A DNA stretch of 64,000 nt, from the NCBI GenBank assembly GCA_964575095.1, contig CAZNPA010000005.1, positions 26,958 through 90,957 of the forward strand, in the 5' to 3' direction. Source of the stretch: an uncultured Rickettsiales bacterium (lineage in GTDB: Bacteria; Pseudomonadota; Alphaproteobacteria; Rickettsiales; SXRF01). The notes beneath the pieces were generated by a model. It was not told the DNA's origin, did no database searches, and was given only the letters and a program-made list of their open reading frames with translations. Below are positions 1 to 64,000 of the stretch, piece after piece. The position numbers and the translations under genes are program-made. Position 1 is the first letter of the stretch, and every line of letters starts with the position of its first letter.

Positions 1-166
1 CGGCCAGCGCCGGCGCATGACGAACCAGCTCGGCCAGCTCATTCAAAAAACTGTACAGCAGCACGAGCAGCGCGCCGACCAGTCCCGCATAAAACGGTGC
101 CATCAGCCACCGGCTGGCGAAAAGCCCGCGTTCCAGATTGCGCTCTATGGATCTGAAGATGCTCAT
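1..166 (-). CDS. UPF0114 (YqhA-like) membrane protein, N-terminal part only (gene runs off the window)
   Basis: Minus-strand translation from the ATG at 166 gives [40 protein letters not shown]... The SRWLxAPxYxGL N-terminus is typical of YqhA/UPF0114. An ATGA overlap couples it to the aspS stop (163-166). It is absent from the ORF track because it is truncated. Confidence 0.55.
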
Positions 167-1989
167 GCCACCTCGCCTTTCTGTTTTTCCGCTTCTTCCG
201 CCAGCAGTTGTTTGGCTTTGGGCGATAGCTGCAAATTAAGCTCACGCAATTGCTTTTCGTCGGCGACGTTGGGCGCCTGCATCAGCAGGTCTTCGGCCTT
301 CTGGTTCATCGGGAAAGCGATGACTTCGCGGATGTTGGGCTCGTCGGCAAGCAGCATAACGATGCGGTCAACGCCCGGAGCCAGCCCGCCGTGCGGTGGC
401 GCGCCGAATTTAAATGCCGAGATCATGCCGCCGAAGCGTTTATCGACCACATCGGGGCCGTAACCGGCGATTTCGAACGCCTTGTACATGATCTCCGGCT
501 TGTGGTTGCGAATCGCGCCGCTTGAAAGCTCAACGCCGTTGCACACGATATCGTATTGATAGGCCAAAATATCGAGCGGGTTTTTGCTATTGAGCGAATC
601 CATGCCGCCTTGGGGCATCGAGAACGGGTTGTGCGAGAAGATGATTTTCTTTTCCTCCTCGTCGTATTCGAAATACGGGAAATCCACCACCCAGCAGAAC
701 TTGAACACGCCCTGCTCCAACAATTTCAATTCATCGCCCAGTTTCGTGCGAACTTTTCCGGCGAATTTGGCAGCAGGTAATTCTTTGTCGCAGGCAAAAA
801 ATACGCTATCCCCTGCCCCGATATTTGCCTTGGCGGCAATCTTCTTTTGAATATCCGCCGGAATGAATTTGGCGATAGGGCCTTTGCCCTCGCCCTTGTC
901 GTCGAACGTCACGTAACCCAACCCCGGCGCGCCCTCTTCCTTGGCCCAATCGTTCAGTTTATCGAAGAAGCTGCGCGGCTGCGTCGCCGTCTTTGGCGCA
1001 GGAATGGCGCGCACGACGCCGCCGGCTTCGATGATTTTCTTAAACGCATTGAATGTCACCGACGGGTCTTTGAATTCTTCCGTCACATCGACGATGCGAA
1101 TGGGATTTCTCAAATCCGGTTTATCCGTTCCATACTTCAGCATCGCATCCTTATACGTCATGCGCGGGAACGGCGTCGGCGTTACCTGTTTCTTTCCAAA
1201 CTCGGTGAAGACGCCATGCAGCACAGGTTCAATCGCCGCGAACACGTCGTCCTGTGTCACGAAGCTCATCTCCATATCGAGCTGGTAGAACTCGCCGGGG
1301 CTGCGGTCGGCGCGGCCGTCCTCATCCCTGAAACACGGCGCGATTTGAAAATACCTATCGAAGCCCGACACCATCAATAATTGTTTAAACTGCTGCGGCG
1401 CTTGCGGCAGCGCGTAGAATTTTCCGGGATGGATGCGCGAAGGCACCAGATAATCGCGCGCGCCTTCCGGCGATGACGCCGTCAAAATCGGCGTCTGGAA
1501 CTCGGTGAAGCCCTGCTCCTGCATGCGGCGGCGCAGGCTCGCGATCACACCGGCTCGCAGCATGATATTTTTGTGGATTTTCTCGGCGCGCAGATCAAGG
1601 AATCTATATTTCAGCCGCGTTTCTTCCGGCTGTTCGCGTTCGGTATTGACCTGCAGCGGCAGCGGTTCGGCGGCGGATTCTAATTTATATTCTTCGACCG
1701 CAACTTCGATTTCACCGGTCGGCAAATCCTTGTTGATGGTCTCCGCCGCACGCGCGACGACCTTGCCGGAAATCGTAATCACGCTCTCCAGGCTCACATG
1801 CGACAACTTGTCGAGATGCGGATTTCCTTCCGCCACCACGAGCTGCGTAATCCCATAATGATCGCGCAGATCGACGAACAGCAGGTTGCCGTGGTCGCGC
1901 CGACGATGCACCCAGCCGGAAAGTTTTACGGTCTGGCCGACGTGGGATTTATTTAACTGGTTGCAGGTATGGGTTCTGTATTGGTGCAT
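163..1989 (-). CDS. aspS: aspartyl-tRNA synthetase
   Basis: The ORF 163..2055 shows full-length class II AspRS similarity (RTHTCNQL..., [40 protein letters not shown]). I placed the start at the internal MHQYRTH (1989) rather than the ORF-track start. Confidence 0.95.
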
Positions 1990-2022
1990 AAGGAAAAAAT
2001 GGTATAAAGGATAGCGAGGAAA

Positions 2023-2295
2023 ATGCCAATGAAAACCACTATTATCGCTCTTCATATCGTCCCCAAAGCCTCGAAAAACCAGATAATCGGCTGGGTCGAG
2101 GATGGAAAAGGCGGTCGCGCGCTCAAAATCAAAATCGCCGCCCCGCCGGAGGATGGCAAGGCTAACGCCGAATTAATAAAGTTTCTTTCCAAACAATGGG
2201 ATATGCCAAAATCCGCGTTTGAAATCGTGGGCGGCGAGGCATCGCGTCATAAACGGCTGAAAATCCACGGAAACGTGACGCTGCCTGCCGGATAA
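2023..2295 (+). CDS. DUF167 / YggU-family protein
   Basis: This 90-aa ORF contains [14 protein letters not shown]...[24 protein letters not shown]...[13 protein letters not shown], the typical YggU pattern. Confidence 0.8.
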
Positions 2296-2338
2296 GAAGA
2301 TTCTGGCGTTTGCCGCCCCGCCTCACTATATATCCCCC

Positions 2339-3487
2339 ATGCATACGATTACCAAGCAGTCGGAGTTGGCCGCGTTCTGCACGCAGGTTGAAAGCGGCGA
2401 ATACGTCACCGTCGACACCGAGTTCATCCGTGAGCGTACCTACTGGCCGCGCCTGTGCCTCATCCAGATTGCCAACAAGGAACATGCGGCGATCATCGAC
2501 CCGCTGGCCGAGGGGCTTGACCTCGCGCCGGTGCTGGCGCTGATGCAGAAGCCGTCGCTCACCAAGGTGTTCCACGCGGCGCGGCAGGACATCGAGATTT
2601 TCTACCAGATGTCAAAGCGCATCCCCGTCCCCATCTTCGACACGCAGATCGCGGCTGCTGTCTGCGGCCACGGTGAATCGGCGTCGTATGAGACGCTGGT
2701 CAATAAAATTGTCGGCGAGGAGCTGGATAAAAGCTCGCGCTTTACCGACTGGTCGGTACGGCCGCTATCGGAAAAGCAGTTGAAATACGCGCTGTCGGAC
2801 GTCACGCACCTGTGCACGATTTACGAAAACTTGAAAAACCAGATCGAAAAATCGGGCCGCACGGCCTGGATCGCCGAAGAGCATATCAGGATGTCCGACC
2901 CGGCGACGTACGACCCCAATCCCGGCGAGGAATGGCGGCGGCTCAAGTTCGGCAACATGAAACCCAAGAACCTCGCTGTGTTGCGCGAACTCGCCAAATG
3001 GCGCGAGCACGAAGCGCGGCGTGCCGACGTGCCGCGCGGCCGCATTGTCAAGGACGACGTCCTGGTCGAACTCGCCCACATCGCGCCGCGCCGGGAAGAA
3101 GACATCGACGCCATGCGCCGCACCGGCGGCCTGCCCAAAAACAAGATCGGCGAAATCTTGGCCTGCGTCGAAGCGGCACTCGCCCTTCCCTCGTCCGAAT
3201 TCCCGCACGTCAAACATCACCGCCGCTTGCCGCAGAATGTCATCGGCGCCGTCGAGATACTGCGGCTGCTGCTCAAGGTCAGCGCCGACCGGCACGGCGT
3301 CAGCTCCAGCATGATCGCCGATAAGGATGATTTAGAAAACATCGCGCTGGGCGAAACGAACACCCCCGCCCTCCACGGCTGGCGCTACGACATTTTCGGC
3401 CGCGCCGCCGAACAACTCCTGCGCGGTGAATTAAAGTTGTCCGTGGATGCGAAAACCAAACAGGTGGTGTTTGAGGAAGTCGCTTAG
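2339..3487 (+). CDS. rnd: ribonuclease D
   Basis: This 382-aa ORF has a DEDD 3'-5' exonuclease N-terminus ([33 protein letters not shown]) followed by an HRDC-like C-terminus. Confidence 0.9.
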
Positions 3488-5481
3488 GCCCGCTTCTTAT
3501 TCCCGGCTTCCAGTTTTGTAATTTCATCCCGCAACCTAGCCGCTTCCTCAAACTCCAAATCCCCTGCCGCTTCGAGCATTTTGGCGCGGAGCTTTAAAAT
3601 ATATTTTTCCTTGTCCTTGCCGTCGTCTTTGACTTCGTATTTATGGCGGCGCGTGTCTACCGTGTAATGGTCCTGCTCGTAGACCGATTCGATAATTTCG
3701 CCGATGTGTTTCTTGATGCTGGTCGGCGTGATATTGTGCTTCTTGTTATACGCCGTCTGCAACGTGCGGCGGCGTTCGGTTTCGCCGAGGGCTTTCTTCA
3801 TCGAGTCGGTCATGCGGTCGGCATATAAAATCACCTTGCTGTCGATGTTGCGCGCGGCGCGGCCTATCGTCTGGATGAGTGACGTCGCCGAGCGCAGGAA
3901 GCCTTCCTTATCGGCGTCTAAGATCGCCATCAAGCCGCATTCAGGGATGTCCAAGCCCTCGCGCAATAAATTCACTCCAATCAGCACGTCGAATTTTCCC
4001 AGCCGCAAATCGCGGATGATTTCGATGCGCTCCAGCGTCTCCACATCCGAGTGCAAATAGCGCACTTTTATTCCGGCTTCGCTCATGTAATCGGTCAGCT
4101 CCTCGGCCATGCGTTTTGTCAGCGTCGTAACTAAAACGCGGTAGCTTTTCTTGATGGTGGCGTGGCATTCGGCCAGCAGATCGTCGACCTGCGTTCCGGC
4201 GGGCCGCACTTCGCACAGCGGGTCGATCAAGCCCGTCGGGCGGATCACCTGCTCGACGAATTCTCCGTGCGTCCTCTCCAGCTCCCATTTTCCGGGAGTT
4301 GCCGAAACAAAGATCGTCTGCGGGCGCATGGCGTCCCACTCCTCGAATTTGAGCGGCCGGTTGTCGAGCGCGCTCGGCAATCGAAACCCATATTCGACCA
4401 ATGTGGTTTTGCGCGCCCGGTCGCCGTTATACATGCCGCCCGCCTGCGGCACCGTGACGTGGCTTTCATCGACGAACAAAATCGCATCCTTGGGCAGATA
4501 CTGAAACAGCGTCGGCGGCGGCTCGCCTGGCTTTCCGCCGGAGAGGAACCGCGAATAATTCTCGATGCCCTTGCAGTTGCCGGTCTCGACCATCATCTCC
4601 AAATCAAATACCGTGCGCTGCTCCAGGCGCTGCGCTTCGACCAATTTATTCTCGGCGCGCAGTGTCGTAAGCCGATCTTTGAGTTCTTCCTTAATCTGCT
4701 TCACCGCTTTTTCGAGTGTCGGACGGGGCGTGACATAGTGGCTGTTGGGGAAAACGGTGACTTCATTGAGCTTGGCTTTGCGCTCTCCCGTCAGCGGATC
4801 AAATTCGGCGATTGATTCGATGTCGTCGCCGAACAACGTGATGCGCCAGGCGGCATCCTCGTAGTGCGATGGGAATAAATCCACGATGTCGCCGCGCACG
4901 CGGAACGTGCCGCGGTGGAAATCGATGTCGTTCCTTTCGTATTGCAGCGCCACCAGTTTTGTAATCAACTCGCGCTGCGGCAACCGCTCGCCGGCTTTAA
5001 GTGCCAGCACCATGCTCGAATAGGTCTCCACCGACCCGATGCCGTAGATGCAACTGACCGAGGCGACAACGATGGTATCGCGCCTTGTCAGCAGCGAGCG
5101 CGTGGCGGAATGGCGCATGCGGTCGATCTGCTCGTTGATGGCGGAATCCTTCTCAATGAAGGTGTCGGTCTTGGGAATGTAGGCTTCCGGCTGGTAGTAA
5201 TCGTAATACGACACGAAATATTCGACGGCATTGTTGGGAAACACCGATTTCATCTCCGAGTAAAGCTGCGCCGCCAGCGTCTTGTTGTGCGCCATGATGA
5301 GCGCCGGGCGTTGAAGCGTTTGAATCACATGCGCCATGGTGAAGGTCTTGCCGCTGCCGGTGACGCCGAGCAGCACCTGCTCGCGCGCACCCTCGCGGTA
5401 GCCCTCGACCAGCGCGTCGATGGCGGCCGGCTGGTCGCCGGCGGGCGTGAAATCGGAAGTGAGGGTAAAACTATTGGACAT
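3484..5481 (-). CDS. uvrB: excinuclease ABC subunit B
   Basis: This 665-aa ORF has [12 protein letters not shown] (Walker A), a DESH box, helicase motifs and a C-terminal UVR domain ([13 protein letters not shown]). Its stop overlaps the rnd stop (convergent, 3484-3487). Confidence 0.97.
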
Positions 5482-5530
5482 AAAGAATTAATTGTTGTAA
5501 ACTTTTTCCCATTCTTACTAGGAGAGTATA

Positions 5531-6820
5531 ATGATACCTACAATAGAAATATATGGCGATACTTCACGGTCCAATCAGGAGTTGCTAAAGAAAATCAGCC
5601 CTGATTTTGCCTATAAGTCAAGAAGCGCTGGCGCGCATACCCCCGTCTTTTCCTTCACCGGCGAAGCCTATGCCGCTGACGCCATGCTGTTCCTGCCTAA
5701 TTGCGACCTGTTCTCTCTCTGTGCAGCCCTTGCCGAAAATGAAGTCCATAACCCCTTCATGCAGCAGACCTATGATCCTACCCTGAAAATCCCCAACAAC
5801 AAAAAGCCCATCGTATGTCTGGGCAGCAAAAAGGACTGGAAACCGTTTCTAGACATTATCGAGGGATTAAAAGAGGCAGGCACGATACGCGAAGGATTGC
5901 TGGAAAAGAACGTGCATTTCACGCATTCCGCCAAAGATGCCATCGGTTACATCAAATCTCACCTTACCAATGATTTAACCAACCGGCGCGCGGAAGCGGT
6001 CAGCCATAAGACGTATATCGATTCACTGGATGCCGCCGACGACCTGATTAACACGAAAGAAGGCACGCCGAAAGCAAAGCATAGCCCCACTATCGCGTTT
6101 TTCGGATCGGCCAGCTCTAAAAATCCGAAGCATAAGGAAATCGCCGAAGAAGCAGCCCGCATGTGCGGCCAGAATGGCTGGAACATCGTGCATGGCGGCG
6201 GAGCGCATAGCGTTATGGGCGCTCTTACCGACGCAGGGTCGGCTGCAGATGCTCACGTTCACGGCATCACCGCCACCAAAACCTATGCCCAGATTCTTTC
6301 CGGGGAAAGAGACCCGGACAAAATCCTGCCCGACGGCATGGCGCGCTTCACCTTCGGCAAAGACATGATCCATCGCATCGAGCTTTATGCCAAGAGCAGC
6401 GAAGCGCTGGTCGCCCTGCCCGGCGGCATCGGCACGCTTGAAGAAATCATGATGATTATGCACCTGCTCCATGAAAAACATCCGGCGGTGATGTATGAGG
6501 ACAAAAGCGGGAAAATGGTCAAAAAGCCGATGGTACTGGTTAACCAGAATGGCATCTGGGACAATTTAATCGCTTATTACGAGCATGCGGGCGACGACAG
6601 GATTACAAAACCGTTTAAGGAAAACATCGTCGTCGTAAATAATATTGATGAACTAAACGCCACCTTGAAGAAGCATTTTGAGCAACATCCTCCCAAGGCA
6701 TTCGCCATCGACCATCTGGATGATTCCATTAAATCATCGGAGCGGCGCAAGGTAAACCCAGGCTACCGCCAAGGATTGCTCTTCCCGACAGATGATGGTC
6801 CAAGCCCTGTAAAGCGGTAG
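5531..6820 (+). CDS. LOG-family (TIGR00730-type Rossmann) protein with an approximately 190-aa N-terminal extension
   Basis: The C-terminal half carries the LOG signatures HGGGAHSVMGAL and LPGGIGTLEEIMMIM. The N-terminal extension has no match I recognise, apart from a segment resembling the LOG C-terminal helix region. Confidence 0.7.
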   Translation: MIPTIEIYGDTSRSNQELLKKISPDFAYKSRSAGAHTPVFSFTGEAYAADAMLFLPNCDLFSLCAALAENEVHNPFMQQTYDPTLKIPNNKKPIVCLGSKKDWKPFLDIIEGLKEAGTIREGLLEKNVHFTHSAKDAIGYIKSHLTNDLTNRRAEAVSHKTYIDSLDAADDLINTKEGTPKAKHSPTIAFFGSASSKNPKHKEIAEEAARMCGQNGWNIVHGGGAHSVMGALTDAGSAADAHVHGITATKTYAQILSGERDPDKILPDGMARFTFGKDMIHRIELYAKSSEALVALPGGIGTLEEIMMIMHLLHEKHPAVMYEDKSGKMVKKPMVLVNQNGIWDNLIAYYEHAGDDRITKPFKENIVVVNNIDELNATLKKHFEQHPPKAFAIDHLDDSIKSSERRKVNPGYRQGLLFPTDDGPSPVKR

Positions 6821-6851
6821 TAGGGTAAAGCCGGAAGTGAGTTTAAATTCC

Positions 6852-6889
6852 ATAAAAAAACAAAAGGCGACGGGAGTGCCCGCCGCCTT
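6852..6889 (-). terminator. rho-independent terminator downstream of csp
   Basis: A GC-rich hairpin aaggcgacggg-agtg-cccgccgcctt (6864-6889) is followed on the minus strand by a T-run (plus-strand aaaaaaacaaaa, 6854-6865). Confidence 0.6.
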
Positions 6890-6920
6890 ATATATAGTGG
6901 TTTATTGCCGTTTGGCTAGG

Positions 6921-7127
6921 TTAGCTGACGATCTTCAGGTTGACCGCCGACATCTTGCCTTTGTTTTCCGCCAGTTCGTACTGCACGCGCTGGCCTTCAT
7001 CAAGCATGGAGATGCCCGCCGCTTCGAGCGCCGAAACATGCACGAACACGTCGCTTGAATTATCGTCGGGCTTGATGAAGCCGAAACGTTTCGCCGGGTT
7101 ATACCATTTCACTGTGCCAGTCGCCAT
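6921..7127 (-). CDS. cspA: cold-shock protein, CspA family
   Basis: MATGTVKWYNPAKRFGFIKPDDNSSDVFVHVSAL... is 68 aa and carries the RNP1/RNP2 motifs. The ORF-track entry 6921..7340 is an upstream over-extension. Confidence 0.9.
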   Translation of the reverse strand: MATGTVKWYNPAKRFGFIKPDDNSSDVFVHVSALEAAGISMLDEGQRVQYELAENKGKMSAVNLKIVS

Positions 7128-7364
7128 TGCCGTGCTCCTTAAACAATTACGTAAAAAAATCGGCCTTATACCCAGCCGATTCCATAAATTTAATCCAGTC
7201 GGGAATGGTTGGCAAGGGGGAAAACCCCGCAAAATACTAGGTTTAAACTCGCTGGGATGAGCCGGATGCGAAGCTTTTGCGAGAACCGGAGCGGAACGTA
7301 TACTTTCGTACGTGAGCACCGGAAGCTTGAGTAAAAGCAAGCAAGCCGGCCAGCCTAGTGGAGT

Positions 7365-8144
7365 TTAATAGGTAAACTGCTCTTTTATAATCCGCTCTTC
7401 CAGATTGTGCTCGGGATCGAAGAGCAGGTTCACGCCGGATTTTCGCTGTTCGGAGACCACGACTTCGGCCACGTCCTGGATTTCGGTGAAATCGGCGACG
7501 GCATTGACCGGCCGCTTGTCGGTATCCAGAATGGAAAAGCTGACGCTGGCGCTGTGCGGCAGCAGCGCACCGTGCCAGCGGCGCGGACGGAACGGCACCA
7601 ACGGCGTCAGCGCCAGCACGTTGGCGCCAAGCGGAATGATGGGACCGCCGGCAGAAAAGTTGTAGGCGGTTGATCCGGCCGGCGTCGATACCAGCACGCC
7701 ATCGGCAATCAGCTCCTGCAGGCGCACGACGTGATCGACCGAAACGCGGATCTTGGCCGCCTGCCGGTGCTGCCTGAACAGCGACACTTCATTGAACGCC
7801 AGCGCCTGACTGATTTTTCCGCTGGTGCGCCGCGCATACATGTGCAGCGGATAGAGCGTGGCGGCGCGGGCGTGGTTGATGCGACTAAGCAAGCTCTGCA
7901 AACCGTACTGGTTCATCAGGAAACCGACGGTGCCGCAGTTGATGCCGTAAAACGGCAATTTCATTTTCATGTATTGGTGCAGCGTCTGCAGCATGAAGCC
8001 ATCACCACCCAAAACGACGATCACCTGCGCGTTCATGCGCCGGCGCGTGATTTCGGAGATATCGTGCAGCTTCTTGATTTCCTTGAGCGCCGCCTGCGCT
8101 TTCGGCGAATCATCAGCAACGACGGCGATTTTGCTGTAGGTCAT
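7365..8144 (-). CDS. nadK: NAD kinase
   Basis: This 259-aa ORF has the GGDGFML motif, NxGxxGFL and STPAGSTAYNFSAGGPI. Confidence 0.9.
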   Translation of the reverse strand: MTYSKIAVVADDSPKAQAALKEIKKLHDISEITRRRMNAQVIVVLGGDGFMLQTLHQYMKMKLPFYGINCGTVGFLMNQYGLQSLLSRINHARAATLYPLHMYARRTSGKISQALAFNEVSLFRQHRQAAKIRVSVDHVVRLQELIADGVLVSTPAGSTAYNFSAGGPIIPLGANVLALTPLVPFRPRRWHGALLPHSASVSFSILDTDKRPVNAVADFTEIQDVAEVVVSEQRKSGVNLLFDPEHNLEERIIKEQFTY

Positions 8145-8242
8145 ACTCTACGTGTATTCGGGGCCCAATTTGGTTAATTTGCTAATGATAGATACAAAAT
8201 GCGCCTGTGGCAAGTCTTCGCCGCCAGAATACGCCGGAGAAA

Positions 8243-9226
8243 TCACGTTATGCCCATACCATCGCCGATCGCAACGCCGGTTGTTTTTGCCTTTTTTTCC
8301 AATTCCGCCAAACGGGTAAGGCCGTTTTTCGTGATATAATGCTTGGCGCCATATCCCGTGAGCGGGTCGATAACGCACGATTCTACGCAACCCTGCCTTC
8401 CATTCAGCCCCCTCAGGATAGCCCCCAATTGCTCATAGGGAACGTGATAGGGGTTGCGGACGGTGGGCTCTTCCGCCTCCAGGCCGATCAGCTGCGGCCG
8501 GATGCTGGCGCGATCCAGCGTCAGTTTGATTTTGCTGGCGGCAACCGCATGTTCTTCATCGGTCGCCCCCGCTGCAACCAACATCTTCAAAACACCGAGC
8601 TCGCCGCGCGATATCGGATCGTTTGGAAACGCGAGTGTTGTTGGTATTTGCGCCTTCGGCAGCTTTATCGTGCCTGCCCAGGAGGGAGACCTTAATTCGC
8701 GTATTACGCTTTTTAGTTGCTGTTTAGGATCCCGATCTGTTTCCGGCCTTGTGTGAAGTTTCCGCAGTACCGTTTTCCCTAAATCCGTTATGACATAATG
8801 CTTGTCCCGACTCTGCCAGTCCAACAAAGCGACGCATTGACATTCTAAAAGCACCGCCAGCGCATTTCGCAGATGATCCATTCGTTCAGTGTGATTAGCG
8901 CCCGAGGGACGGAAGCTATTGTAGATTTTATCACCATTGGCCGGATCGTTCTGTATCAGGCATGGCTCAAGATATATCCGGGTAATATGCCGGCTAGTTA
9001 AAGGGTACATACGGCTCAGCGTATTTAAATTGCCGTAGAGCTTCGGCTTGTAAGGCACATAGGTATCGAATCTCTCCTTGTTGACGGATAAGGCGCGAAG
9101 CATCTCTAATATGCCGCGCAGGGCGAACGGATCGGCTTTTCCCATCAGATGCGTCGTTAACGCGGCGATGCTATCCGTTGCCGGGGCCGTGGGCGCGCCA
9201 TCCCCATTTTCGGGTTTGCGGGTCAT
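8243..9226 (-). CDS. hypothetical protein made of two copies of a winged-helix-like module
   Basis: This 327-aa ORF has internal repeats. ALRGILEMLRAL...RNALAVLLECQCVALLDWQSRDKHYVITDLGKTVLRKL is echoed by ELGVLKMLVAAG...LGAILRGLNGRQGCVESCVIDPLTGYGAKHYITKNGLTRLAEL. An ATGA overlap links it to the upstream gene. Confidence 0.6.
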   Translation of the reverse strand: MTRKPENGDGAPTAPATDSIAALTTHLMGKADPFALRGILEMLRALSVNKERFDTYVPYKPKLYGNLNTLSRMYPLTSRHITRIYLEPCLIQNDPANGDKIYNSFRPSGANHTERMDHLRNALAVLLECQCVALLDWQSRDKHYVITDLGKTVLRKLHTRPETDRDPKQQLKSVIRELRSPSWAGTIKLPKAQIPTTLAFPNDPISRGELGVLKMLVAAGATDEEHAVAASKIKLTLDRASIRPQLIGLEAEEPTVRNPYHVPYEQLGAILRGLNGRQGCVESCVIDPLTGYGAKHYITKNGLTRLAELEKKAKTTGVAIGDGMGIT

Positions 9227-9663
9227 GTCCTTCCCTCGCCGCGACCGAAAGAAGCGTCGCGCGTAATCCGTGGCGCCAGGCGCGATGACTGATCTTTGAT
9301 TTCCACCAGCTCACATTGCTTGCCGTCTATCGCCTGCTGCAGCTTGGCTTTCCCTTGATCGGTAATGCTATACCAACACGACCTTCTATTAGATTCAAAT
9401 TCGATATCCCTGCTGTCAATTAACGCGGCGAGCGCAGCATTGACGATCTTCGGCGTTGTGCGGAAAATATTGTGATAAGCTGCCGGTTCCTGCGGTTGCT
9501 GCAGATTGCGAATGTGTAATTTTGGGCCTTTCAGCAGGATGTGTAGCATGCTATGCGACAAATTATTCGGCTGATCGAATTGGCCGCAATAGGCCAGCGT
9601 CACCAGCACTCCCAGCTTGGCTTTCTCGATATCGGTGTTGGGATCGGTGTTGGGATCGGTCAT
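9223..9663 (-). CDS. hypothetical protein, single copy of the same winged-helix-like module
   Basis: This 146-aa ORF has KLGVLVTLAYCG...VNAALAALIDSRDIEFESNRRSCWYSITDQGKAKLQQ, which aligns by eye with both modules of the downstream protein. The N-terminus is a DPNT DPNT repeat. Confidence 0.6.
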   Translation of the reverse strand: MTDPNTDPNTDIEKAKLGVLVTLAYCGQFDQPNNLSHSMLHILLKGPKLHIRNLQQPQEPAAYHNIFRTTPKIVNAALAALIDSRDIEFESNRRSCWYSITDQGKAKLQQAIDGKQCELVEIKDQSSRLAPRITRDASFGRGEGRT

Positions 9664-9684
9664 CGGCTTACCGCTGCGACGGCA

Positions 9685-10842
9685 TCACTGCGCGCTTTTG
9701 CGCACCAGGGCGATGATGTAGGAGAGGTTCTCCATCTGCGCGTCCTCGGAGTGCGCAAGGATGCGCTCGACAATGCTGTTGGCGTAGCGGCTGTTGCCGG
9801 ATTTTGCGCCCTCGCTGTGCAATTGGCGCACCACCGAGAGCAGCAGCTTCACCGCCGGGAACATGGCATCTGGCAGACCTGATTTGTTATAGATGGCGCG
9901 GAAACCGAGATCGCCCTTGTCGCTGATGAGTTTTCTCGCATTGGCAACCGGGATGCCGGACAGTTTCGCCAGCGCCATTTCGAAGAAATTAAAATCGCCC
10001 TGACAGAGCGCGGAGAGGATAATCGAAGGCGTCAACCGCCCCGAATCGCGCAGATGCGCGATCAGCTTGTCGATGTCGTCTTCGGCCTGAGCGACGCGGA
10101 TTAAATTCAACGTTTCTTTCTCGCGGGTTTTTTCGACGTCCTTGTCCACCTGCACCGACTGGTCGGCGGAGAGTTTATATTTCTTTTTGAGGCTATCGGC
10201 CACCGTCGACGACACCATGCCCATCATTTTTTCGACCACCGTTACCGGCAGCGCCGCCCGCACCGAAAGCGATTTCATGATGGAGTCGTTGCTCTTATAG
10301 GTGGTGACGATCTTGTCGTAGGATTTTTCAGAAATCTTGGCGCCGGCGTTATTCACCAGCGACGCCGCCACCTGCTCGTTGCCCTTGGCGATCAGCGTCT
10401 CGGATACGGCTTCCGGCACGACGCGGCGGCGCGAGATGGCAAGGTATTTCGATACCTGATCGGTGGCGTTGACCAGTTCCATCAGGTCGTCGTCGGTCAG
10501 CACGTCCGAGAATTCCAGGATGGGCAGCGACACTTCGTCGACGTCGGCGGCCAGCGATTTGATGATGTCATGCGGCACGCGGCCGCTATCCTTCAGATGT
10601 TGCGCCAGCTGGGCGCGCACGGTGATTTCGGTATCGCGCATCAGCAGGCGGAAAACCTGTTCGGCGATCATGGTTTCGTTGGGCGTAAGTTGCGCCGTTT
10701 TGCCGCCGTAAGCGCTGCCGATTTTTTTGGTCATGTCGAGGCGCGTGCCCGAGGTGGTGTCGTGCAGCAGGCGGTCGACATCCTCGGCCGAAAGCGTCAG
10801 CGCGGTGGCGGAAGTTGCTGCTTCAGTGGACAGTCGAGCCAA
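9685..10842 (-). CDS. DUF2336-family protein (paralog a)
   Basis: This 385-aa helical-repeat protein has VSLPILEFSDVLTDDDLMELV...YLAISRRRVVPEAVSETLIAKGNEQVAASLVNNAGAKISE. As I recall it, this matches the alphaproteobacterial DUF2336 pattern. Confidence 0.7.
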   Translation of the reverse strand: MARLSTEAATSATALTLSAEDVDRLLHDTTSGTRLDMTKKIGSAYGGKTAQLTPNETMIAEQVFRLLMRDTEITVRAQLAQHLKDSGRVPHDIIKSLAADVDEVSLPILEFSDVLTDDDLMELVNATDQVSKYLAISRRRVVPEAVSETLIAKGNEQVAASLVNNAGAKISEKSYDKIVTTYKSNDSIMKSLSVRAALPVTVVEKMMGMVSSTVADSLKKKYKLSADQSVQVDKDVEKTREKETLNLIRVAQAEDDIDKLIAHLRDSGRLTPSIILSALCQGDFNFFEMALAKLSGIPVANARKLISDKGDLGFRAIYNKSGLPDAMFPAVKLLLSVVRQLHSEGAKSGNSRYANSIVERILAHSEDAQMENLSYIIALVRKSAQ

Positions 10843-19770: not shown

Positions 19771-20442
19771 ATGAACGCGCCGTTGAAAGAAGCCACAGAC
19801 AGCAAGAACTGGTACAAGGATCGCTACCAGTACGTGCTGGTGCAGCGCAAATTGCTGGCGTTGATCACCGTGCTGTCACTGCTGTGCACGGTGGCAACGG
19901 TGGGCGTGATTTTCTACATGACGCCGCTTAAGACCGTCGAGCCTTTCGTGATTCAGGTCGATCAGAAGAGCGGCATCACGCAGACGGTCGATCCGCTGAC
20001 GGTGAAAGAACTGACCGCCAGCGAAGCCGTCAATAATTTCTTCATCGTGCAGTATATCCGCTCGCGCGAAACCTACAGCATGACTGACCTGGCGAAAAAC
20101 TATGAGATCGTGCGTCTCATGTCGGACAGCAGCAAGGTCTATTCCGGCTTTGTGTCCACCGCCGATCCCAACAATCCGCAAAGCAACACGGCGCGGCTGG
20201 GCTCCACCGGCATACGCACCATCAAGTTCAAGTCGATCAGTTATTTAAATCCGCAGCTGGTGCAGGCGCGCATCCTGATCGAAGAAAAAAGCGGCGGCGG
20301 CGGATATTCGCAGCAACATAAAATTGTGATCTTGGCATTTGAATATGCTAAAATGAGCTTGACGCCTGAGGAACGCTACATCAACCCCCTCGGGTTTCAT
20401 GTTACGGATTACCGGGTGGACGAGGACGTATTGCAAAAATGA
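19771..20442 (+). CDS. virB8: VirB8-family T4SS protein
   Basis: MNAPLKEATDSKNWYKDRYQYVLVQRKLLALITVLSLL shows the single N-terminal TM. The periplasmic domain has VNNFFIVQYIRSRETY..., the VirB8 pattern. The start was chosen at the ATG inside the GTG-initiated ORF 19708..20442. Confidence 0.85.
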   Translation: MNAPLKEATDSKNWYKDRYQYVLVQRKLLALITVLSLLCTVATVGVIFYMTPLKTVEPFVIQVDQKSGITQTVDPLTVKELTASEAVNNFFIVQYIRSRETYSMTDLAKNYEIVRLMSDSSKVYSGFVSTADPNNPQSNTARLGSTGIRTIKFKSISYLNPQLVQARILIEEKSGGGGYSQQHKIVILAFEYAKMSLTPEERYINPLGFHVTDYRVDEDVLQK

Positions 20443-21206
20443 ACCAGCGCTTATTCTATATCGCCGCTTTCCTCTGGCTGGTGCCGTACGCCGCCCTGGC
20501 GGAGGACATGGCGTCCGCCGCCGACAACCGTATCAAAGTTCTGGTCTATGACGAAGCCGACGTTTATACCATCACCACCAAATACGGCTACCAGACCAAC
20601 ATCGTCTTCTCGCCCAACGAGGAAATCCAGACCATCTCGATTGGCGACCGCAGCCTGTGGCAGATCCTGCCGTCCAGCAACCGCATCTTTATCCGACCGA
20701 TGGACGAAGGCGTCACCACCAACATGACGGTGCTCACCAACAAGCATTCCTACCAGTTCGACCTGAAATCGCTGGCCGCGGACGATAAGGAAGGGAACAA
20801 TATTTACGTCGCCAAATTCTCTTATCCCAGCGCCCGGCCGAAAAATACCGGCATGATGCCGCCGCCCGTGCCTGCGCCGCCGATGGCGATGGCGCCGCCG
20901 GCTTCCGTTGCGGCCCCGATGGATACCGCGCCGCAATATCCCAACTACAATTACACCTATTCCGGCCCGGACACGCTGGCACCGCTGCAGGTGTTCGATA
21001 ACGGAAAATCGACCTTCATCAAATACCAGACGATGCCGAACCCGTTGCCGGAAACCGTCGTCGTCGATACGAACGGTCAGGAACGTGCGGTAGCGCATCA
21101 GGCGCAGGATCATCTGCTGATTATTGATACCGTCGCCGGCACGCTGGCGATCAAGCACAGCGAAGGCACCATCACCGTCTATAACGAAATGCTGAACCCG
21201 CAGTAA
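20439..21206 (+). CDS. virB9: VirB9-family T4SS protein
   Basis: This 255-aa ORF has a signal peptide and the VirB9/CagX/TrbG pattern (RIKVLVYDEADVYTITTKYGYQTNIVF...IGDRSLWQI...NMTVLTNKHSYQFDL). Confidence 0.85.
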   Translation: MNQRLFYIAAFLWLVPYAALAEDMASAADNRIKVLVYDEADVYTITTKYGYQTNIVFSPNEEIQTISIGDRSLWQILPSSNRIFIRPMDEGVTTNMTVLTNKHSYQFDLKSLAADDKEGNNIYVAKFSYPSARPKNTGMMPPPVPAPPMAMAPPASVAAPMDTAPQYPNYNYTYSGPDTLAPLQVFDNGKSTFIKYQTMPNPLPETVVVDTNGQERAVAHQAQDHLLIIDTVAGTLAIKHSEGTITVYNEMLNPQ

Positions 21207-21211
21207 ATAAC

Positions 21212-22531
21212 ATGGCCGATGACGACGACAACATAACCCCTACCCCGCCGCCGCTGGAGCAATCGCCGCCGGCCGGCGAAACGCCGCCGCCGGAAACCGA
21301 GGAGATCGAGATATCGACCGACGATATCCCGCAGGAACTGGCGATGGATCAGCGCCCTTCGATCGGCAGCGGATCTGGAAAAGTGTTCGGGTTTGCCGTC
21401 ATCATGATTGTCGTTGCCGGGTTTATCATTTATTCGCTGTTCTCCAGCCAACCGAAAAGCGCCAAAGTCGAACCTGTCATCGCCAATCCAATTGCCCCGT
21501 CGCAGGATGTCGTCGTCACGCCGCCGGTATCGTCGCCGCCGCCGCTGCCGTCGCAACCGCCAGCAAGCACTTTGTCGCCACCACCGCCTCCGCCGCCTCC
21601 GCCTCCGCCGCCACCTCCTCCGGCACCGGCAGCGCCAAAACTCCCGGCCGTAGCGCCGCCGCCGCCGCCCAAACCGGGCGCGCCGCCACCGGCGCCTGAA
21701 GTCAGGGCATTAGCGCCAGTTGTCGGCGTCTCGGACAAAGCGCAACAGGCGCGCCTGCGCGCCAACATGCTGATTCTGGATACCGCGCGCGAAAAAGACG
21801 AGGACCAGCGCACGGCCCGGGGATCGCTCGATTCGCGAGACCCCAACCTGTCATTTGAAAGCAATGTCCTGAAATCGACGCAGGCGGAAAAAGTCACCGC
21901 CACGCGCATGAGCAATCTCAACATGACCATTGCTCAGGGCAAAATCATCAGCGCCATTCTTGAGACGGCGATCAACACCGACCTGCCCGGCACGCTGCGC
22001 GCCATCGTCAGCCACGACATCTATCCCGAATCCGGCCGTGACGTGATGGTACCCAAGGGATCGCGGCTGATCGGCGTCTATAACACCGGCATCCTGCGCG
22101 GACAGAAACGCGTCATGATCATCTGGACGCGCCTGATCCGCCCCGATGGCATGGACATCATGATCGGCTCGCCCGGCGTCGATGCGCTGGGACGCTCTGG
22201 CGTCAACGGCGACGTCGACAACAAGTACGCCGAGATCTTCAGCACGTCGATCTTGACCAGCGCCATTTCGATCGGCATCGCCATCGGCGCCGATCGTTTG
22301 GTCGACGACCCGACGACGACCACCACCAACAGCAACGGCACGACCTCGACCGGATCGGCCGGCGCGACGGCAGCGGCGGGCGCGGTGGCCAACCTCGGCG
22401 GCGTCGCCAAAGATGTGGTGAGCTCGATCATCGACCTGCGGCCGACGATCACCGTCGATCAAGGCACGCCGGTCAATGTTTTCGTCAACCGCGACCTGAC
22501 GTTCCCGCCGGGTTCGCAGTTTATCGAGTAG
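21212..22531 (+). CDS. virB10: VirB10-family T4SS protein with a long poly-proline tract
   Basis: This 439-aa ORF has an N-terminal TM, a Pro-rich linker (a run of 15 consecutive P) and the C-terminal TrbI/VirB10 beta-barrel pattern (GKIISAILETAINTDLPG...GSRLIGVY...). Confidence 0.88.
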   Translation: MADDDDNITPTPPPLEQSPPAGETPPPETEEIEISTDDIPQELAMDQRPSIGSGSGKVFGFAVIMIVVAGFIIYSLFSSQPKSAKVEPVIANPIAPSQDVVVTPPVSSPPPLPSQPPASTLSPPPPPPPPPPPPPPPAPAAPKLPAVAPPPPPKPGAPPPAPEVRALAPVVGVSDKAQQARLRANMLILDTAREKDEDQRTARGSLDSRDPNLSFESNVLKSTQAEKVTATRMSNLNMTIAQGKIISAILETAINTDLPGTLRAIVSHDIYPESGRDVMVPKGSRLIGVYNTGILRGQKRVMIIWTRLIRPDGMDIMIGSPGVDALGRSGVNGDVDNKYAEIFSTSILTSAISIGIAIGADRLVDDPTTTTTNSNGTTSTGSAGATAAAGAVANLGGVAKDVVSSIIDLRPTITVDQGTPVNVFVNRDLTFPPGSQFIE

Positions 22532-22534
22532 CGC

Positions 22535-23518
22535 ATGGCGACCCTCACCGCACTCGACACCTACCTCGCGCCGCTCAAGAAATATTTCTCGCAGCCGGAC
22601 GTCAGCGAAATATCAATCAATACACCGGGCGAAATCTGGGTCGAAATCGGCGGCGACATGGTGCGCCACAAGGTGCCCGAATTCAATCTTGAGCATTTAA
22701 AATCCTTGAGCCGCCTTGTCGCGCAGTCGACCGAGCAGAAAATCAGCGAGGAAACGCCGCTCTTATCCGCCACGCTACCCGAGGGCTACCGTATTCAGGT
22801 CGTGTTCCCGCCCGCCGTCGAATCTTCGACGATCGCCATGTCGATAAGGAAGCAAACTATTTTAAACCTCGACCTCGACCAGTACGAGGCCATCGGCGCC
22901 TTCCAGAACACCATCGTCGCCCGCGAGGAAAATCCGGTCGACCGGAAACTGCGGGCGATGCTTGATGCCGGCGCCGTCAAGGACTTCATCAAGCAGGCGA
23001 TTCTGGCCAGAAAAAACATCATCATCTCCGGCGGCACCTCGACCGGCAAGACGACGTTCTTAAACGCGGCGATGAAAGTCATCCCCGCCACCGAGCGCAT
23101 CATCACCTGCGAGGACGCGCGCGAAATCCAGATCCCGCACATCGAGAACCGCGTGCATCTGATCGCCTCGCGCGGCGGCCAGGGACGCGCTCAGGTCTCG
23201 ATGCAGGACCTGATCGAGGCCTGCCTGCGCCTGCGCCCCGACCGGCTGATGCTGGGCGAACTGCGCGGCAAGGAAGCCTTCACCTTCATGCGCGCCGTCA
23301 ACACCGGCCACCCCGGATCGATCTCGACGCTGCACGCCGACACGCCGATCCTGGCGCTGGAGCAGCTGACGTTGATGGTGATGCAGGCCGGGCTCGGCAT
23401 CACGCACGACCAGATAAAAACCTATGTCGAGAACGTCATCAATGTTATCATCCAGCTCAAGCGCGGCCCGCGCGGGATGCGCTATGTCTCGGAGATTTAT
23501 TTTAAGGAGAGTGCGTAA
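22535..23518 (+). CDS. virB11: VirB11 traffic ATPase
   Basis: This 327-aa ORF has an intact Walker A (ISGGTSTGKTTFLNA), Asp/His boxes (GELRGKEAFTFMRAVNTGHPGSISTLHA) and a Walker B region. Confidence 0.92.
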   Translation: MATLTALDTYLAPLKKYFSQPDVSEISINTPGEIWVEIGGDMVRHKVPEFNLEHLKSLSRLVAQSTEQKISEETPLLSATLPEGYRIQVVFPPAVESSTIAMSIRKQTILNLDLDQYEAIGAFQNTIVAREENPVDRKLRAMLDAGAVKDFIKQAILARKNIIISGGTSTGKTTFLNAAMKVIPATERIITCEDAREIQIPHIENRVHLIASRGGQGRAQVSMQDLIEACLRLRPDRLMLGELRGKEAFTFMRAVNTGHPGSISTLHADTPILALEQLTLMVMQAGLGITHDQIKTYVENVINVIIQLKRGPRGMRYVSEIYFKESA

Positions 23519-23606
23519 GGGATGTGGAGATGTGAGGATGTGGAGATGTGGAGTAAGAAACAATCTAATCCCCATATCCCCACATCCCCCTATCCCCACA
23601 TCCCCA
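23519..23606. repeat. inverted pair of 4x octamer tandem arrays between virB11 and virD4
   Basis: The left array is gatgtgga/gatgtgag/gatgtgga/gatgtgga (23521-23552). A 16-17-nt spacer follows. The right array is ccccatat/ccccacat/ccccctat/ccccacat (23570-23601), the reverse complement of ATGTGGRG units. Confidence 0.8.
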
Positions 23607-23613
23607 TTTTCTT

Positions 23614-25386
23614 ATGGCTGAAAACCTGAAACAATCCAACATCCGCCGCCAGCTGTTCAACCGGCTGGTGCTGATCGTCGTGATCGGCATCCTGCTTGTC
23701 GTGCCGGGCTATGTCGGGCTGGCGCTGGCGTTTGTCCTCAATTACGGCGACGCCTATTTCAACGCCATCTACGACCCTGAATATTTAATCAACCAGTATA
23801 TGGAGCTGCTGCGTTACTGGCTGCAATACCGCAGCCAGCTGCCGGACGAATTCACGCTGAAGCTGCTGGGGCCGCCGCTGGCCGGCATGGGCTTCACCCT
23901 GTCGATGCTCTATCTCGGCCGCGCGCCGCTCCTCGATTTCCGCCCGTTCAAGTTCAAGGAAAGCATTCACGGCGACGCGCACTGGGCGACCGAAGCCGAG
24001 ATAAGAAAAGCCAAATTGCGCGCCAAGAAAGGCATGCTGCTCGGGCGCACCGGCGCCAGCAATTATCTTATCTGCGACGACTTCCAGCATATCCTGCTCT
24101 TCGCGCCGACCGGCTCGGGCAAGGGTGTGGGCTTCGTCATTCCCAATCTATTGTTCTGGCAGGAATCGGTGATCTGCCACGACATCAAAATCGAAAACCA
24201 CGAGCTGACCAGCGGCTACCGCAAAAAAATCGGCCAGGAAGTGTTCCTGTGGAACCCTGCCGACCCCGACGGCATCTCGCACTGCTACAACCCGCTCGAC
24301 TGGATCAGCGCCAAGCCCGGCCAGATGGTCGACGACGTGCAAAAAATCTGCAACCTGGTATTGCCCGAGCAGGAATTCTGGCAGAATGAAGCGCGTTCGC
24401 TGATGCTGGGCGTGATCCTCTATCTTTGCGCCGTGCCGGAGAAAGTGCGCTCGTTCGGCGAAGTCGTGCGCACCATGCGCTCGGACGACGTCGTCTATAA
24501 CCTTGCCGTCGTGCTCGACACCATCGGCAAGCGCATCCACCCGGTCGCCTACATGAACATCGCCGCCTTTTTGCAGAAGGCGGACAAGGAGCGAAGCGGC
24601 GTGATCTCCACGCTCAACTCCGGCCTGGAGCTGTGGGCGAACCCGCTCATCGACGCCACCACCGCCCGCTCCGATTTCAATCTGCAGGTCTTGAAAAAGA
24701 AAAAAGTCAGCGTCTATTGCGGCGTCACGCCCGACAACCTGAAGCGCCTCGAGCCGCTCCTGAAAGTGTTCTACCAGCAGGCCACCGACTTTCTGACGCG
24801 CAACATCCCCAAGAAAAACGAGCCGTACGGCGTGTTGCTGATGATGGACGAGTTTCCGTCACTGGGCGAAATGCCGCAGTTCGAGGTCGGCATCGCCTAT
24901 TTCCGCGGCTACCGCGTCAAGCTGTTCATGATCGTGCAGGACACGCAGCAACTCAAAGGCATCTACGAGGAAGCGGGCATGAACGCCTTCCTCTCCAACT
25001 CCTATTACCGCATCACCTTCGCCGCCAACAACATCGAAACCGCCAACATGATCTCACAATTGATCGGCAATAAAACCGCGACGCAATATTCGCACAACAA
25101 GCCCAAATTCCTCGACCTGAACCCCGCCGCGCGCACGATCAACACCTCGGAAGTGCAGCGCGCGCTGCTCCTGCCGCAGGAAGTCATCACCCTGCCGCGC
25201 GACGAGCAGATCATCCTCATCGAATCCTTCGCGCCGATTCGCACCAAGAAAATTTTCTACTACAAGGACAGGTTCTTCATGCGCCGCATAAAGCCGCCAA
25301 CGCCGATTCCGGTGCAGGAGCCCTACGACCCGCGCAAAAACAAACCCGAAAAACCCGGAAAACCGGAAAAACCGGCAAAAGCATAG
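23614..25386 (+). CDS. virD4: VirD4/TraG-family type IV coupling protein
   Basis: This 590-aa ORF has N-terminal TM helices, an intact Walker A (FAPTGSGKGVGFVIPN) and Walker B (LLMMDEFPSLG). The C-terminus is a KPEKPGKPEKP tail. Confidence 0.92.
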   Translation: MAENLKQSNIRRQLFNRLVLIVVIGILLVVPGYVGLALAFVLNYGDAYFNAIYDPEYLINQYMELLRYWLQYRSQLPDEFTLKLLGPPLAGMGFTLSMLYLGRAPLLDFRPFKFKESIHGDAHWATEAEIRKAKLRAKKGMLLGRTGASNYLICDDFQHILLFAPTGSGKGVGFVIPNLLFWQESVICHDIKIENHELTSGYRKKIGQEVFLWNPADPDGISHCYNPLDWISAKPGQMVDDVQKICNLVLPEQEFWQNEARSLMLGVILYLCAVPEKVRSFGEVVRTMRSDDVVYNLAVVLDTIGKRIHPVAYMNIAAFLQKADKERSGVISTLNSGLELWANPLIDATTARSDFNLQVLKKKKVSVYCGVTPDNLKRLEPLLKVFYQQATDFLTRNIPKKNEPYGVLLMMDEFPSLGEMPQFEVGIAYFRGYRVKLFMIVQDTQQLKGIYEEAGMNAFLSNSYYRITFAANNIETANMISQLIGNKTATQYSHNKPKFLDLNPAARTINTSEVQRALLLPQEVITLPRDEQIILIESFAPIRTKKIFYYKDRFFMRRIKPPTPIPVQEPYDPRKNKPEKPGKPEKPAKA

Positions 25387-25490
25387 CGCCTACGCACGGC
25401 CAACGCTGCCCTTAGCGTTTTCCAGCCTCGCCATTTCTTTTCTTGCTTTCTCCAGATCAGTGAACAGTTTCTTGTCACCGGTCATTTCAG

Positions 25491-25508
25491 ATATATATAT
25501 ATATATAT
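25491..25508. repeat. (AT)9 dinucleotide microsatellite
   Basis: atatatatatatatatat was read directly. It lies in the approximately 470-nt gene-poor gap between virD4 and thiG. Confidence 0.9.
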
Positions 25509-25859
25509 CAATATATTATAGCATCCGAATTATTTCCCCCTTCCCGGCCATATTTTTCCATGTTTCCCTATACTTCACATCATGCATGATGAAGTCCTCG
25601 CTGCGGCAGCGGCAAGGCGGAGCGGTTCGGCGAATCGTAGGTCTCCCGAAGCCCCAAAGGCGTAAGGGAGAATGCGAAGCCTTCAGCATAACCATGCTTT
25701 AGGCACCAACCTCACGTACCTCTCCAGGATGCGGACGGAGTTGACGCCGGTCGCATGCGAAAACGCAGGGGCGCGCCCTTTAATCCCCGCATAAGCCTGT
25801 AAAGCAGGCGCATTGCGGGGTCTGGTTCAAGGATAAATACTATGAAAACGATGAATTGA

Positions 25860-26663
25860 TTATTGAGTAGAAGCACCGGACCCCGCAACAAGTGCGGGGA
25901 TAAGCCCCTCTTCCGGCGAACTGGCGCTGGCATAATTTTGCTTCGGCATGCGCCCGGCAAGATACGCCAGCCTGCCCGCTTCCACGGCGGCTTTCATCGC
26001 GCGCGCCATCATCAGCGGATGTTGCGCGGCGGCCAGCGCCGTGTTGAGCAATACACCATCACAACCTAATTCCATCGCAATCGTCACATCCGACGCGGTG
26101 CCGACACCGGCGTCGACTAAAATCGGCACTTTCGCCGCTTCGACGATCAGCCTTATATTGAGCGGATTTTGTATGCCCAAACCGGAACCGATGGGCGCTC
26201 CCAGCGGCATCACCGCAACGCATCCCAGTTCTTCCAATTTTTTTGCCGCCAGCGGATCGTCGCTGGTATAGGCCATAACCTGGAATCCTTCGCTCACCAG
26301 AATCTTCGCCGCTTTCAGCGTTTCCTCGACGTCGGGATACAGCGTTTTCTTGTCGCCGATGACTTCGAGTTTCACCAATTCCCAGCCGCCCAGCTCGCGT
26401 GCCAGCCGAAGTGTACGCACCGCCTCTTCCGCCGTGTAGCAACCGGCGCTGTTGGGAAGATAGGTGTATTTTGCGGGCGGCAGCGCGTCCTGCAGGCTGC
26501 CCTCGCCTTTTTCCGCGAGATTAATCCGCCGCAGCGCCACGGTGACGATCTCGGCGCCGCTGGCTTCGATCACCGCTTTCGTCTCGGCCATGTTCTTATA
26601 CTTGCCGGTGCCGACGAGGAGCCGCGAGCGGTAGGTTTTTCCGGCAACCTTAAAACCGTCCAT
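25860..26663 (-). CDS. thiG: thiazole synthase
   Basis: This 267-aa ORF has [22 protein letters not shown] and [14 protein letters not shown]. Confidence 0.93.
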
Positions 26664-26863
26664 CAGCCGCCCCCGATAAACTGCACGATTTCGATTTCGT
26701 CGCCGTCGTTTAGCATCACCTCGCCGTAGGCCGAGCGCGGCACGATTTCCAAGTTGCGCTCGACGGCCACCTGCGAGCTCTTGAGCGCAAGCTGGTTCGC
26801 CAGCGCGGCGACCGTGATCGGCGCATCGAGAACATGCGGCTTGCCGTTGAGTTTGATTTGCAT
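26663..26863 (-). CDS. thiS: sulfur-carrier protein ThiS
   Basis: This 66-aa ORF ends in ...EIVQFIGGG (C-terminal GG) and overlaps the thiG start. Confidence 0.85.
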
Positions 26864-26908
26864 AAATGCTAATCTAGTGCCCTAACCTGTAACCTGCAAC
26901 TGTAACCT

Positions 26909-27355
26909 ATGCCCCGCATTTTACTCATCAACGGCCCGAACTTGAACAAATTGGGCGAGCGCGAGCCGCAGATTTACGGCCGCGAGACCCTGAAAGACAT
27001 CGAGGCCAAATGCAAGGGCATGGCCAAGACCCTGAAACTGGAGCTGGATTGTTTCCAATCCAACGTCGAGGGCGACATCGTCACCAGAATCCAGAAGGCC
27101 GGGAAAAAATACAAGGGCCTCTTAATTAACGCCGGCGCCTATACCCATACCTCGATCGCCATCATGGACGCGCTGCTTACGCTCAAAATTCCGGTGATCG
27201 AGGTGCATCTTTCCAACCCGGCGCGGCGCGAGGAATTCCGCCACATTTCGTATATCAGCAAAGCCGCCACCGGCAGCATTTCCGGTTTCGGCAGCCAGAG
27301 TTATCTGCTGGCGCTCGAGGCAATGGCGAAGTTAGTAAAGAGTGCCAAGTCATGA
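26909..27355 (+). CDS. aroQ: type II 3-dehydroquinate dehydratase
   Basis: This 148-aa ORF has ILLINGPNLNKLGEREPQIYG, INAGAYTHTSIA and EVHLSNP. Confidence 0.93.
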   Translation: MPRILLINGPNLNKLGEREPQIYGRETLKDIEAKCKGMAKTLKLELDCFQSNVEGDIVTRIQKAGKKYKGLLINAGAYTHTSIAIMDALLTLKIPVIEVHLSNPARREEFRHISYISKAATGSISGFGSQSYLLALEAMAKLVKSAKS

Positions 27356-27449
27356 AGAAGGGAGGCCAGCAGGCCGCCCGAGCCGTCAGCGCGCGGCGTA
27401 CCGCGCCGCTCCATGGCGAGGTCAGCAGGCCTCGCCGGGAGCATTTATA

Positions 27450-28127
27450 ATGTGGAAAATAGGACATCGCGGTGCCTGTGGGCATGCTCCCGAAAACACG
27501 CTCGCCTCGATGAAAAAGGCGCTGGAGCTGGGCGTGCACGGCTTCGAATTCGACATCCAGATGAGCAAGGACGGCGAGCCGATGGTCATCCACGACGACA
27601 CGCTCGACCGCACGACGAACGGCAAAGGCGCCGTCGCCGATTATTCGTGGAAGGAATTGCAGCAGTTCGATGCGGGAGGCGGCGAAAAAATTCCTAATTT
27701 GCGCAATGTGCTGGATCTCGTCGACAAGCGCTGCCGCCTTTTCATCGAGCTTAAGGCCGAATCCGCCACGGCGCCGGTCGCCGACATTTTGAAATATTAC
27801 GTCGAGCAGATGGGCTGGACGTATGAGCAGCTTTATGTGTGCGCATTTGATCATTTCCAAATCGCCGCCGCGAAAAAATTCAATCCCGACCTTCGCACCT
27901 CGGCGCTGATTGCCGGAATTCCGGTCACGCTCGCCGCCATCGCGCAGGAGGCAGGCGCGTGGTCGATTAACCCCAACATCAATCATATCCATAAAGCGCT
28001 GGTCGACGACGCCCACCGCCGCGGCTTAAAAGTCCTGACGTGGACGGCGAATACACCGGCGCAGATCGCCAAGGCAAAAAGCCTGAACGTGGATGGGATC
28101 TTCAGCGATTTTCCGGAGCGGATTTAG
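27450..28127 (+). CDS. glycerophosphodiester phosphodiesterase family protein
   Basis: The internal ATG gives MWKIGHRGACGHAPENTLASMKKALELGVHGFEFDIQMSKDGEPMVIHDDTLDRTTNG, the GDPD signature. The upstream part of ORF 27342..28127 is not homologous. Confidence 0.85.
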   Translation: MWKIGHRGACGHAPENTLASMKKALELGVHGFEFDIQMSKDGEPMVIHDDTLDRTTNGKGAVADYSWKELQQFDAGGGEKIPNLRNVLDLVDKRCRLFIELKAESATAPVADILKYYVEQMGWTYEQLYVCAFDHFQIAAAKKFNPDLRTSALIAGIPVTLAAIAQEAGAWSINPNINHIHKALVDDAHRRGLKVLTWTANTPAQIAKAKSLNVDGIFSDFPERI

Positions 28128-28133
28128 TTTCTT

Positions 28134-28222
28134 ATCCTGAGCGAGCGTAGCGAGTCGAAGGAACTTTAACCTGGCAACTCGCAAAGATCCTTCGACTTCG
28201 GCCTTCGGCCTCCGCTCAGGAT
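28134..28222. repeat. palindromic repeat element (intergenic copy)
   Basis: atcctgagcgagcgtagcgagtcgaagga...tccttcgacttcg...ccgctcaggat forms a long imperfect hairpin with ATCCTGAGCG/CGCTCAGGAT termini. It sits between convergent genes. A sibling copy lies at 44538-44635. Confidence 0.8.
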
Positions 28223-28229
28223 GTTGTGG

Positions 28230-28820
28230 CTAAGCGTGCCCCACATCCGTGGAGAGGTGCCCTAAGTCAATCCCCATCGAGGCGATGGCGACGTTCCATT
28301 TGAGGTCGTTGGCGGTGTCGAACACCAGCTGCCGCGTGGCGGGCGCGATGATCCAGCTGCCGGTTTCGATTTCCGATTCGAGCTGCCCCGCCGCCCAGCC
28401 GGCATAGCCCAATACCAGCATGCCATTTTTGGGACCTTTGCCCTCGGCCAGATCTTGCAGGATGGAAAGGCTGGCGGTGACAGCGATGCCGTCCTTGGCG
28501 ATCAGGCAGCCCTCGGCCGGATATTCGGCTTCGTGCACGATGAAGCCGCGGTTCGATTCCACCGGCCCGCCGAAATGCACCGGCAGGTCGCGCGGCTTGG
28601 TGGCGGCATGGATGCCGAGCTGGTCGAATATTTCCGTCAAACGGATATTCTCGACCGGGTAATTGACGATGACGCCCATGGCGCCCTCTTCGTTATGCGC
28701 GCAGAGATACACCATCGAGCGGGTGAAAAACGATCCCTGGATCGCCGGCGTCGAAATAAGGAGATGGCCCGCCAGCGAGCCGGCCTTATCCTGCGTCATG
28801 GAATTCATGCTTATGGCCAT
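28230..28820 (-). CDS. YqgE/AlgH-family protein (UPF0301)
   Basis: This 196-aa ORF has LLISTPAIQGSFFTRSMVYLCAHNEEGAMGVIVN and GYAGWAAGQLESEI. Confidence 0.85.
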   Translation of the reverse strand: MAISMNSMTQDKAGSLAGHLLISTPAIQGSFFTRSMVYLCAHNEEGAMGVIVNYPVENIRLTEIFDQLGIHAATKPRDLPVHFGGPVESNRGFIVHEAEYPAEGCLIAKDGIAVTASLSILQDLAEGKGPKNGMLVLGYAGWAAGQLESEIETGSWIIAPATRQLVFDTANDLKWNVAIASMGIDLGHLSTDVGHA

Positions 28821-28917
28821 GTTCGTATTCTACTCCAACTCCCATAAAAAACATAGGTCATTCATCTTCGGTTAACAATACCCCGGTAAATTAGTCCCTT
28901 ATAGGAACCGTACATTT

Positions 28918-29862
28918 ATGAAAAATGCCGATTGTTTTTTTACCAACCGCCTGATCTGGGCGGCGCTTTTCGGTCTGGCCGCGTGCACGGCGCTGTGGGT
29001 AGCGGCCGAGGGTCTGGGCGTGGACGCCACCCGCGCCATGCGGTTCTTCTATATTTACGCGATGTTCGCCGCCATCTCACTCATTTACCGCTTCCTGCGC
29101 CGCGACGATAATTTATACCTCCTGGGCCATCTCGCCAACCAGTGGCTGACCACCGCCGCCATCCTCGGCGTCTTAAGCTATGTCTCGTCACGACTTAATT
29201 TCCCGCTGACCGATGCAGCGCTAATCAATCTCGACCTCGCGCTCGGTTTCGACTGGAAATCCTACGTCGCCTGGGTCGATAAAACGCCGTGGCTGGCTGA
29301 CCTGTTCACCTACGCCTATTTCTCGTCAGGACCGCAGATCATGGTGCTGGTGGCGCTGCTTTTCCTGTGCAAGCACACCGCGCATAACCAGCGTTTCCTG
29401 ATCGCCTTCATCCTGACGGCGCTGGTGACGGTGGTGCTGGCGGCGCTGTTCCCCGCCGTCGGCGGCTACGTCTATTACGATATCGACGTCCATACCCACT
29501 ATCAGAACATCCACCCGGCGGCGGCACGCATCCACGAAGCCGACCTCATGGCCATGCGCAACCACACGATGAGCGTGCTGGCGTTCCCGCTGCAAGGGCT
29601 GGTGACGTTTCCGTCATTCCACAGCGCGCTTTCGATCGTGCTGATCTACGCCGCGTGGCCGGTCTGGTGGCTGCGAATCATCGCGCTGCCGCTTAACATC
29701 GTGATTTTATTCTCGACGCCGGTCGACGGCGGGCATTACCTGACGGATATTTTAGGCGGCGTCGTGATTGCGCTTATGGTAATTGCGCTCGTCGAGCGCG
29801 TCTTCAATCCGAAGACGGCGGTGACGCAATCCAGTTTGGGATTGCGGCCGACGCAATGGTAA
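28918..29862 (+). CDS. PAP2-superfamily membrane protein (phosphatase / phosphotransferase-like)
   Basis: This 314-aa polytopic ORF has SFPSFHS and DGGHYLTDILGG, matching the C2/C3 motifs of PAP2 enzymes. Confidence 0.7.
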   Translation: MKNADCFFTNRLIWAALFGLAACTALWVAAEGLGVDATRAMRFFYIYAMFAAISLIYRFLRRDDNLYLLGHLANQWLTTAAILGVLSYVSSRLNFPLTDAALINLDLALGFDWKSYVAWVDKTPWLADLFTYAYFSSGPQIMVLVALLFLCKHTAHNQRFLIAFILTALVTVVLAALFPAVGGYVYYDIDVHTHYQNIHPAAARIHEADLMAMRNHTMSVLAFPLQGLVTFPSFHSALSIVLIYAAWPVWWLRIIALPLNIVILFSTPVDGGHYLTDILGGVVIALMVIALVERVFNPKTAVTQSSLGLRPTQW

Positions 29863-30664
29863 CGCCTGCCGCCATAAGCGGTGCGGTAGCCTTGCCCACT
29901 TCCTCGATGCGCAAAATCGCCAAACCGGTATCGCCGCTATGCGAGCGCAGCTCGCCGATTTCGGTGCCGCCCGCCGTCACTCTGGTTCCGGGCGGCGGCA
30001 ATTCGGCACCATCCGATTTCACCTGATACAAAGATTTCCGCAGCTGCGCACGGAACTTGCTGCGCGCCGTCACCTCCTGCCCGACATAGCAGCCCTTGTT
30101 AAAATCAACGCCGTGCAAATCCTCAAATCCGAATTCGAGCAGGAACGAACGGTCGATAATCATGTCGCGCGCGCCGTCGGGAACGCCGAGCTCAAGCCGC
30201 ATGCGGTCGTAGGCGTCGGACGCCACCGCCTGCCATTTCTTTTCTTCGCAGAAAGTTTTTATTTTCGCCCTATCGCCGACGATGCGGCACCCTAACTCCG
30301 GCAAACGCGGATCGGCGAAAAGTTCCTCCCCCCGCAGGGGAGAGGGAATACCCCACACCGCCACCACACCTTCACTCTCCGGCAGCACCTCGATAGCCAC
30401 CTTCGAGCGCAGCTTATACATTTTGAGTCGTTGTACTAAATCCGGCAGCCGCGCTTTATCGATATCGAGCAGAATGGCTTCGCCACGCTTATAGAGAAAA
30501 AAATCGTGCAGGAACTTTCCCTGCGGCGATAAAAGCGCCGCGTACATCGCCGCACCCTCTTTCAGCTTGGTGACGTCATTACTGACTAGCCCTTGCAAAA
30601 ACGGAACCGTATCCTCGCCAAAAAGCGACATCAGCGCGCGCTGGGGTAATAAAGCGTAATGCAT
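29804..30664 (-). CDS. ygfZ: YgfZ-type folate-binding protein (aminomethyltransferase-related)
   Basis: This 286-aa ORF has LQGLVSNDV, YAALLSPQGKFL and the KGCYVGQE motif. Confidence 0.8.
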   Translation of the reverse strand: MHYALLPQRALMSLFGEDTVPFLQGLVSNDVTKLKEGAAMYAALLSPQGKFLHDFFLYKRGEAILLDIDKARLPDLVQRLKMYKLRSKVAIEVLPESEGVVAVWGIPSPLRGEELFADPRLPELGCRIVGDRAKIKTFCEEKKWQAVASDAYDRMRLELGVPDGARDMIIDRSFLLEFGFEDLHGVDFNKGCYVGQEVTARSKFRAQLRKSLYQVKSDGAELPPPGTRVTAGGTEIGELRSHSGDTGLAILRIEEVGKATAPLMAAGVTIASAAIPNWIASPPSSD

Positions 30665-30770
30665 GGAATAGAATGTAGGCGTTATTTAGGCAGGGTCAAC
30701 TGCCGCCCCCCATTAAAGTTTCTGCCTATGGACAAGCCGGAGCGCTTCTGTATCATCGCGTTAGCGTTTT

Positions 30771-32759
30771 ATGGAGAAAAAAAAGCATATCGAGCAGTCG
30801 CTGTCCGCGGCGGCCGCCTTGCATCAGGCCGGTAACCTGAATGAGGCGGAAACCGCGTACCGCGCCGTTCTCCTGTCCTACCCCACCAACCCCGACGCCC
30901 TGAAACTGCTAGGAATCCTTAACATCCAGCGCGGCAATCCCGAAGAAGCGCTGCGGTGCATCGATGCGTGTCTGCACGTCAAGCCGTCGCAGCCGGACAT
31001 GCTCAACAACCGCGCCAATCTCCTGAAATTTTTCAAACGTTACGACGAGGCGCTGGCCAGCTACGATAAAGCCATCGCGCTTAAACCCGATTACGCCGAC
31101 GCCTATTACAATCGCGGTGCCACGTTGCAGGAAATAAAACGCTATGACGACGCGCTGGCCAGTTACGGCAAAGCCATCGCGCTTAATCCCGCCTATGCCG
31201 AAGCCTATAACAACATGGGCGTCACGCTGTGGGAACTGAAACGATACGACGAGGCACTGGCCAGTTACGGCAAAGCCGTCGCGCTGAACCCGGCCCATGC
31301 TGAAGCCTATAACAATATGGGCACGCTTTTTCTGGGGTTGAGCCGCTACGACGAAGCGCGCGACCGCTACCGGCAGGCGTTGGCGCTGAATCCGGACACG
31401 CCCTACGCCATGGGGGACTGGCTATACGCAAAAATGCACCTGGCCGACTGGCAGGGGATGGACGAAGGTCTGGCGCGGCTGGCGCAGAACATAGAAGCAG
31501 GCAGGCGCGCCGCCACGCCGTTCATAATGGTGGCGACCCCTTCCTCCGAAACGCTGCAGAAACAATGCGCGGAGATGTATGTGCGGGACACATGCCCGCC
31601 CGCCGCCTCACCGCTATGGAACGGCGAGAGATACGCGCACGACAAGATCCGCATCGGTTATTTCTCGGCGGATTTCCACAGCCACGCCACCGCCTACCTG
31701 ATGGCGGGGCTCCTCGAACGCCACGACCGCTCGCGGTTCGAGGTGACCGCATTCTCGTTCGGCTCGCCCAAAGACGATGCCATGCGCGATCGCATCGAGA
31801 AAGCCTGCGACCGTTTTATCGACGTCAGCGCCACATCCGACCCGGAAATAGCGGCGCTGGCAAGGAACATGGAAATCGACATCGCCGTCGATCTGAAAGG
31901 CTTCACCCAGAACGCAAGGACCGGGATTTTCGCGCTGCGTCCGGCGCCGGTGCAGGTGAACTACCTCGGCTATCCCGGCACCATGGGCGCGAGCTACATC
32001 GATTACATCATCGCCGACGCCACCGTGATTCCGGAAAATCATCAGCGCTATTACAGCGAAAAAATCGTCACGCTTCCCCATAGCTATCAGGTCAACGATT
32101 CCTCCCGCATCATCTCCGACAGCAAATTCAACCGCCGCGAATTGGGATTGCCGGAGACCGGTTTCGTGTTCTGCTGCTTCAACAGCCATTACAAAATCAC
32201 CCCGGATGTGTTTGCCATCTGGATGCGCCTGCTTTCAGCGGTGGAAGGAAGCGTGCTCTGGCTGTTCGAAGGGCATCCGGCCTGCGTCGCCAACCTGCGC
32301 AAAGAAGCCGAATCGCGCGGCGTCAAAGGCGAGCGGCTGGTATTCGCCCCGCGCATGAACGCAGCAGAACATCTGGCGCGACACCGGCTCGCTGATCTTT
32401 TCCTCGATACGCTCCATTGCAACGCCCACACCACCGCCAGCGACGCGCTGTGGGCGGGGCTTCCGGTGCTGACCTGTCTCGGCGAAACCTTTGCGTCGCG
32501 CGTGGCGGCGAGCTTGCTGAACGCGGTGGGACTGCCGGGGTTGATTGCGCGATCACCGCAGGAATATGAAACGCTGGCGCTGGAACTTGCCACCCATCCG
32601 CAAACACTATCCGGCGTGCGCGCCACGTTGGCACAACACCGGAACGCCCATCCACTCTTCGACACGGCGCTTTTCACCCGGCATCTGGAAAACGCCTATG
32701 CAACAATGTGGGAACGATCGCAGGCCGGTCTTAAGCCTGATCATATTTACGTTAGGTAA
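30771..32759 (+). CDS. TPR-repeat protein with a C-terminal SPINDLY/OGT-like glycosyltransferase domain
   Basis: This 662-aa ORF has about 6 tandem 34-aa TPRs (RYDEALASYGKAIALNP x several). A GT41-like C-terminus follows (IRIGYFSADFHSHATAYL..., NYLGYPGTMG..., FNSHYKITP...). Confidence 0.8.
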   Translation: MEKKKHIEQSLSAAAALHQAGNLNEAETAYRAVLLSYPTNPDALKLLGILNIQRGNPEEALRCIDACLHVKPSQPDMLNNRANLLKFFKRYDEALASYDKAIALKPDYADAYYNRGATLQEIKRYDDALASYGKAIALNPAYAEAYNNMGVTLWELKRYDEALASYGKAVALNPAHAEAYNNMGTLFLGLSRYDEARDRYRQALALNPDTPYAMGDWLYAKMHLADWQGMDEGLARLAQNIEAGRRAATPFIMVATPSSETLQKQCAEMYVRDTCPPAASPLWNGERYAHDKIRIGYFSADFHSHATAYLMAGLLERHDRSRFEVTAFSFGSPKDDAMRDRIEKACDRFIDVSATSDPEIAALARNMEIDIAVDLKGFTQNARTGIFALRPAPVQVNYLGYPGTMGASYIDYIIADATVIPENHQRYYSEKIVTLPHSYQVNDSSRIISDSKFNRRELGLPETGFVFCCFNSHYKITPDVFAIWMRLLSAVEGSVLWLFEGHPACVANLRKEAESRGVKGERLVFAPRMNAAEHLARHRLADLFLDTLHCNAHTTASDALWAGLPVLTCLGETFASRVAASLLNAVGLPGLIARSPQEYETLALELATHPQTLSGVRATLAQHRNAHPLFDTALFTRHLENAYATMWERSQAGLKPDHIYVR

Positions 32760-32760
32760 A

Positions 32761-32786
32761 TGGTGCTGCTGAGAGGAATCGGACCT
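32761..32786. repeat. direct duplicate of the 3' end of tRNA-Thr (att-like)
   Basis: The 26 nt tggtgctgctgagaggaatcggacct are identical to 32862-32887 (T-arm, acceptor 3' strand and CCA of the tRNA). The copy starts 2 nt after the stop of the TPR/OGT gene. Confidence 0.85.
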
Positions 32787-32861
32787 TCCGCCTACGCCAA
32801 GGCTTCGGCGGACGAGCCCTGTCCCCCGCAACTACTCGCCAGCCGAAGCTTTAGCGAAGGC

Positions 32862-32936
32862 TGGTGCTGCTGAGAGGAATCGGACCTCCGACCCCGTCAT
32901 TACCAATGACGTGCTCTACCACTGAGCTACAGCAGC
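32862..32936 (-). tRNA. tRNA-Thr (anticodon GGU)
   Basis: A manual cloverleaf fold gives gctgctg-ta-gctc-agtggta-gagc-a-cgtca-ttGGTaa-tgacg-gggtc-ggagg-tccgatt-cctct-cagcagc-a-cca. The T-loop reads UCCGAUU, so C sits at the normally invariant U55. Confidence 0.8.
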
Positions 32937-33054
32937 ACAAGAGGCGGGCAAATTGCCATAGGAACAACAGGATAGCAAGCCCCGAATAGAAGTGGCCTGA
33001 ATACCGTGTTTAGGGTAGAATCGGCAGGTGTTTTTTACAGATGATTATCGAACC

Positions 33055-33171
33055 ATGACCAAAGCCAAACCCGCCGCTCAAAACACGCAGGCGCAAAAGA
33101 AAAAACGCCTCTCGTCGGCGCTCAAAGCCAATCTGGCGCGCCGCAAAGCGGCAACGGCGGGGAAGAAATAA
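33055..33171 (+). CDS. tiny basic protein (38 aa), putative
   Basis: MTKAKPAAQNTQAQKKKRLSSALKANLARRKAATAGKK is below the ORF-track cutoff. Its TAATG overlap with the next ORF suggests translational coupling. The ALKANLARRKA motif resembles small conserved alphaproteobacterial peptides, as far as I recall. Confidence 0.4.
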   Translation: MTKAKPAAQNTQAQKKKRLSSALKANLARRKAATAGKK

Positions 33172-33452
33172 TGTCCCACCACGACGATAAAAAAACCCGC
33201 AAGAAGGCGCAGGTCGCGAAAAACCGCAAGCAGCAGGAGATGTTTCAGGCTTTTAAGCAGATGCGCGCCGAGGGTGAGCGCGTCCAGAACGAAGCCGAAG
33301 CGCGCCAGCCGGAGCACTCGGCCCCCGCCGCCGTCGCCTGGGGCGACAAGGTCGCCATCATCCGAAATCGCCTGACCGACAAGAAACGCACCTCGCGCGA
33401 ACGCTGGAACCGCTTTTCCGGCACCGGCGGCGAGGGCGGACGGGGGTTGTAA
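33171..33452 (+). CDS. hypothetical basic protein (93 aa)
   Basis: This is an ORF-track entry, Lys/Arg-rich, with no family I recognise. Confidence 0.45.
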   Translation: MSHHDDKKTRKKAQVAKNRKQQEMFQAFKQMRAEGERVQNEAEARQPEHSAPAAVAWGDKVAIIRNRLTDKKRTSRERWNRFSGTGGEGGRGL

Positions 33453-33457
33453 GCGGA

Positions 33458-34048
33458 TTATTTAGCCCGGGGACCGGCGCCGCGAGGCTTGTTGCCTCCT
33501 CTGCGGGTCTCCGCGTCGCTCCATGTCAGCCGCAGCGTCGGCGATTCTGAAGCGCGCGGAGCCGGTTTATCTTGCACTTCCGCCGCTTCGATCATGCTCC
33601 TGACATCATCCAAGAAACATTCCTGTTTTTGCCGCGACTCCGGCCAGAGGGCGATGCCGCTCCTCACGAAATGCAGCAATACGTTGTCCAGCAATGTGTC
33701 ATTTTCTCCTTGCTCATGGCATAATGTTTTCAGTTCTTTTAAGATTCGTTTGTCGGTCTTATCCATCGCTTTTTTCATGGCCTCTACTTTTGCGTCCGAT
33801 TCAGCCTGCGCCGCCAGCAAGGGCACAGCGTCCGACGGGAACCGATCGACGATCTTTTTCGTGGACTCTTCGCCAAACTGTTCTATCAACGGAGCTAACA
33901 ACGCATCAAGATCGCTTTCTTGCTCCTTGTTCAATCGAAGCCCCGATCTTACTGCGTTCAACGCGCTGTTCACTTTCTCCGCGCTTCCGCGCCGGGGATT
34001 AGCGGGCGCGCCTTTGCCCTTATCCTCACCACCTTTTTTCTTCACCAT
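33458..34048 (-). CDS. hypothetical protein (196 aa)
   Basis: This ORF-track entry has basic, low-complexity termini and a helical core. I recognise no homolog. Confidence 0.5.
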   Translation of the reverse strand: MVKKKGGEDKGKGAPANPRRGSAEKVNSALNAVRSGLRLNKEQESDLDALLAPLIEQFGEESTKKIVDRFPSDAVPLLAAQAESDAKVEAMKKAMDKTDKRILKELKTLCHEQGENDTLLDNVLLHFVRSGIALWPESRQKQECFLDDVRSMIEAAEVQDKPAPRASESPTLRLTWSDAETRRGGNKPRGAGPRAK

Positions 34049-34204
34049 ACGCCCCCCGTCTGCCGGTTGTTATGCAAGACGGCCATTGTACCAGAATAGC
34101 GGGTTGAATGAAATGGCGGCCTGATACCGGTTTGATTGCATGAAAATCGTTGAATTCACAGCAGAAAACGCTAGAAAGAAAGCTCTCTTTAAGGATATAA
34201 GGGC

Positions 34205-35059
34205 ATGGCGCTTTCGTTTCAACAGCTGATCCTGACGCTGCACCAGTTCTGGGCGGAGCAAGGCTGCGTGATTTTGCAGCCCTACGATATGGAAGTCGGC
34301 GCCGGCACGTTTCATCCGGCGACCGCCCTGCGCGCGCTCGGCCCCAAGCCGTGGAACGCCGCGTATGTGCAACCCTCGCGCCGCCCCAAGGACGGCCGCT
34401 ACGGCAACAACCCCAACCGCCTGCAGCATTATTACCAATATCAGGTGATCCTGAAACCCTCGCCGCAGAATATTCAGGAAATTTATCTGGAGAGCCTCAA
34501 AAAAATCGGCATCGACGTGAGCGCGCATGACATCCGTTTTGTCGAGGACGATTGGGAATCGCCGACGCTCGGCGCTTGGGGCCTCGGCTGGGAAGTGTGG
34601 TGCGACGGCATGGAGGTGACGCAGTTCACCTATTTCCAGCAGGTGGGCGGCATCGAGTGCAAGCCGGTCTCCGGCGAAATTACTTACGGGCTTGAAAGAT
34701 TGGCGATGTACATCCAAGGAAAAGAAAATGTCTTCGACCTCGACTTCAACGGCAAGGGCGTGACGTATGGCGATGTATTTTTAGAAAACGAAAAACAATT
34801 CTCGGCCTATAATTTGGAATTCGCCGATACCGAGCAGTTGCTGCGCCAGTTCACCGACGCCGAGAAAGAATGCAACGCGCTCTTAGCCAAAAAATTGCCC
34901 CTCCCCGCCTACGACCAGTGCATCAAGGCGTCGCACCGTTTTAATTTACTGGATGCGCGCGGCGTGATTTCGGTCACCGAACGCGCCGCCTACATCGCCC
35001 GCGTGCGCGCGCTCGCCAAAGGCTGCTGCGAAATTTATGTAGAGAAAGAAGCCGCATGA
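34205..35059 (+). CDS. glyQ: glycyl-tRNA synthetase alpha subunit
   Basis: This 284-aa ORF has [36 protein letters not shown] and [30 protein letters not shown]. Confidence 0.97.
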
Positions 35060-35412
35060 TGCTCAAGATGCTGCATAGCAAACTGCACCGCGCCACCGTC
35101 ACGCATTCGGATTTGCATTATGAAGGTTCGCTTGGCATCGACCGCGGGCTGATGGAAAAAGTCGGGCTACTTCCCGGCCAGCAAATCGATGTCGTCTCCG
35201 TCGCCAACGGCGCACGCTTCACGACGTACGCCATCCCCGAACAATCGGGATCGGGCAAGATCGGCGTCTACGGCGCCGCGGCGCACCTGGCCAAGGCGGG
35301 CGACATCGTCATCATCATCGCCTACGCGCTGATGGATGAGCGCGAGGCCAAAAGCTACAAACCCAAAGTGCTGACGCTCGATGCAAAAAATCAGGTGGTC
35401 AAAAATGGCTGA
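35056..35412 (+). CDS. panD: aspartate 1-decarboxylase
   Basis: This 118-aa ORF has [25 protein letters not shown], with the Gly-Ser self-processing site. Confidence 0.9.
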
Positions 35413-37573
35413 CCTGCTTTTAGAACTTTTTTCCGAAGAGATTCCCGCAAGGATGCAGGCGGATGCGCTGGCGCATTTGCAGAAATCGCTCGAAACGAAA
35501 TTTGAAAAGCCTACCAAAGGCTTTGTCACCCCGCGCCGCCTTGCCGTTATCATCGAGGGATTGCCCGCCGCGCAAGCGGATGTGAACACCGAACTCAAAG
35601 GCCCCAAGCTCGATGCGCCGGTTCAGGCGATTGAAGGCTTCCTCAAGAAAAGCGGCATGAAGCTCGATCAACTGGAAAAGCGCGATGGCATCTACGTCGC
35701 CAAGATTTACCAAAAAGGAAAGCCGACGGCAGACGTTTTAAAAGAAGTCATCGAAAAAATCCTCGCCGAATTCCCGTGGCCGAAATCGATGCGTTGGGGC
35801 AGCAATGATACCGTTTGGGTACGGCCGCTGCATAGTATTTTATGCATCTTCGACGGCAAAATCGTGCCGGTGGAATTCGCCGGCGTCAAAGCCGGAAATA
35901 CCACCTGCGGCCACCGTTTCCTCTCACCCAAAGCGATTACCATTTCCAAAGCGGACGATTATGAATCGGCGCTCCAAAAAGCCTACGTCATTGCCGATCG
36001 CGGCAAACGCATGGACGAAATAAAGAAGCAGATGGAAAAAGCGGCAAAAGGTTTTGCGGTGAAAAACGATGAGCATCTGCTCGAGGAAGTCACCGGCCTC
36101 GTCGAATGGCCGGTGGTACTGATGGGTTCAATCGACGCCAAGTTCATGGACCTGCCGCCGGAAGTGCTGTCGACGGTAATGAAAAAGCACCAGAAATATT
36201 TTTCACTCACCGACAAAGGCGGGAAACTCGCGCCGCACTTCCTCGTCGTTTCTAATATGGAAGCCAAGGACGGCGGGAAAGCCATAGTGGCAGGCAATGA
36301 GCGTGTGTTGCGCGCCCGCTTCTCCGATGCGCGGTTCTTCTGGGATCAGGATAGGAAGAAAAAATTGGACGAATGGGCGAAGGGTTTAAAAGACGTCACC
36401 TTCCACGCCAAGCTCGGCACGGTGGCCGATAAGGTGGCGCGCATCGAAACGCTGGCGTTACAGCTTGCCGATTACGCCAAAGCCGATAAGAAATCGGTGC
36501 AGCAGGCGGCGCGCCTGTGCAAAGCGGATTTGGTCACCGGCATGGTGGGAGAATTCGCCGAATTGCAGGGCATAATGGGCTGGTATTATGCGTTAGCACA
36601 AAAAGAAGATGTCACCATCGCCGACGCTATCCGCGATCATTACAAGCCGCAGGGGCCGGGCGATTCGGTGCCCTCTTCTCCCATTTCCGTCTGCGTCGCG
36701 CTCGCCGATAAACTCGATACGCTCATTTCGATGTTTGCCATCGGTGAGAAACCGACCGGCAGCAAAGACCCGTTCGCCCTGCGCCGCGCCGCGCTCGGCA
36801 TCATCCGCATCATCCTGGAAAATAACCTGCGCCTGCCGCTTGCGCCGCTGCTCGACGAAGCGCCCATGCGCGACATCGCGCTGCACAAGGCGCACGACAA
36901 GCTGGTGAAGCAGACGGAAGCCAAGCTGCACGAAGCGGCGCCCGGCAAAGTCGGAAAATACCTGACCGTCAACGCATCGGCCAGCGCCGATATCCCCGAA
37001 GGCGCCGTCGAAGCCATCGGCAAATCGCTGCTCGCCTTCTTCCACGACCGCCTGATCGTCCAGATGAAAGATTCCGGCATACGCCACGACGTCATCAAAG
37101 CCGTGGTGGCCGGCGGCGATGACGATCTGGTGCGGATTGTCGCCCGCGCCAAGGCGGTGCAGGCCTTCCTCGATACCGACGACGGCAAGAACCTGCTGGC
37201 CGGTTACAAGCGCGCCACGAATATTGTGGCAATCGAAGAGAAAAAAGATAAGGCAACGTACGCCACCAGCGACTTAAAACCTGCCGCGTTGAAGGAAAAA
37301 GAGGAAAAAGAGCTGGCAGCACTCCTCGATAAGAAATCGGCGGAAATCAAGGCAATGCTTGCCAAAGAGGATTTCGCCGGCGCCATGAAGCTGCTTGCGG
37401 CCCTGCGCGCGCCGGTTGATCTGTTCTTCGATAAAACCATGGTCAATTGTGAGGACAGGGAGCTGCGCGCAAACCGGCTGCGGCTCTTGGCCAGCATCAA
37501 AAATAGCATGGACAGCATCGCCCTTTTTGCGCTATTGGAAGGCGACGCGAAGGAACAGAAAAAGGCGGCATGA
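35405..37573 (+). CDS. glyS: glycyl-tRNA synthetase beta subunit
   Basis: [18 protein letters not shown]... shows full-length GlyS similarity. The start was taken at the internal ATG 35405 and overlaps the panD end by 8 nt. Confidence 0.95.
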   Translation: MADLLLELFSEEIPARMQADALAHLQKSLETKFEKPTKGFVTPRRLAVIIEGLPAAQADVNTELKGPKLDAPVQAIEGFLKKSGMKLDQLEKRDGIYVAKIYQKGKPTADVLKEVIEKILAEFPWPKSMRWGSNDTVWVRPLHSILCIFDGKIVPVEFAGVKAGNTTCGHRFLSPKAITISKADDYESALQKAYVIADRGKRMDEIKKQMEKAAKGFAVKNDEHLLEEVTGLVEWPVVLMGSIDAKFMDLPPEVLSTVMKKHQKYFSLTDKGGKLAPHFLVVSNMEAKDGGKAIVAGNERVLRARFSDARFFWDQDRKKKLDEWAKGLKDVTFHAKLGTVADKVARIETLALQLADYAKADKKSVQQAARLCKADLVTGMVGEFAELQGIMGWYYALAQKEDVTIADAIRDHYKPQGPGDSVPSSPISVCVALADKLDTLISMFAIGEKPTGSKDPFALRRAALGIIRIILENNLRLPLAPLLDEAPMRDIALHKAHDKLVKQTEAKLHEAAPGKVGKYLTVNASASADIPEGAVEAIGKSLLAFFHDRLIVQMKDSGIRHDVIKAVVAGGDDDLVRIVARAKAVQAFLDTDDGKNLLAGYKRATNIVAIEEKKDKATYATSDLKPAALKEKEEKELAALLDKKSAEIKAMLAKEDFAGAMKLLAALRAPVDLFFDKTMVNCEDRELRANRLRLLASIKNSMDSIALFALLEGDAKEQKKAA

Positions 37574-37607
37574 TATGGGGCAACCATTGATGCGAAAAGA
37601 ACAGGCG

Positions 37608-40231
<2,624 letters not shown>

Positions 40232-40235
<4 letters not shown>

Positions 40236-40807
40236 ATAAACTGTTCGCATTTTTTATCCTTTTCGCATGGGCGGCCTCTCCCGCCATGGCCGAAAACAAG
40301 CTCACCACCCATTGCCAGCGCTACGAAAGCAAATGCACCGGCAGCGCCTGCTACCGCTTGGGCTCGGCGCTGAAAGACGACAAGGACCGCCATATCTACA
40401 CTATGCGGAAAATGGATGTCGTGCAGTACGACATCGACCCCACAACCGCCACCGCCACCTTCGACAACGCCACGCCCAACGCCAAGCTCACCAACGGCAA
40501 ATACACCATCCCTTATAAGCACGCCATCTGGCGCGACGACGTCATCGTGCTCGAAAACACCGCCACCAGCGGCGTCATCAAGGAAAAAATCGAGATCGAG
40601 CGCAAGACCGGCTTTTATGCCTATTACCTGATGCATACCGACGACAGCATCAAGGACGTGCCGCTAGGTGAGCCGTACACCGCCTCGTTCGGCTATTGCC
40701 AGTTGCCGGGCGTCGTGCTGCCGGTAGCGCCGGAAGATGAGGAACCGATCGCTGCTCCGACCCCGCCGCCGGAAGCCATGTCACCTGAAGACGAACAGCA
40801 GCAATAG
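40232..40807 (+). CDS. secreted hypothetical protein (191 aa)
   Basis: MNKLFAFFILFAWAASPAMA is a signal peptide. The C-terminus is an acidic, Pro-rich tail. The ATGA start overlaps the ppdK stop. Confidence 0.55.
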
Positions 40808-40809
40808 CT

Positions 40810-42132
40810 GTGCCGGTCAAAGTCCGCTTCGCCCCCTCGCCCACCGGATATCTCCATGTCGGCAACGTGCGCACGGCGCTGGTCAACTGGCTGTTCGCGC
40901 GCAAGACGGGCGGGCATTTTCTTTTACGGATAGACGACACCGACACCGAGCGCAGCAAGCCGGAATTCGAGGCGGCGATCAAGGAAGATTTGTCGTGGCT
41001 GGGCATCGGCTGGGACGGCATCGAACACCAATCCAAACGCTTCGACCGCTACAAAATGGCAGCGGAGAATCTACGCAACGCCGGGCGGCTCTATGCCTGC
41101 TACGAAACGCCGGAAGAGCTGGAAGTGCAGCGCAAGATGCTGGCCGGGCGCGGCTTGCCGCCGATTTATAATCGGGCATCGCTAAAACTGACGGATGAGC
41201 AAAAAAAGAAATACGAATCGGAAGGCCGCCGCCCACACTACCGTTTCCTGCTCAACGACGAAGAGATTACCTGGAACGATTTAATTCGCGGCGCAACCAA
41301 CTTCAAAGCCACGCACATGAGCGACCCGGTGCTCCTGCGCGAGGACGGCGTGCCGGTCTATACGCTGGCGTCAGTAGTCGATGACGGCGAGATGGCCATC
41401 ACTCACGTCATCCGCGGCGAAGACCATGTATCGAACACCGCCGTGCAGATACAATTATATAAGGCGCTCTCGTTCAAAGTCCCCGACTTCGCGCATATGG
41501 CGCTCTTAAAAACCAAAGACGGCGAGATGAGCAAGCGCCTGGGCGGGAGCGATATCCGCAGCCTGCGCGAAGGCGGAATCTTGCCGATGGCCGTGAATTC
41601 GCTATTGGCGAAAATTGGCACGTCGGATGCGATCGAAGCAATCGCCGACATGCAAAAACTGGTCGATAGTTTTGACTTCAAGAAAATGGGCCGCGCGCCC
41701 GCCAATTACGACGCGGCGGAACTGGAGAAGCTCAACGAGAAACTGCTGCACCAGCTGCCGTTTTCCGCGGTGAAAGAAAAACTTGGGTTTGCCGATGAAA
41801 CATTCTGGCTTTCCATCCGCACCAATTTGAAATCACTCGCCGAAGCCAAAACCTGGTGGGAGATTTTACACGGTGATGTGAAAGCCGACCTGAACCATGA
41901 CGAGCGCACATTCCTGCGCTCCATTGTCGATAAACTTCCGCCGGAGCCGTGGGATGCGCAGAGCTGGGATAGCTGGATCGCCGCCGTCAAACCGACGACG
42001 GAACGCAAAGGAAAAGACCTGTTCCACCCACTCAGGAAAGCCCTCACCGGCCGCGAAGACGGCCCGGAAATGAAAAAGCTGCTGCCGATATTGGGGCGTG
42101 ATAAAGTAATGGAAAGACTGAAAGCCGCATGA
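40810..42132 (+). CDS. gltX: glutamyl-tRNA synthetase
   Basis: This 440-aa ORF has a GTG start, RFAPSPTGYLHVGNVRTAL (HIGH) and a KMSKR-type motif (EMSKRLG). Confidence 0.93.
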   Translation: MPVKVRFAPSPTGYLHVGNVRTALVNWLFARKTGGHFLLRIDDTDTERSKPEFEAAIKEDLSWLGIGWDGIEHQSKRFDRYKMAAENLRNAGRLYACYETPEELEVQRKMLAGRGLPPIYNRASLKLTDEQKKKYESEGRRPHYRFLLNDEEITWNDLIRGATNFKATHMSDPVLLREDGVPVYTLASVVDDGEMAITHVIRGEDHVSNTAVQIQLYKALSFKVPDFAHMALLKTKDGEMSKRLGGSDIRSLREGGILPMAVNSLLAKIGTSDAIEAIADMQKLVDSFDFKKMGRAPANYDAAELEKLNEKLLHQLPFSAVKEKLGFADETFWLSIRTNLKSLAEAKTWWEILHGDVKADLNHDERTFLRSIVDKLPPEPWDAQSWDSWIAAVKPTTERKGKDLFHPLRKALTGREDGPEMKKLLPILGRDKVMERLKAA

Positions 42133-43481
42133 ACCTCCACCTCCACAACACCCTCACCCGCAGGAAAGAGGAATTCGTTCCTCTCGACGCGAAAAAAATC
42201 CGCATGTATGTCTGCGGGCCGACGGTCTATGACCGGCCGCATATCGGCAACGCGCGCAGCGTCGTGGTGTACGACGTGCTGTACCGCCTGCTCTGCCACC
42301 TCTACGGCAACACGCACGTCACCTATGTGCGAAACATCACCGACGTCGACGACAAGATCAACGCCCGCGCCAAGGAGCTGGGCATCCCCATCCAGAAATT
42401 GACCGCCGAAGTCACCCGCCAGTTCCACGGCGACATGGCGGCGATGGGCTGCCTCTCGCCCTCGCGCGAGCCGCGCGCCACCGAACATATCAAGCAGATG
42501 ATCGGCATCATCGAAAAGCTGATTGAAAATAAGCATGCCTATGTGGCTGAGGGCAATGTCCTGTTCGCGGTCGATAGTTATAAGGAATACGGGCAACTTT
42601 CCGGCCGCAAGCTCGACGAGCTGGTGGCGGGTGCGCGCGTCGAGGTCGAAGGCTACAAGAAGCATCCCGGCGATTTCGTGCTGTGGAAACCAGCGGATGC
42701 GGGCGACGATCCCTCTTCCGTCTTCGATTCGCCATGGGGAAAAGGCCGCCCCGGCTGGCATATCGAATGCAGCGCCATGAGCAGCACCTATCTCGGCAAC
42801 AATTTCGACATCCACGGCGGCGGCGCCGATTTGATGTTCCCGCACCACGAAAACGAAATCGCGCAATCGCGCTGCGCCGATTCAGCATCGCACTTTGCCA
42901 AAACCTGGGTGCATAACGGATTTTTGACCGTCAACGGCGAGAAGATGAGCAAGTCGCTAGGCAATTTCATTACGGTGAAAGATTTATTGGATAAGGGCGT
43001 CAAAGGCGAAACCATCCGCTTGGCGCTGCTCTCGGCCAAATATAACGAGCCGCTCGATTGGAACGACAAGCTGCTGCACGATGCGAAATTGACGCTGGAT
43101 AAATGGTATCGGCAGATGGGGATTCGGGATTCGGGATTCGGGATTAGGGAAGAAAAAATTGCTATCCCCAATGCCTTTCTTGGCGCCCTCGCCGACGACT
43201 TGAACCTCCCCAAAGCCTTCGGCCTGATGCACGGCGCCAGCCCGCAGGAGTTGCTGGCGATGGGGAATATGCTGGGGCTATTGCAACAAGAGCCGGAGAC
43301 GTGGTTCAAAGGCAACGGCGGCAGTGACGATAGTAACATTCAATTGCTGATCGACGCCCGCATCACCGCCAAAAAAGCCAAAAATTGGCCGGAAGCCGAC
43401 CGCATCAGGAAGGAGCTTTTGGATAAAGGTATCCTTTTAGAAGACAGGCCGGACGGCACGACAGATTGGCGGAAACAATAA
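42129..43481 (+). CDS. cysS: cysteinyl-tRNA synthetase
   Basis: This 450-aa ORF has [18 protein letters not shown] (HIGH), GWHIECSAM and KMSKSLGN. Confidence 0.95.
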
Positions 43482-44054
43482 TCAGCGGTACGGAAACCAA
43501 CCTTCAGACGGCACTCGGCTAAAATCACTTCTAATTTTAGCAAAAATTTCTTCGGCAACTTTCCGCATTTCGAATATTACCGCCGTAGTCATATCGAGAT
43601 ATTGATCGCCTAATCCGGGATACGCCGGAATATCTTCAAATCTGGATTCCTTGAATTCTTTAGGAAGAGCCGCGATTACCCCATCCAATGCCGCGCTTAA
43701 GTCCGGAGACAATGCATTGGGCTGAATTCTTTTCTTAGCCTTCTCCAAATAAGATTCGCTATATAACAGGAGGCGATGAAAAATCTCCGCCCCGCCAGGG
43801 CTTTCTAATATTTTTTTAACGGCCATTCGCCCCAAGAGCTGATAGGGACCGTTTGAATTCGGATGCTGCATTTCATAAGATTCTGTAACCATCCGTAAAA
43901 TCACGTCCGGCTGAAGCCGCACAAACTCGCGTAGCGCATCATTGTAAATCGCATCGCTCATTCTGCTCAAGTCGCCGCTACGCAGTAATTTATCAAGAAA
44001 ACCCACGCCAAGTCTTCCTTTTCTATTTATTGCTACCCATGCGTAATGTATCAT
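43482..44054 (-). CDS. hypothetical protein (190 aa)
   Basis: This is an ORF-track entry. The sequence is visibly more AT-rich than the flanking synthetase genes, and I recognise no family. Confidence 0.5.
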   Translation of the reverse strand: MIHYAWVAINRKGRLGVGFLDKLLRSGDLSRMSDAIYNDALREFVRLQPDVILRMVTESYEMQHPNSNGPYQLLGRMAVKKILESPGGAEIFHRLLLYSESYLEKAKKRIQPNALSPDLSAALDGVIAALPKEFKESRFEDIPAYPGLGDQYLDMTTAVIFEMRKVAEEIFAKIRSDFSRVPSEGWFPYR

Positions 44055-44068
44055 AACTTTGCCTAAAT

Positions 44069-44851
44069 ATGAAGCTCCCCATCATCATCCTTGTTCGCCC
44101 GCAGCTGGGCGAAAATATCGGCGCGGTAGGCCGGGCGATGGCGAATTTTGGCTTGTCGGAACTCAGAATTGTGGCGCCGCGCGACGGCTGGCCGAATACA
44201 AAAGCATTGGAGATGGCCTCTGACGGAAAATCCATCGTCGAAGCGGCCAGAATATTTCCCGATTTGGTTTCGGCGATGCACGATATACAAATCGCCTACG
44301 CCACGACGGCGCGGCCGCGCGACATGGAAAAGCGCGTGGTGACGCCGGAGGTGGCTATGGCGGAGATAGATGCCGACGCTACGCGCTACGCCTTCGTCTT
44401 CGGGCCGGAGCGCACCGGGCTTGAGAACGAGGAAATCGTGATGTGCGATACGTTGATTACCATCCCGACCGACCCAAAAAAATCATCGCTCAACCTCGGC
44501 CAGTCGGCGGTGGTGGTGCTGTATGAGTGGTTTACTTGTCATCCTGAGCGAGCCGGAGGCGAGTCGAAGGATCTTCGGCATGGCAAGGTAATAGATCCTT
44601 CGACTTCGTCGCTACGCGACTCCGCTCAGGATGACAAGCTCGCCACCAAGAAAGACTGGCAAGGCTTGTTCGACCAGCTGGAAAGCTGCCTCGATGAGGT
44701 GAATTATTACCGCACGGCGCACAAGAAGCCGGTGATGTGGCAGAACATGAAGAATATGCTGCTGCGCGGCGCCTGGAACGAGCAGGAAGTGCGCACGTTT
44801 CGCGGCATGCTGCGCATCCTGTGGGAAGGACGAAAACCCCGGCGCAAATAA
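44069..44851 (+). CDS. SpoU/TrmH-family RNA 2'-O-methyltransferase (TrmJ-like) carrying an in-frame palindromic-element insertion
   Basis: This 260-aa ORF has ILVRPQLGENIGAVGRAMANFGL..., FVFGPERTGLENEE and IPTDPKKSSLNLGQSAVVVLYEW. An approximately 33-aa segment encoded by the repeat then follows. Confidence 0.85.
   Translation: MKLPIIILVRPQLGENIGAVGRAMANFGLSELRIVAPRDGWPNTKALEMASDGKSIVEAARIFPDLVSAMHDIQIAYATTARPRDMEKRVVTPEVAMAEIDADATRYAFVFGPERTGLENEEIVMCDTLITIPTDPKKSSLNLGQSAVVVLYEWFTCHPERAGGESKDLRHGKVIDPSTSSLRDSAQDDKLATKKDWQGLFDQLESCLDEVNYYRTAHKKPVMWQNMKNMLLRGAWNEQEVRTFRGMLRILWEGRKPRRK
44538..44635. repeat. palindromic repeat element inserted in frame within a CDS
   Basis: gtcatcctgagcgagccggaggcgagtcgaaggatc...gatccttcgacttcgtcgctacgcgactccgctcaggatgac has 13-bp terminal inverted repeats. 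It shares blocks with the 28134-28222 copy. It is translated as HPERAGGESKDLRHGKVIDPSTSSLRDSAQDD. Confidence 0.8.
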
Positions 44852-45002
44852 CGCACCGGTTGAAAAATGAGAATAATGCCGGTTAATATACTGTAATTAA
44901 TTAATAAAAAAACGTGATGAATCTCGGATATAAAAAAATATTCTAGTATTACGGGTAATGTGCTATGTACGGCATAGTGCAAATGATCCGGATAAAACCG
45001 TC

Positions 45003-46685
45003 ATGAAGAAACCCGCCCTGTTTCCTGCCCACGATTTCCAGATGCTGTTTGAATCGGTGCCCGGGCTTTATCTGGTGCTGACACCCGACCTCAGAATCAT
45101 TGCTGTCAGCAATGCCTATCTGCGCGCCACCATGACCAAACGCGAAGATATCCTCGGCCGAAAACTATTCGATATCTTTCCCGACAATCCGGATGATCCG
45201 AAAGCAACGGGAGAGCGTAATCTTAAATCATCGTTGCAGCGGGTATTGACTCACAAAATCACCGATGCCATGGCCATCCAGAAATACGACATACGCAAAC
45301 CGGAATCGGAAGGAGGCGCCTTCGAAGAACGCTACTGGAGCCCGGTCAATTCTCCCGTATTGAATGAACACGGGGAACTGATCTATATCATCCACCGCGC
45401 CGAAGACGTGACCGAATTCGTAACACTCAAGCAAAAAGACAAAGAATACCTCAAGGAAAATGAATCGCTGCGCATCCATGCTGAACAGATGGAAGCCGAA
45501 ATCTACGCCCGCGCGCAGGAAATAGCCGAAGCCAACCGTGAGCTGGAAAAACTATACGAACTCACCAAGAAAGAAGGTATGGCCCAGTTGCGCGCCGTCG
45601 TCGACCATGCGATCGACGGGCTTATCACCATCGACGCACGTGGGCATATCGAACGCTTCAACCCGGCCTGCGAGCGCATTTTCGGCTATAAGGCCGAGGA
45701 AGTCACCGGCCGCAACATCAAGATGCTGATGCCGGAACCCTACCACAGCGAACATGACGGCTACCTGAACAACCACCTCACCACCGGCAAGACAAAAATC
45801 ATAGGCACATCGGGACGCGAGGTGTCCGGCCGTCGCAAGGACGGATCGGTATTCCCGCTCGATCTTTCCGTCAGCAGCTTCACGCTCGACGATGGCGTAC
45901 ATTTTTCAGGCATCCTGCGCGACATCACGGCACGCAAACAGGCGGAAGAGCGTCTGGAAATGGCGGTGAGCGAATTGACCGAGTCCAACCAGCAGCTTGA
46001 GCGCTTCGCCCACATCTGCTCGCATGATTTGCAAGAACCGATCCGCGTCATCTCCAATTACACCGAGCGCCTTGCCCAGCACATGGCATCCTCCATGGAT
46101 GAAAAGGCGAGCCATTACATGCATTATATCGTTGACGGCGCCGCGCGTGCGCGGGAGCTGATCGGCTCCATACTCACCTATTCTCGCGTCGGCACCGAAA
46201 CCGAACCGCTGGAAACCATCGATTGCCGGGATCTGCTGGCCACCGTGCTGACGGATCTGGAACAGGCCATACAGGAAAGCGGTGCGCGGATAACGTTCGA
46301 TACGCTGCCGATCATTACCTGCCATCCGCCGCGTATGCGGCAACTGTTCCAGAATTTGCTGACCAATGCCCTCAAATTCCGCCGCAGCGACGTGCCGCCG
46401 CACGTGCATATCGGCGCCGAACGCAAAGGCGACGGCTGGCAATTCTCCGTCCGCGACAACGGCATCGGCATCGCGCCCGAATATAAGAATCGGGTGTTCG
46501 TCATCTTCCAGCGACTCAACCGGCGCGATGAATATCCCGGCACCGGCATAGGTCTGGCGTTGTGCAAAAAAATCGTCGAGCAGTACGATGGGAAAATCTG
46601 GCTCGAATCCCAGCCGGGCGAAGGCACCTGCTTCTTCTTCACCTTGCCGACGCTACGCCCGCAAGAAATGGCACAAACCGGCTAG
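45003..46685 (+). CDS. PAS-domain sensor histidine kinase
   Basis: Two PAS-like regions are followed by the H-box FAHICSHDLQEPIR and the HATPase N/G boxes (LLTNALKF, RDNGIGI, GTGIGLALCKKIV). The start is the ATG at 45003 within ORF 44958..46685. Confidence 0.88.
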   Translation: MKKPALFPAHDFQMLFESVPGLYLVLTPDLRIIAVSNAYLRATMTKREDILGRKLFDIFPDNPDDPKATGERNLKSSLQRVLTHKITDAMAIQKYDIRKPESEGGAFEERYWSPVNSPVLNEHGELIYIIHRAEDVTEFVTLKQKDKEYLKENESLRIHAEQMEAEIYARAQEIAEANRELEKLYELTKKEGMAQLRAVVDHAIDGLITIDARGHIERFNPACERIFGYKAEEVTGRNIKMLMPEPYHSEHDGYLNNHLTTGKTKIIGTSGREVSGRRKDGSVFPLDLSVSSFTLDDGVHFSGILRDITARKQAEERLEMAVSELTESNQQLERFAHICSHDLQEPIRVISNYTERLAQHMASSMDEKASHYMHYIVDGAARARELIGSILTYSRVGTETEPLETIDCRDLLATVLTDLEQAIQESGARITFDTLPIITCHPPRMRQLFQNLLTNALKFRRSDVPPHVHIGAERKGDGWQFSVRDNGIGIAPEYKNRVFVIFQRLNRRDEYPGTGIGLALCKKIVEQYDGKIWLESQPGEGTCFFFTLPTLRPQEMAQTG

Positions 46686-46693
46686 TCGGCGGT

Positions 46694-46744
46694 CTAACTC
46701 CGCCAGCGCAGGGTTTTTTCGCGCAGGCGGTTTTCAAACGGCGC
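46694..46744 (-). pseudogene. relic: last 16 codons plus stop of a Rieske-oxygenase gene
   Basis: The minus strand reads APFENRLREKTLRWRS*, identical in protein to the end of the intact gene at 47429-47479. There are 4 nt differences, all silent (cgt/cgc, agc/agt, TGA/TAG). Confidence 0.85.
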
Positions 46745-46812
46745 CTGGAGCGAGCAGGAAGTGCGCAGTTTCCGCGGCATGCTGCGCATTTTATGGGAAG
46801 AACGGAAGCCTA
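46740..46812 (+). pseudogene. relic: last 26 codons plus stop of a trmH-family methyltransferase gene
   Basis: The plus strand reads (G)AWSEQEVRSFRGMLRILWEERKPRKR*. The intact gene at 44771-44851 reads AWNEQEVRTFRGMLRILWEGRKPRRK*. No start codon is present. It joins the Rieske relic at a shared GGCGCC (46740-46745). Confidence 0.85.
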
Positions 46813-47427
46813 GAAAACGCTAAGCAACGCCTGTAGCGCCACCGTTGCCAGCACATCGAGCGCCGTAAAAATAAACAGCATCGCCAGCACGCCGCCGATC
46901 ATCCCCACCAGCATCAACACGCCATCGCGCTCCAGCATGCCTAGTGCGATCAGGCTCATCGCCACGCCCGGCAAGAAATTTCCGAACGGAATCGGCATCG
47001 ACAGAAGTATCGCCAGCAGCAAAAATATGACGCCGACAATGCGTTCCGCCACCCAGCTATGCATGAACGGCAGCCGCGGATGCAGCACGCGCTCAATCTT
47101 GCGCACCGGCACGCACGCCTTGCGCATGAAAGCAGCGAATTTCACTCGGGAAAATTTGTATTTTCTCACTTTTTTCGGAAGCCAGGGAACGGAGCGCCCC
47201 ATAATGATCTGAACCGCGATCAGCAGAATGGGAATGCCGGTAATGGCGGAAAATCCGGGCGGACTTGGAATCGGCAACGAGTTGGGCAGCGAAAATACCA
47301 GAATCGCCAGGCCGAAAGCGCGATCGCCCAGCAGCCGGAGAATTTCCTGAACGCTGATATCGCCGTCCCCATCGGTATGCTCCACCAGTGAGTGCAAAAC
47401 ATCGGAAGTGCGTTTAGGCTGGGTCAT
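46810..47427 (-). CDS. exoD: ExoD-family exopolysaccharide synthesis membrane protein
   Basis: MTQPKRTSDVL...ISVQEILRLLGDRAFGLAILVFSLPNSLPIPSPPGFSAITGIPILL is the ExoD pattern. The start was taken at the internal ATG (47427) of ORF 46810..47547. Confidence 0.8.
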   Translation of the reverse strand: MTQPKRTSDVLHSLVEHTDGDGDISVQEILRLLGDRAFGLAILVFSLPNSLPIPSPPGFSAITGIPILLIAVQIIMGRSVPWLPKKVRKYKFSRVKFAAFMRKACVPVRKIERVLHPRLPFMHSWVAERIVGVIFLLLAILLSMPIPFGNFLPGVAMSLIALGMLERDGVLMLVGMIGGVLAMLFIFTALDVLATVALQALLSVF

Positions 47428-47428
47428 G

Positions 47429-48478
47429 TCAGCTCCGCCAACGCAGGGTTTTTTCGCGCAGGCGGTTTTCAAACGGCGCCGCAGTGGTTTGCGACTCCAG
47501 ATAATCTTTCTTGAGCTTAAAATACCAGAGCGCCTGCTGGTCGGCATCGCCTAAGAGCATCAGCGACGGATGATCGCCGCGCAGTCCTTCCATCTGTTTT
47601 TTGACGGTCTCTAAATCTTGCCGGATAAACGCCTTGCCGAACGGCGCCAGCAGCGGCCGCAGAAGATTCAAGAGCGGCATGGTGGTGAACATGAACTGGT
47701 GCAGTTGCGTATTTTTTTCGTCGATGGGTGAAAGCGCCGTCAGCAAAACGATATGATGTTTGCCGATGGTGATGTGCTCGGTGCGCAACCCCGGCAGTTG
47801 AAACGTGATCTCGGTGACCGGCCGTCCGCCCAAGATTTTATAGGCGCGCGAATTGGACGACGGCGTGTGCGCCACCATTTTAAAACCCAATCCCACCGGC
47901 GCGAATTGCTTTTGCTTGGTATGGATCGAACGCGTACTCCGCCACCACCACGACGCATGCACGAACGGCCCGTGCGACGGATCCATGAGGCCGATCACCG
48001 CGTGGTCGATGTTGCAGGGAAAAACCACCGAGTCGATGTGCGTGAATGTTTTGTGCGCCGGGCCGGGAACCACCGGCAGATCCGGAAACGGGCCCTGCGT
48101 CTTGCTTCCGGCCGGCGGCATATACACCCAGATCAGCCCGTTTTCCTCGCGGCAGGGAAACCGTGTCGCTTTGACGCGCGAGATGTCGATGTTGTCTTCC
48201 GGCGTCAGCGACGGGATTTTGGTACAGACGCCGTCAATGCCGAAGCGCCAGCCGTGATAGCAGCATTCGATCTCGCAGCCGTCGAATTTACCGTACGAAA
48301 GCGGCATACCGCGGTGCGGACAAAAATCGCGCAGCGCGAATACATCGCCATTTTTGGCGCGGCCAAGCAATATCGGCTGGCCGAGCAGCGTGACTTTTTG
48401 TGTCTTGCCGCGCGCGACTTCCACCGCCGGAGATGCGATGTACCACAGGTTATGTAAAAGTTCGGGGATGGGGTTCAT
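47429..48478 (-). CDS. Rieske [2Fe-2S] domain oxygenase
   Basis: This 349-aa ORF has CPHRGMPLSYG...CCYHGWRF (Rieske CxH...CxxH) and a non-heme-iron catalytic domain. Confidence 0.85.
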   Translation of the reverse strand: MNPIPELLHNLWYIASPAVEVARGKTQKVTLLGQPILLGRAKNGDVFALRDFCPHRGMPLSYGKFDGCEIECCYHGWRFGIDGVCTKIPSLTPEDNIDISRVKATRFPCREENGLIWVYMPPAGSKTQGPFPDLPVVPGPAHKTFTHIDSVVFPCNIDHAVIGLMDPSHGPFVHASWWWRSTRSIHTKQKQFAPVGLGFKMVAHTPSSNSRAYKILGGRPVTEITFQLPGLRTEHITIGKHHIVLLTALSPIDEKNTQLHQFMFTTMPLLNLLRPLLAPFGKAFIRQDLETVKKQMEGLRGDHPSLMLLGDADQQALWYFKLKKDYLESQTTAAPFENRLREKTLRWRS

Positions 48479-48553
48479 GGGACTCTTTTATAGCATGTAG
48501 GCCCATATTGCCAAGTTGCAAACGAGCCCCTATACTCCCGCTCCCGCTAGTTA

Positions 48554-48629
48554 CGACCCATTCGTCTAACGGTTAGGACACGACCCTCTCAAGGTCGCAA
48601 TACGGGTTCGATTCCCGTATGGGTCGCCA
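48554..48629 (+). tRNA. tRNA-Glu (anticodon CUC)
   Basis: A manual fold gives gacccat-tc-gtc-taacggttag-gac-a-cgacc-ctCTCaa-ggtcg-caat-acggg-ttcgatt-cccgt-atgggtc-g-cca. It is collinear with E. coli tRNA-Glu architecture. Confidence 0.85.
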
Positions 48630-50162
48630 TTCTTGAAATGTTCCGGCGCCCAGGAACAGGTCGAATGGTTTTCTCAAAGAATATTCGAGCCTTGCGCCTT
48701 TCAGCCGCAGGTTCGAAAACACGAAATTGATGAGACGCCGTTTTCCGGCCGCGTTCGAACCTACGAACAAAAAGTGCGCTTTTCCGGCCAGTTCCAGCGT
48801 ATCGGCCACGGCGTCGCGGAAACTGTCGTCAGCGGCGGTCATGGCGTTCATCAGGCCGGAAAGCTCGATCTGGCGCTGCTTGAGTTTGTCGCGCTTGCTG
48901 TCATGCTCCTCGCGGCTGACGGCATTATCCAGCAGCAAGTCCATCAACCTGTCGAGTTTGCCCTGCAGGGCAACATATTCTTTGCCCAGTTCGTCCATCT
49001 GCCGTTTGTGGAATACCTTCTCGGTCTCGCAGGCATGGCGGGTATATTCGAGCACGTCCTCGAATAAATCGGCGTCGGGCGCCATGTTCTTGAACACCTG
49101 CTCGATCTCGGCCAGCACGTCGGCCTCCCGCACCCACATCTTTTTGGCCGAGTCTTCGGGGCGGCGGCAGATGAGGTAAGTAAATTCGCCGGTATTGCCG
49201 TTGCGGTATTGCTTGGTCTTGGTATCGGCGGTCACAGTTTTGCCGCTGACGGCGCAGGTAATGAGGCCGCGCAGGGCATATTCTTTTTCCGCATAGGCAA
49301 AGGGTTTCCTGTGCCAGCCCAGCCGCACGGCCTGGCATTTGTCGAACAGCTCTTTGGAGATGACCGGCGGATAGGCATGCGGGTAGCGCTTGCCCTTGAT
49401 TTCCATTTCGCCGTAGTAGAACGGGTTCTGCAGCAGCTTGTGCATCTGCGACAGCGCCAGCGGCTCTTTTTTGCGGCGGGCGTTGGTGAGGCCCCATTTA
49501 CGGCCTTTGGTCACCATCTCGCCCAGCGTGTGGCTGCCGGTGGCGTATTCCTCGAACAGGCGGCGCACCAGCGGCGCGCGGGATTCGTCCAGCAGCACCG
49601 TGCCGCGCCCGCGGCTGTCCCTGGCGTTCGTGTAGCCCACCGGCGCGGCGGCGATCCATTCGCCGGTGCGGATCTTCTGATCGATGCTGCGCTTGACGTT
49701 ATCACGCAGCGAATCGACGTAGCTTTGCGCCATGACGACGCCGATGCTCCACATCAGCCGTTCCTGCGATACCGATTCGCGGTGGATGATGTAATTCTCG
49801 GTGTTGAAATGCAGCTCCAGCTTGCCTTCCTGAATCAGCGCGTCGAGCAGCGGGTATTCCTTGAAGCTGCGCTGAACCCTGTCCACTTTATCCGCCACCA
49901 GCGCCACGCAATCGCGCTGTCTGCGGATGAAGTCGATCATCTGCATGAAATCCTTGCGGTCGCCCTGTGTGGAGGATTCGATCACCTCGAAGGTCTGCAC
50001 AACCTCCAGCCGCTTGCGCTCGCAATATTGCTGCAGCCGGTGCTTCTGCGCGGCGATGGAATAGCCTTCCTCCTGCTCTTTCGTAGAAACGCGCGCCAGA
50101 ATGATGGCCTTTTTCGGACCATTGGGCTTATGCTGTTCAAATGGAATGATTTTTCTGCTCAT
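48573..50162 (-). CDS. large serine recombinase (integrase)
   Basis: This 529-aa ORF has an N-terminal resolvase catalytic domain (AIILARVSTKEQEEGYSIAAQ), then a recombinase domain and a coiled-coil region. The last approximately 19 codons (..PIRESNPYCDLERVVS) are read antisense through tRNA-Glu. Confidence 0.88.
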   Translation of the reverse strand: MSRKIIPFEQHKPNGPKKAIILARVSTKEQEEGYSIAAQKHRLQQYCERKRLEVVQTFEVIESSTQGDRKDFMQMIDFIRRQRDCVALVADKVDRVQRSFKEYPLLDALIQEGKLELHFNTENYIIHRESVSQERLMWSIGVVMAQSYVDSLRDNVKRSIDQKIRTGEWIAAAPVGYTNARDSRGRGTVLLDESRAPLVRRLFEEYATGSHTLGEMVTKGRKWGLTNARRKKEPLALSQMHKLLQNPFYYGEMEIKGKRYPHAYPPVISKELFDKCQAVRLGWHRKPFAYAEKEYALRGLITCAVSGKTVTADTKTKQYRNGNTGEFTYLICRRPEDSAKKMWVREADVLAEIEQVFKNMAPDADLFEDVLEYTRHACETEKVFHKRQMDELGKEYVALQGKLDRLMDLLLDNAVSREEHDSKRDKLKQRQIELSGLMNAMTAADDSFRDAVADTLELAGKAHFLFVGSNAAGKRRLINFVFSNLRLKGARLEYSLRKPFDLFLGAGTFQEWRPIRESNPYCDLERVVS

Positions 50163-50362
50163 GGCTCGACATTACCGTCACGTCCGGAGAGTTCAACCAG
50201 TGTTTGCGTGAATCCGATGAGGTTGCGCGCCGCTTCCCGCGCCTCGGCATCGGTGATCTTAAAATCGTATTTCCGCTTGATTTTATAGACGATTCGCTCG
50301 AACAGCTGCGATTGCGTCAGCTCGCTGGCCTTACGTTCGAGAATGTCCTGATCTATCGGCAT
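50159..50362 (-). CDS. hypothetical small protein (67 aa)
   Basis: This ORF-track entry overlaps the recombinase start by 4 nt. Confidence 0.45.
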   Translation of the reverse strand: MPIDQDILERKASELTQSQLFERIVYKIKRKYDFKITDAEAREAARNLIGFTQTLVELSGRDGNVEP

Positions 50363-50387
50363 GGCAATCGCTTTGACGGGAGATTGG

Positions 50388-50783
50388 CTACTCGTCGCAA
50401 TCCCTGTCCCGGCCGGGGAACATCCCGTCGCAGACCAGGTAGCCGCCTTCCGGCTTCGGAAGATCGCAGCTTTCGACCAGCCGTTCCGCTTTCCCGATGA
50501 CGGCTTCCGCCCGCCTGCAATAATCTTCGTCTATGCGGGCAAGCAGTCCCTTACCGGCGAGGCGCTGCAAAGAGCACTGGTAATTGCGGACGAACAGCCG
50601 GAGCGTATGCACGATGCCGGCGAGCGTTTCCGCTTGTCCCTGGTATTGCGCCATGAGCATATGGATTATCTCCACGCCCTCGCAGGCGTCATGGTTGAAC
50701 AGGGAGAGCGCCGAGCGCTCGTCGTAGGGAAAATACATCCAGTCTTTCCTGGCTGATTCGGTAAGGGCTTTGCGGTGGGTCAT
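50388..50783 (-). CDS. hypothetical protein (131 aa)
   Basis: This is an ORF-track entry with no family I recognise. Confidence 0.45.
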   Translation of the reverse strand: MTHRKALTESARKDWMYFPYDERSALSLFNHDACEGVEIIHMLMAQYQGQAETLAGIVHTLRLFVRNYQCSLQRLAGKGLLARIDEDYCRRAEAVIGKAERLVESCDLPKPEGGYLVCDGMFPGRDRDCDE

Positions 50784-50886
50784 GGGGTAGTCTCCTGAAG
50801 TGATGGTGGGGGGATAATTGCTAATTCCGCTAAAGCCGCTAACCGGGGCGGATAAGCAAAATCAGCAGGATTAGCGGCGGCGGCGA

Positions 50887-53274
50887 TCATGGTTTCGCCT
50901 CCAGGGCGACGGGATTGACTTCGTATTGCCGGTTGCGACCGACTGTCTGCTCGCGCAGGTAGCTGTGTTCGCAGAGCGTCTTCAGCGCCGCATGGCGCGC
51001 CGCGCGCTGGCGCAGCGGGTTGGGGCCGTGCGTGGCAATCTCGCTGGCGGTGACGGCACGGTGGTTTTTCCGCCTCAGCCAGTCGAGCAGCAGGCGCGCG
51101 TGCGTCACTTCTTCCGGCGTGTCGATATGGTTGAACACGCGCAGCGTTTCGTGCAGGTGCCATTCCACGATGGCAATGGCGCGGCGCATGACGTCCGCTC
51201 CTATGTCGCCGTCAGCGCCATGCTGGAAGATATGGAAGTTGCAGGCGAGCCTGGCGGCGTTCTCCGCCGACTTGGCCGCGAAATCGCGGATGGAGTAGAA
51301 TTGCCCCTGCGCGGCGATGGCGGCTTCCGTCTCATTATAATACGCCACCCAGAGCTGGCGCGCTTCGGCGCTCAAGGAAAGAAGCGGCGGCGTCAGTTCG
51401 CCGGTTTCCTGATCCACCGGCAATGGCATTTCCAGCAGCGCATGGATGCGCGCATGGAACGCCTCCAGTACGCGGTCGAGCGATTGAGGCTCTTTGTAGA
51501 AGCGCGTGCCCATTGTGCTGTCCGGGCAGGCCAGCAATACGCGGGCAAGAAAGCCGGTATTGCGGCTCTGGCCGTCGGCCATATTGACCAGCGCCTTCAG
51601 CACTGAAAGCTGCATCATCAGCGAACAGGTCAGCCGCCTGCCGTAGAAGCTCGCGCCCTCGCTGGTAATGCGCTGGCGCTTGTAACCATTACCGTCCCAC
51701 AGCCGGTTGACCAGGCCGAAATAGCGCAGGCAACGTTCCGGGTGGAACCCATGTGAGCCAACGACGATGGCGGCTTCGTCACTATAGAGCGCCGACGATG
51801 GATGCCCCTTGGCCAGCTCATCGATCAATGCCTCCTGCGTCACGTCCTCGAACAGCAGCGTCGGGATGATGGGCAGGCGTGGCGCGTCTTTATCCAATCC
51901 CTGCAATGCTTCCTGCAGCGCGGCGAGTTGATCCGCCGTGCCGCCGTTCTTGCTGGCGCCGGTGATCTGCTGGATGATGCCCGCGCGAGTGGCCATATAG
52001 GCATCGACCAGGATTTTCGCCTGCTTCAACTCCGCCTGCATGGCGAGCCGCCGCGTCTTTTCCCATTCTCTTGACGCCTTGGAGAACACCTTATCGGCGG
52101 AGGTCTTGCGCTCGCCGCTGTCAGCGGTGACGATGAAATTGAGCGACGACGGGCCGGTCAGCGCCTCGTCGCGCGCCACGTCCGCCAGCGCCTGACTGGC
52201 CAGGCTGACATTCGCCAGCGCCGCGATGGCGACGATGGGAAGCGGCTGCTGGCCATACGCCTGGTAGCCGGCCACGGCCTCGCGGATAACGTCCGGCAGC
52301 GCCTCCACCGGGTACGGTTCCTGCGCGGCGATTGCCTGCGTCAGCGGCGTAGGCATCTGCCACTCGCTAATGCTGGCATTGCTAATTCTGCTAACCGTCC
52401 GGTCGCCATTAGCAGTATTAGCAGATTCAGCGTTAGCAGGAATGTCGCGCGGCTTCTGCTTTCCGGCGGTGATGCCGCTGTCGATAGTGGGTGTAATCTC
52501 CGAATCTTCCAGCCCGATGGCGCGCGCGGCGGCGTGCAGTTCGCGCCTTACCGTATCCTCGTCCAGACCCGCCGCGATCAACTGGCCGAGGCTGAATGAT
52601 GCACGGTTCAGCCGGTCATTGCGCTGTCCGTCGAGCGCCTGTGTCAGTATTGTCAGTTCGCTTTCCAACGCCTTGCCGAGATACGTTCCGGCGGGAACAT
52701 TGTCCGCCGCGCCGTTGAAATCCAGCTTCTGGCTATCTTCCGGCACGGCCACCAGCTCCAGCAGCCATAAAGGCGCTTCCGCCAGCGGCGCATCCCACGG
52801 GCTGACGATCCACTCATACACTGAACCATTCGGATGGATTGACGGCGGCGCGACGACATAGCCGCCGTTACCGCGATTGTCGATGCCGGGCAGCACTTCG
52901 CCATGCACGCTTCGGCCTGCCAGATTGCGCACATCATATCCGGCGGGGAATCGGAAATAATAATGCTGTCCCCTGCCGGTTCTGGCGGTAGGCGTATGCG
53001 GCAGATCGCCGTGTTCTGCAATCAGCTTCGCCAGCATCTCGCGCCCTTGCTCGCCGTCCACGTCCAGCACGAAGCAGCCCGACACGCTGCCGGTGGCGAT
53101 GCCGATATTGTAGGGGTTATAGCGGTAGGCCGTTTCCCAGGCGACGCATTGCGCCGTCGTCGCCAGGGCAGTCTGGTATTCCTTCCAGCTGCCGACAGGC
53201 TTTTTGCTGCGGGGCAGAAGCGGAAAGACGCTGAAATTCAGCTCCCGCAGGCCGGAGAATGGTGCGTTATTCAT
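50887..53274 (-). CDS. bifunctional primase-polymerase (PrimPol) N-terminal domain fused to a DUF3987-type helicase-like domain
   Basis: This 795-aa ORF has VFPLLPRSKKPVGSWKEYQ...GIATGSVSGCFVLDVD...GGYVVAPPSIHPNG (PrimPol). The C-terminal two-thirds resemble DUF3987/D5-like replicases of phage satellites and integrative elements. Confidence 0.8.
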   Translation of the reverse strand: MNNAPFSGLRELNFSVFPLLPRSKKPVGSWKEYQTALATTAQCVAWETAYRYNPYNIGIATGSVSGCFVLDVDGEQGREMLAKLIAEHGDLPHTPTARTGRGQHYYFRFPAGYDVRNLAGRSVHGEVLPGIDNRGNGGYVVAPPSIHPNGSVYEWIVSPWDAPLAEAPLWLLELVAVPEDSQKLDFNGAADNVPAGTYLGKALESELTILTQALDGQRNDRLNRASFSLGQLIAAGLDEDTVRRELHAAARAIGLEDSEITPTIDSGITAGKQKPRDIPANAESANTANGDRTVSRISNASISEWQMPTPLTQAIAAQEPYPVEALPDVIREAVAGYQAYGQQPLPIVAIAALANVSLASQALADVARDEALTGPSSLNFIVTADSGERKTSADKVFSKASREWEKTRRLAMQAELKQAKILVDAYMATRAGIIQQITGASKNGGTADQLAALQEALQGLDKDAPRLPIIPTLLFEDVTQEALIDELAKGHPSSALYSDEAAIVVGSHGFHPERCLRYFGLVNRLWDGNGYKRQRITSEGASFYGRRLTCSLMMQLSVLKALVNMADGQSRNTGFLARVLLACPDSTMGTRFYKEPQSLDRVLEAFHARIHALLEMPLPVDQETGELTPPLLSLSAEARQLWVAYYNETEAAIAAQGQFYSIRDFAAKSAENAARLACNFHIFQHGADGDIGADVMRRAIAIVEWHLHETLRVFNHIDTPEEVTHARLLLDWLRRKNHRAVTASEIATHGPNPLRQRAARHAALKTLCEHSYLREQTVGRNRQYEVNPVALEAKP

Positions 53275-53479
53275 GCGCGCCGCCCTGCGTATTGCGCGCG
53301 ATAAATTCCCGAAGATCGGACAGGCGGTATTTCACCAGTCGCCCGACCTTGATATAAGGGAGCCTGTAGCGTCCCTCGCTGGCCCATACCGATAGGGTAT
53401 TTTCCGCGACGCCGAGATAATCGGCCGCCTCCTTCCGCGTAAGCAGCCGCTCACCGTCTGGATGTTCTGAATGTGTCAT
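53267..53479 (-). CDS. AlpA/Xis-like helix-turn-helix DNA-binding protein
   Basis: This 70-aa ORF has LLTRKEAADYLGVAENTLSVWASEGRYRLPYIKVGRLVKYRLSDLREFI, the excisionase/MerR-type HTH. It overlaps the replicase start by 8 nt. Confidence 0.8.
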   Translation of the reverse strand: MTHSEHPDGERLLTRKEAADYLGVAENTLSVWASEGRYRLPYIKVGRLVKYRLSDLREFIARNTQGGAHE

Positions 53480-53651
53480 GCTGCACCTCCGTCATGCGTG
53501 ATAATAGGAGGTCAGCGTGGACGAAAAATAATCGAAAAAAAACGTCGGAACCGTCACGACGTCAAGGGTGGCACCCTGGGTGCTACCCAGAAAATATCAA
53601 GAGAATAGAATCAGTTCATGGGTGGCATGCTTTGCTTTTTTCAAGCCCTTT

Positions 53652-54416
53652 TCAGGCAAGGGTTTTATCCTTCTTCGGCACGGCTATCCGGTTGCCGCCC
53701 TTCCGCGATTCAGGAGTGCGGATAAATGTGGCCATGTCCTCCACATTGCTTTTGGAAAGTTTAAGCCCCTTCTTCTTTGCCTGCTCCGCCACCCATTCCC
53801 TGACGCTGTCTTTATAGGGCGGGTCGGACTCGTCGATGTCGAAATATTCCGCCGCTTCCAGCATCAAATGGATATACGGCGAAATATAATAATCATATGG
53901 CTTTACGGGCATCTGGCCGCCAGGCGGCGTAGCGATGGCTGTGCTGTTCTGGCGCTCTTTCACCAGCGCGACGGTTTCCGCCGGCACGTCTTCCCTGCGC
54001 TGGAAGAATACGCCGACGTAATGCAGGCCGTGCCCCGACGCTTCCGATTTTTCGGGGTCGAGATCGAGAGAAAGCCAGTAATGCGGCATGATGATCTCGA
54101 CGGCGCTCTGCGGCGTCACCGGCAGCGGCGTACCGAAGCCATACAGCGCCTCCTGCGACAGCAGATAGTGCGTAATGTGGCGGTAGGCAGTCTTATCGAT
54201 GCGGTCGAGATAATTATCAAGCGCTTTCATCTCATCGGCGAATACCTGCCGGTCGTGATCGTTCTTGCGGCACTGGATAAACATATCCTGCGCGAACTTC
54301 TTCTCGCGCAGGCATTCGTCCAGGCGATCCTTCAAATCCGGGCGCATGGCGATGGCGATATTGCGCAGCTGCACGAGGGTAAAGCGTTCGGCGTCGGGAT
54401 TGAACAGCATGGGCAT
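53652..54416 (-). CDS. hypothetical protein (254 aa)
   Basis: This is an ORF-track entry with no family I recognise. Confidence 0.5.
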   Translation of the reverse strand: MPMLFNPDAERFTLVQLRNIAIAMRPDLKDRLDECLREKKFAQDMFIQCRKNDHDRQVFADEMKALDNYLDRIDKTAYRHITHYLLSQEALYGFGTPLPVTPQSAVEIIMPHYWLSLDLDPEKSEASGHGLHYVGVFFQRREDVPAETVALVKERQNSTAIATPPGGQMPVKPYDYYISPYIHLMLEAAEYFDIDESDPPYKDSVREWVAEQAKKKGLKLSKSNVEDMATFIRTPESRKGGNRIAVPKKDKTLA

Positions 54417-54538
54417 GACATCGTAATTGAAACGCCGTCATCATACTGAGCATGATGAATTTATACCAGAAGTGATTTGGATGGATGAGGATACAAAAAG
54501 CCCCGTACCATTTTGAAACGGTACGGGGCGGGAAAAAT

Positions 54539-55027
54539 TCAGGCGATTTTATAGACGAGTTCGCCGCCGGCGTTCCGGGCGGCGCTGACGGAGAGCTTCA
54601 GCTTCCTCTGCAGGTTGGAGACGGCGCCGCGCACCGAGTGCTTCTGCCATCCGGTCGCGTTCTGCAGCTGGAGGACGCTCGCCCCTTCCTTGCGCGACAG
54701 CAGGTCGATGATTACCTGCTGCTTCGAGACGCCGCCGGATTTTTTGTCAGCTCTGGCTTTTTTTACGGGCGCCATCGCCGGCTTTGCCGCATTCTTTCCT
54801 TTCGGCCTGCTTTTGCCGATGGCGGCAAAGCCCTTGTCGGAGATGACGTAGGCAACGCCGTCGGCATCCGGGTCTTCGATAATCAGGCCATGTTTCAGCA
54901 TGGATTCGACCACCCGGTCGCGGATCGCCGGGTTTTTAATGTCGCGCATATGCTCGCGGATGTCGATTTTCGGCTGCCTGCTCGCCGCCAGTAGAATACG
55001 GCGCTGGGCGGGTGATAGCTTGTTCAT
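54539..55027 (-). CDS. DUF3489-family protein
   Basis: This 162-aa ORF has a C-terminal KQQVIIDLLSRKEGASVLQLQNATGWQKHSVRGAVSNLQRKLKLSV, the DUF3489 pattern as I recall it. Confidence 0.65.
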   Translation of the reverse strand: MNKLSPAQRRILLAASRQPKIDIREHMRDIKNPAIRDRVVESMLKHGLIIEDPDADGVAYVISDKGFAAIGKSRPKGKNAAKPAMAPVKKARADKKSGGVSKQQVIIDLLSRKEGASVLQLQNATGWQKHSVRGAVSNLQRKLKLSVSAARNAGGELVYKIA

Positions 55028-55191
55028 AAAAACTCCTCATGGTTGGTTACAAAAATGCCCTCGCGGGCATGGCCATGAATGAGTGGAAACCGGAAATCAT
55101 CAAGTGGATTAACTACATAATCACATTATTTATCAATATATTGCTTCGTAAATGCCGTTGACATCTGTAAAATTCGATGCATGGCGCTTAT

Positions 55192-55974
55192 CTATATTAT
55201 AGTTTCTCCCTTCACAACGCCTTGATGGAGGAAAACCCCGATCTGGAACCAGCGCGTCATATAGGCGGTTAATTTGTGTTCGAGCGACTGTTCTGAAACC
55301 AGCGCCAGCGCCTCGCTGAATGTGCTGCCTTCTCCGATGGCCGCAAGAAGCCTGTACTCTGCTGGTTCAAGCACGATTCGCTGCACTTCGTTTTCCGCAC
55401 GGATCACCAGCAGGTGTTCGATCTCTTTTTTTGGGGCGCAGACGCTGCCGTTGGCGCGGTATGCGGTAAGGTATTCATTTGCCGCGTAATCCAGTTTCAG
55501 CAGTTTTGCGGCGGTTCGCAGCCGGAATGTCCGGTTGCCGAATGCTTCTTCGGAAAGCCCTGCCAGCGCATCGGGCGCAAGCGGCTTGCTTTCGGGAAGC
55601 CAGAATACTTCCGTGATGGCGCTTTCAAGGTCGGCGAGCGCATGGGCGGCTTTATCGGGCGCACGGCCTTTGAGAAACGCTGCAAACGCCACGGGATAGC
55701 GGTTTAAGTCCCAATAGACTGATGGCATGACGCTGACGAATGCGGCAACGGCTTCGCGGCATTCTTCTTCCCCCATGTAATGCGCCAGCGCGGGATAGTC
55801 GGCGATAGTGGCATCCACCAGCCGTATGTCATAACCATCGGCATAGACCGCCAGCCGCGTTTGTGACGAGAAGCTATTGTGGCGGGCGGGCTTGATAAGC
55901 GGCAGCATGTTTTCCGGCTGCTTACGCACCATCGCCTCATGCATGGCTTGCAGCTGCGTGGCGTAGGCGCTCAT
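55192..55974 (-). CDS. DUF2063-family protein (HvfC/BufC-like putative RiPP-maturation partner)
   Basis: This 260-aa ORF has RLAVYADGYDIRLVDATIADYPALAHYMGEE...FVSVMPSVYWDLNRY, the DUF2063 N-terminal pattern. No DUF692/MNIO gene is adjacent. Confidence 0.65.
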   Translation of the reverse strand: MSAYATQLQAMHEAMVRKQPENMLPLIKPARHNSFSSQTRLAVYADGYDIRLVDATIADYPALAHYMGEEECREAVAAFVSVMPSVYWDLNRYPVAFAAFLKGRAPDKAAHALADLESAITEVFWLPESKPLAPDALAGLSEEAFGNRTFRLRTAAKLLKLDYAANEYLTAYRANGSVCAPKKEIEHLLVIRAENEVQRIVLEPAEYRLLAAIGEGSTFSEALALVSEQSLEHKLTAYMTRWFQIGVFLHQGVVKGETII

Positions 55975-55987
55975 GCGGCTTTTTCCT

Positions 55988-56446
55988 TTAACGAGTCGGC
56001 GACGGTTTTGGCTTTGCCGAGTTCGGCTTCCAGTACCTCACGCGGTTCAGGAATGGAATCAGCTCGGCGATAGCGAAGACGATCAGTAATATTCCCGCCG
56101 CCAGCTTGACCGGCGTGATCGTATGACCATCTCCATAGCGCAGGATCGGCTCCAGCACGGAGAGATAATCAAGCAGCAGCGCGCCGGGAACAGCGGCAAG
56201 CAGCGCCGGAATACCGAAGGCCAGCAGCACGCGGCGATCCACGTTGCGCCACAGCAGCCCCAGCTTGAACAGGCTGTTCAGCAGATGCACCACGGCGGTG
56301 ATTGCCACCGCCACCGGCACGGGGAAGAAGATCGCCGCCACCGGCATGAGGATGGTGCCCAACCCGAAGCCGGAAAACAGCGTCAGCCCGGCGGCGAAGA
56401 AGGCGGCGATGCAGATGAGGACAGATTCCATGCATTTGTCTAACAT
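55988..56446 (-). CDS. TSUP (TauE/SafE, DUF81) family membrane protein, half-length
   Basis: This 152-aa ORF with about 4 TM helices has FFAAGLTLFSGFGLGTILMPV...LLAFGIPALLAAVPGALLL. Typical family members are about 250 aa, so this is either a 4-TM form or a truncation. Confidence 0.5.
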   Translation of the reverse strand: MLDKCMESVLICIAAFFAAGLTLFSGFGLGTILMPVAAIFFPVPVAVAITAVVHLLNSLFKLGLLWRNVDRRVLLAFGIPALLAAVPGALLLDYLSVLEPILRYGDGHTITPVKLAAGILLIVFAIAELIPFLNRVRYWKPNSAKPKPSPTR

Positions 56447-56558
56447 GCGAATATGGCCATTAAAAGCATCGAACCCCGAATTAACCGGAAATCCATTGTT
56501 TTTACTGGGCTAGATCGGAGTAATTGATTTTTAATGAGTTTCTGGTAAACTGCTGGTT

Positions 56559-56933
56559 ATGCATCTGACGCGCATCATGCTTACATTGTTACTGTCGTTC
56601 AGCATCGCGCTGTCGGGATTTCCCGTGCAGGCGGAGCCGATGCCGGAATGCCCGATGGCTGCAAAAATGCAAATGCAGCAGATGGACATGGAGGACTGTG
56701 ACGGCTGTGATAAAATGACCAAGCAGGAACAGAAGAAATCCGGTTGCTGCGACGATGCCGCCTGTAACGCCAAATGTTCGGCCTTGAGCGGCGGCGTTAC
56801 GATGAATCTTCCCTCTTATAAAACCGATCTGCCCGCCGTTGGCGATAAGGACAATCGGTTTTATCCCGCCGATGCCGCGATTGCATCCGCGCATCGGGGC
56901 TCCCAAGAACGCCCTCCCAAGACCCTCTCGTAA
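56559..56933 (+). CDS. secreted Cys/Met-rich putative metal-binding protein
   Basis: This 124-aa ORF has a signal peptide ending VQA, then PECPMAAKMQMQQMDMEDCDGCDK...SGCCDDAACNAKC (7 Cys). It lies directly upstream of the efflux operon. Confidence 0.55.
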   Translation: MHLTRIMLTLLLSFSIALSGFPVQAEPMPECPMAAKMQMQQMDMEDCDGCDKMTKQEQKKSGCCDDAACNAKCSALSGGVTMNLPSYKTDLPAVGDKDNRFYPADAAIASAHRGSQERPPKTLS

Positions 56934-57030
56934 GGAGAAGTGTGTCCGCAATTTGGCGTAAAGCCTAGCGGATTGCTTCTCGCATGTGTTCTGCCGCGCG
57001 CGCGGCAGTCAGTTCACTACGAGAGGTTTT

Positions 57031-58236
57031 ATGTTCAAATACTTGATTTTAGTGCTGGCCTTAACCGGTGCGGCGCTTCCGGCAAGAGCGGAAGAGCCGC
57101 AGGAAACAGGAGCACTGGCACGGCTGGAGGAAAAGCTGCGCCAGCATCCGGAAATCGCCGCCTATGCCAGCCGTGTGGAAGCTTCCGGCAGCTACGCCAA
57201 GGGCGAGATGGGGCTGCCCGATCCGATGCTGTTCATCGAGCAGGAGGACTACCGCTTCCGCTCCGACATGGGACGCGGCGGCGGGGATAAAATGATCGGT
57301 TTTCGCCAGGAAATTCCGCGCTATTCTCTGCGCGAGGCGCGCGCCGACCGGCTAAAAGTTGAATCACACAAGAATAAGCTGCTTCAGGATTATGCCTTCG
57401 CCTCGATGAAAGCGAAGATGATCGCTTCCTTTGCCAACCTGCAAAAAGTCAAGGAACTGAGCGCCATCGCGCTGGAGCAGGAAAAACTGCTTAAAACTCA
57501 ACGCCAGAGTTTGAAAGGTAGCGTTGCCGCTAACCGCGCAGGTTTAAGTACCGTGCCAATGACCGACGCGGAGATTCAGGAAATCGACATTATGCTGTCC
57601 GAGCTGGAGGAAGAACGGCACGGCATCGAAGCCATGCTCATAAACATGCTGGGCGAAGCGCCGGACGTTACCCTTCCTCCTGTTGAAATAGCCGCGTGGA
57701 ACCGCGATCCCGCTAAAACCTATCCCGTTATCATCGCCGCTTCCGACATCGATATGGCGAAGAAGGACGTGGACATCCGCGAAGCGGAATACGGCCCTAA
57801 CTTCGAGATTCGGGCAAGCGGGGGAAGAATGAATGACGGAGCCGACGGCGGTTCTATCATGCTGGGTTTGAGCATTCCCCTGTGGGCGTCGGAAAACCAG
57901 AAGCCCAAGCTGCAAGGCGCGAAGGCATCGCTGTCGGCGGCGGAGTCCGACCGGGACGCCGTCAAGCGCCAGATCATCGAGAAGCTGGATCACCTGAAAG
58001 CGCAGATCGATACCAGCGTCAGGAAAATAGAACTGTTCGAGAAAAAAGAATCTCTCCTGAAGGCGGCGGCGAACGCCGCTTCCAGGGAGTATGAGGCGGG
58101 CAAAGGCGACTTTGCCGCGATCCTCAAAACCCGCCGCGAAGCCTTTTCGGTGCGGGCGCAAGCGGCAACGGAGCGGGCGAAACACACCGCGCTCGTCGCC
58201 GATTTCAACCGTTACATCATAGGAGAATCCCAATGA
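57031..58236 (+). CDS. outer-membrane efflux protein (TolC/CusC/CzcC family)
   Basis: MFKYLILVLALTGAALPARA is a signal peptide and is followed by two OEP repeats. The start is the internal ATG, preceded by gagagg. Confidence 0.8.
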   Translation: MFKYLILVLALTGAALPARAEEPQETGALARLEEKLRQHPEIAAYASRVEASGSYAKGEMGLPDPMLFIEQEDYRFRSDMGRGGGDKMIGFRQEIPRYSLREARADRLKVESHKNKLLQDYAFASMKAKMIASFANLQKVKELSAIALEQEKLLKTQRQSLKGSVAANRAGLSTVPMTDAEIQEIDIMLSELEEERHGIEAMLINMLGEAPDVTLPPVEIAAWNRDPAKTYPVIIAASDIDMAKKDVDIREAEYGPNFEIRASGGRMNDGADGGSIMLGLSIPLWASENQKPKLQGAKASLSAAESDRDAVKRQIIEKLDHLKAQIDTSVRKIELFEKKESLLKAAANAASREYEAGKGDFAAILKTRREAFSVRAQAATERAKHTALVADFNRYIIGESQ

Positions 58237-58508
58237 AAAAATTACTCAGCACTTTCGTCATCGCGCTCACCCTTTTAGGAAGCGCCGCCTATGCGGAAGA
58301 CAAACCCAGTCCGCTGACGGCGCAGCAGGCCACTCAGCTGTTGGAGGAAGGCAAGACGGTCTATTCCTGCTCAATGAAAACCGACTGGTTTTCCGACAAG
58401 ACCGGCCAATGTCCATGCTGCACGATGGATTTGGAAAAAGTGAAGGAGATCAAGGACGGCAAGGCCGTTTTTGACAATCACGACATGAATATGATGGAGA
58501 AGAAGTAA
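58233..58508 (+). CDS. small periplasmic protein with a variant heavy-metal-binding motif
   Basis: This 91-aa ORF has a signal peptide and YSCSMKTDWFSDKTGQCPCCTMDLEKV, a variant of the YxCPMHP...CPxCGMxL motif. Confidence 0.6.
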   Translation: MKKLLSTFVIALTLLGSAAYAEDKPSPLTAQQATQLLEEGKTVYSCSMKTDWFSDKTGQCPCCTMDLEKVKEIKDGKAVFDNHDMNMMEKK

Positions 58509-59947
58509 TGAAAAAATTACCGCTGCCGCTTCTAATGGGCGCCGTTATCGGCACCCAGGCATTGCTGAACGGGGTAAGCCTTGTGCTGCCTCCGCAGGCG
58601 CACAACGTCTTGGAAAACATTTCCAGCGCCAGCTTTATCTCGTCGGCCTATGCCGAGGAAGCGGCGGCGGTGAAATATACCTGCCCGATGCACCCGCAGA
58701 TCATTTCCGACAAGCCGGGCAAATGCCCGATCTGCGGCATGGATTTGGTGGCCATCGACCACGGCCATGATCACAGTGAGAAAGAAGAAGCGCCGAGCAA
58801 CGTGGTTCAGGACGATTCGGGACGCAAGGTGCTCTACTGGCACGATCCGATGGTGCCGGGAAAGAAATTCGACAAGCCCGGCAAATCGCCGTTCATGGAT
58901 ATGCAGCTGGTGCCGAAATATGCCGATGAGTCCGGCGCAGAAGTTAGCGGCGGCAAGCCGGTCGTGTCCATCAGCGCCGAGAATATCCAGAAAATGGGCG
59001 TGCGGACAGAAAAGGTTATGAAATCCTCCTTTGGCGGGGGCTTGCGCGCAACCGGCATCATCATGGAAAACGAACGCACGCGCTGGGATTTATTCAGTCA
59101 GGTCGAAGGTCGCGTGGACGAGTTGAAATACAGTGCCCCCGGTGACAAGGTGAAGAAAGGCGATCTGTTCTATACGCTCTACAGCCCAGAACTGCTTGCC
59201 TTGCAGAATGACTATATTGCAACGGCGAAAGCGGGATACAAAGACTTGGCCGCCAGCGCCCGCAAACGCATGAAGCTGCTGGGCGTCGATGACAAGGTGC
59301 TCTCTACATTGGCTAAGACCGGCAAAGCCTATGACAGCGTGCCGTTTTACATTCCCACGGACGGCATTTTGAACCGGCTGGAAATCCGCAAAGGGCATTA
59401 CCTGATGGTGAATGCCGAGATCGGCCATATCCAGGATTTGTCCACCGTTTGGGTGGAAGCCGCCATTCCCGAAAAGGATTTGAATACGATCAAGGAAGGA
59501 GATCAGGCGAAGGTCATAGTGTCCGGAAGCAGCATCGAATTGGAAGCGACAGTGGATTATATCTACCCCACCATCACGCCGGAGACGCGCACCGGCAAGG
59601 CGCGGCTGGTGGTTAGCAACCCTGACGACCTGCTGAAACCCGCCGGATACGCCACCGTCAGCTTCGCGGTGGGCGGTGCAAGTGAAGCACTGACCGTGCC
59701 CAGCTCCGCGATCCTGCGCGACAGCGGCGGCGAGCACGTTATCGTCAGCATGGGCGGCGGCAAGTTCCAGGCGCGCGAGGTCAAGGCGGGTATGGCCTCG
59801 GAAGGGCGAACGGAAATCCTGAGCGGGCTTTCCGGCGATGAGGACGTCGTGGTGAACGGCCAGTTCCTGATCGACTCCGAATCGAATTTGCGCGAGTCGC
59901 TCAATAAATTAAGCTCGCAGAGCAAGGAGGCATCTCATGAAAAATAA
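58508..59947 (+). CDS. efflux RND periplasmic adaptor (CusB/CzcB-like MFP) with an N-terminal metal-binding motif
   Basis: This 479-aa ORF has YTCPMHPQIISDKPGKCPICGMDLV and the HlyD/MFP barrel-sandwich pattern. Confidence 0.88.
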   Translation: MKKLPLPLLMGAVIGTQALLNGVSLVLPPQAHNVLENISSASFISSAYAEEAAAVKYTCPMHPQIISDKPGKCPICGMDLVAIDHGHDHSEKEEAPSNVVQDDSGRKVLYWHDPMVPGKKFDKPGKSPFMDMQLVPKYADESGAEVSGGKPVVSISAENIQKMGVRTEKVMKSSFGGGLRATGIIMENERTRWDLFSQVEGRVDELKYSAPGDKVKKGDLFYTLYSPELLALQNDYIATAKAGYKDLAASARKRMKLLGVDDKVLSTLAKTGKAYDSVPFYIPTDGILNRLEIRKGHYLMVNAEIGHIQDLSTVWVEAAIPEKDLNTIKEGDQAKVIVSGSSIELEATVDYIYPTITPETRTGKARLVVSNPDDLLKPAGYATVSFAVGGASEALTVPSSAILRDSGGEHVIVSMGGGKFQAREVKAGMASEGRTEILSGLSGDEDVVVNGQFLIDSESNLRESLNKLSSQSKEASHEK

Positions 59948-60368
59948 AACGAGCGTATGTTCATTACTTACAGGCGGCGCGGCGGGAGGCATGGGGCTTT
60001 TCGGTCTTTCGATTTGCTGTTTGCCCGTAGCCGCAGGATTTACAGGGCTATTGGGAATAGTTGCCGTATTCTCCTATCAATATGCCAAATGGCTTGTAAT
60101 CGCTGGGGTGGTTCTTTTGATAATGAGCGGGTTTTTGTTCTGGAAGACGCGTTCACGCATCCGCCTTTCCTCGACTCTAACTTGCCCGGAGTGTGGATTC
60201 CAAAAAGAGGAAGCCATGCCGAAAGACGCCTGCATCTATTTTTACGAATGCTCGCAGTGCCATGCCCAATTAAAGCCGAAGGAAGGCGATTGTTGTGTCT
60301 TCTGTTCATACGGCAGCGTGCCGTGCCCACCGAAACAAGCGAATTGTGAGTGTTCCCATGACCAATAA
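59937..60368 (+). CDS. membrane protein with a MerT/MerC-like vicinal-Cys TM region and a C-terminal GDCCVxC Cys-rich domain
   Basis: This 143-aa ORF has LSICCLPVAAG in TM1. The C-terminus reads CPECGF...CIYFYECSQCHAQLKPKEGDCCVFCSYGSVPCPP. It overlaps both neighbours by 11 nt. Confidence 0.6.
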   Translation: MKNKTSVCSLLTGGAAGGMGLFGLSICCLPVAAGFTGLLGIVAVFSYQYAKWLVIAGVVLLIMSGFLFWKTRSRIRLSSTLTCPECGFQKEEAMPKDACIYFYECSQCHAQLKPKEGDCCVFCSYGSVPCPPKQANCECSHDQ

Positions 60369-63300
60369 TCTCTCGCACGATCCCACCCAAACCTTCATCG
60401 CCCGCGTCATCGATTGGTCGGTGCGTAACCCGCTCTTGATATCCATCTTCGCGCTGCTGATCCTCGTGGGTGGCATTTTAGCCGTGCAGCGCACGCCACT
60501 TGATGCGATTCCTGATCTATCGGACACACAAGTTATCGTCCGCACGGATTTTGAAGGGCAATCGCCGCAGATTATTGAGGATTTAGTCACCTATCCTCTA
60601 TCCTCCGCCATGCTGGGTTTACCAAAGGCAAAAGTAGTACGCGGATTTTCGATGTTCGGTGCATCTTTCGTCTATGTGATTTTCAAGGACGGCACGGATT
60701 TATACTGGGCGCGCTCGCGGGTCATCGAAGCGCTCTCCAAGATTCAGGCACAGCTTCCGGCGAACGCCAAGGCGCAGATCGGGCCGGACGCCACCGGCGT
60801 CGGCTGGGTGTATCAATACGCGCTAGTGGATAAAAGCGGCAAGCTCGATCTATCGCAGCTTCGCTCCTTGCAGGATTGGTTCCTGAAATTCGAACTGGCG
60901 ACCGTCCCCGGTGTGGCGGAAGTGGCCAGTGTCGGCGGCTTCGTGAAGGAATATCAGGTGCTGGCCGATCCCATCAAGCTGCGCGCCTACGGTATTCCGC
61001 TGATGCGCTTGCAGGAGGCCATCCGCGCTTCCAGTGAGGAAGCGGGCGGGCGCGTCATCGAGCAGGCGGAAACCGAATTTGTCGTTCGCGCCAAAGGTTA
61101 CGTCACCAAAACCGCCGATCTGGAAAAGCTGGTGCTGAAAGCCGAAGGCGGTACGCCGGTCTATTTGTCCGATGTCGCCCGCGTCATTGAGGGGCCGGAG
61201 CTACGGCGCGGCGTCACCGAACTGAACGGCGAAGGCGAAGTGGTCAGCGGCATCGTCGTCATGCGACCGGGCGGCAATGCCCTGAACGTCATTGAGGCGA
61301 TCCGTAAGAAGATAGAAGCGATCAAGCCCGGTCTGCCGGAAAGCGTCGAGATCGTACCGGTCTATGACCGCGCGCCGCTGATCGAAGGCTCGGTGGAATA
61401 TCTGACGCACAAGCTGATCGAGGAAGCGATCGTCGTGTCGCTGGTCTGCCTGATCTTCCTGCTGCACGTCCGCTCGTCCTTCGTCGCCATCGTGACGCTG
61501 CCACTGGGCGTGCTGGCAGCGTTCATCGTCATGTCCTGGCAGGGCATCACCGCCAATATCATGTCGCTGGGCGGCATCGCCATCGCTATCGGCGCGATGG
61601 TGGACGCCAGCATCGTCATGGTCGAAAATGCCCACCGGAAACTTTCAGAGATGCGTGCTGATGCTACGCTTCAGGAAAAGCGTGATGCACTCTTGCTTGC
61701 AGCGAAGGAAGTGGGTCCCGGATTATTTTTCTCACTCTTGATTATCACTGTATCCTTCTTGCCGGTGTTCGCGCTGACCGGCCAGTCGGAACGGCTGTTC
61801 TCGCCATTGGCTTTTACCAAAACCTACTCAATGGCGGCTGCTTCGATTCTGTCGGTGACAGTAGTTCCGCTGCTCATGCTATGGCTGATTCGCGGGCGCA
61901 TTTTGCCGGAAGAGCGAAACCCCATAAATCGCTTCTTCATTGCCGTCTATCAACCCGTTCTCGCGGCGGCGCTCAAAGCGAAATGGCTGACGCTGGCGAT
62001 TGCAGGCGTGCTGCTTCTCAGCATGGCCATCCCTATCTGGCGCACCGGCTCGGAATTCATGCCCGCTCTCTATGAGGGCGATCTACTTTATATGCCGACG
62101 ACGCTGCCGGGCGTTTCCATCACGAAAGCAAAAGAAATCCTGCAAACCACCAACCGCGCCATCAAGACCGTGCCGGAAGTGGAAACTGTGTTCGGCAAGG
62201 CGGGACAGGCGGAAACCGCCACCGACCCCGCACCGATCTCGATGATCGAAACCTGGATACGCCTCAAGCCAAAGGATCAATGGCGCGCAGGACTTACCAC
62301 CGAGATGCTAATCAAGGAGATGGACAGCCTTACTAAAATGCCAGGATTGGTGAATAGCTGGGGCTACCCGATTAAAATCCGTATCGACATGGTGACGACC
62401 GGCATCCGCACACCGGTAGGCATCAAGGTGTCCGGCTCCGATCTGAACGTCATCGGCGAGGTGGCGTTGCAGGTGGAACAGGCGGTGAAGGATATTCCCG
62501 GCACGCGTTCCGCCTTCGCCGACCGCGTGGTGGGCGCGAAATACCTGGAAATCGAGCCGAATCGTTCCGCCATAGCCCGCTACGGCATTGACCTCGGCAT
62601 GGTGCAGGACGTGATCGCCACGGCGCTCGGCGGCATGAAACTCAGCGAATCGGTGCAGGGCCGCGAGCGCTACGGCATCATGTTGCGCTACGACCGGCCT
62701 TTCCGCGAATCCATCGAGGACGTGAAGGAAATCCTTGTCGCCGCACCGAACGGCGCACAGATTCCGCTGGGCGAGCTGGCCGACATCAAACTCACTCCCG
62801 GCCCGCAGATGATCGTCTCCGAAAACGCGCGGCTCAACGGCTGGGTGTTTGTGGACATTGCCGGGCGCGATATCGGCAGCTATGTGGCCGAAGCGCAGAA
62901 GGTTGTCGCCGAAAAGGTCAAGCTGCCGGCAGGTTACTCCATCGGCTGGTCAGGCCAGTTCGAGCAGATGCTGGAAGCCCGCGCGCGGCTCAACATCGCC
63001 ATTCCCGCCACCATCGCCATTATCTTCGTGCTGCTGGTGATGCATTTCGGGAGGTTGGATCGCACGCTGATGGTGATGCTGTCGCTGCCTTTCGGCCTGA
63101 TCGGCGGCGTGTGGACGCTCTATCTGGCGGGGTATAACTTCTCCGTCGCGGTGGCGGTAGGCTTCATTGCCCTAGCCGGTATCGCGGTGGAAACCGCCGT
63201 GGTGATGCTGATTTATCTCGATCATCAGGTGCGCCACCACCCGCCGCAAAACGCCCAGCAGTTATTCGATGCCGTGATGCACGGCGCGGTGCTGCGCGTG

Positions 63301-63492
63301 CGTCCCAAACTAATGACGGTATCCGTCATCATCGCCGGTCTGCTGCCGGTCTTCATCACGGACGGTCTCGGCGCGGACGTCATGCGCCGCATCGCCCTGC
63401 CGATGGTCGGCGGCATGATCTCCACTACCTTGCTGACATTAATTGTGATTCCCGTTATTTATTACCTGTGGGAAAGTAGAAAATTAAAATAA
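60358..63492 (+). CDS. heavy-metal efflux RND permease (CusA/CzcA family)
   Basis: This approximately 1044-aa ORF starts MTNNLSHDPTQTFIARVIDWSVRNPLL and has 12 TM helices and two large periplasmic loops, typical of HME-RND pumps. Confidence 0.93.
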   Translation: MTNNLSHDPTQTFIARVIDWSVRNPLLISIFALLILVGGILAVQRTPLDAIPDLSDTQVIVRTDFEGQSPQIIEDLVTYPLSSAMLGLPKAKVVRGFSMFGASFVYVIFKDGTDLYWARSRVIEALSKIQAQLPANAKAQIGPDATGVGWVYQYALVDKSGKLDLSQLRSLQDWFLKFELATVPGVAEVASVGGFVKEYQVLADPIKLRAYGIPLMRLQEAIRASSEEAGGRVIEQAETEFVVRAKGYVTKTADLEKLVLKAEGGTPVYLSDVARVIEGPELRRGVTELNGEGEVVSGIVVMRPGGNALNVIEAIRKKIEAIKPGLPESVEIVPVYDRAPLIEGSVEYLTHKLIEEAIVVSLVCLIFLLHVRSSFVAIVTLPLGVLAAFIVMSWQGITANIMSLGGIAIAIGAMVDASIVMVENAHRKLSEMRADATLQEKRDALLLAAKEVGPGLFFSLLIITVSFLPVFALTGQSERLFSPLAFTKTYSMAAASILSVTVVPLLMLWLIRGRILPEERNPINRFFIAVYQPVLAAALKAKWLTLAIAGVLLLSMAIPIWRTGSEFMPALYEGDLLYMPTTLPGVSITKAKEILQTTNRAIKTVPEVETVFGKAGQAETATDPAPISMIETWIRLKPKDQWRAGLTTEMLIKEMDSLTKMPGLVNSWGYPIKIRIDMVTTGIRTPVGIKVSGSDLNVIGEVALQVEQAVKDIPGTRSAFADRVVGAKYLEIEPNRSAIARYGIDLGMVQDVIATALGGMKLSESVQGRERYGIMLRYDRPFRESIEDVKEILVAAPNGAQIPLGELADIKLTPGPQMIVSENARLNGWVFVDIAGRDIGSYVAEAQKVVAEKVKLPAGYSIGWSGQFEQMLEARARLNIAIPATIAIIFVLLVMHFGRLDRTLMVMLSLPFGLIGGVWTLYLAGYNFSVAVAVGFIALAGIAVETAVVMLIYLDHQVRHHPPQNAQQLFDAVMHGAVLRVRPKLMTVSVIIAGLLPVFITDGLGADVMRRIALPMVGGMISTTLLTLIVIPVIYYLWESRKLK

Positions 63493-63505
63493 GGGGCCGC
63501 GCACA

Positions 63506-63844
63506 ATGCTTTTTTTGACAAAAACTCTGATTACCGCGCTCATCGTCGCCGCCGTGTCGGAGCTGGCGCGGCGCTATACAGTATGGGCGGCACTGCTGGC
63601 CTCGTTACCGCTGACTTCCATTCTAGCGTTCATCTGGGTCTATTGGGATACGAAAGACACCAACAAGATCATTGAGCTTTCTTATTCCGTGTTCTGGCTA
63701 GTGTTTCCGTCACTCGCATTCTTCCTGATTCTGCCCTTCCTGCTTAAGCAAGGACTCGCTTTTCCGTGGGCGATGGTGGCATCGGTCACGGCGATGGCCG
63801 CGCTCTACGGCGCTGGCTTGTGGCTTTTCAAGGTTGTGGCATAG
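63506..63844 (+). CDS. small 4-TM membrane protein (DUF3147-like)
   Basis: This 112-aa hydrophobic ORF has the position and size typical of DUF3147 proteins in metal islands, as I recall it. Confidence 0.5.
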   Translation: MLFLTKTLITALIVAAVSELARRYTVWAALLASLPLTSILAFIWVYWDTKDTNKIIELSYSVFWLVFPSLAFFLILPFLLKQGLAFPWAMVASVTAMAALYGAGLWLFKVVA

Positions 63845-63853
63845 GCAGAATTT

Positions 63854-64000
63854 ATGGATCACTCAAAACATGAAAATCATTGCTGTCATCACGAACATCA
63901 CGCCAGTCCTGTAGCGGCTTCACCCGCAGCCACGCAGGGCGGCGGCGTGATGTACACCTGCCCGATGCATCCACAAGTGCGACAGCCGAAGCCGGGCAAC
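63854..64000 (+). CDS. heavy-metal-translocating P-type ATPase, N-terminal fragment (runs off the window)
   Basis: Translation gives MDHSKHENHCCHHEHHASPVAASPAATQGGGVMYTCPMHPQVRQPKPGN... It has a His-rich N-terminus and the same YTCPMHP motif, as seen at the start of many CopA/SilP-type pumps. Confidence 0.55.
   Translation, partial: MDHSKHENHCCHHEHHASPVAASPAATQGGGVMYTCPMHPQVRQPKPGN

Follow-up and report, generated by a model that had tools for sequence, protein, structure and literature searches.

A probable microhomology scar between two variants of a convergent trmH–Rieske locus in an uncultured alphaproteobacterium

Introduction

Why should the ends of two genes, each of them present in full close by, lie back to back between the stop codons of two other genes? 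This arrangement occurs in the 64,000-nt stretch of DNA analyzed here (hereafter the window), which comes from an uncultured alphaproteobacterium. The gene order is trmH> HK> (Rieske' tail)(trmH' tail) <exoD <Rieske, with HK standing for a histidine kinase gene. For brevity, the 3' ends of the intact trmH and Rieske genes are called tails A and B, their displaced counterparts relics A' and B', and the kinase and exoD genes cargo X and cargo Y (Table 1). What event could have left the two displaced ends behind, between which partners, and in which direction?

Table 1. Positions of the genes, tails, junction sequences and candidate blocks of the locus within the window
Feature	Position	Strand	Details
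Intact trmH, SpoU/TrmH-family RNA methyltransferase	44069..44851	+	260 aa; Pfam PF00588, E = 2.4e-26
Parental CGGCGCC within the intact trmH tail	44767..44773		
Proposed incoming block	44767-46738		New trmH tail, spacer, kinase and Rieske' tail
Tail A, 3' end of intact trmH	44771..44851	+	26 codons and stop
AT-rich spacer 5' of the kinase	44852..45002	+	Composition profile
Predicted promoter-like site in the spacer	44860-44889		Promoter scan; putative function
Cargo X, orphan PAS-PAS-HisKA-HATPase histidine kinase	45003..46685	+	Pfam; alternative start 44958
Relic B', displaced Rieske 3' end	46694..46744	-	16 codons and TAG; 8 nt past the kinase stop
Junction CGGCGCC, common to both relics	46739..46745		7 nt; D1 starts at 46739, D2 ends at 46745
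Relic A', displaced ancestral-type trmH 3' end	46743..46823	+	26 codons and TAA
Incoming block in the mirror case	46746-47480		trmH' tail, exoD and new Rieske tail
Cargo Y, exoD	46810..47427	-	205 aa from ATG at 47427; Pfam PF06055, E = 2.6e-59
Intact Rieske [2Fe-2S] oxygenase gene	47429..48478	-	349 aa; Pfam PF00355
Tail B, 3' end of the intact Rieske gene	47429-47479	-	
Parental CGGCGCC at the intact Rieske tail	47474-47480		
tRNA-Glu(CTC)	48555..48629	+	ARAGORN; promoter region conserved with L083
Large serine recombinase	48573-50162	-	Pfam

Two displaced gene tails meet at a shared heptamer

Relic B' encodes APFENRLREKTLRWRS followed by a stop, a peptide identical to the end of the intact Rieske product. 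The two Rieske tails match at 47 of 51 nt, and the stop codon is TGA in the intact gene versus TAG in the relic. Relic A', translated on the plus strand from 46743, reads AWSEQEVRSFRGMLRILWEERKPRKR and a stop, and the intact trmH tail (44771-44851) encodes AWNEQEVRTFRGMLRILWEGRKPRRK and a stop. The stop of relic A' occupies 46821-46823, its final 14 nt overlapping the stop and last codons of exoD. The start of exoD is most likely at 47427, 1 nt from the Rieske stop, and the kinase start given in Table 1 was taken from the gene call on contig L001.

These results largely bear out what a first-pass annotation had described. Repeats and translation confirm its two gene tails lying back to back between the kinase and exoD, and translation also confirms that the Rieske relic is protein-identical to the intact end, with 4 nt differences that are all silent. 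For the trmH relic, the claimed frame, stop, and 7 synonymous plus 5 conservative codons hold, with the five replacements better described as mostly conservative; the end of this relic had been placed at 46812 and in fact lies at 46823.

Both pairs of tails were recovered by a repeat search as direct repeats. Repeat D1 (44767-44838 and 46739-46810) is 72 nt long and 86% identical, with a spacing of 1972; repeat D2 (46698-46745 and 47433-47480) is 48 nt long and 98% identical, with a spacing of 735, and contains a 39-nt identical run of the Rieske tails. In a self-BLAST of the window, D1 and D2 have E-values of 5e-17 and 6e-16, hence they lie beyond chance, and they are among the strongest repeats of the window.

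The junction itself is directly visible. Rieske tail and trmH tail adjoin in this order, each in the orientation of its intact copy, and the two share the sequence at which they meet. That this sequence lies at the same point of both parental genes had been noted before and stands; its extent is corrected from the 6-nt GGCGCC to the 7-nt CGGCGCC. GGCGCC is palindromic, so that one and the same sequence appears whether it is read as Gly-Ala codons in a plus-strand gene or as Ala-Pro codons in a minus-strand gene. The heptamer occurs 70 times in the 64-kb window versus ~44 copies expected and, being this common, requires no special site to be invoked for the join. Within the blocks that it delimits, the kinase is the sole gene of 44767-46745 and exoD the sole gene of 46746-47480.

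The relics diverged as parts of working genes

Between the trmH tails there are 19 differences over 81 nt, which amount to 7 synonymous and 5 non-synonymous codons (N/S, T/S, G/E, R/K and K/R). Frame and stop are kept, with no frameshift and no premature stop in the relic. The 4 differences among the 51 nt of the Rieske tails are silent in every case, including the TGA to TAG change. We simulated divergence by placing 19 random substitutions on the intact trmH tail in 200,000 runs. The simulated mean was 12 amino-acid changes versus the 5 observed, and the probability of at most 5 changes in a tail that kept its stop and gained no premature one was P ~5e-6. The all-silent pattern of the Rieske tail had a simulated P ~0.004. 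This signature of purifying selection is an observation in its own right, and from it we conclude that the relics diverged from their intact counterparts while they were parts of working genes. The claim that the relics came from functional, diverged genes rather than from the decay of a local duplicate is thus supported by both P-values. Random, frame-breaking divergence, which would have spoken for such decay, was looked for, and the pattern proved non-random.

The relics have undergone little or no neutral decay since the join, which therefore is recent relative to the divergence of the tails. How far apart were the two parents? The trmH tails of the window match each other at 58 of 69 gap-free nt, and between-genus comparisons give 53-60 of 69. 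Relic A' matches the trmH tail of L083 at 60 of 69, marginally nearer than its match to the resident intact tail, in an alignment of tails (69-81 nt) that is saturated at the present sampling of relatives. Divergence at this between-genus level suggests that one of the trmH tails derives from a lineage far beyond the species boundary. Identity is 92% for the Rieske tails versus 77% for the trmH tails, a contrast that over 17 codons is not significant; gene conversion between Rieske repeats 735 nt apart could have caused the higher identity.

Relatives share the trmH/exoD overlap and a slot of variable content

No close relative was present in any of the collections searched, the best trmH being 69% and the best Rieske gene 77% identical. 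Homologs of the trmH gene reach 64-69% identity to that of the window, Rieske homologs up to 77%, and exoD is 69-73% identical to the exoD genes of L083 and L173. Among GTDB species representatives, trmH identity goes up to ~45%. Scans of GTDB genomes and JGI metagenomes with trmH returned chiefly 40-50% identical genes of the Hyphomicrobiales type, and no exoD, Rieske or kinase genes were found near these matches. Exact-protein look-ups gave no record for the kinase, exoD and Rieske products, and trmH matched contig L001 alone. With the nearest relatives only 69-77% identical, no ancestral or unrearranged state was recovered.

At this distance, the relatives still share one arrangement. In L083/L084 (trmH 68%), trmH and exoD converge and share 14 nt at their ends; the overlap is likewise 14 nt in L173 (trmH 68%) and is 20 nt on the JGI contig with P0008 (trmH 65%), where it lies within the same gltX-cysS-trmH synteny as in the window. 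Relic A' ends in KR before its stop, opposite the LLSVF end of exoD, and the same endings are seen in L173. This directly observed conservation, with the 14-nt exoD overlap as in relatives, indicates that relic A' was once a working trmH end, of ancestral type and in the ancestral position. Tail A terminates in PRRK, does not overlap exoD, and ends, at its RRK and stop, without the complement of the exoD stop. This is the ending expected if tail A evolved in a lineage that had no trmH-exoD overlap.

The gene content of the interval from cysS to tRNA-Glu is different in each relative examined, and this interval is a variable slot. L086/L087, which have the closest Rieske gene (77%), carry the order Rieske>, a 306-aa gene of unknown function>, <trmH. 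A convergent trmH...Rieske slot with variable cargo therefore exists. Rieske homologs at 72% identity lie in unrelated gene contexts. The trmH-kinase-Rieske arrangement was found in no genome searched and trmH-exoD-Rieske in no genome besides this window, and the kinase was absent from trmH in all relatives examined. Of the predictions made from the first reading of the locus, a trmH...Rieske locus with variable cargo is thereby supported by L086/L087, with a different cargo, while parents bearing the kinase and exoD were not found among the relatives. tRNA-Glu(CTC) bounds the variable locus on the right and is where an adjoining island is attached; it lies outside the scar.

Cargo genes and composition

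The best full-length homologs of the kinase, in L091 and L092, are 58-61% identical. They stand first in unrelated signaling operons, whose further genes encode two response regulators, a hybrid kinase and a GGDEF-EAL protein. The kinase of the window (44958-46685 with the alternative start) is an orphan, followed by none of the genes of these operons. In plasmid and phage collections the kinase had domain-level matches only, and the adjacent island was unmatched.

Contrast in codon usage or GC content on the two sides of the junction had been suggested as a further check, and no usable contrast was seen. Third-position GC content (GC3) and synonymous-codon likelihood of the kinase and Rieske genes are mid-range for the window; the codon usage of exoD is mildly low and the least typical of the four genes. 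Within the window, composition, GC3 and codon usage give no sign of foreign origin for either half. The lack of compositional contrast fits a related donor and proves nothing.

A probable microhomology join between two locus variants

We consider it probable that the locus carries the scar of one microhomology join between diverged, functional variants of a variable-cargo locus, made by homology-facilitated illegitimate recombination or an equivalent process. The 118-130 nt between the kinase and exoD would be the scar of a single illegitimate recombination event, in which a Rieske 3' end was joined to a trmH 3' end at the 7-nt CGGCGCC microhomology. The partners would have been two diverged, functional versions of one convergent trmH...Rieske locus: one, which we infer, whose cargo was a PAS histidine kinase (trmH> HK> <Rieske), and one whose cargo was exoD (trmH> <exoD <Rieske). 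The product would hold both cargos and one complete frame for each flanking gene, with the displaced tails as non-coding relics back to back. The cargos are unrelated and the flanks bear a selection signature, so the partners are to be seen as diverged versions of the locus and not as sister copies. The recombination of two locus variants through microhomology, as originally suggested, thus agrees with the functional, diverged parents, with the join and with the variable cargo; the kinase-bearing parent was not found.

As to the enzymology, the likeliest route would be uptake of DNA from a related lineage, with homologous pairing in one flanking gene anchoring the incoming strand and the microhomology join closing the other end. 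Unequal exchange between the resident chromosome and an incoming one could serve as an alternative route, as could the formally equivalent Campbell-type integration of a circle excised between two CGGCGCC sites. Concerning direction, we lean towards a resident trmH> <exoD <Rieske and an incoming 1,972-bp block with the kinase (44767-46738), because the trmH/exoD synteny is conserved in relatives. In the mirror case, which we think unlikely, the resident was trmH> HK> <Rieske, and the 735-bp block 46746-47480 was inserted with its anchor in the Rieske gene and a join at CGGCGCC. The structure is fully symmetric, exoD is the gene with the least typical codon usage, and the Rieske tails (39-nt identical run, 98% over 48 nt) are a far better pairing substrate than the 77-86% identical trmH tails. 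However, three relatives have gltX-cysS-trmH-exoD, with ends that overlap, as their backbone, loss of exoD and its regain at the same place would take one extra step, and the codon signal of exoD is weak.

Could the join have arisen in the computer rather than in the cell? The organism is uncultured, the window lies on a 112.7-kb contig, and the junction is known from one assembly: the sole independent contig from the same organism, L001 from Logan, is identical and only 1.7 kb long, covers trmH and the kinase start, and breaks off within the kinase. The longer contig might have been stitched together from two co-existing strains that differed in cargo. We regard such a chimera as very unlikely, since the halves share 7 nt at the join, far under the k-mer of any assembler, and since a graph walk through the shared 39-48 nt of Rieske tail would reach the Rieske body and not the trmH tail. 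Taken together, these two points imply that the B'/A' junction would need real molecules containing it. An old tandem duplication within the genome, of a unit running from the trmH tail to the Rieske tail and joined at CGGCGCC, would create precisely the B'/A' topology, as the join point of a duplication at a short junction sequence; the cargo would have been replaced and the copies would have diverged later. This reading is highly improbable in our judgment. The kinase and ExoD belong to unrelated Pfam families, homology is limited to 51-81 nt at each end, and a precise swap of exoD for the kinase between two stops would be needed. Moreover, relics of a duplicate should decay randomly, but the 23 differences give only 5 mostly conservative replacements. 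We give almost no credence to a site-specific integrative element that targeted the 3' end of trmH (or of the Rieske gene) and brought a replacement tail, the repeats being attL and attR. Each cargo block is indeed flanked by direct repeats of a gene's 3' end, and an island with a serine recombinase lies 1.8 kb away. Yet neither block encodes an integrase or recombinase, the neighboring island has tRNA-Glu as its attachment point and shows the same boundary in the relic-free L083, the block ends in a piece of a different chromosomal gene that is joined through a common heptamer, and the kinase block recurs at trmH in no relative examined.

Comparison with known events

Homology-facilitated illegitimate recombination is described for natural transformation of Acinetobacter baylyi, Streptococcus pneumoniae and Pseudomonas stutzeri, where non-homologous DNA is added beside a homologous anchor (PMC6382021). 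The junction microhomology in these systems is 3-10 bp and typically GC-rich, a range into which the 7-nt, GC-rich CGGCGCC falls (PMC6382021). Those events were characterized by experiment, with both donor and recipient known, whereas the scar described here is read from sequence data. There was also no loss of recipient DNA at the scar, so that both displaced tails survive, unlike in the experimental cases.

Three other classes of event share features with the locus. In bacteria, unequal exchange between sister chromosomes produces tandem duplications with join points at short junction sequences. As at such a join point, a downstream Rieske tail here runs into an upstream trmH tail in direct orientation with few shared bases; unlike in a tandem duplication, the "copies" in the window hold unrelated cargo, and their flanks are 77-92% identical with a signature of selection. 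Campbell-type insertion-duplication is a single crossover of a circular molecule that carries a homologous fragment. It likewise doubles the homologous segment on either side of the inserted block and leaves the target gene intact, but here the circle would first need an illegitimate join of two CGGCGCC sites, and no vector or replicon sequence is present at the locus. Genomic islands that target tRNA, tmRNA or protein genes integrate at the 3' end and supply a replacement end. In both situations the displaced, diverged 3' end stays as a direct repeat and the incoming copy restores the gene; in contrast to such islands, the block lacks an integrase, and its distal end is a fragment of a second chromosomal gene instead of an element terminus. 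Overall, we see in the locus a well-preserved natural case, from a sparsely sampled lineage, of an already known class of event, and no new mechanism or molecular system.

Natural scars of illegitimate recombination are rarely so legible, with both displaced ends intact and the microhomology visible in both parents. The locus offers sequence-level evidence of gene gain through recombination between lineages in an uncultured alphaproteobacterial group that is without cultivated or closely sequenced relatives, and it shows how a closely packed convergent pair can take up a further gene without inactivation of either neighbor. It is a long shot that the interleaved pairs of repeats (trmH tails 1,972 nt apart, Rieske tails 735 nt apart) also make the locus a resolvable stacked allele. 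If this were so, exoD would be lost by RecA-mediated deletion between the Rieske tails, and the kinase by deletion between the trmH tails; either loss would cleanly restore one of the parental layouts and keep the two flanking genes whole. A population could in that case hold kinase-only, exoD-only and both-cargo forms of one slot that interchange by loss.

Other features of the locus and the window

Several functional or mechanistic roles for the relic region were considered and set aside. The folding z-score is 0.07, which gives no indication of a role in RNA structure. In the Rieske relic, a scan revealed no terminator-like site, and the terminator-like match in the trmH relic (46773-46786, plus strand) is at chance level, with 7 such matches found versus 7.3 expected. 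Restriction and ligation at the palindromic GGCGCC had nothing in its support, the motif being over-represented and not avoided. A tie to the serine-recombinase island was rejected as well: this island sits at tRNA-Glu in L083 too, and L083 is without the relic.

The integrative island that adjoins tRNA-Glu(CTC) lies in the interval 48555-54500 of the window, and an island of the same type lies at the same tRNA in L083 (2186-7460). Its genes encode a 529-aa large serine recombinase, a 67-aa protein, a primase of the Prim-Pol/D5 type, an HTH_17 protein and a 248-aa protein. At its 3' end, the recombinase open reading frame (ORF) overlaps the 3' part of tRNA-Glu; a second copy of the tRNA-Glu 3' end was not found in the window. 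The recombinase is 89% identical to that of L083 versus 68-70% for the flanking host genes, hence the island appears to move horizontally. At another tRNA gene, tRNA-Thr(GGT), the 3' end is present as an exact 26-nt direct repeat (32761-32786 and 32862-32887), 101 nt from the gene. This repeat may be the attachment-site remnant of a lost integrative element.

Between cysS and trmH, which directly adjoin each other in L083 and L173, the window has a 190-aa ORF (43482-44054, minus strand) without a Pfam match. Its GC3 is 0.43 versus 0.6-0.8 elsewhere, and its codon-usage likelihood is the lowest in the window. This ORF probably entered the same variable region as a foreign insertion of its own. 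On the minus strand, a hairpin resembling a terminator and followed through 44839-44859 with a T-run overlaps the trmH stop, with no minus-strand gene upstream of it now; it may be a leftover of an earlier arrangement or a chance match.

Diverged tandem-like repeats occur at 14545-15538 and 31035-31395, with units of ~340 nt at 78-88% identity in one and of ~102 nt at 76-79%, inside the ORF 30771-32759, in the other. Finally, the variable linker of trmH contains, in frame, a palindromic element of ~100 nt (44535-44638) with a 16-nt perfect terminal inverted repeat, CTTGTCATCCTGAGCG. Its other copy, intergenic at 28126-28223, is 80% identical. The trmH linker of P0002 has a peptide resembling that of the element, and past the Rieske stop of L088 lies a CHPER-type motif. 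The element looks like a small REP/MITE-like repeat that tolerates insertion in coding sequence.

Follow-up and report, generated by a model that had tools for sequence, protein, structure and literature searches.

A tRNA-Glu-linked element with a large serine recombinase and its own replicase resembles the smallest phage satellites

Phage-inducible chromosomal minimalist islands (PICMI) of Vibrionaceae are elements of ~6 kb that carry int, iolg, alpA and a DUF3987 or DUF5906 primase gene; iolg is required for their excision and integration next to fis has been called their hallmark (PMC10803314). They are experimentally proven satellites without packaging genes, and their helper is a virulent phage (PMC10803314). 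The SatelliteFinder model for PICMI combines PF00589, or PF00239 with PF07508, with PF05930 or PF12728 and with PF13148 or PF19263, all co-located (PMC10803314). The stretch analyzed here (the window) comprises 64,000 nucleotides of an uncultured Rickettsiales bacterium, and within 5.9 kb of it PF00239 and PF07508, PF12728 and PF13148 were all detected. The comparison suggests that the closest resemblance of this locus is to the smallest phage satellites, to PICMI rather than to P4 or PICI, with a different type of integrase.

Gene content, target and ends of the element

An initial annotation of the region 48573-55191 had listed seven genes on one strand and proposed a small, satellite-like integrative element that encodes a replicase. 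A check of the open reading frames gave the same seven on the minus strand at the same coordinates (Table 1), and domain searches bore out the proposal, as capsid, tail, terminase and conjugation genes were absent. Six of the genes belong to the element, and structural and packaging families were absent in searches of Pfam, PHROGs and NCBIfam. From the sequence comparisons described below, the element is probably intact and about 5.9 kb long, extending from ~48,611-48,630 to ~54,480-54,538, whereas the last ~650 nt of the annotated region, together with the DUF3489 gene, probably lie outside it.

Table 1. Features of the element and its borders (positions in the window)
Feature	Position	Strand	Remarks
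Sigma-70-like promoter of tRNA-Glu	48508..48536	+	TTGCCA-N17-TATACT, between Rieske gene start and tRNA
tRNA-Glu(CTC), integration target	48555..48629	+	tRNA intact
Large serine recombinase (LSR), 529 aa	48573..50162	-	Catalytic motif ARVSTKEQ; Pfam Resolvase and Recombinase
p67, small helical protein	50159..50362	-	Stop overlaps LSR start by 4 nt (ATGA)
p131, orphan helical protein, 131 aa	50388..50783	-	AGGAG ribosome-binding site
Dyad cluster, candidate origin	50820..50875		GCTAAY/RTTAGC hexamers downstream of replicase gene; kept in L014
PrimPol-DUF3987 primase-helicase replicase, 795 aa	50887..53274	-	Pfam Prim-Pol and DUF3987
Second dyad cluster, candidate origin	52366..52437		GCTAAY/RTTAGC, within replicase linker; kept in L014
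HTH_17 (AlpA/excisionase-type) protein, 70 aa	53267..53479	-	8-nt overlap with replicase start
Hairpin followed by T8 on minus strand	53534..53562	-	ACGTCG-N9-CGACGT at 53542-53562
Two neighboring GGGT-N3-ACCC palindromes	53566..53588		GGGTGGCACCC (53566-53576), GGGTGCTACCC (53578-53588)
p254, signature core gene	53652..54416	-	Probable start at conserved MLFNP, 54410
AAATCA-N3-CTGGTATAAAT... block	54420..54478	-	Extended -10-like TGGTATAAA; kept in 9/9 relatives
Near-perfect 30-nt palindrome, then T-run	54500..54529	-	28 nt identical in L056
DUF3489 gene (54539-55027) with ~156 nt upstream	54539..55183	-	Pfam DUF3489

The recombinase matches PF00239 (1.8e-17), PF07508 (6.8e-12) and the integrase family PHROG 95 (2e-65), and a weak match to Zn_ribbon_recom (PF13408, 0.0094) misses its cutoff; by its sequence it is an LSR and not a tyrosine integrase of the P4/PICI type. 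Its final 18 codons (W-R-P-I-R-E-S-N-P...) are antisense to positions 19-75 of the tRNA-Glu. In the related elements the LSR gene always extends into a tRNA 3' end; such an overlap was recorded for 12 loci (Arg-TCT, Arg-ACG, Glu-CTC, Pro, Gln, Asp and Ser), and when the LSR ends of the window and of seven loci were translated, all eight proved antisense to the tRNA in one common frame. The genome has no other CTC copy of tRNA-Glu, and this one shows 100% identity to its counterpart in the family-mate G015, where the gene is unoccupied. Host genes flank the element on the tRNA side. Insertion into the 3' part of the tRNA gene by the LSR is thus strongly supported. The p67 gene is kept directly upstream of the window-type LSR clade in 16 loci, Bacteroidota among them, and by analogy with PICMI iolg its product is a candidate recombination directionality factor or LSR cofactor.

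Homology to all nine relatives ends at ~54,478. In the palindrome that follows, 18 of 23 positions of the LSR-end/tRNA junction recur in the loop and left arm. This imperfect repeat of the attL junction at 54,508-54,529 was reached by 21 of 500 shuffles (p ~0.04), and the palindrome is the strongest candidate for attR, the right end of the element. As no exact att repeat was found in the window copy, the right end rests on comparison and on this marginal repeat. A degenerate tRNA-like repeat is also carried by the related locus L054 (9/500 shuffles). The neighboring DUF3489 gene, which has a homolog in lambda-like prophages of family-mates, probably lies outside the element, as a phage remnant of the tRNA-linked island.

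Conserved core and variable genes among related elements

More than 10 related loci share the order p254, HTH_17, PrimPol-helicase, an optional small gene, p67 and LSR, and the window-type gene order was found in L014, L013, L043, L046 and L051-L056, some relatives carrying a PF19263 (DUF5906) primase. L014 is 80.7% identical to the window over 4,994 bp, with protein identities of 46% (p254), 94% (HTH_17), 83% (PrimPol), 84% (p131), 78% (p67) and 73% (LSR). In L054, L056 and L053 housekeeping genes adjoin p254. The element occurs sporadically, in 3 of 44 family genomes, and is not vertically conserved.

The 67-, 131- and 254-aa proteins fell into no family of Pfam, PHROG, NCBIfam or PADLOC, and none of the four proteins regarded at first as orphans (p67, p131, p254 and the DUF3489 protein) matched a PADLOC defense model; the sole PADLOC match in the element was that of the HTH_17 protein to mad1, a generic HTH match. 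AlphaFold2 models were poor (pLDDT 59 and 51) and a fold search gave no match. The suggestion that all four are accessory cargo could not be upheld, because p254 and p67 are, as judged from their conservation among the relatives, core genes and not cargo, and the DUF3489 gene lies beyond the end of homology. p131, with only 3 proteins among 5.8 billion clusters searched, occurs only beside a DUF3987-type replicase (window and L014) and is, on this comparison, the sole variable internal gene of the family module.

Relatives carry their defense cargo between p254 and the distal att site: Zorya I (ZorA-D) with AbiE (AbiEi/AbiEii), an Avs4-like protein and an Old nuclease. The idea of an anti-phage hotspot therefore holds for the family, whereas in the window copy this slot appears empty. 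In G015, the tRNA-Arg 3' end recurs as an exact 19-bp repeat that bounds a 21-kb island, and a Pfam scan of ten of its ORFs showed no further recombinase.

p254 begins with a helical hairpin, continues with a part specific to the family and ends in a widespread C-terminal domain of ~80 aa that has no Pfam model and is found in at least 464 representative clusters; in L070, L080 and L081 proteins with this domain sit between a P4-type tyrosine integrase and AlpA/HTH_17. The block upstream of p254 is the probable promoter of the gene and start of the conserved core, and the hairpin after p254 looks like an intrinsic terminator. Operator-like motifs had been pointed out upstream of the HTH_17-replicase pair; they are present as placed, with 4 matches to the palindrome pattern in the window versus 0.2 expected, and the hairpin, with compensatory changes, and the GGGT-N3-ACCC palindromes are kept in L014 and L013, so that the palindromes are conserved candidate operators.

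Proposed life cycle and alternative readings

It is fairly likely that the window copy belongs, without cargo, to a family of small elements that integrate and replicate themselves, and that it is equipped only for its own excision and copying. The integration step is strongly supported: the LSR, with its attachment site at the 3' terminus of its own coding sequence, inserts the element within the 3' portion of a tRNA gene, and since the replacement tRNA 3' end comes from the element, the tRNA is kept whole and the LSR frame extends into it. In the proposed remainder of the cycle, p67, translationally coupled to the LSR via the ATGA overlap, may serve the LSR as cofactor or directionality factor, the HTH_17 protein may be an AlpA/Xis-type switch, and PrimPol-DUF3987 would copy the excised circle from the GCTAAY iteron dyads. 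With its own conserved promoter and terminator, just upstream of the two conserved palindromes, p254 could be the resident regulator of the HTH_17-replicase-p67-LSR operon. Without packaging or transfer genes the element must hitch-hike, and by analogy with PICMI satellites we infer that it would most likely spread in helper-phage capsids. Against this reading, neither an excised circle nor an empty site nor a packaged copy was seen: a search of IMG/VR gave no virion-derived relative and no p254 relative, and a circular-junction scan of metagenomes returned chance matches only.

A doubtful but real possibility is that the element is an integrative replicon and not a phage satellite, a tycheposon-like or 'cryptic' tRNA-linked element that would spread by vesicles, transformation or generalized transduction, or persist mainly by vertical descent. 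Tycheposons do include vesicle-enriched, tRNA-linked elements with LSR and primase/helicase (10.1101/2020.12.28.424599), and no TerS, capsid-size or interference gene was found among the element proteins with Pfam, PHROG and PADLOC. The genome itself is without a resident helper prophage, as the terminase and portal of the prophages of family-mates were not found in it; however, no resident prophage would be needed, since the helper of PICMI is a virulent phage. The gene grammar is that of PICMI, a proven satellite likewise without packaging genes, and the anti-phage cargo of relatives is typical of satellites.

Less probable still is a mobile unit longer than 5.9 kb, in which the conserved module would be the tRNA-proximal end of an island with a decayed distal att site, and DUF3489, DUF2063, a half-size TauE gene and possibly the copper-efflux block would be its cargo. 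The island of G015, where the exact tRNA repeat is 21 kb off and cargo directly adjoins the conserved AAATCA block, agrees with this, and DUF3489 of the window occupies the position that cargo takes in L046, 58 nt from the AAATCA block and in equal orientation. Where the metal block begins, its identity to contig C20 of G015 is 91%, far above the ~70-73% identity of the Rieske oxygenase, the one housekeeping-type gene compared across the family, and therefore the block was horizontally acquired; its G015 copy, however, is on a different contig, away from the LSR element of that genome. Moreover, a genome-wide search that allowed up to 3 mismatches in 21 nt found the tRNA-Glu 3' end only once, and DUF3489 is separated from the core by the att-like imperfect repeat and a hairpin that in L056 adjoins a housekeeping gene. 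The reading as part of a larger prophage or ICE is highly improbable and already contradicted by the data: the adjoining DUF3489 gene is phage-derived, but the tRNA side is flanked by host genes, the 5-6-gene unit sits between housekeeping genes in several genomes, and no capsid, terminase or T4SS genes were found from the element through the metal block to the contig end, in line with the initial annotation.

A more far-reaching reading, which we consider quite unlikely, would make the locus the founding example of a phage-satellite family in environmental lineages labelled Alphaproteobacteria. Its tRNA-targeting LSR would have the att site inside its own 3' coding end, so that integration and excision would rewrite the C-terminal tail of the LSR: the circular form in G015 would end right after the 19-bp core and the integrated form would extend 7 codons further into the tRNA. 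This rewriting and the coupled p67 would form a built-in directionality switch, and p254-type proteins, which share the widespread C-terminal domain also seen between tyrosine integrases and AlpA, would be common helper-sensing master regulators of int-alpA-primase satellites.

Comparison with known systems

The family extends the grammar of minimalist satellites (int, int-overlapping gene, alpA, primase) past Vibrionaceae, to serine integrases and tRNA targets. The comparative set of more than 10 elements, cargo-free or with Zorya, AbiE, Avs-like or Old, separates core from hotspot genes and flags two recurrent uncharacterized parts, the LSR-coupled p67 family and the C-terminal domain of p254. 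Serine integrases that are specific for tRNAs and have an identifiable small partner may also be of interest for builders of genome-integration tools.

The layout, likened initially to P4 and PICI, matches that of int-alpA-primase satellites, among which PICMI fits best. Shared with PICMI are the size of ~6 kb, six genes with int, AlpA/HTH_17 and a DUF3987 or DUF5906 primase, a small gene overlapping int by ATGA (here p67, likened by position), one or two unassigned genes, the lack of capsid-remodeling or packaging genes and, in some members, a defense hotspot beside the att site. Unlike PICMI, the window element is located at tRNA-Glu(CTC) and its relatives at other tRNA genes instead of next to fis, its integrase is an LSR whose gene overlaps the att site, its host is not a Vibrio, it has the additional core gene p254, its gene order relative to att is not equal and its helper dependence is putative.

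In layout the family resembles the tycheposons and 'cryptic' tRNA-linked elements of marine bacteria: integration is site-specific at tRNA genes, a primase/helicase is encoded and variable cargo sits beside a conserved integration-replication module. The partial tRNA repeat typical of such elements is exact over 19 bp in G015 but only degenerate in the window copy. A minority of tycheposons use LSRs, and leftovers pile up next to the tRNA (10.1101/2020.12.28.424599). The host lineage differs, and the window copy is cargo-less. As in P4 and CP4-57, an AlpA-type switch is found directly upstream of the primase-helicase, integration occurs at a tRNA and defense hotspots exist, and the C-terminal domain of p254 is also present in the three tyrosine-integrase islands L070, L080 and L081. 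The element nevertheless does not match a P4-like satellite: apart from the HTH gene, the primase-helicase and the recombinase, none of its genes had a PHROG or Pfam match, so that Psu-, Sid-, Delta- and epsilon-type genes were not recognized, the integrase is a serine recombinase and not a tyrosine integrase, and the replicase is a PrimPol whereas that of P4 has a Toprim primase. Nor does it match PICI or cfPICI, as no tyrosine integrase and no terS, ppi, cpm or capsid genes were found with Pfam and PHROG. The LSRs of phages and SCCmec (phiC31, Bxb1, A118, Ccr) have the same resolvase, recombinase and zinc-ribbon architecture, and directionality is expected to depend on a small accessory protein; by contrast, the window family uses the 3' ends of tRNAs as targets, the identity block being long (19 bp in G015), its attP lies within the 3' coding end of the recombinase itself, and its candidate directionality factor p67 is coupled translationally, upstream of int.

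Gene content of the element and its relatives

All seven open reading frames listed in the initial annotation were found on the minus strand between positions 48,573 and 55,027, and their domains are collected in the table together with the other features discussed here. Since the 529-aa protein carries Resolvase and Recombinase domains, it is a large serine recombinase (LSR) and not a tyrosine integrase; it matches the PHROG 95 integrase family (2e-65) and is distantly similar to Ccr and XisF. The 67-, 131- and 254-aa proteins (p67, p131 and p254) gave no match in Pfam, PHROG, NCBIfam or PADLOC, and the orphan proteins were also unmatched by defence models, a comparison recommended in the initial annotation. 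For p254, a PDB sequence search was without match and the AlphaFold2 model had a pLDDT of 58.7; the ColE2 Rep DNA-binding domain was rejected as a relative, its Foldseek E-value of 1.1, the best obtained, not being significant. The sole match in a profile search with p67 was a designed repeat protein, which was dismissed as spurious. The single-sequence AlphaFold2 model of p131 had a pLDDT of 51, and just three p131 proteins were present among the 5.8 billion clusters searched. A search for a solved relative of the DUF3489 protein gave none, and the tRNA was the sole match in an Rfam scan.

Features of the element, its surroundings and related loci (window positions unless a locus or contig is named)
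Feature	Position	Strand	Description
Left flank	44000-48629		Rieske oxygenase gene between tRNA and ExoD homologue
tRNA-Glu(CTC)	48,555-48,629	plus	
LSR (529 aa)	48573-50162	minus	Resolvase + Recombinase, weak zinc-ribbon match (Pfam)
p67		minus	
p131		minus	
Replicase (795 aa)		minus	Prim-Pol + DUF3987 (Pfam)
HTH_17 protein (70 aa)		minus	HTH_17 (Pfam); 8-nt overlap with replicase start
CCTCC...GGAGG pairing	53483-53512 (approximate)		
p254		minus	
Palindrome, 30 nt	54,500-54,529		
DUF3489 protein (162 aa)	54539-55027	minus	DUF3489 (Pfam)
Terminator-like hairpin	55055-55070		
Start of copper-efflux block	56518-56950		
tRNA-Glu(CTC) region of a relative	L054 10684-12237		tRNA followed directly by ExoD and SpoU methylase
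Small ORF in G015:C44	L040 9330-9727		GIY-YIG-endonuclease-like (by eye)
Second HTH_17 locus, own genome	C4:111144-112460		
tRNA-Met, own genome	C4:113494-113570		
Proteins with p254 C-terminal domain	L070 1887-2867; L080 8079-9212; L081 8227-8916		
Island in G015 (L082 + L014)	G015:C103:27042-48110		
LSR-p67 module, Emticicia soli	L016 2461-9163		

Searching with the LSR retrieved 15 loci, and look-ups of p254 homologues added further ones. Measured from the conserved block upstream of p254 to the tRNA 3' end, the unit has a size of 5.26-5.87 kb and the gene order p254, HTH_17, PrimPol, an optional small gene (p131, a 48-aa ORF, or absent), p67 and LSR, with PrimPol fused to DUF3987 or else to D5_N/DUF5906. 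Within this conserved unit, variable cargo is confined to the slot between replicase and p67, which holds p131 in the window and in L014, a locus of the family-mate genome G015 that is collinear with the window over 4,994 bp at 80.7% nucleotide identity. In 16 loci, Bacteroidota among them, an LSR of this clade is directly preceded by the p67 gene, which has an invariant A..N motif. The IMG/VR virus collection contained one distant relative of the LSR and no relative of p254. L014 and L013 had been considered as cross-class transfers, an idea that was dropped, their hosts G015 and G023 belonging to the same family as the window genome. Of the 44 family genomes, just three, from three genera, have a complete p254 gene. 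The element thus occurs sporadically and was acquired horizontally; the vertical conservation that would have spoken against the initial reading is not seen. It is very probable that the element is a discrete integrative replicon mobilised by its LSR.

tRNA target and ends of the element

The tRNA-Glu(CTC) gene has a good promoter and is the sole CTC copy in the genome; its positions 19-75 are antisense to the final 18 LSR codons. Twelve loci have a tRNA that overlaps the 3' end of the LSR gene (Arg-TCT in five, Arg-ACG, Glu-CTC in the window and L054, Pro, Gln, Asp and Ser). In all eight translated sequences, those of the window and seven loci, the LSR reads the tRNA antisense in the same phase, TGG (Trp) being the antisense of CCA. 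In G015, an exact second copy of the 19-bp tRNA-Arg 3' end (TGGCGTGCCCGGCAGGAAT) was found 21 kb from the tRNA, and the ten ORFs of this 21-kb island scanned with Pfam included no other recombinase. It follows that the LSR clade inserts into the 3' part of the tRNA and that the crossover takes place at or inside these 19 bp; in a circular form of the G015 element, the LSR would end at a TGA directly after the 19-bp core. The element brings a replacement tRNA 3' end, which explains why the tRNA-Glu of the window remains intact, with 100% identity to an unoccupied copy in G015, and why the recombinase gene keeps a constant frame with respect to the tRNA. The crossover was not mapped to the base because the downstream flank of the unoccupied G015 site is unlike that of the window, the relatives being only family-level, and no crossover dinucleotide was assigned since dyad symmetry of the phage-type attachment site (attP), searched by hand, gave several mutually incompatible cores. 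In the window genome the tRNA-Glu(TTC) and tRNA-Glu(CTC) genes are on separate contigs, and in G015 a small ORF lies between them (L040). The Rieske oxygenase gene in the left flank of the window is a difference from L054.

No exact or near-exact repeat of the tRNA-Glu 3' end was detected in the window or the whole genome. We place the putative right end of the element at 54,480-54,538, because homology to all nine relatives stops at ~54,478, because housekeeping genes (ackA, yjeF and tonB) directly adjoin p254 in the relatives L054, L056 and L053, of which L054 has the same tRNA-Glu target in a syntenic host, and because of repeats found at this place. The stop of homology coincides with a conserved AAATCA-N3-CTGGTATAAAT block, which looks like an extended -10 promoter of p254. 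A palindrome situated between this block and the stop codon of DUF3489 has 28 identical nt in common with L056 and is an imperfect repeat of the LSR-end/tRNA junction, with agreement at 18 of 23 positions, a match equalled by 21 of 500 shuffles; the equivalent place in L054 has a degenerate tRNA-like repeat, matched by 9 of 500 shuffles. A metagenome scan for the circular LSR-end/p254 junction, at a spacing too short to include the hairpin, gave 12 matches, all due to chance.

Flanking region, cargo and regulation

The DUF3489 gene and ~156 nt upstream of it (to 55,183) are homologous to genes in four family-mates. Where the context was examined (genomes G013 and G009 and one G015 locus), the homologues lie in prophage-like regions beside C5 methylase and terminase genes, and Pfam models identified gpA terminase, N6/C5 methylases and a lambda-type portal in the G013 region; the window's own genome is without those terminase or portal genes. 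Alternatively, the DUF3489 gene might occupy the cargo slot of the family, the place between p254 and the distal attachment site (att) where relatives (G015, L043 and L046) have defence systems. We regard it as likely that DUF3489 is a phage remnant in a tRNA-linked island, outside the element. The terminator-like hairpin in the table belongs to the DUF3489 leader, between the predicted promoter and the start codon. At its start the copper-efflux block shares 91% identity with contig C20 of G015, far above the ~70-73% of the Rieske oxygenase, the one housekeeping-type gene compared across the family, and this metal block was therefore itself horizontally acquired. Capsid, terminase or T4SS genes past it, which would have pointed to a larger element, were absent up to the contig end. 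Near a tRNA-Met on contig C4 of the window's own genome, a second HTH_17 gene, 50% identical to that of the element, adjoins a homologue of a 729-aa prophage-region protein, an arrangement that hints at a further small int-alpA-primase island there.

The G015 island, bounded by the exact 19-bp tRNA-Arg(TCT) 3'-end repeat, contains a Zorya type I system that is complete (ZorA 1.8e-128, ZorB 1e-83, ZorD 1e-270, and ZorC divided between two ORFs of 324 and 121 aa), AbiEi/AbiEii, the p254-to-LSR module and genes resembling arsenic resistance, as judged by N-terminal sequences only. The cargo of L043 is an Avs4-like protein of 1,780 aa, and that of L046 an Old-family nuclease and a Mokosh-like helicase. 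Given this defence cargo between p254 and the distal att site, the hotspot proposed in the initial annotation holds for the family, but not for the orphan genes that had been named as cargo. The remote LSR-p67 module of Emticicia soli (L016), with no tRNA detected at its LSR end, adjoins a complete type I restriction-modification system.

The p254 gene would be transcribed from its own conserved promoter, and after it comes a hairpin that ends in a T8 run. The operator-like motifs reported earlier were recovered as two adjacent GGGT-N3-ACCC palindromes directly before this hairpin, conserved in L014 and L013. A CCTCC...GGAGG pairing, also present in L014 and L013, could sequester the HTH_17 ribosome-binding site. 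GCTAAY/RTTAGC hexamers form two dyad clusters, inside the replicase linker and after the gene, which are conserved in L014 and may serve as origins. Over its C-terminal ~80 residues p254 has a domain with the pattern Y-x-S-P-Y...M-A-T-x-I-R-x-P-E-x-Q-x-G-G, in which at least 464 representative proteins end; no Pfam model matched over the domain in ten members scanned, and nothing matching was found in phage or plasmid collections. In L070, L080 and L081, proteins that have only this ~80-aa domain in common with p254 are encoded between a P4-type tyrosine integrase and AlpA/HTH_17; a Toprim primase and helicase are also encoded in one of these loci, and a type I restriction-modification system in another. 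On its circular map the element has the order int, X, alpA, primase, as in these loci, and because the same int-X-alpA order recurs in other islands we propose, by analogy, that p254 may be a resident regulator; structure prediction and fold search yielded nothing usable on this role.

Relation to known satellites

The initial annotation had described the element as phage-satellite-like; that it is a phage satellite seems to us possible, at slightly less than an even chance, and the term stays an analogy because neither an excision product nor an empty site nor a copy borne by particles was seen. It is neither a P4-like satellite nor a PICI or cfPICI. Its closest known match are the phage-inducible chromosomal minimalist islands (PICMI) of Vibrionaceae, elements of ~6.1 kb with six genes, including int and an ATGA-overlapping iolg that is required for excision, alpA as switch, and a primase with DUF3987 or DUF5906; they are without capsid genes, are packaged as concatemers by a virulent helper and contain a defence hotspot, and the search model for them admits serine-recombinase Pfams (PMC10803314). 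Compared with PICMI, the element agrees in the required gene content but differs in the fis hallmark and in host range. Tycheposons, of which a minority have large serine recombinases (10.1101/2020.12.28.424599), provide a second parallel.
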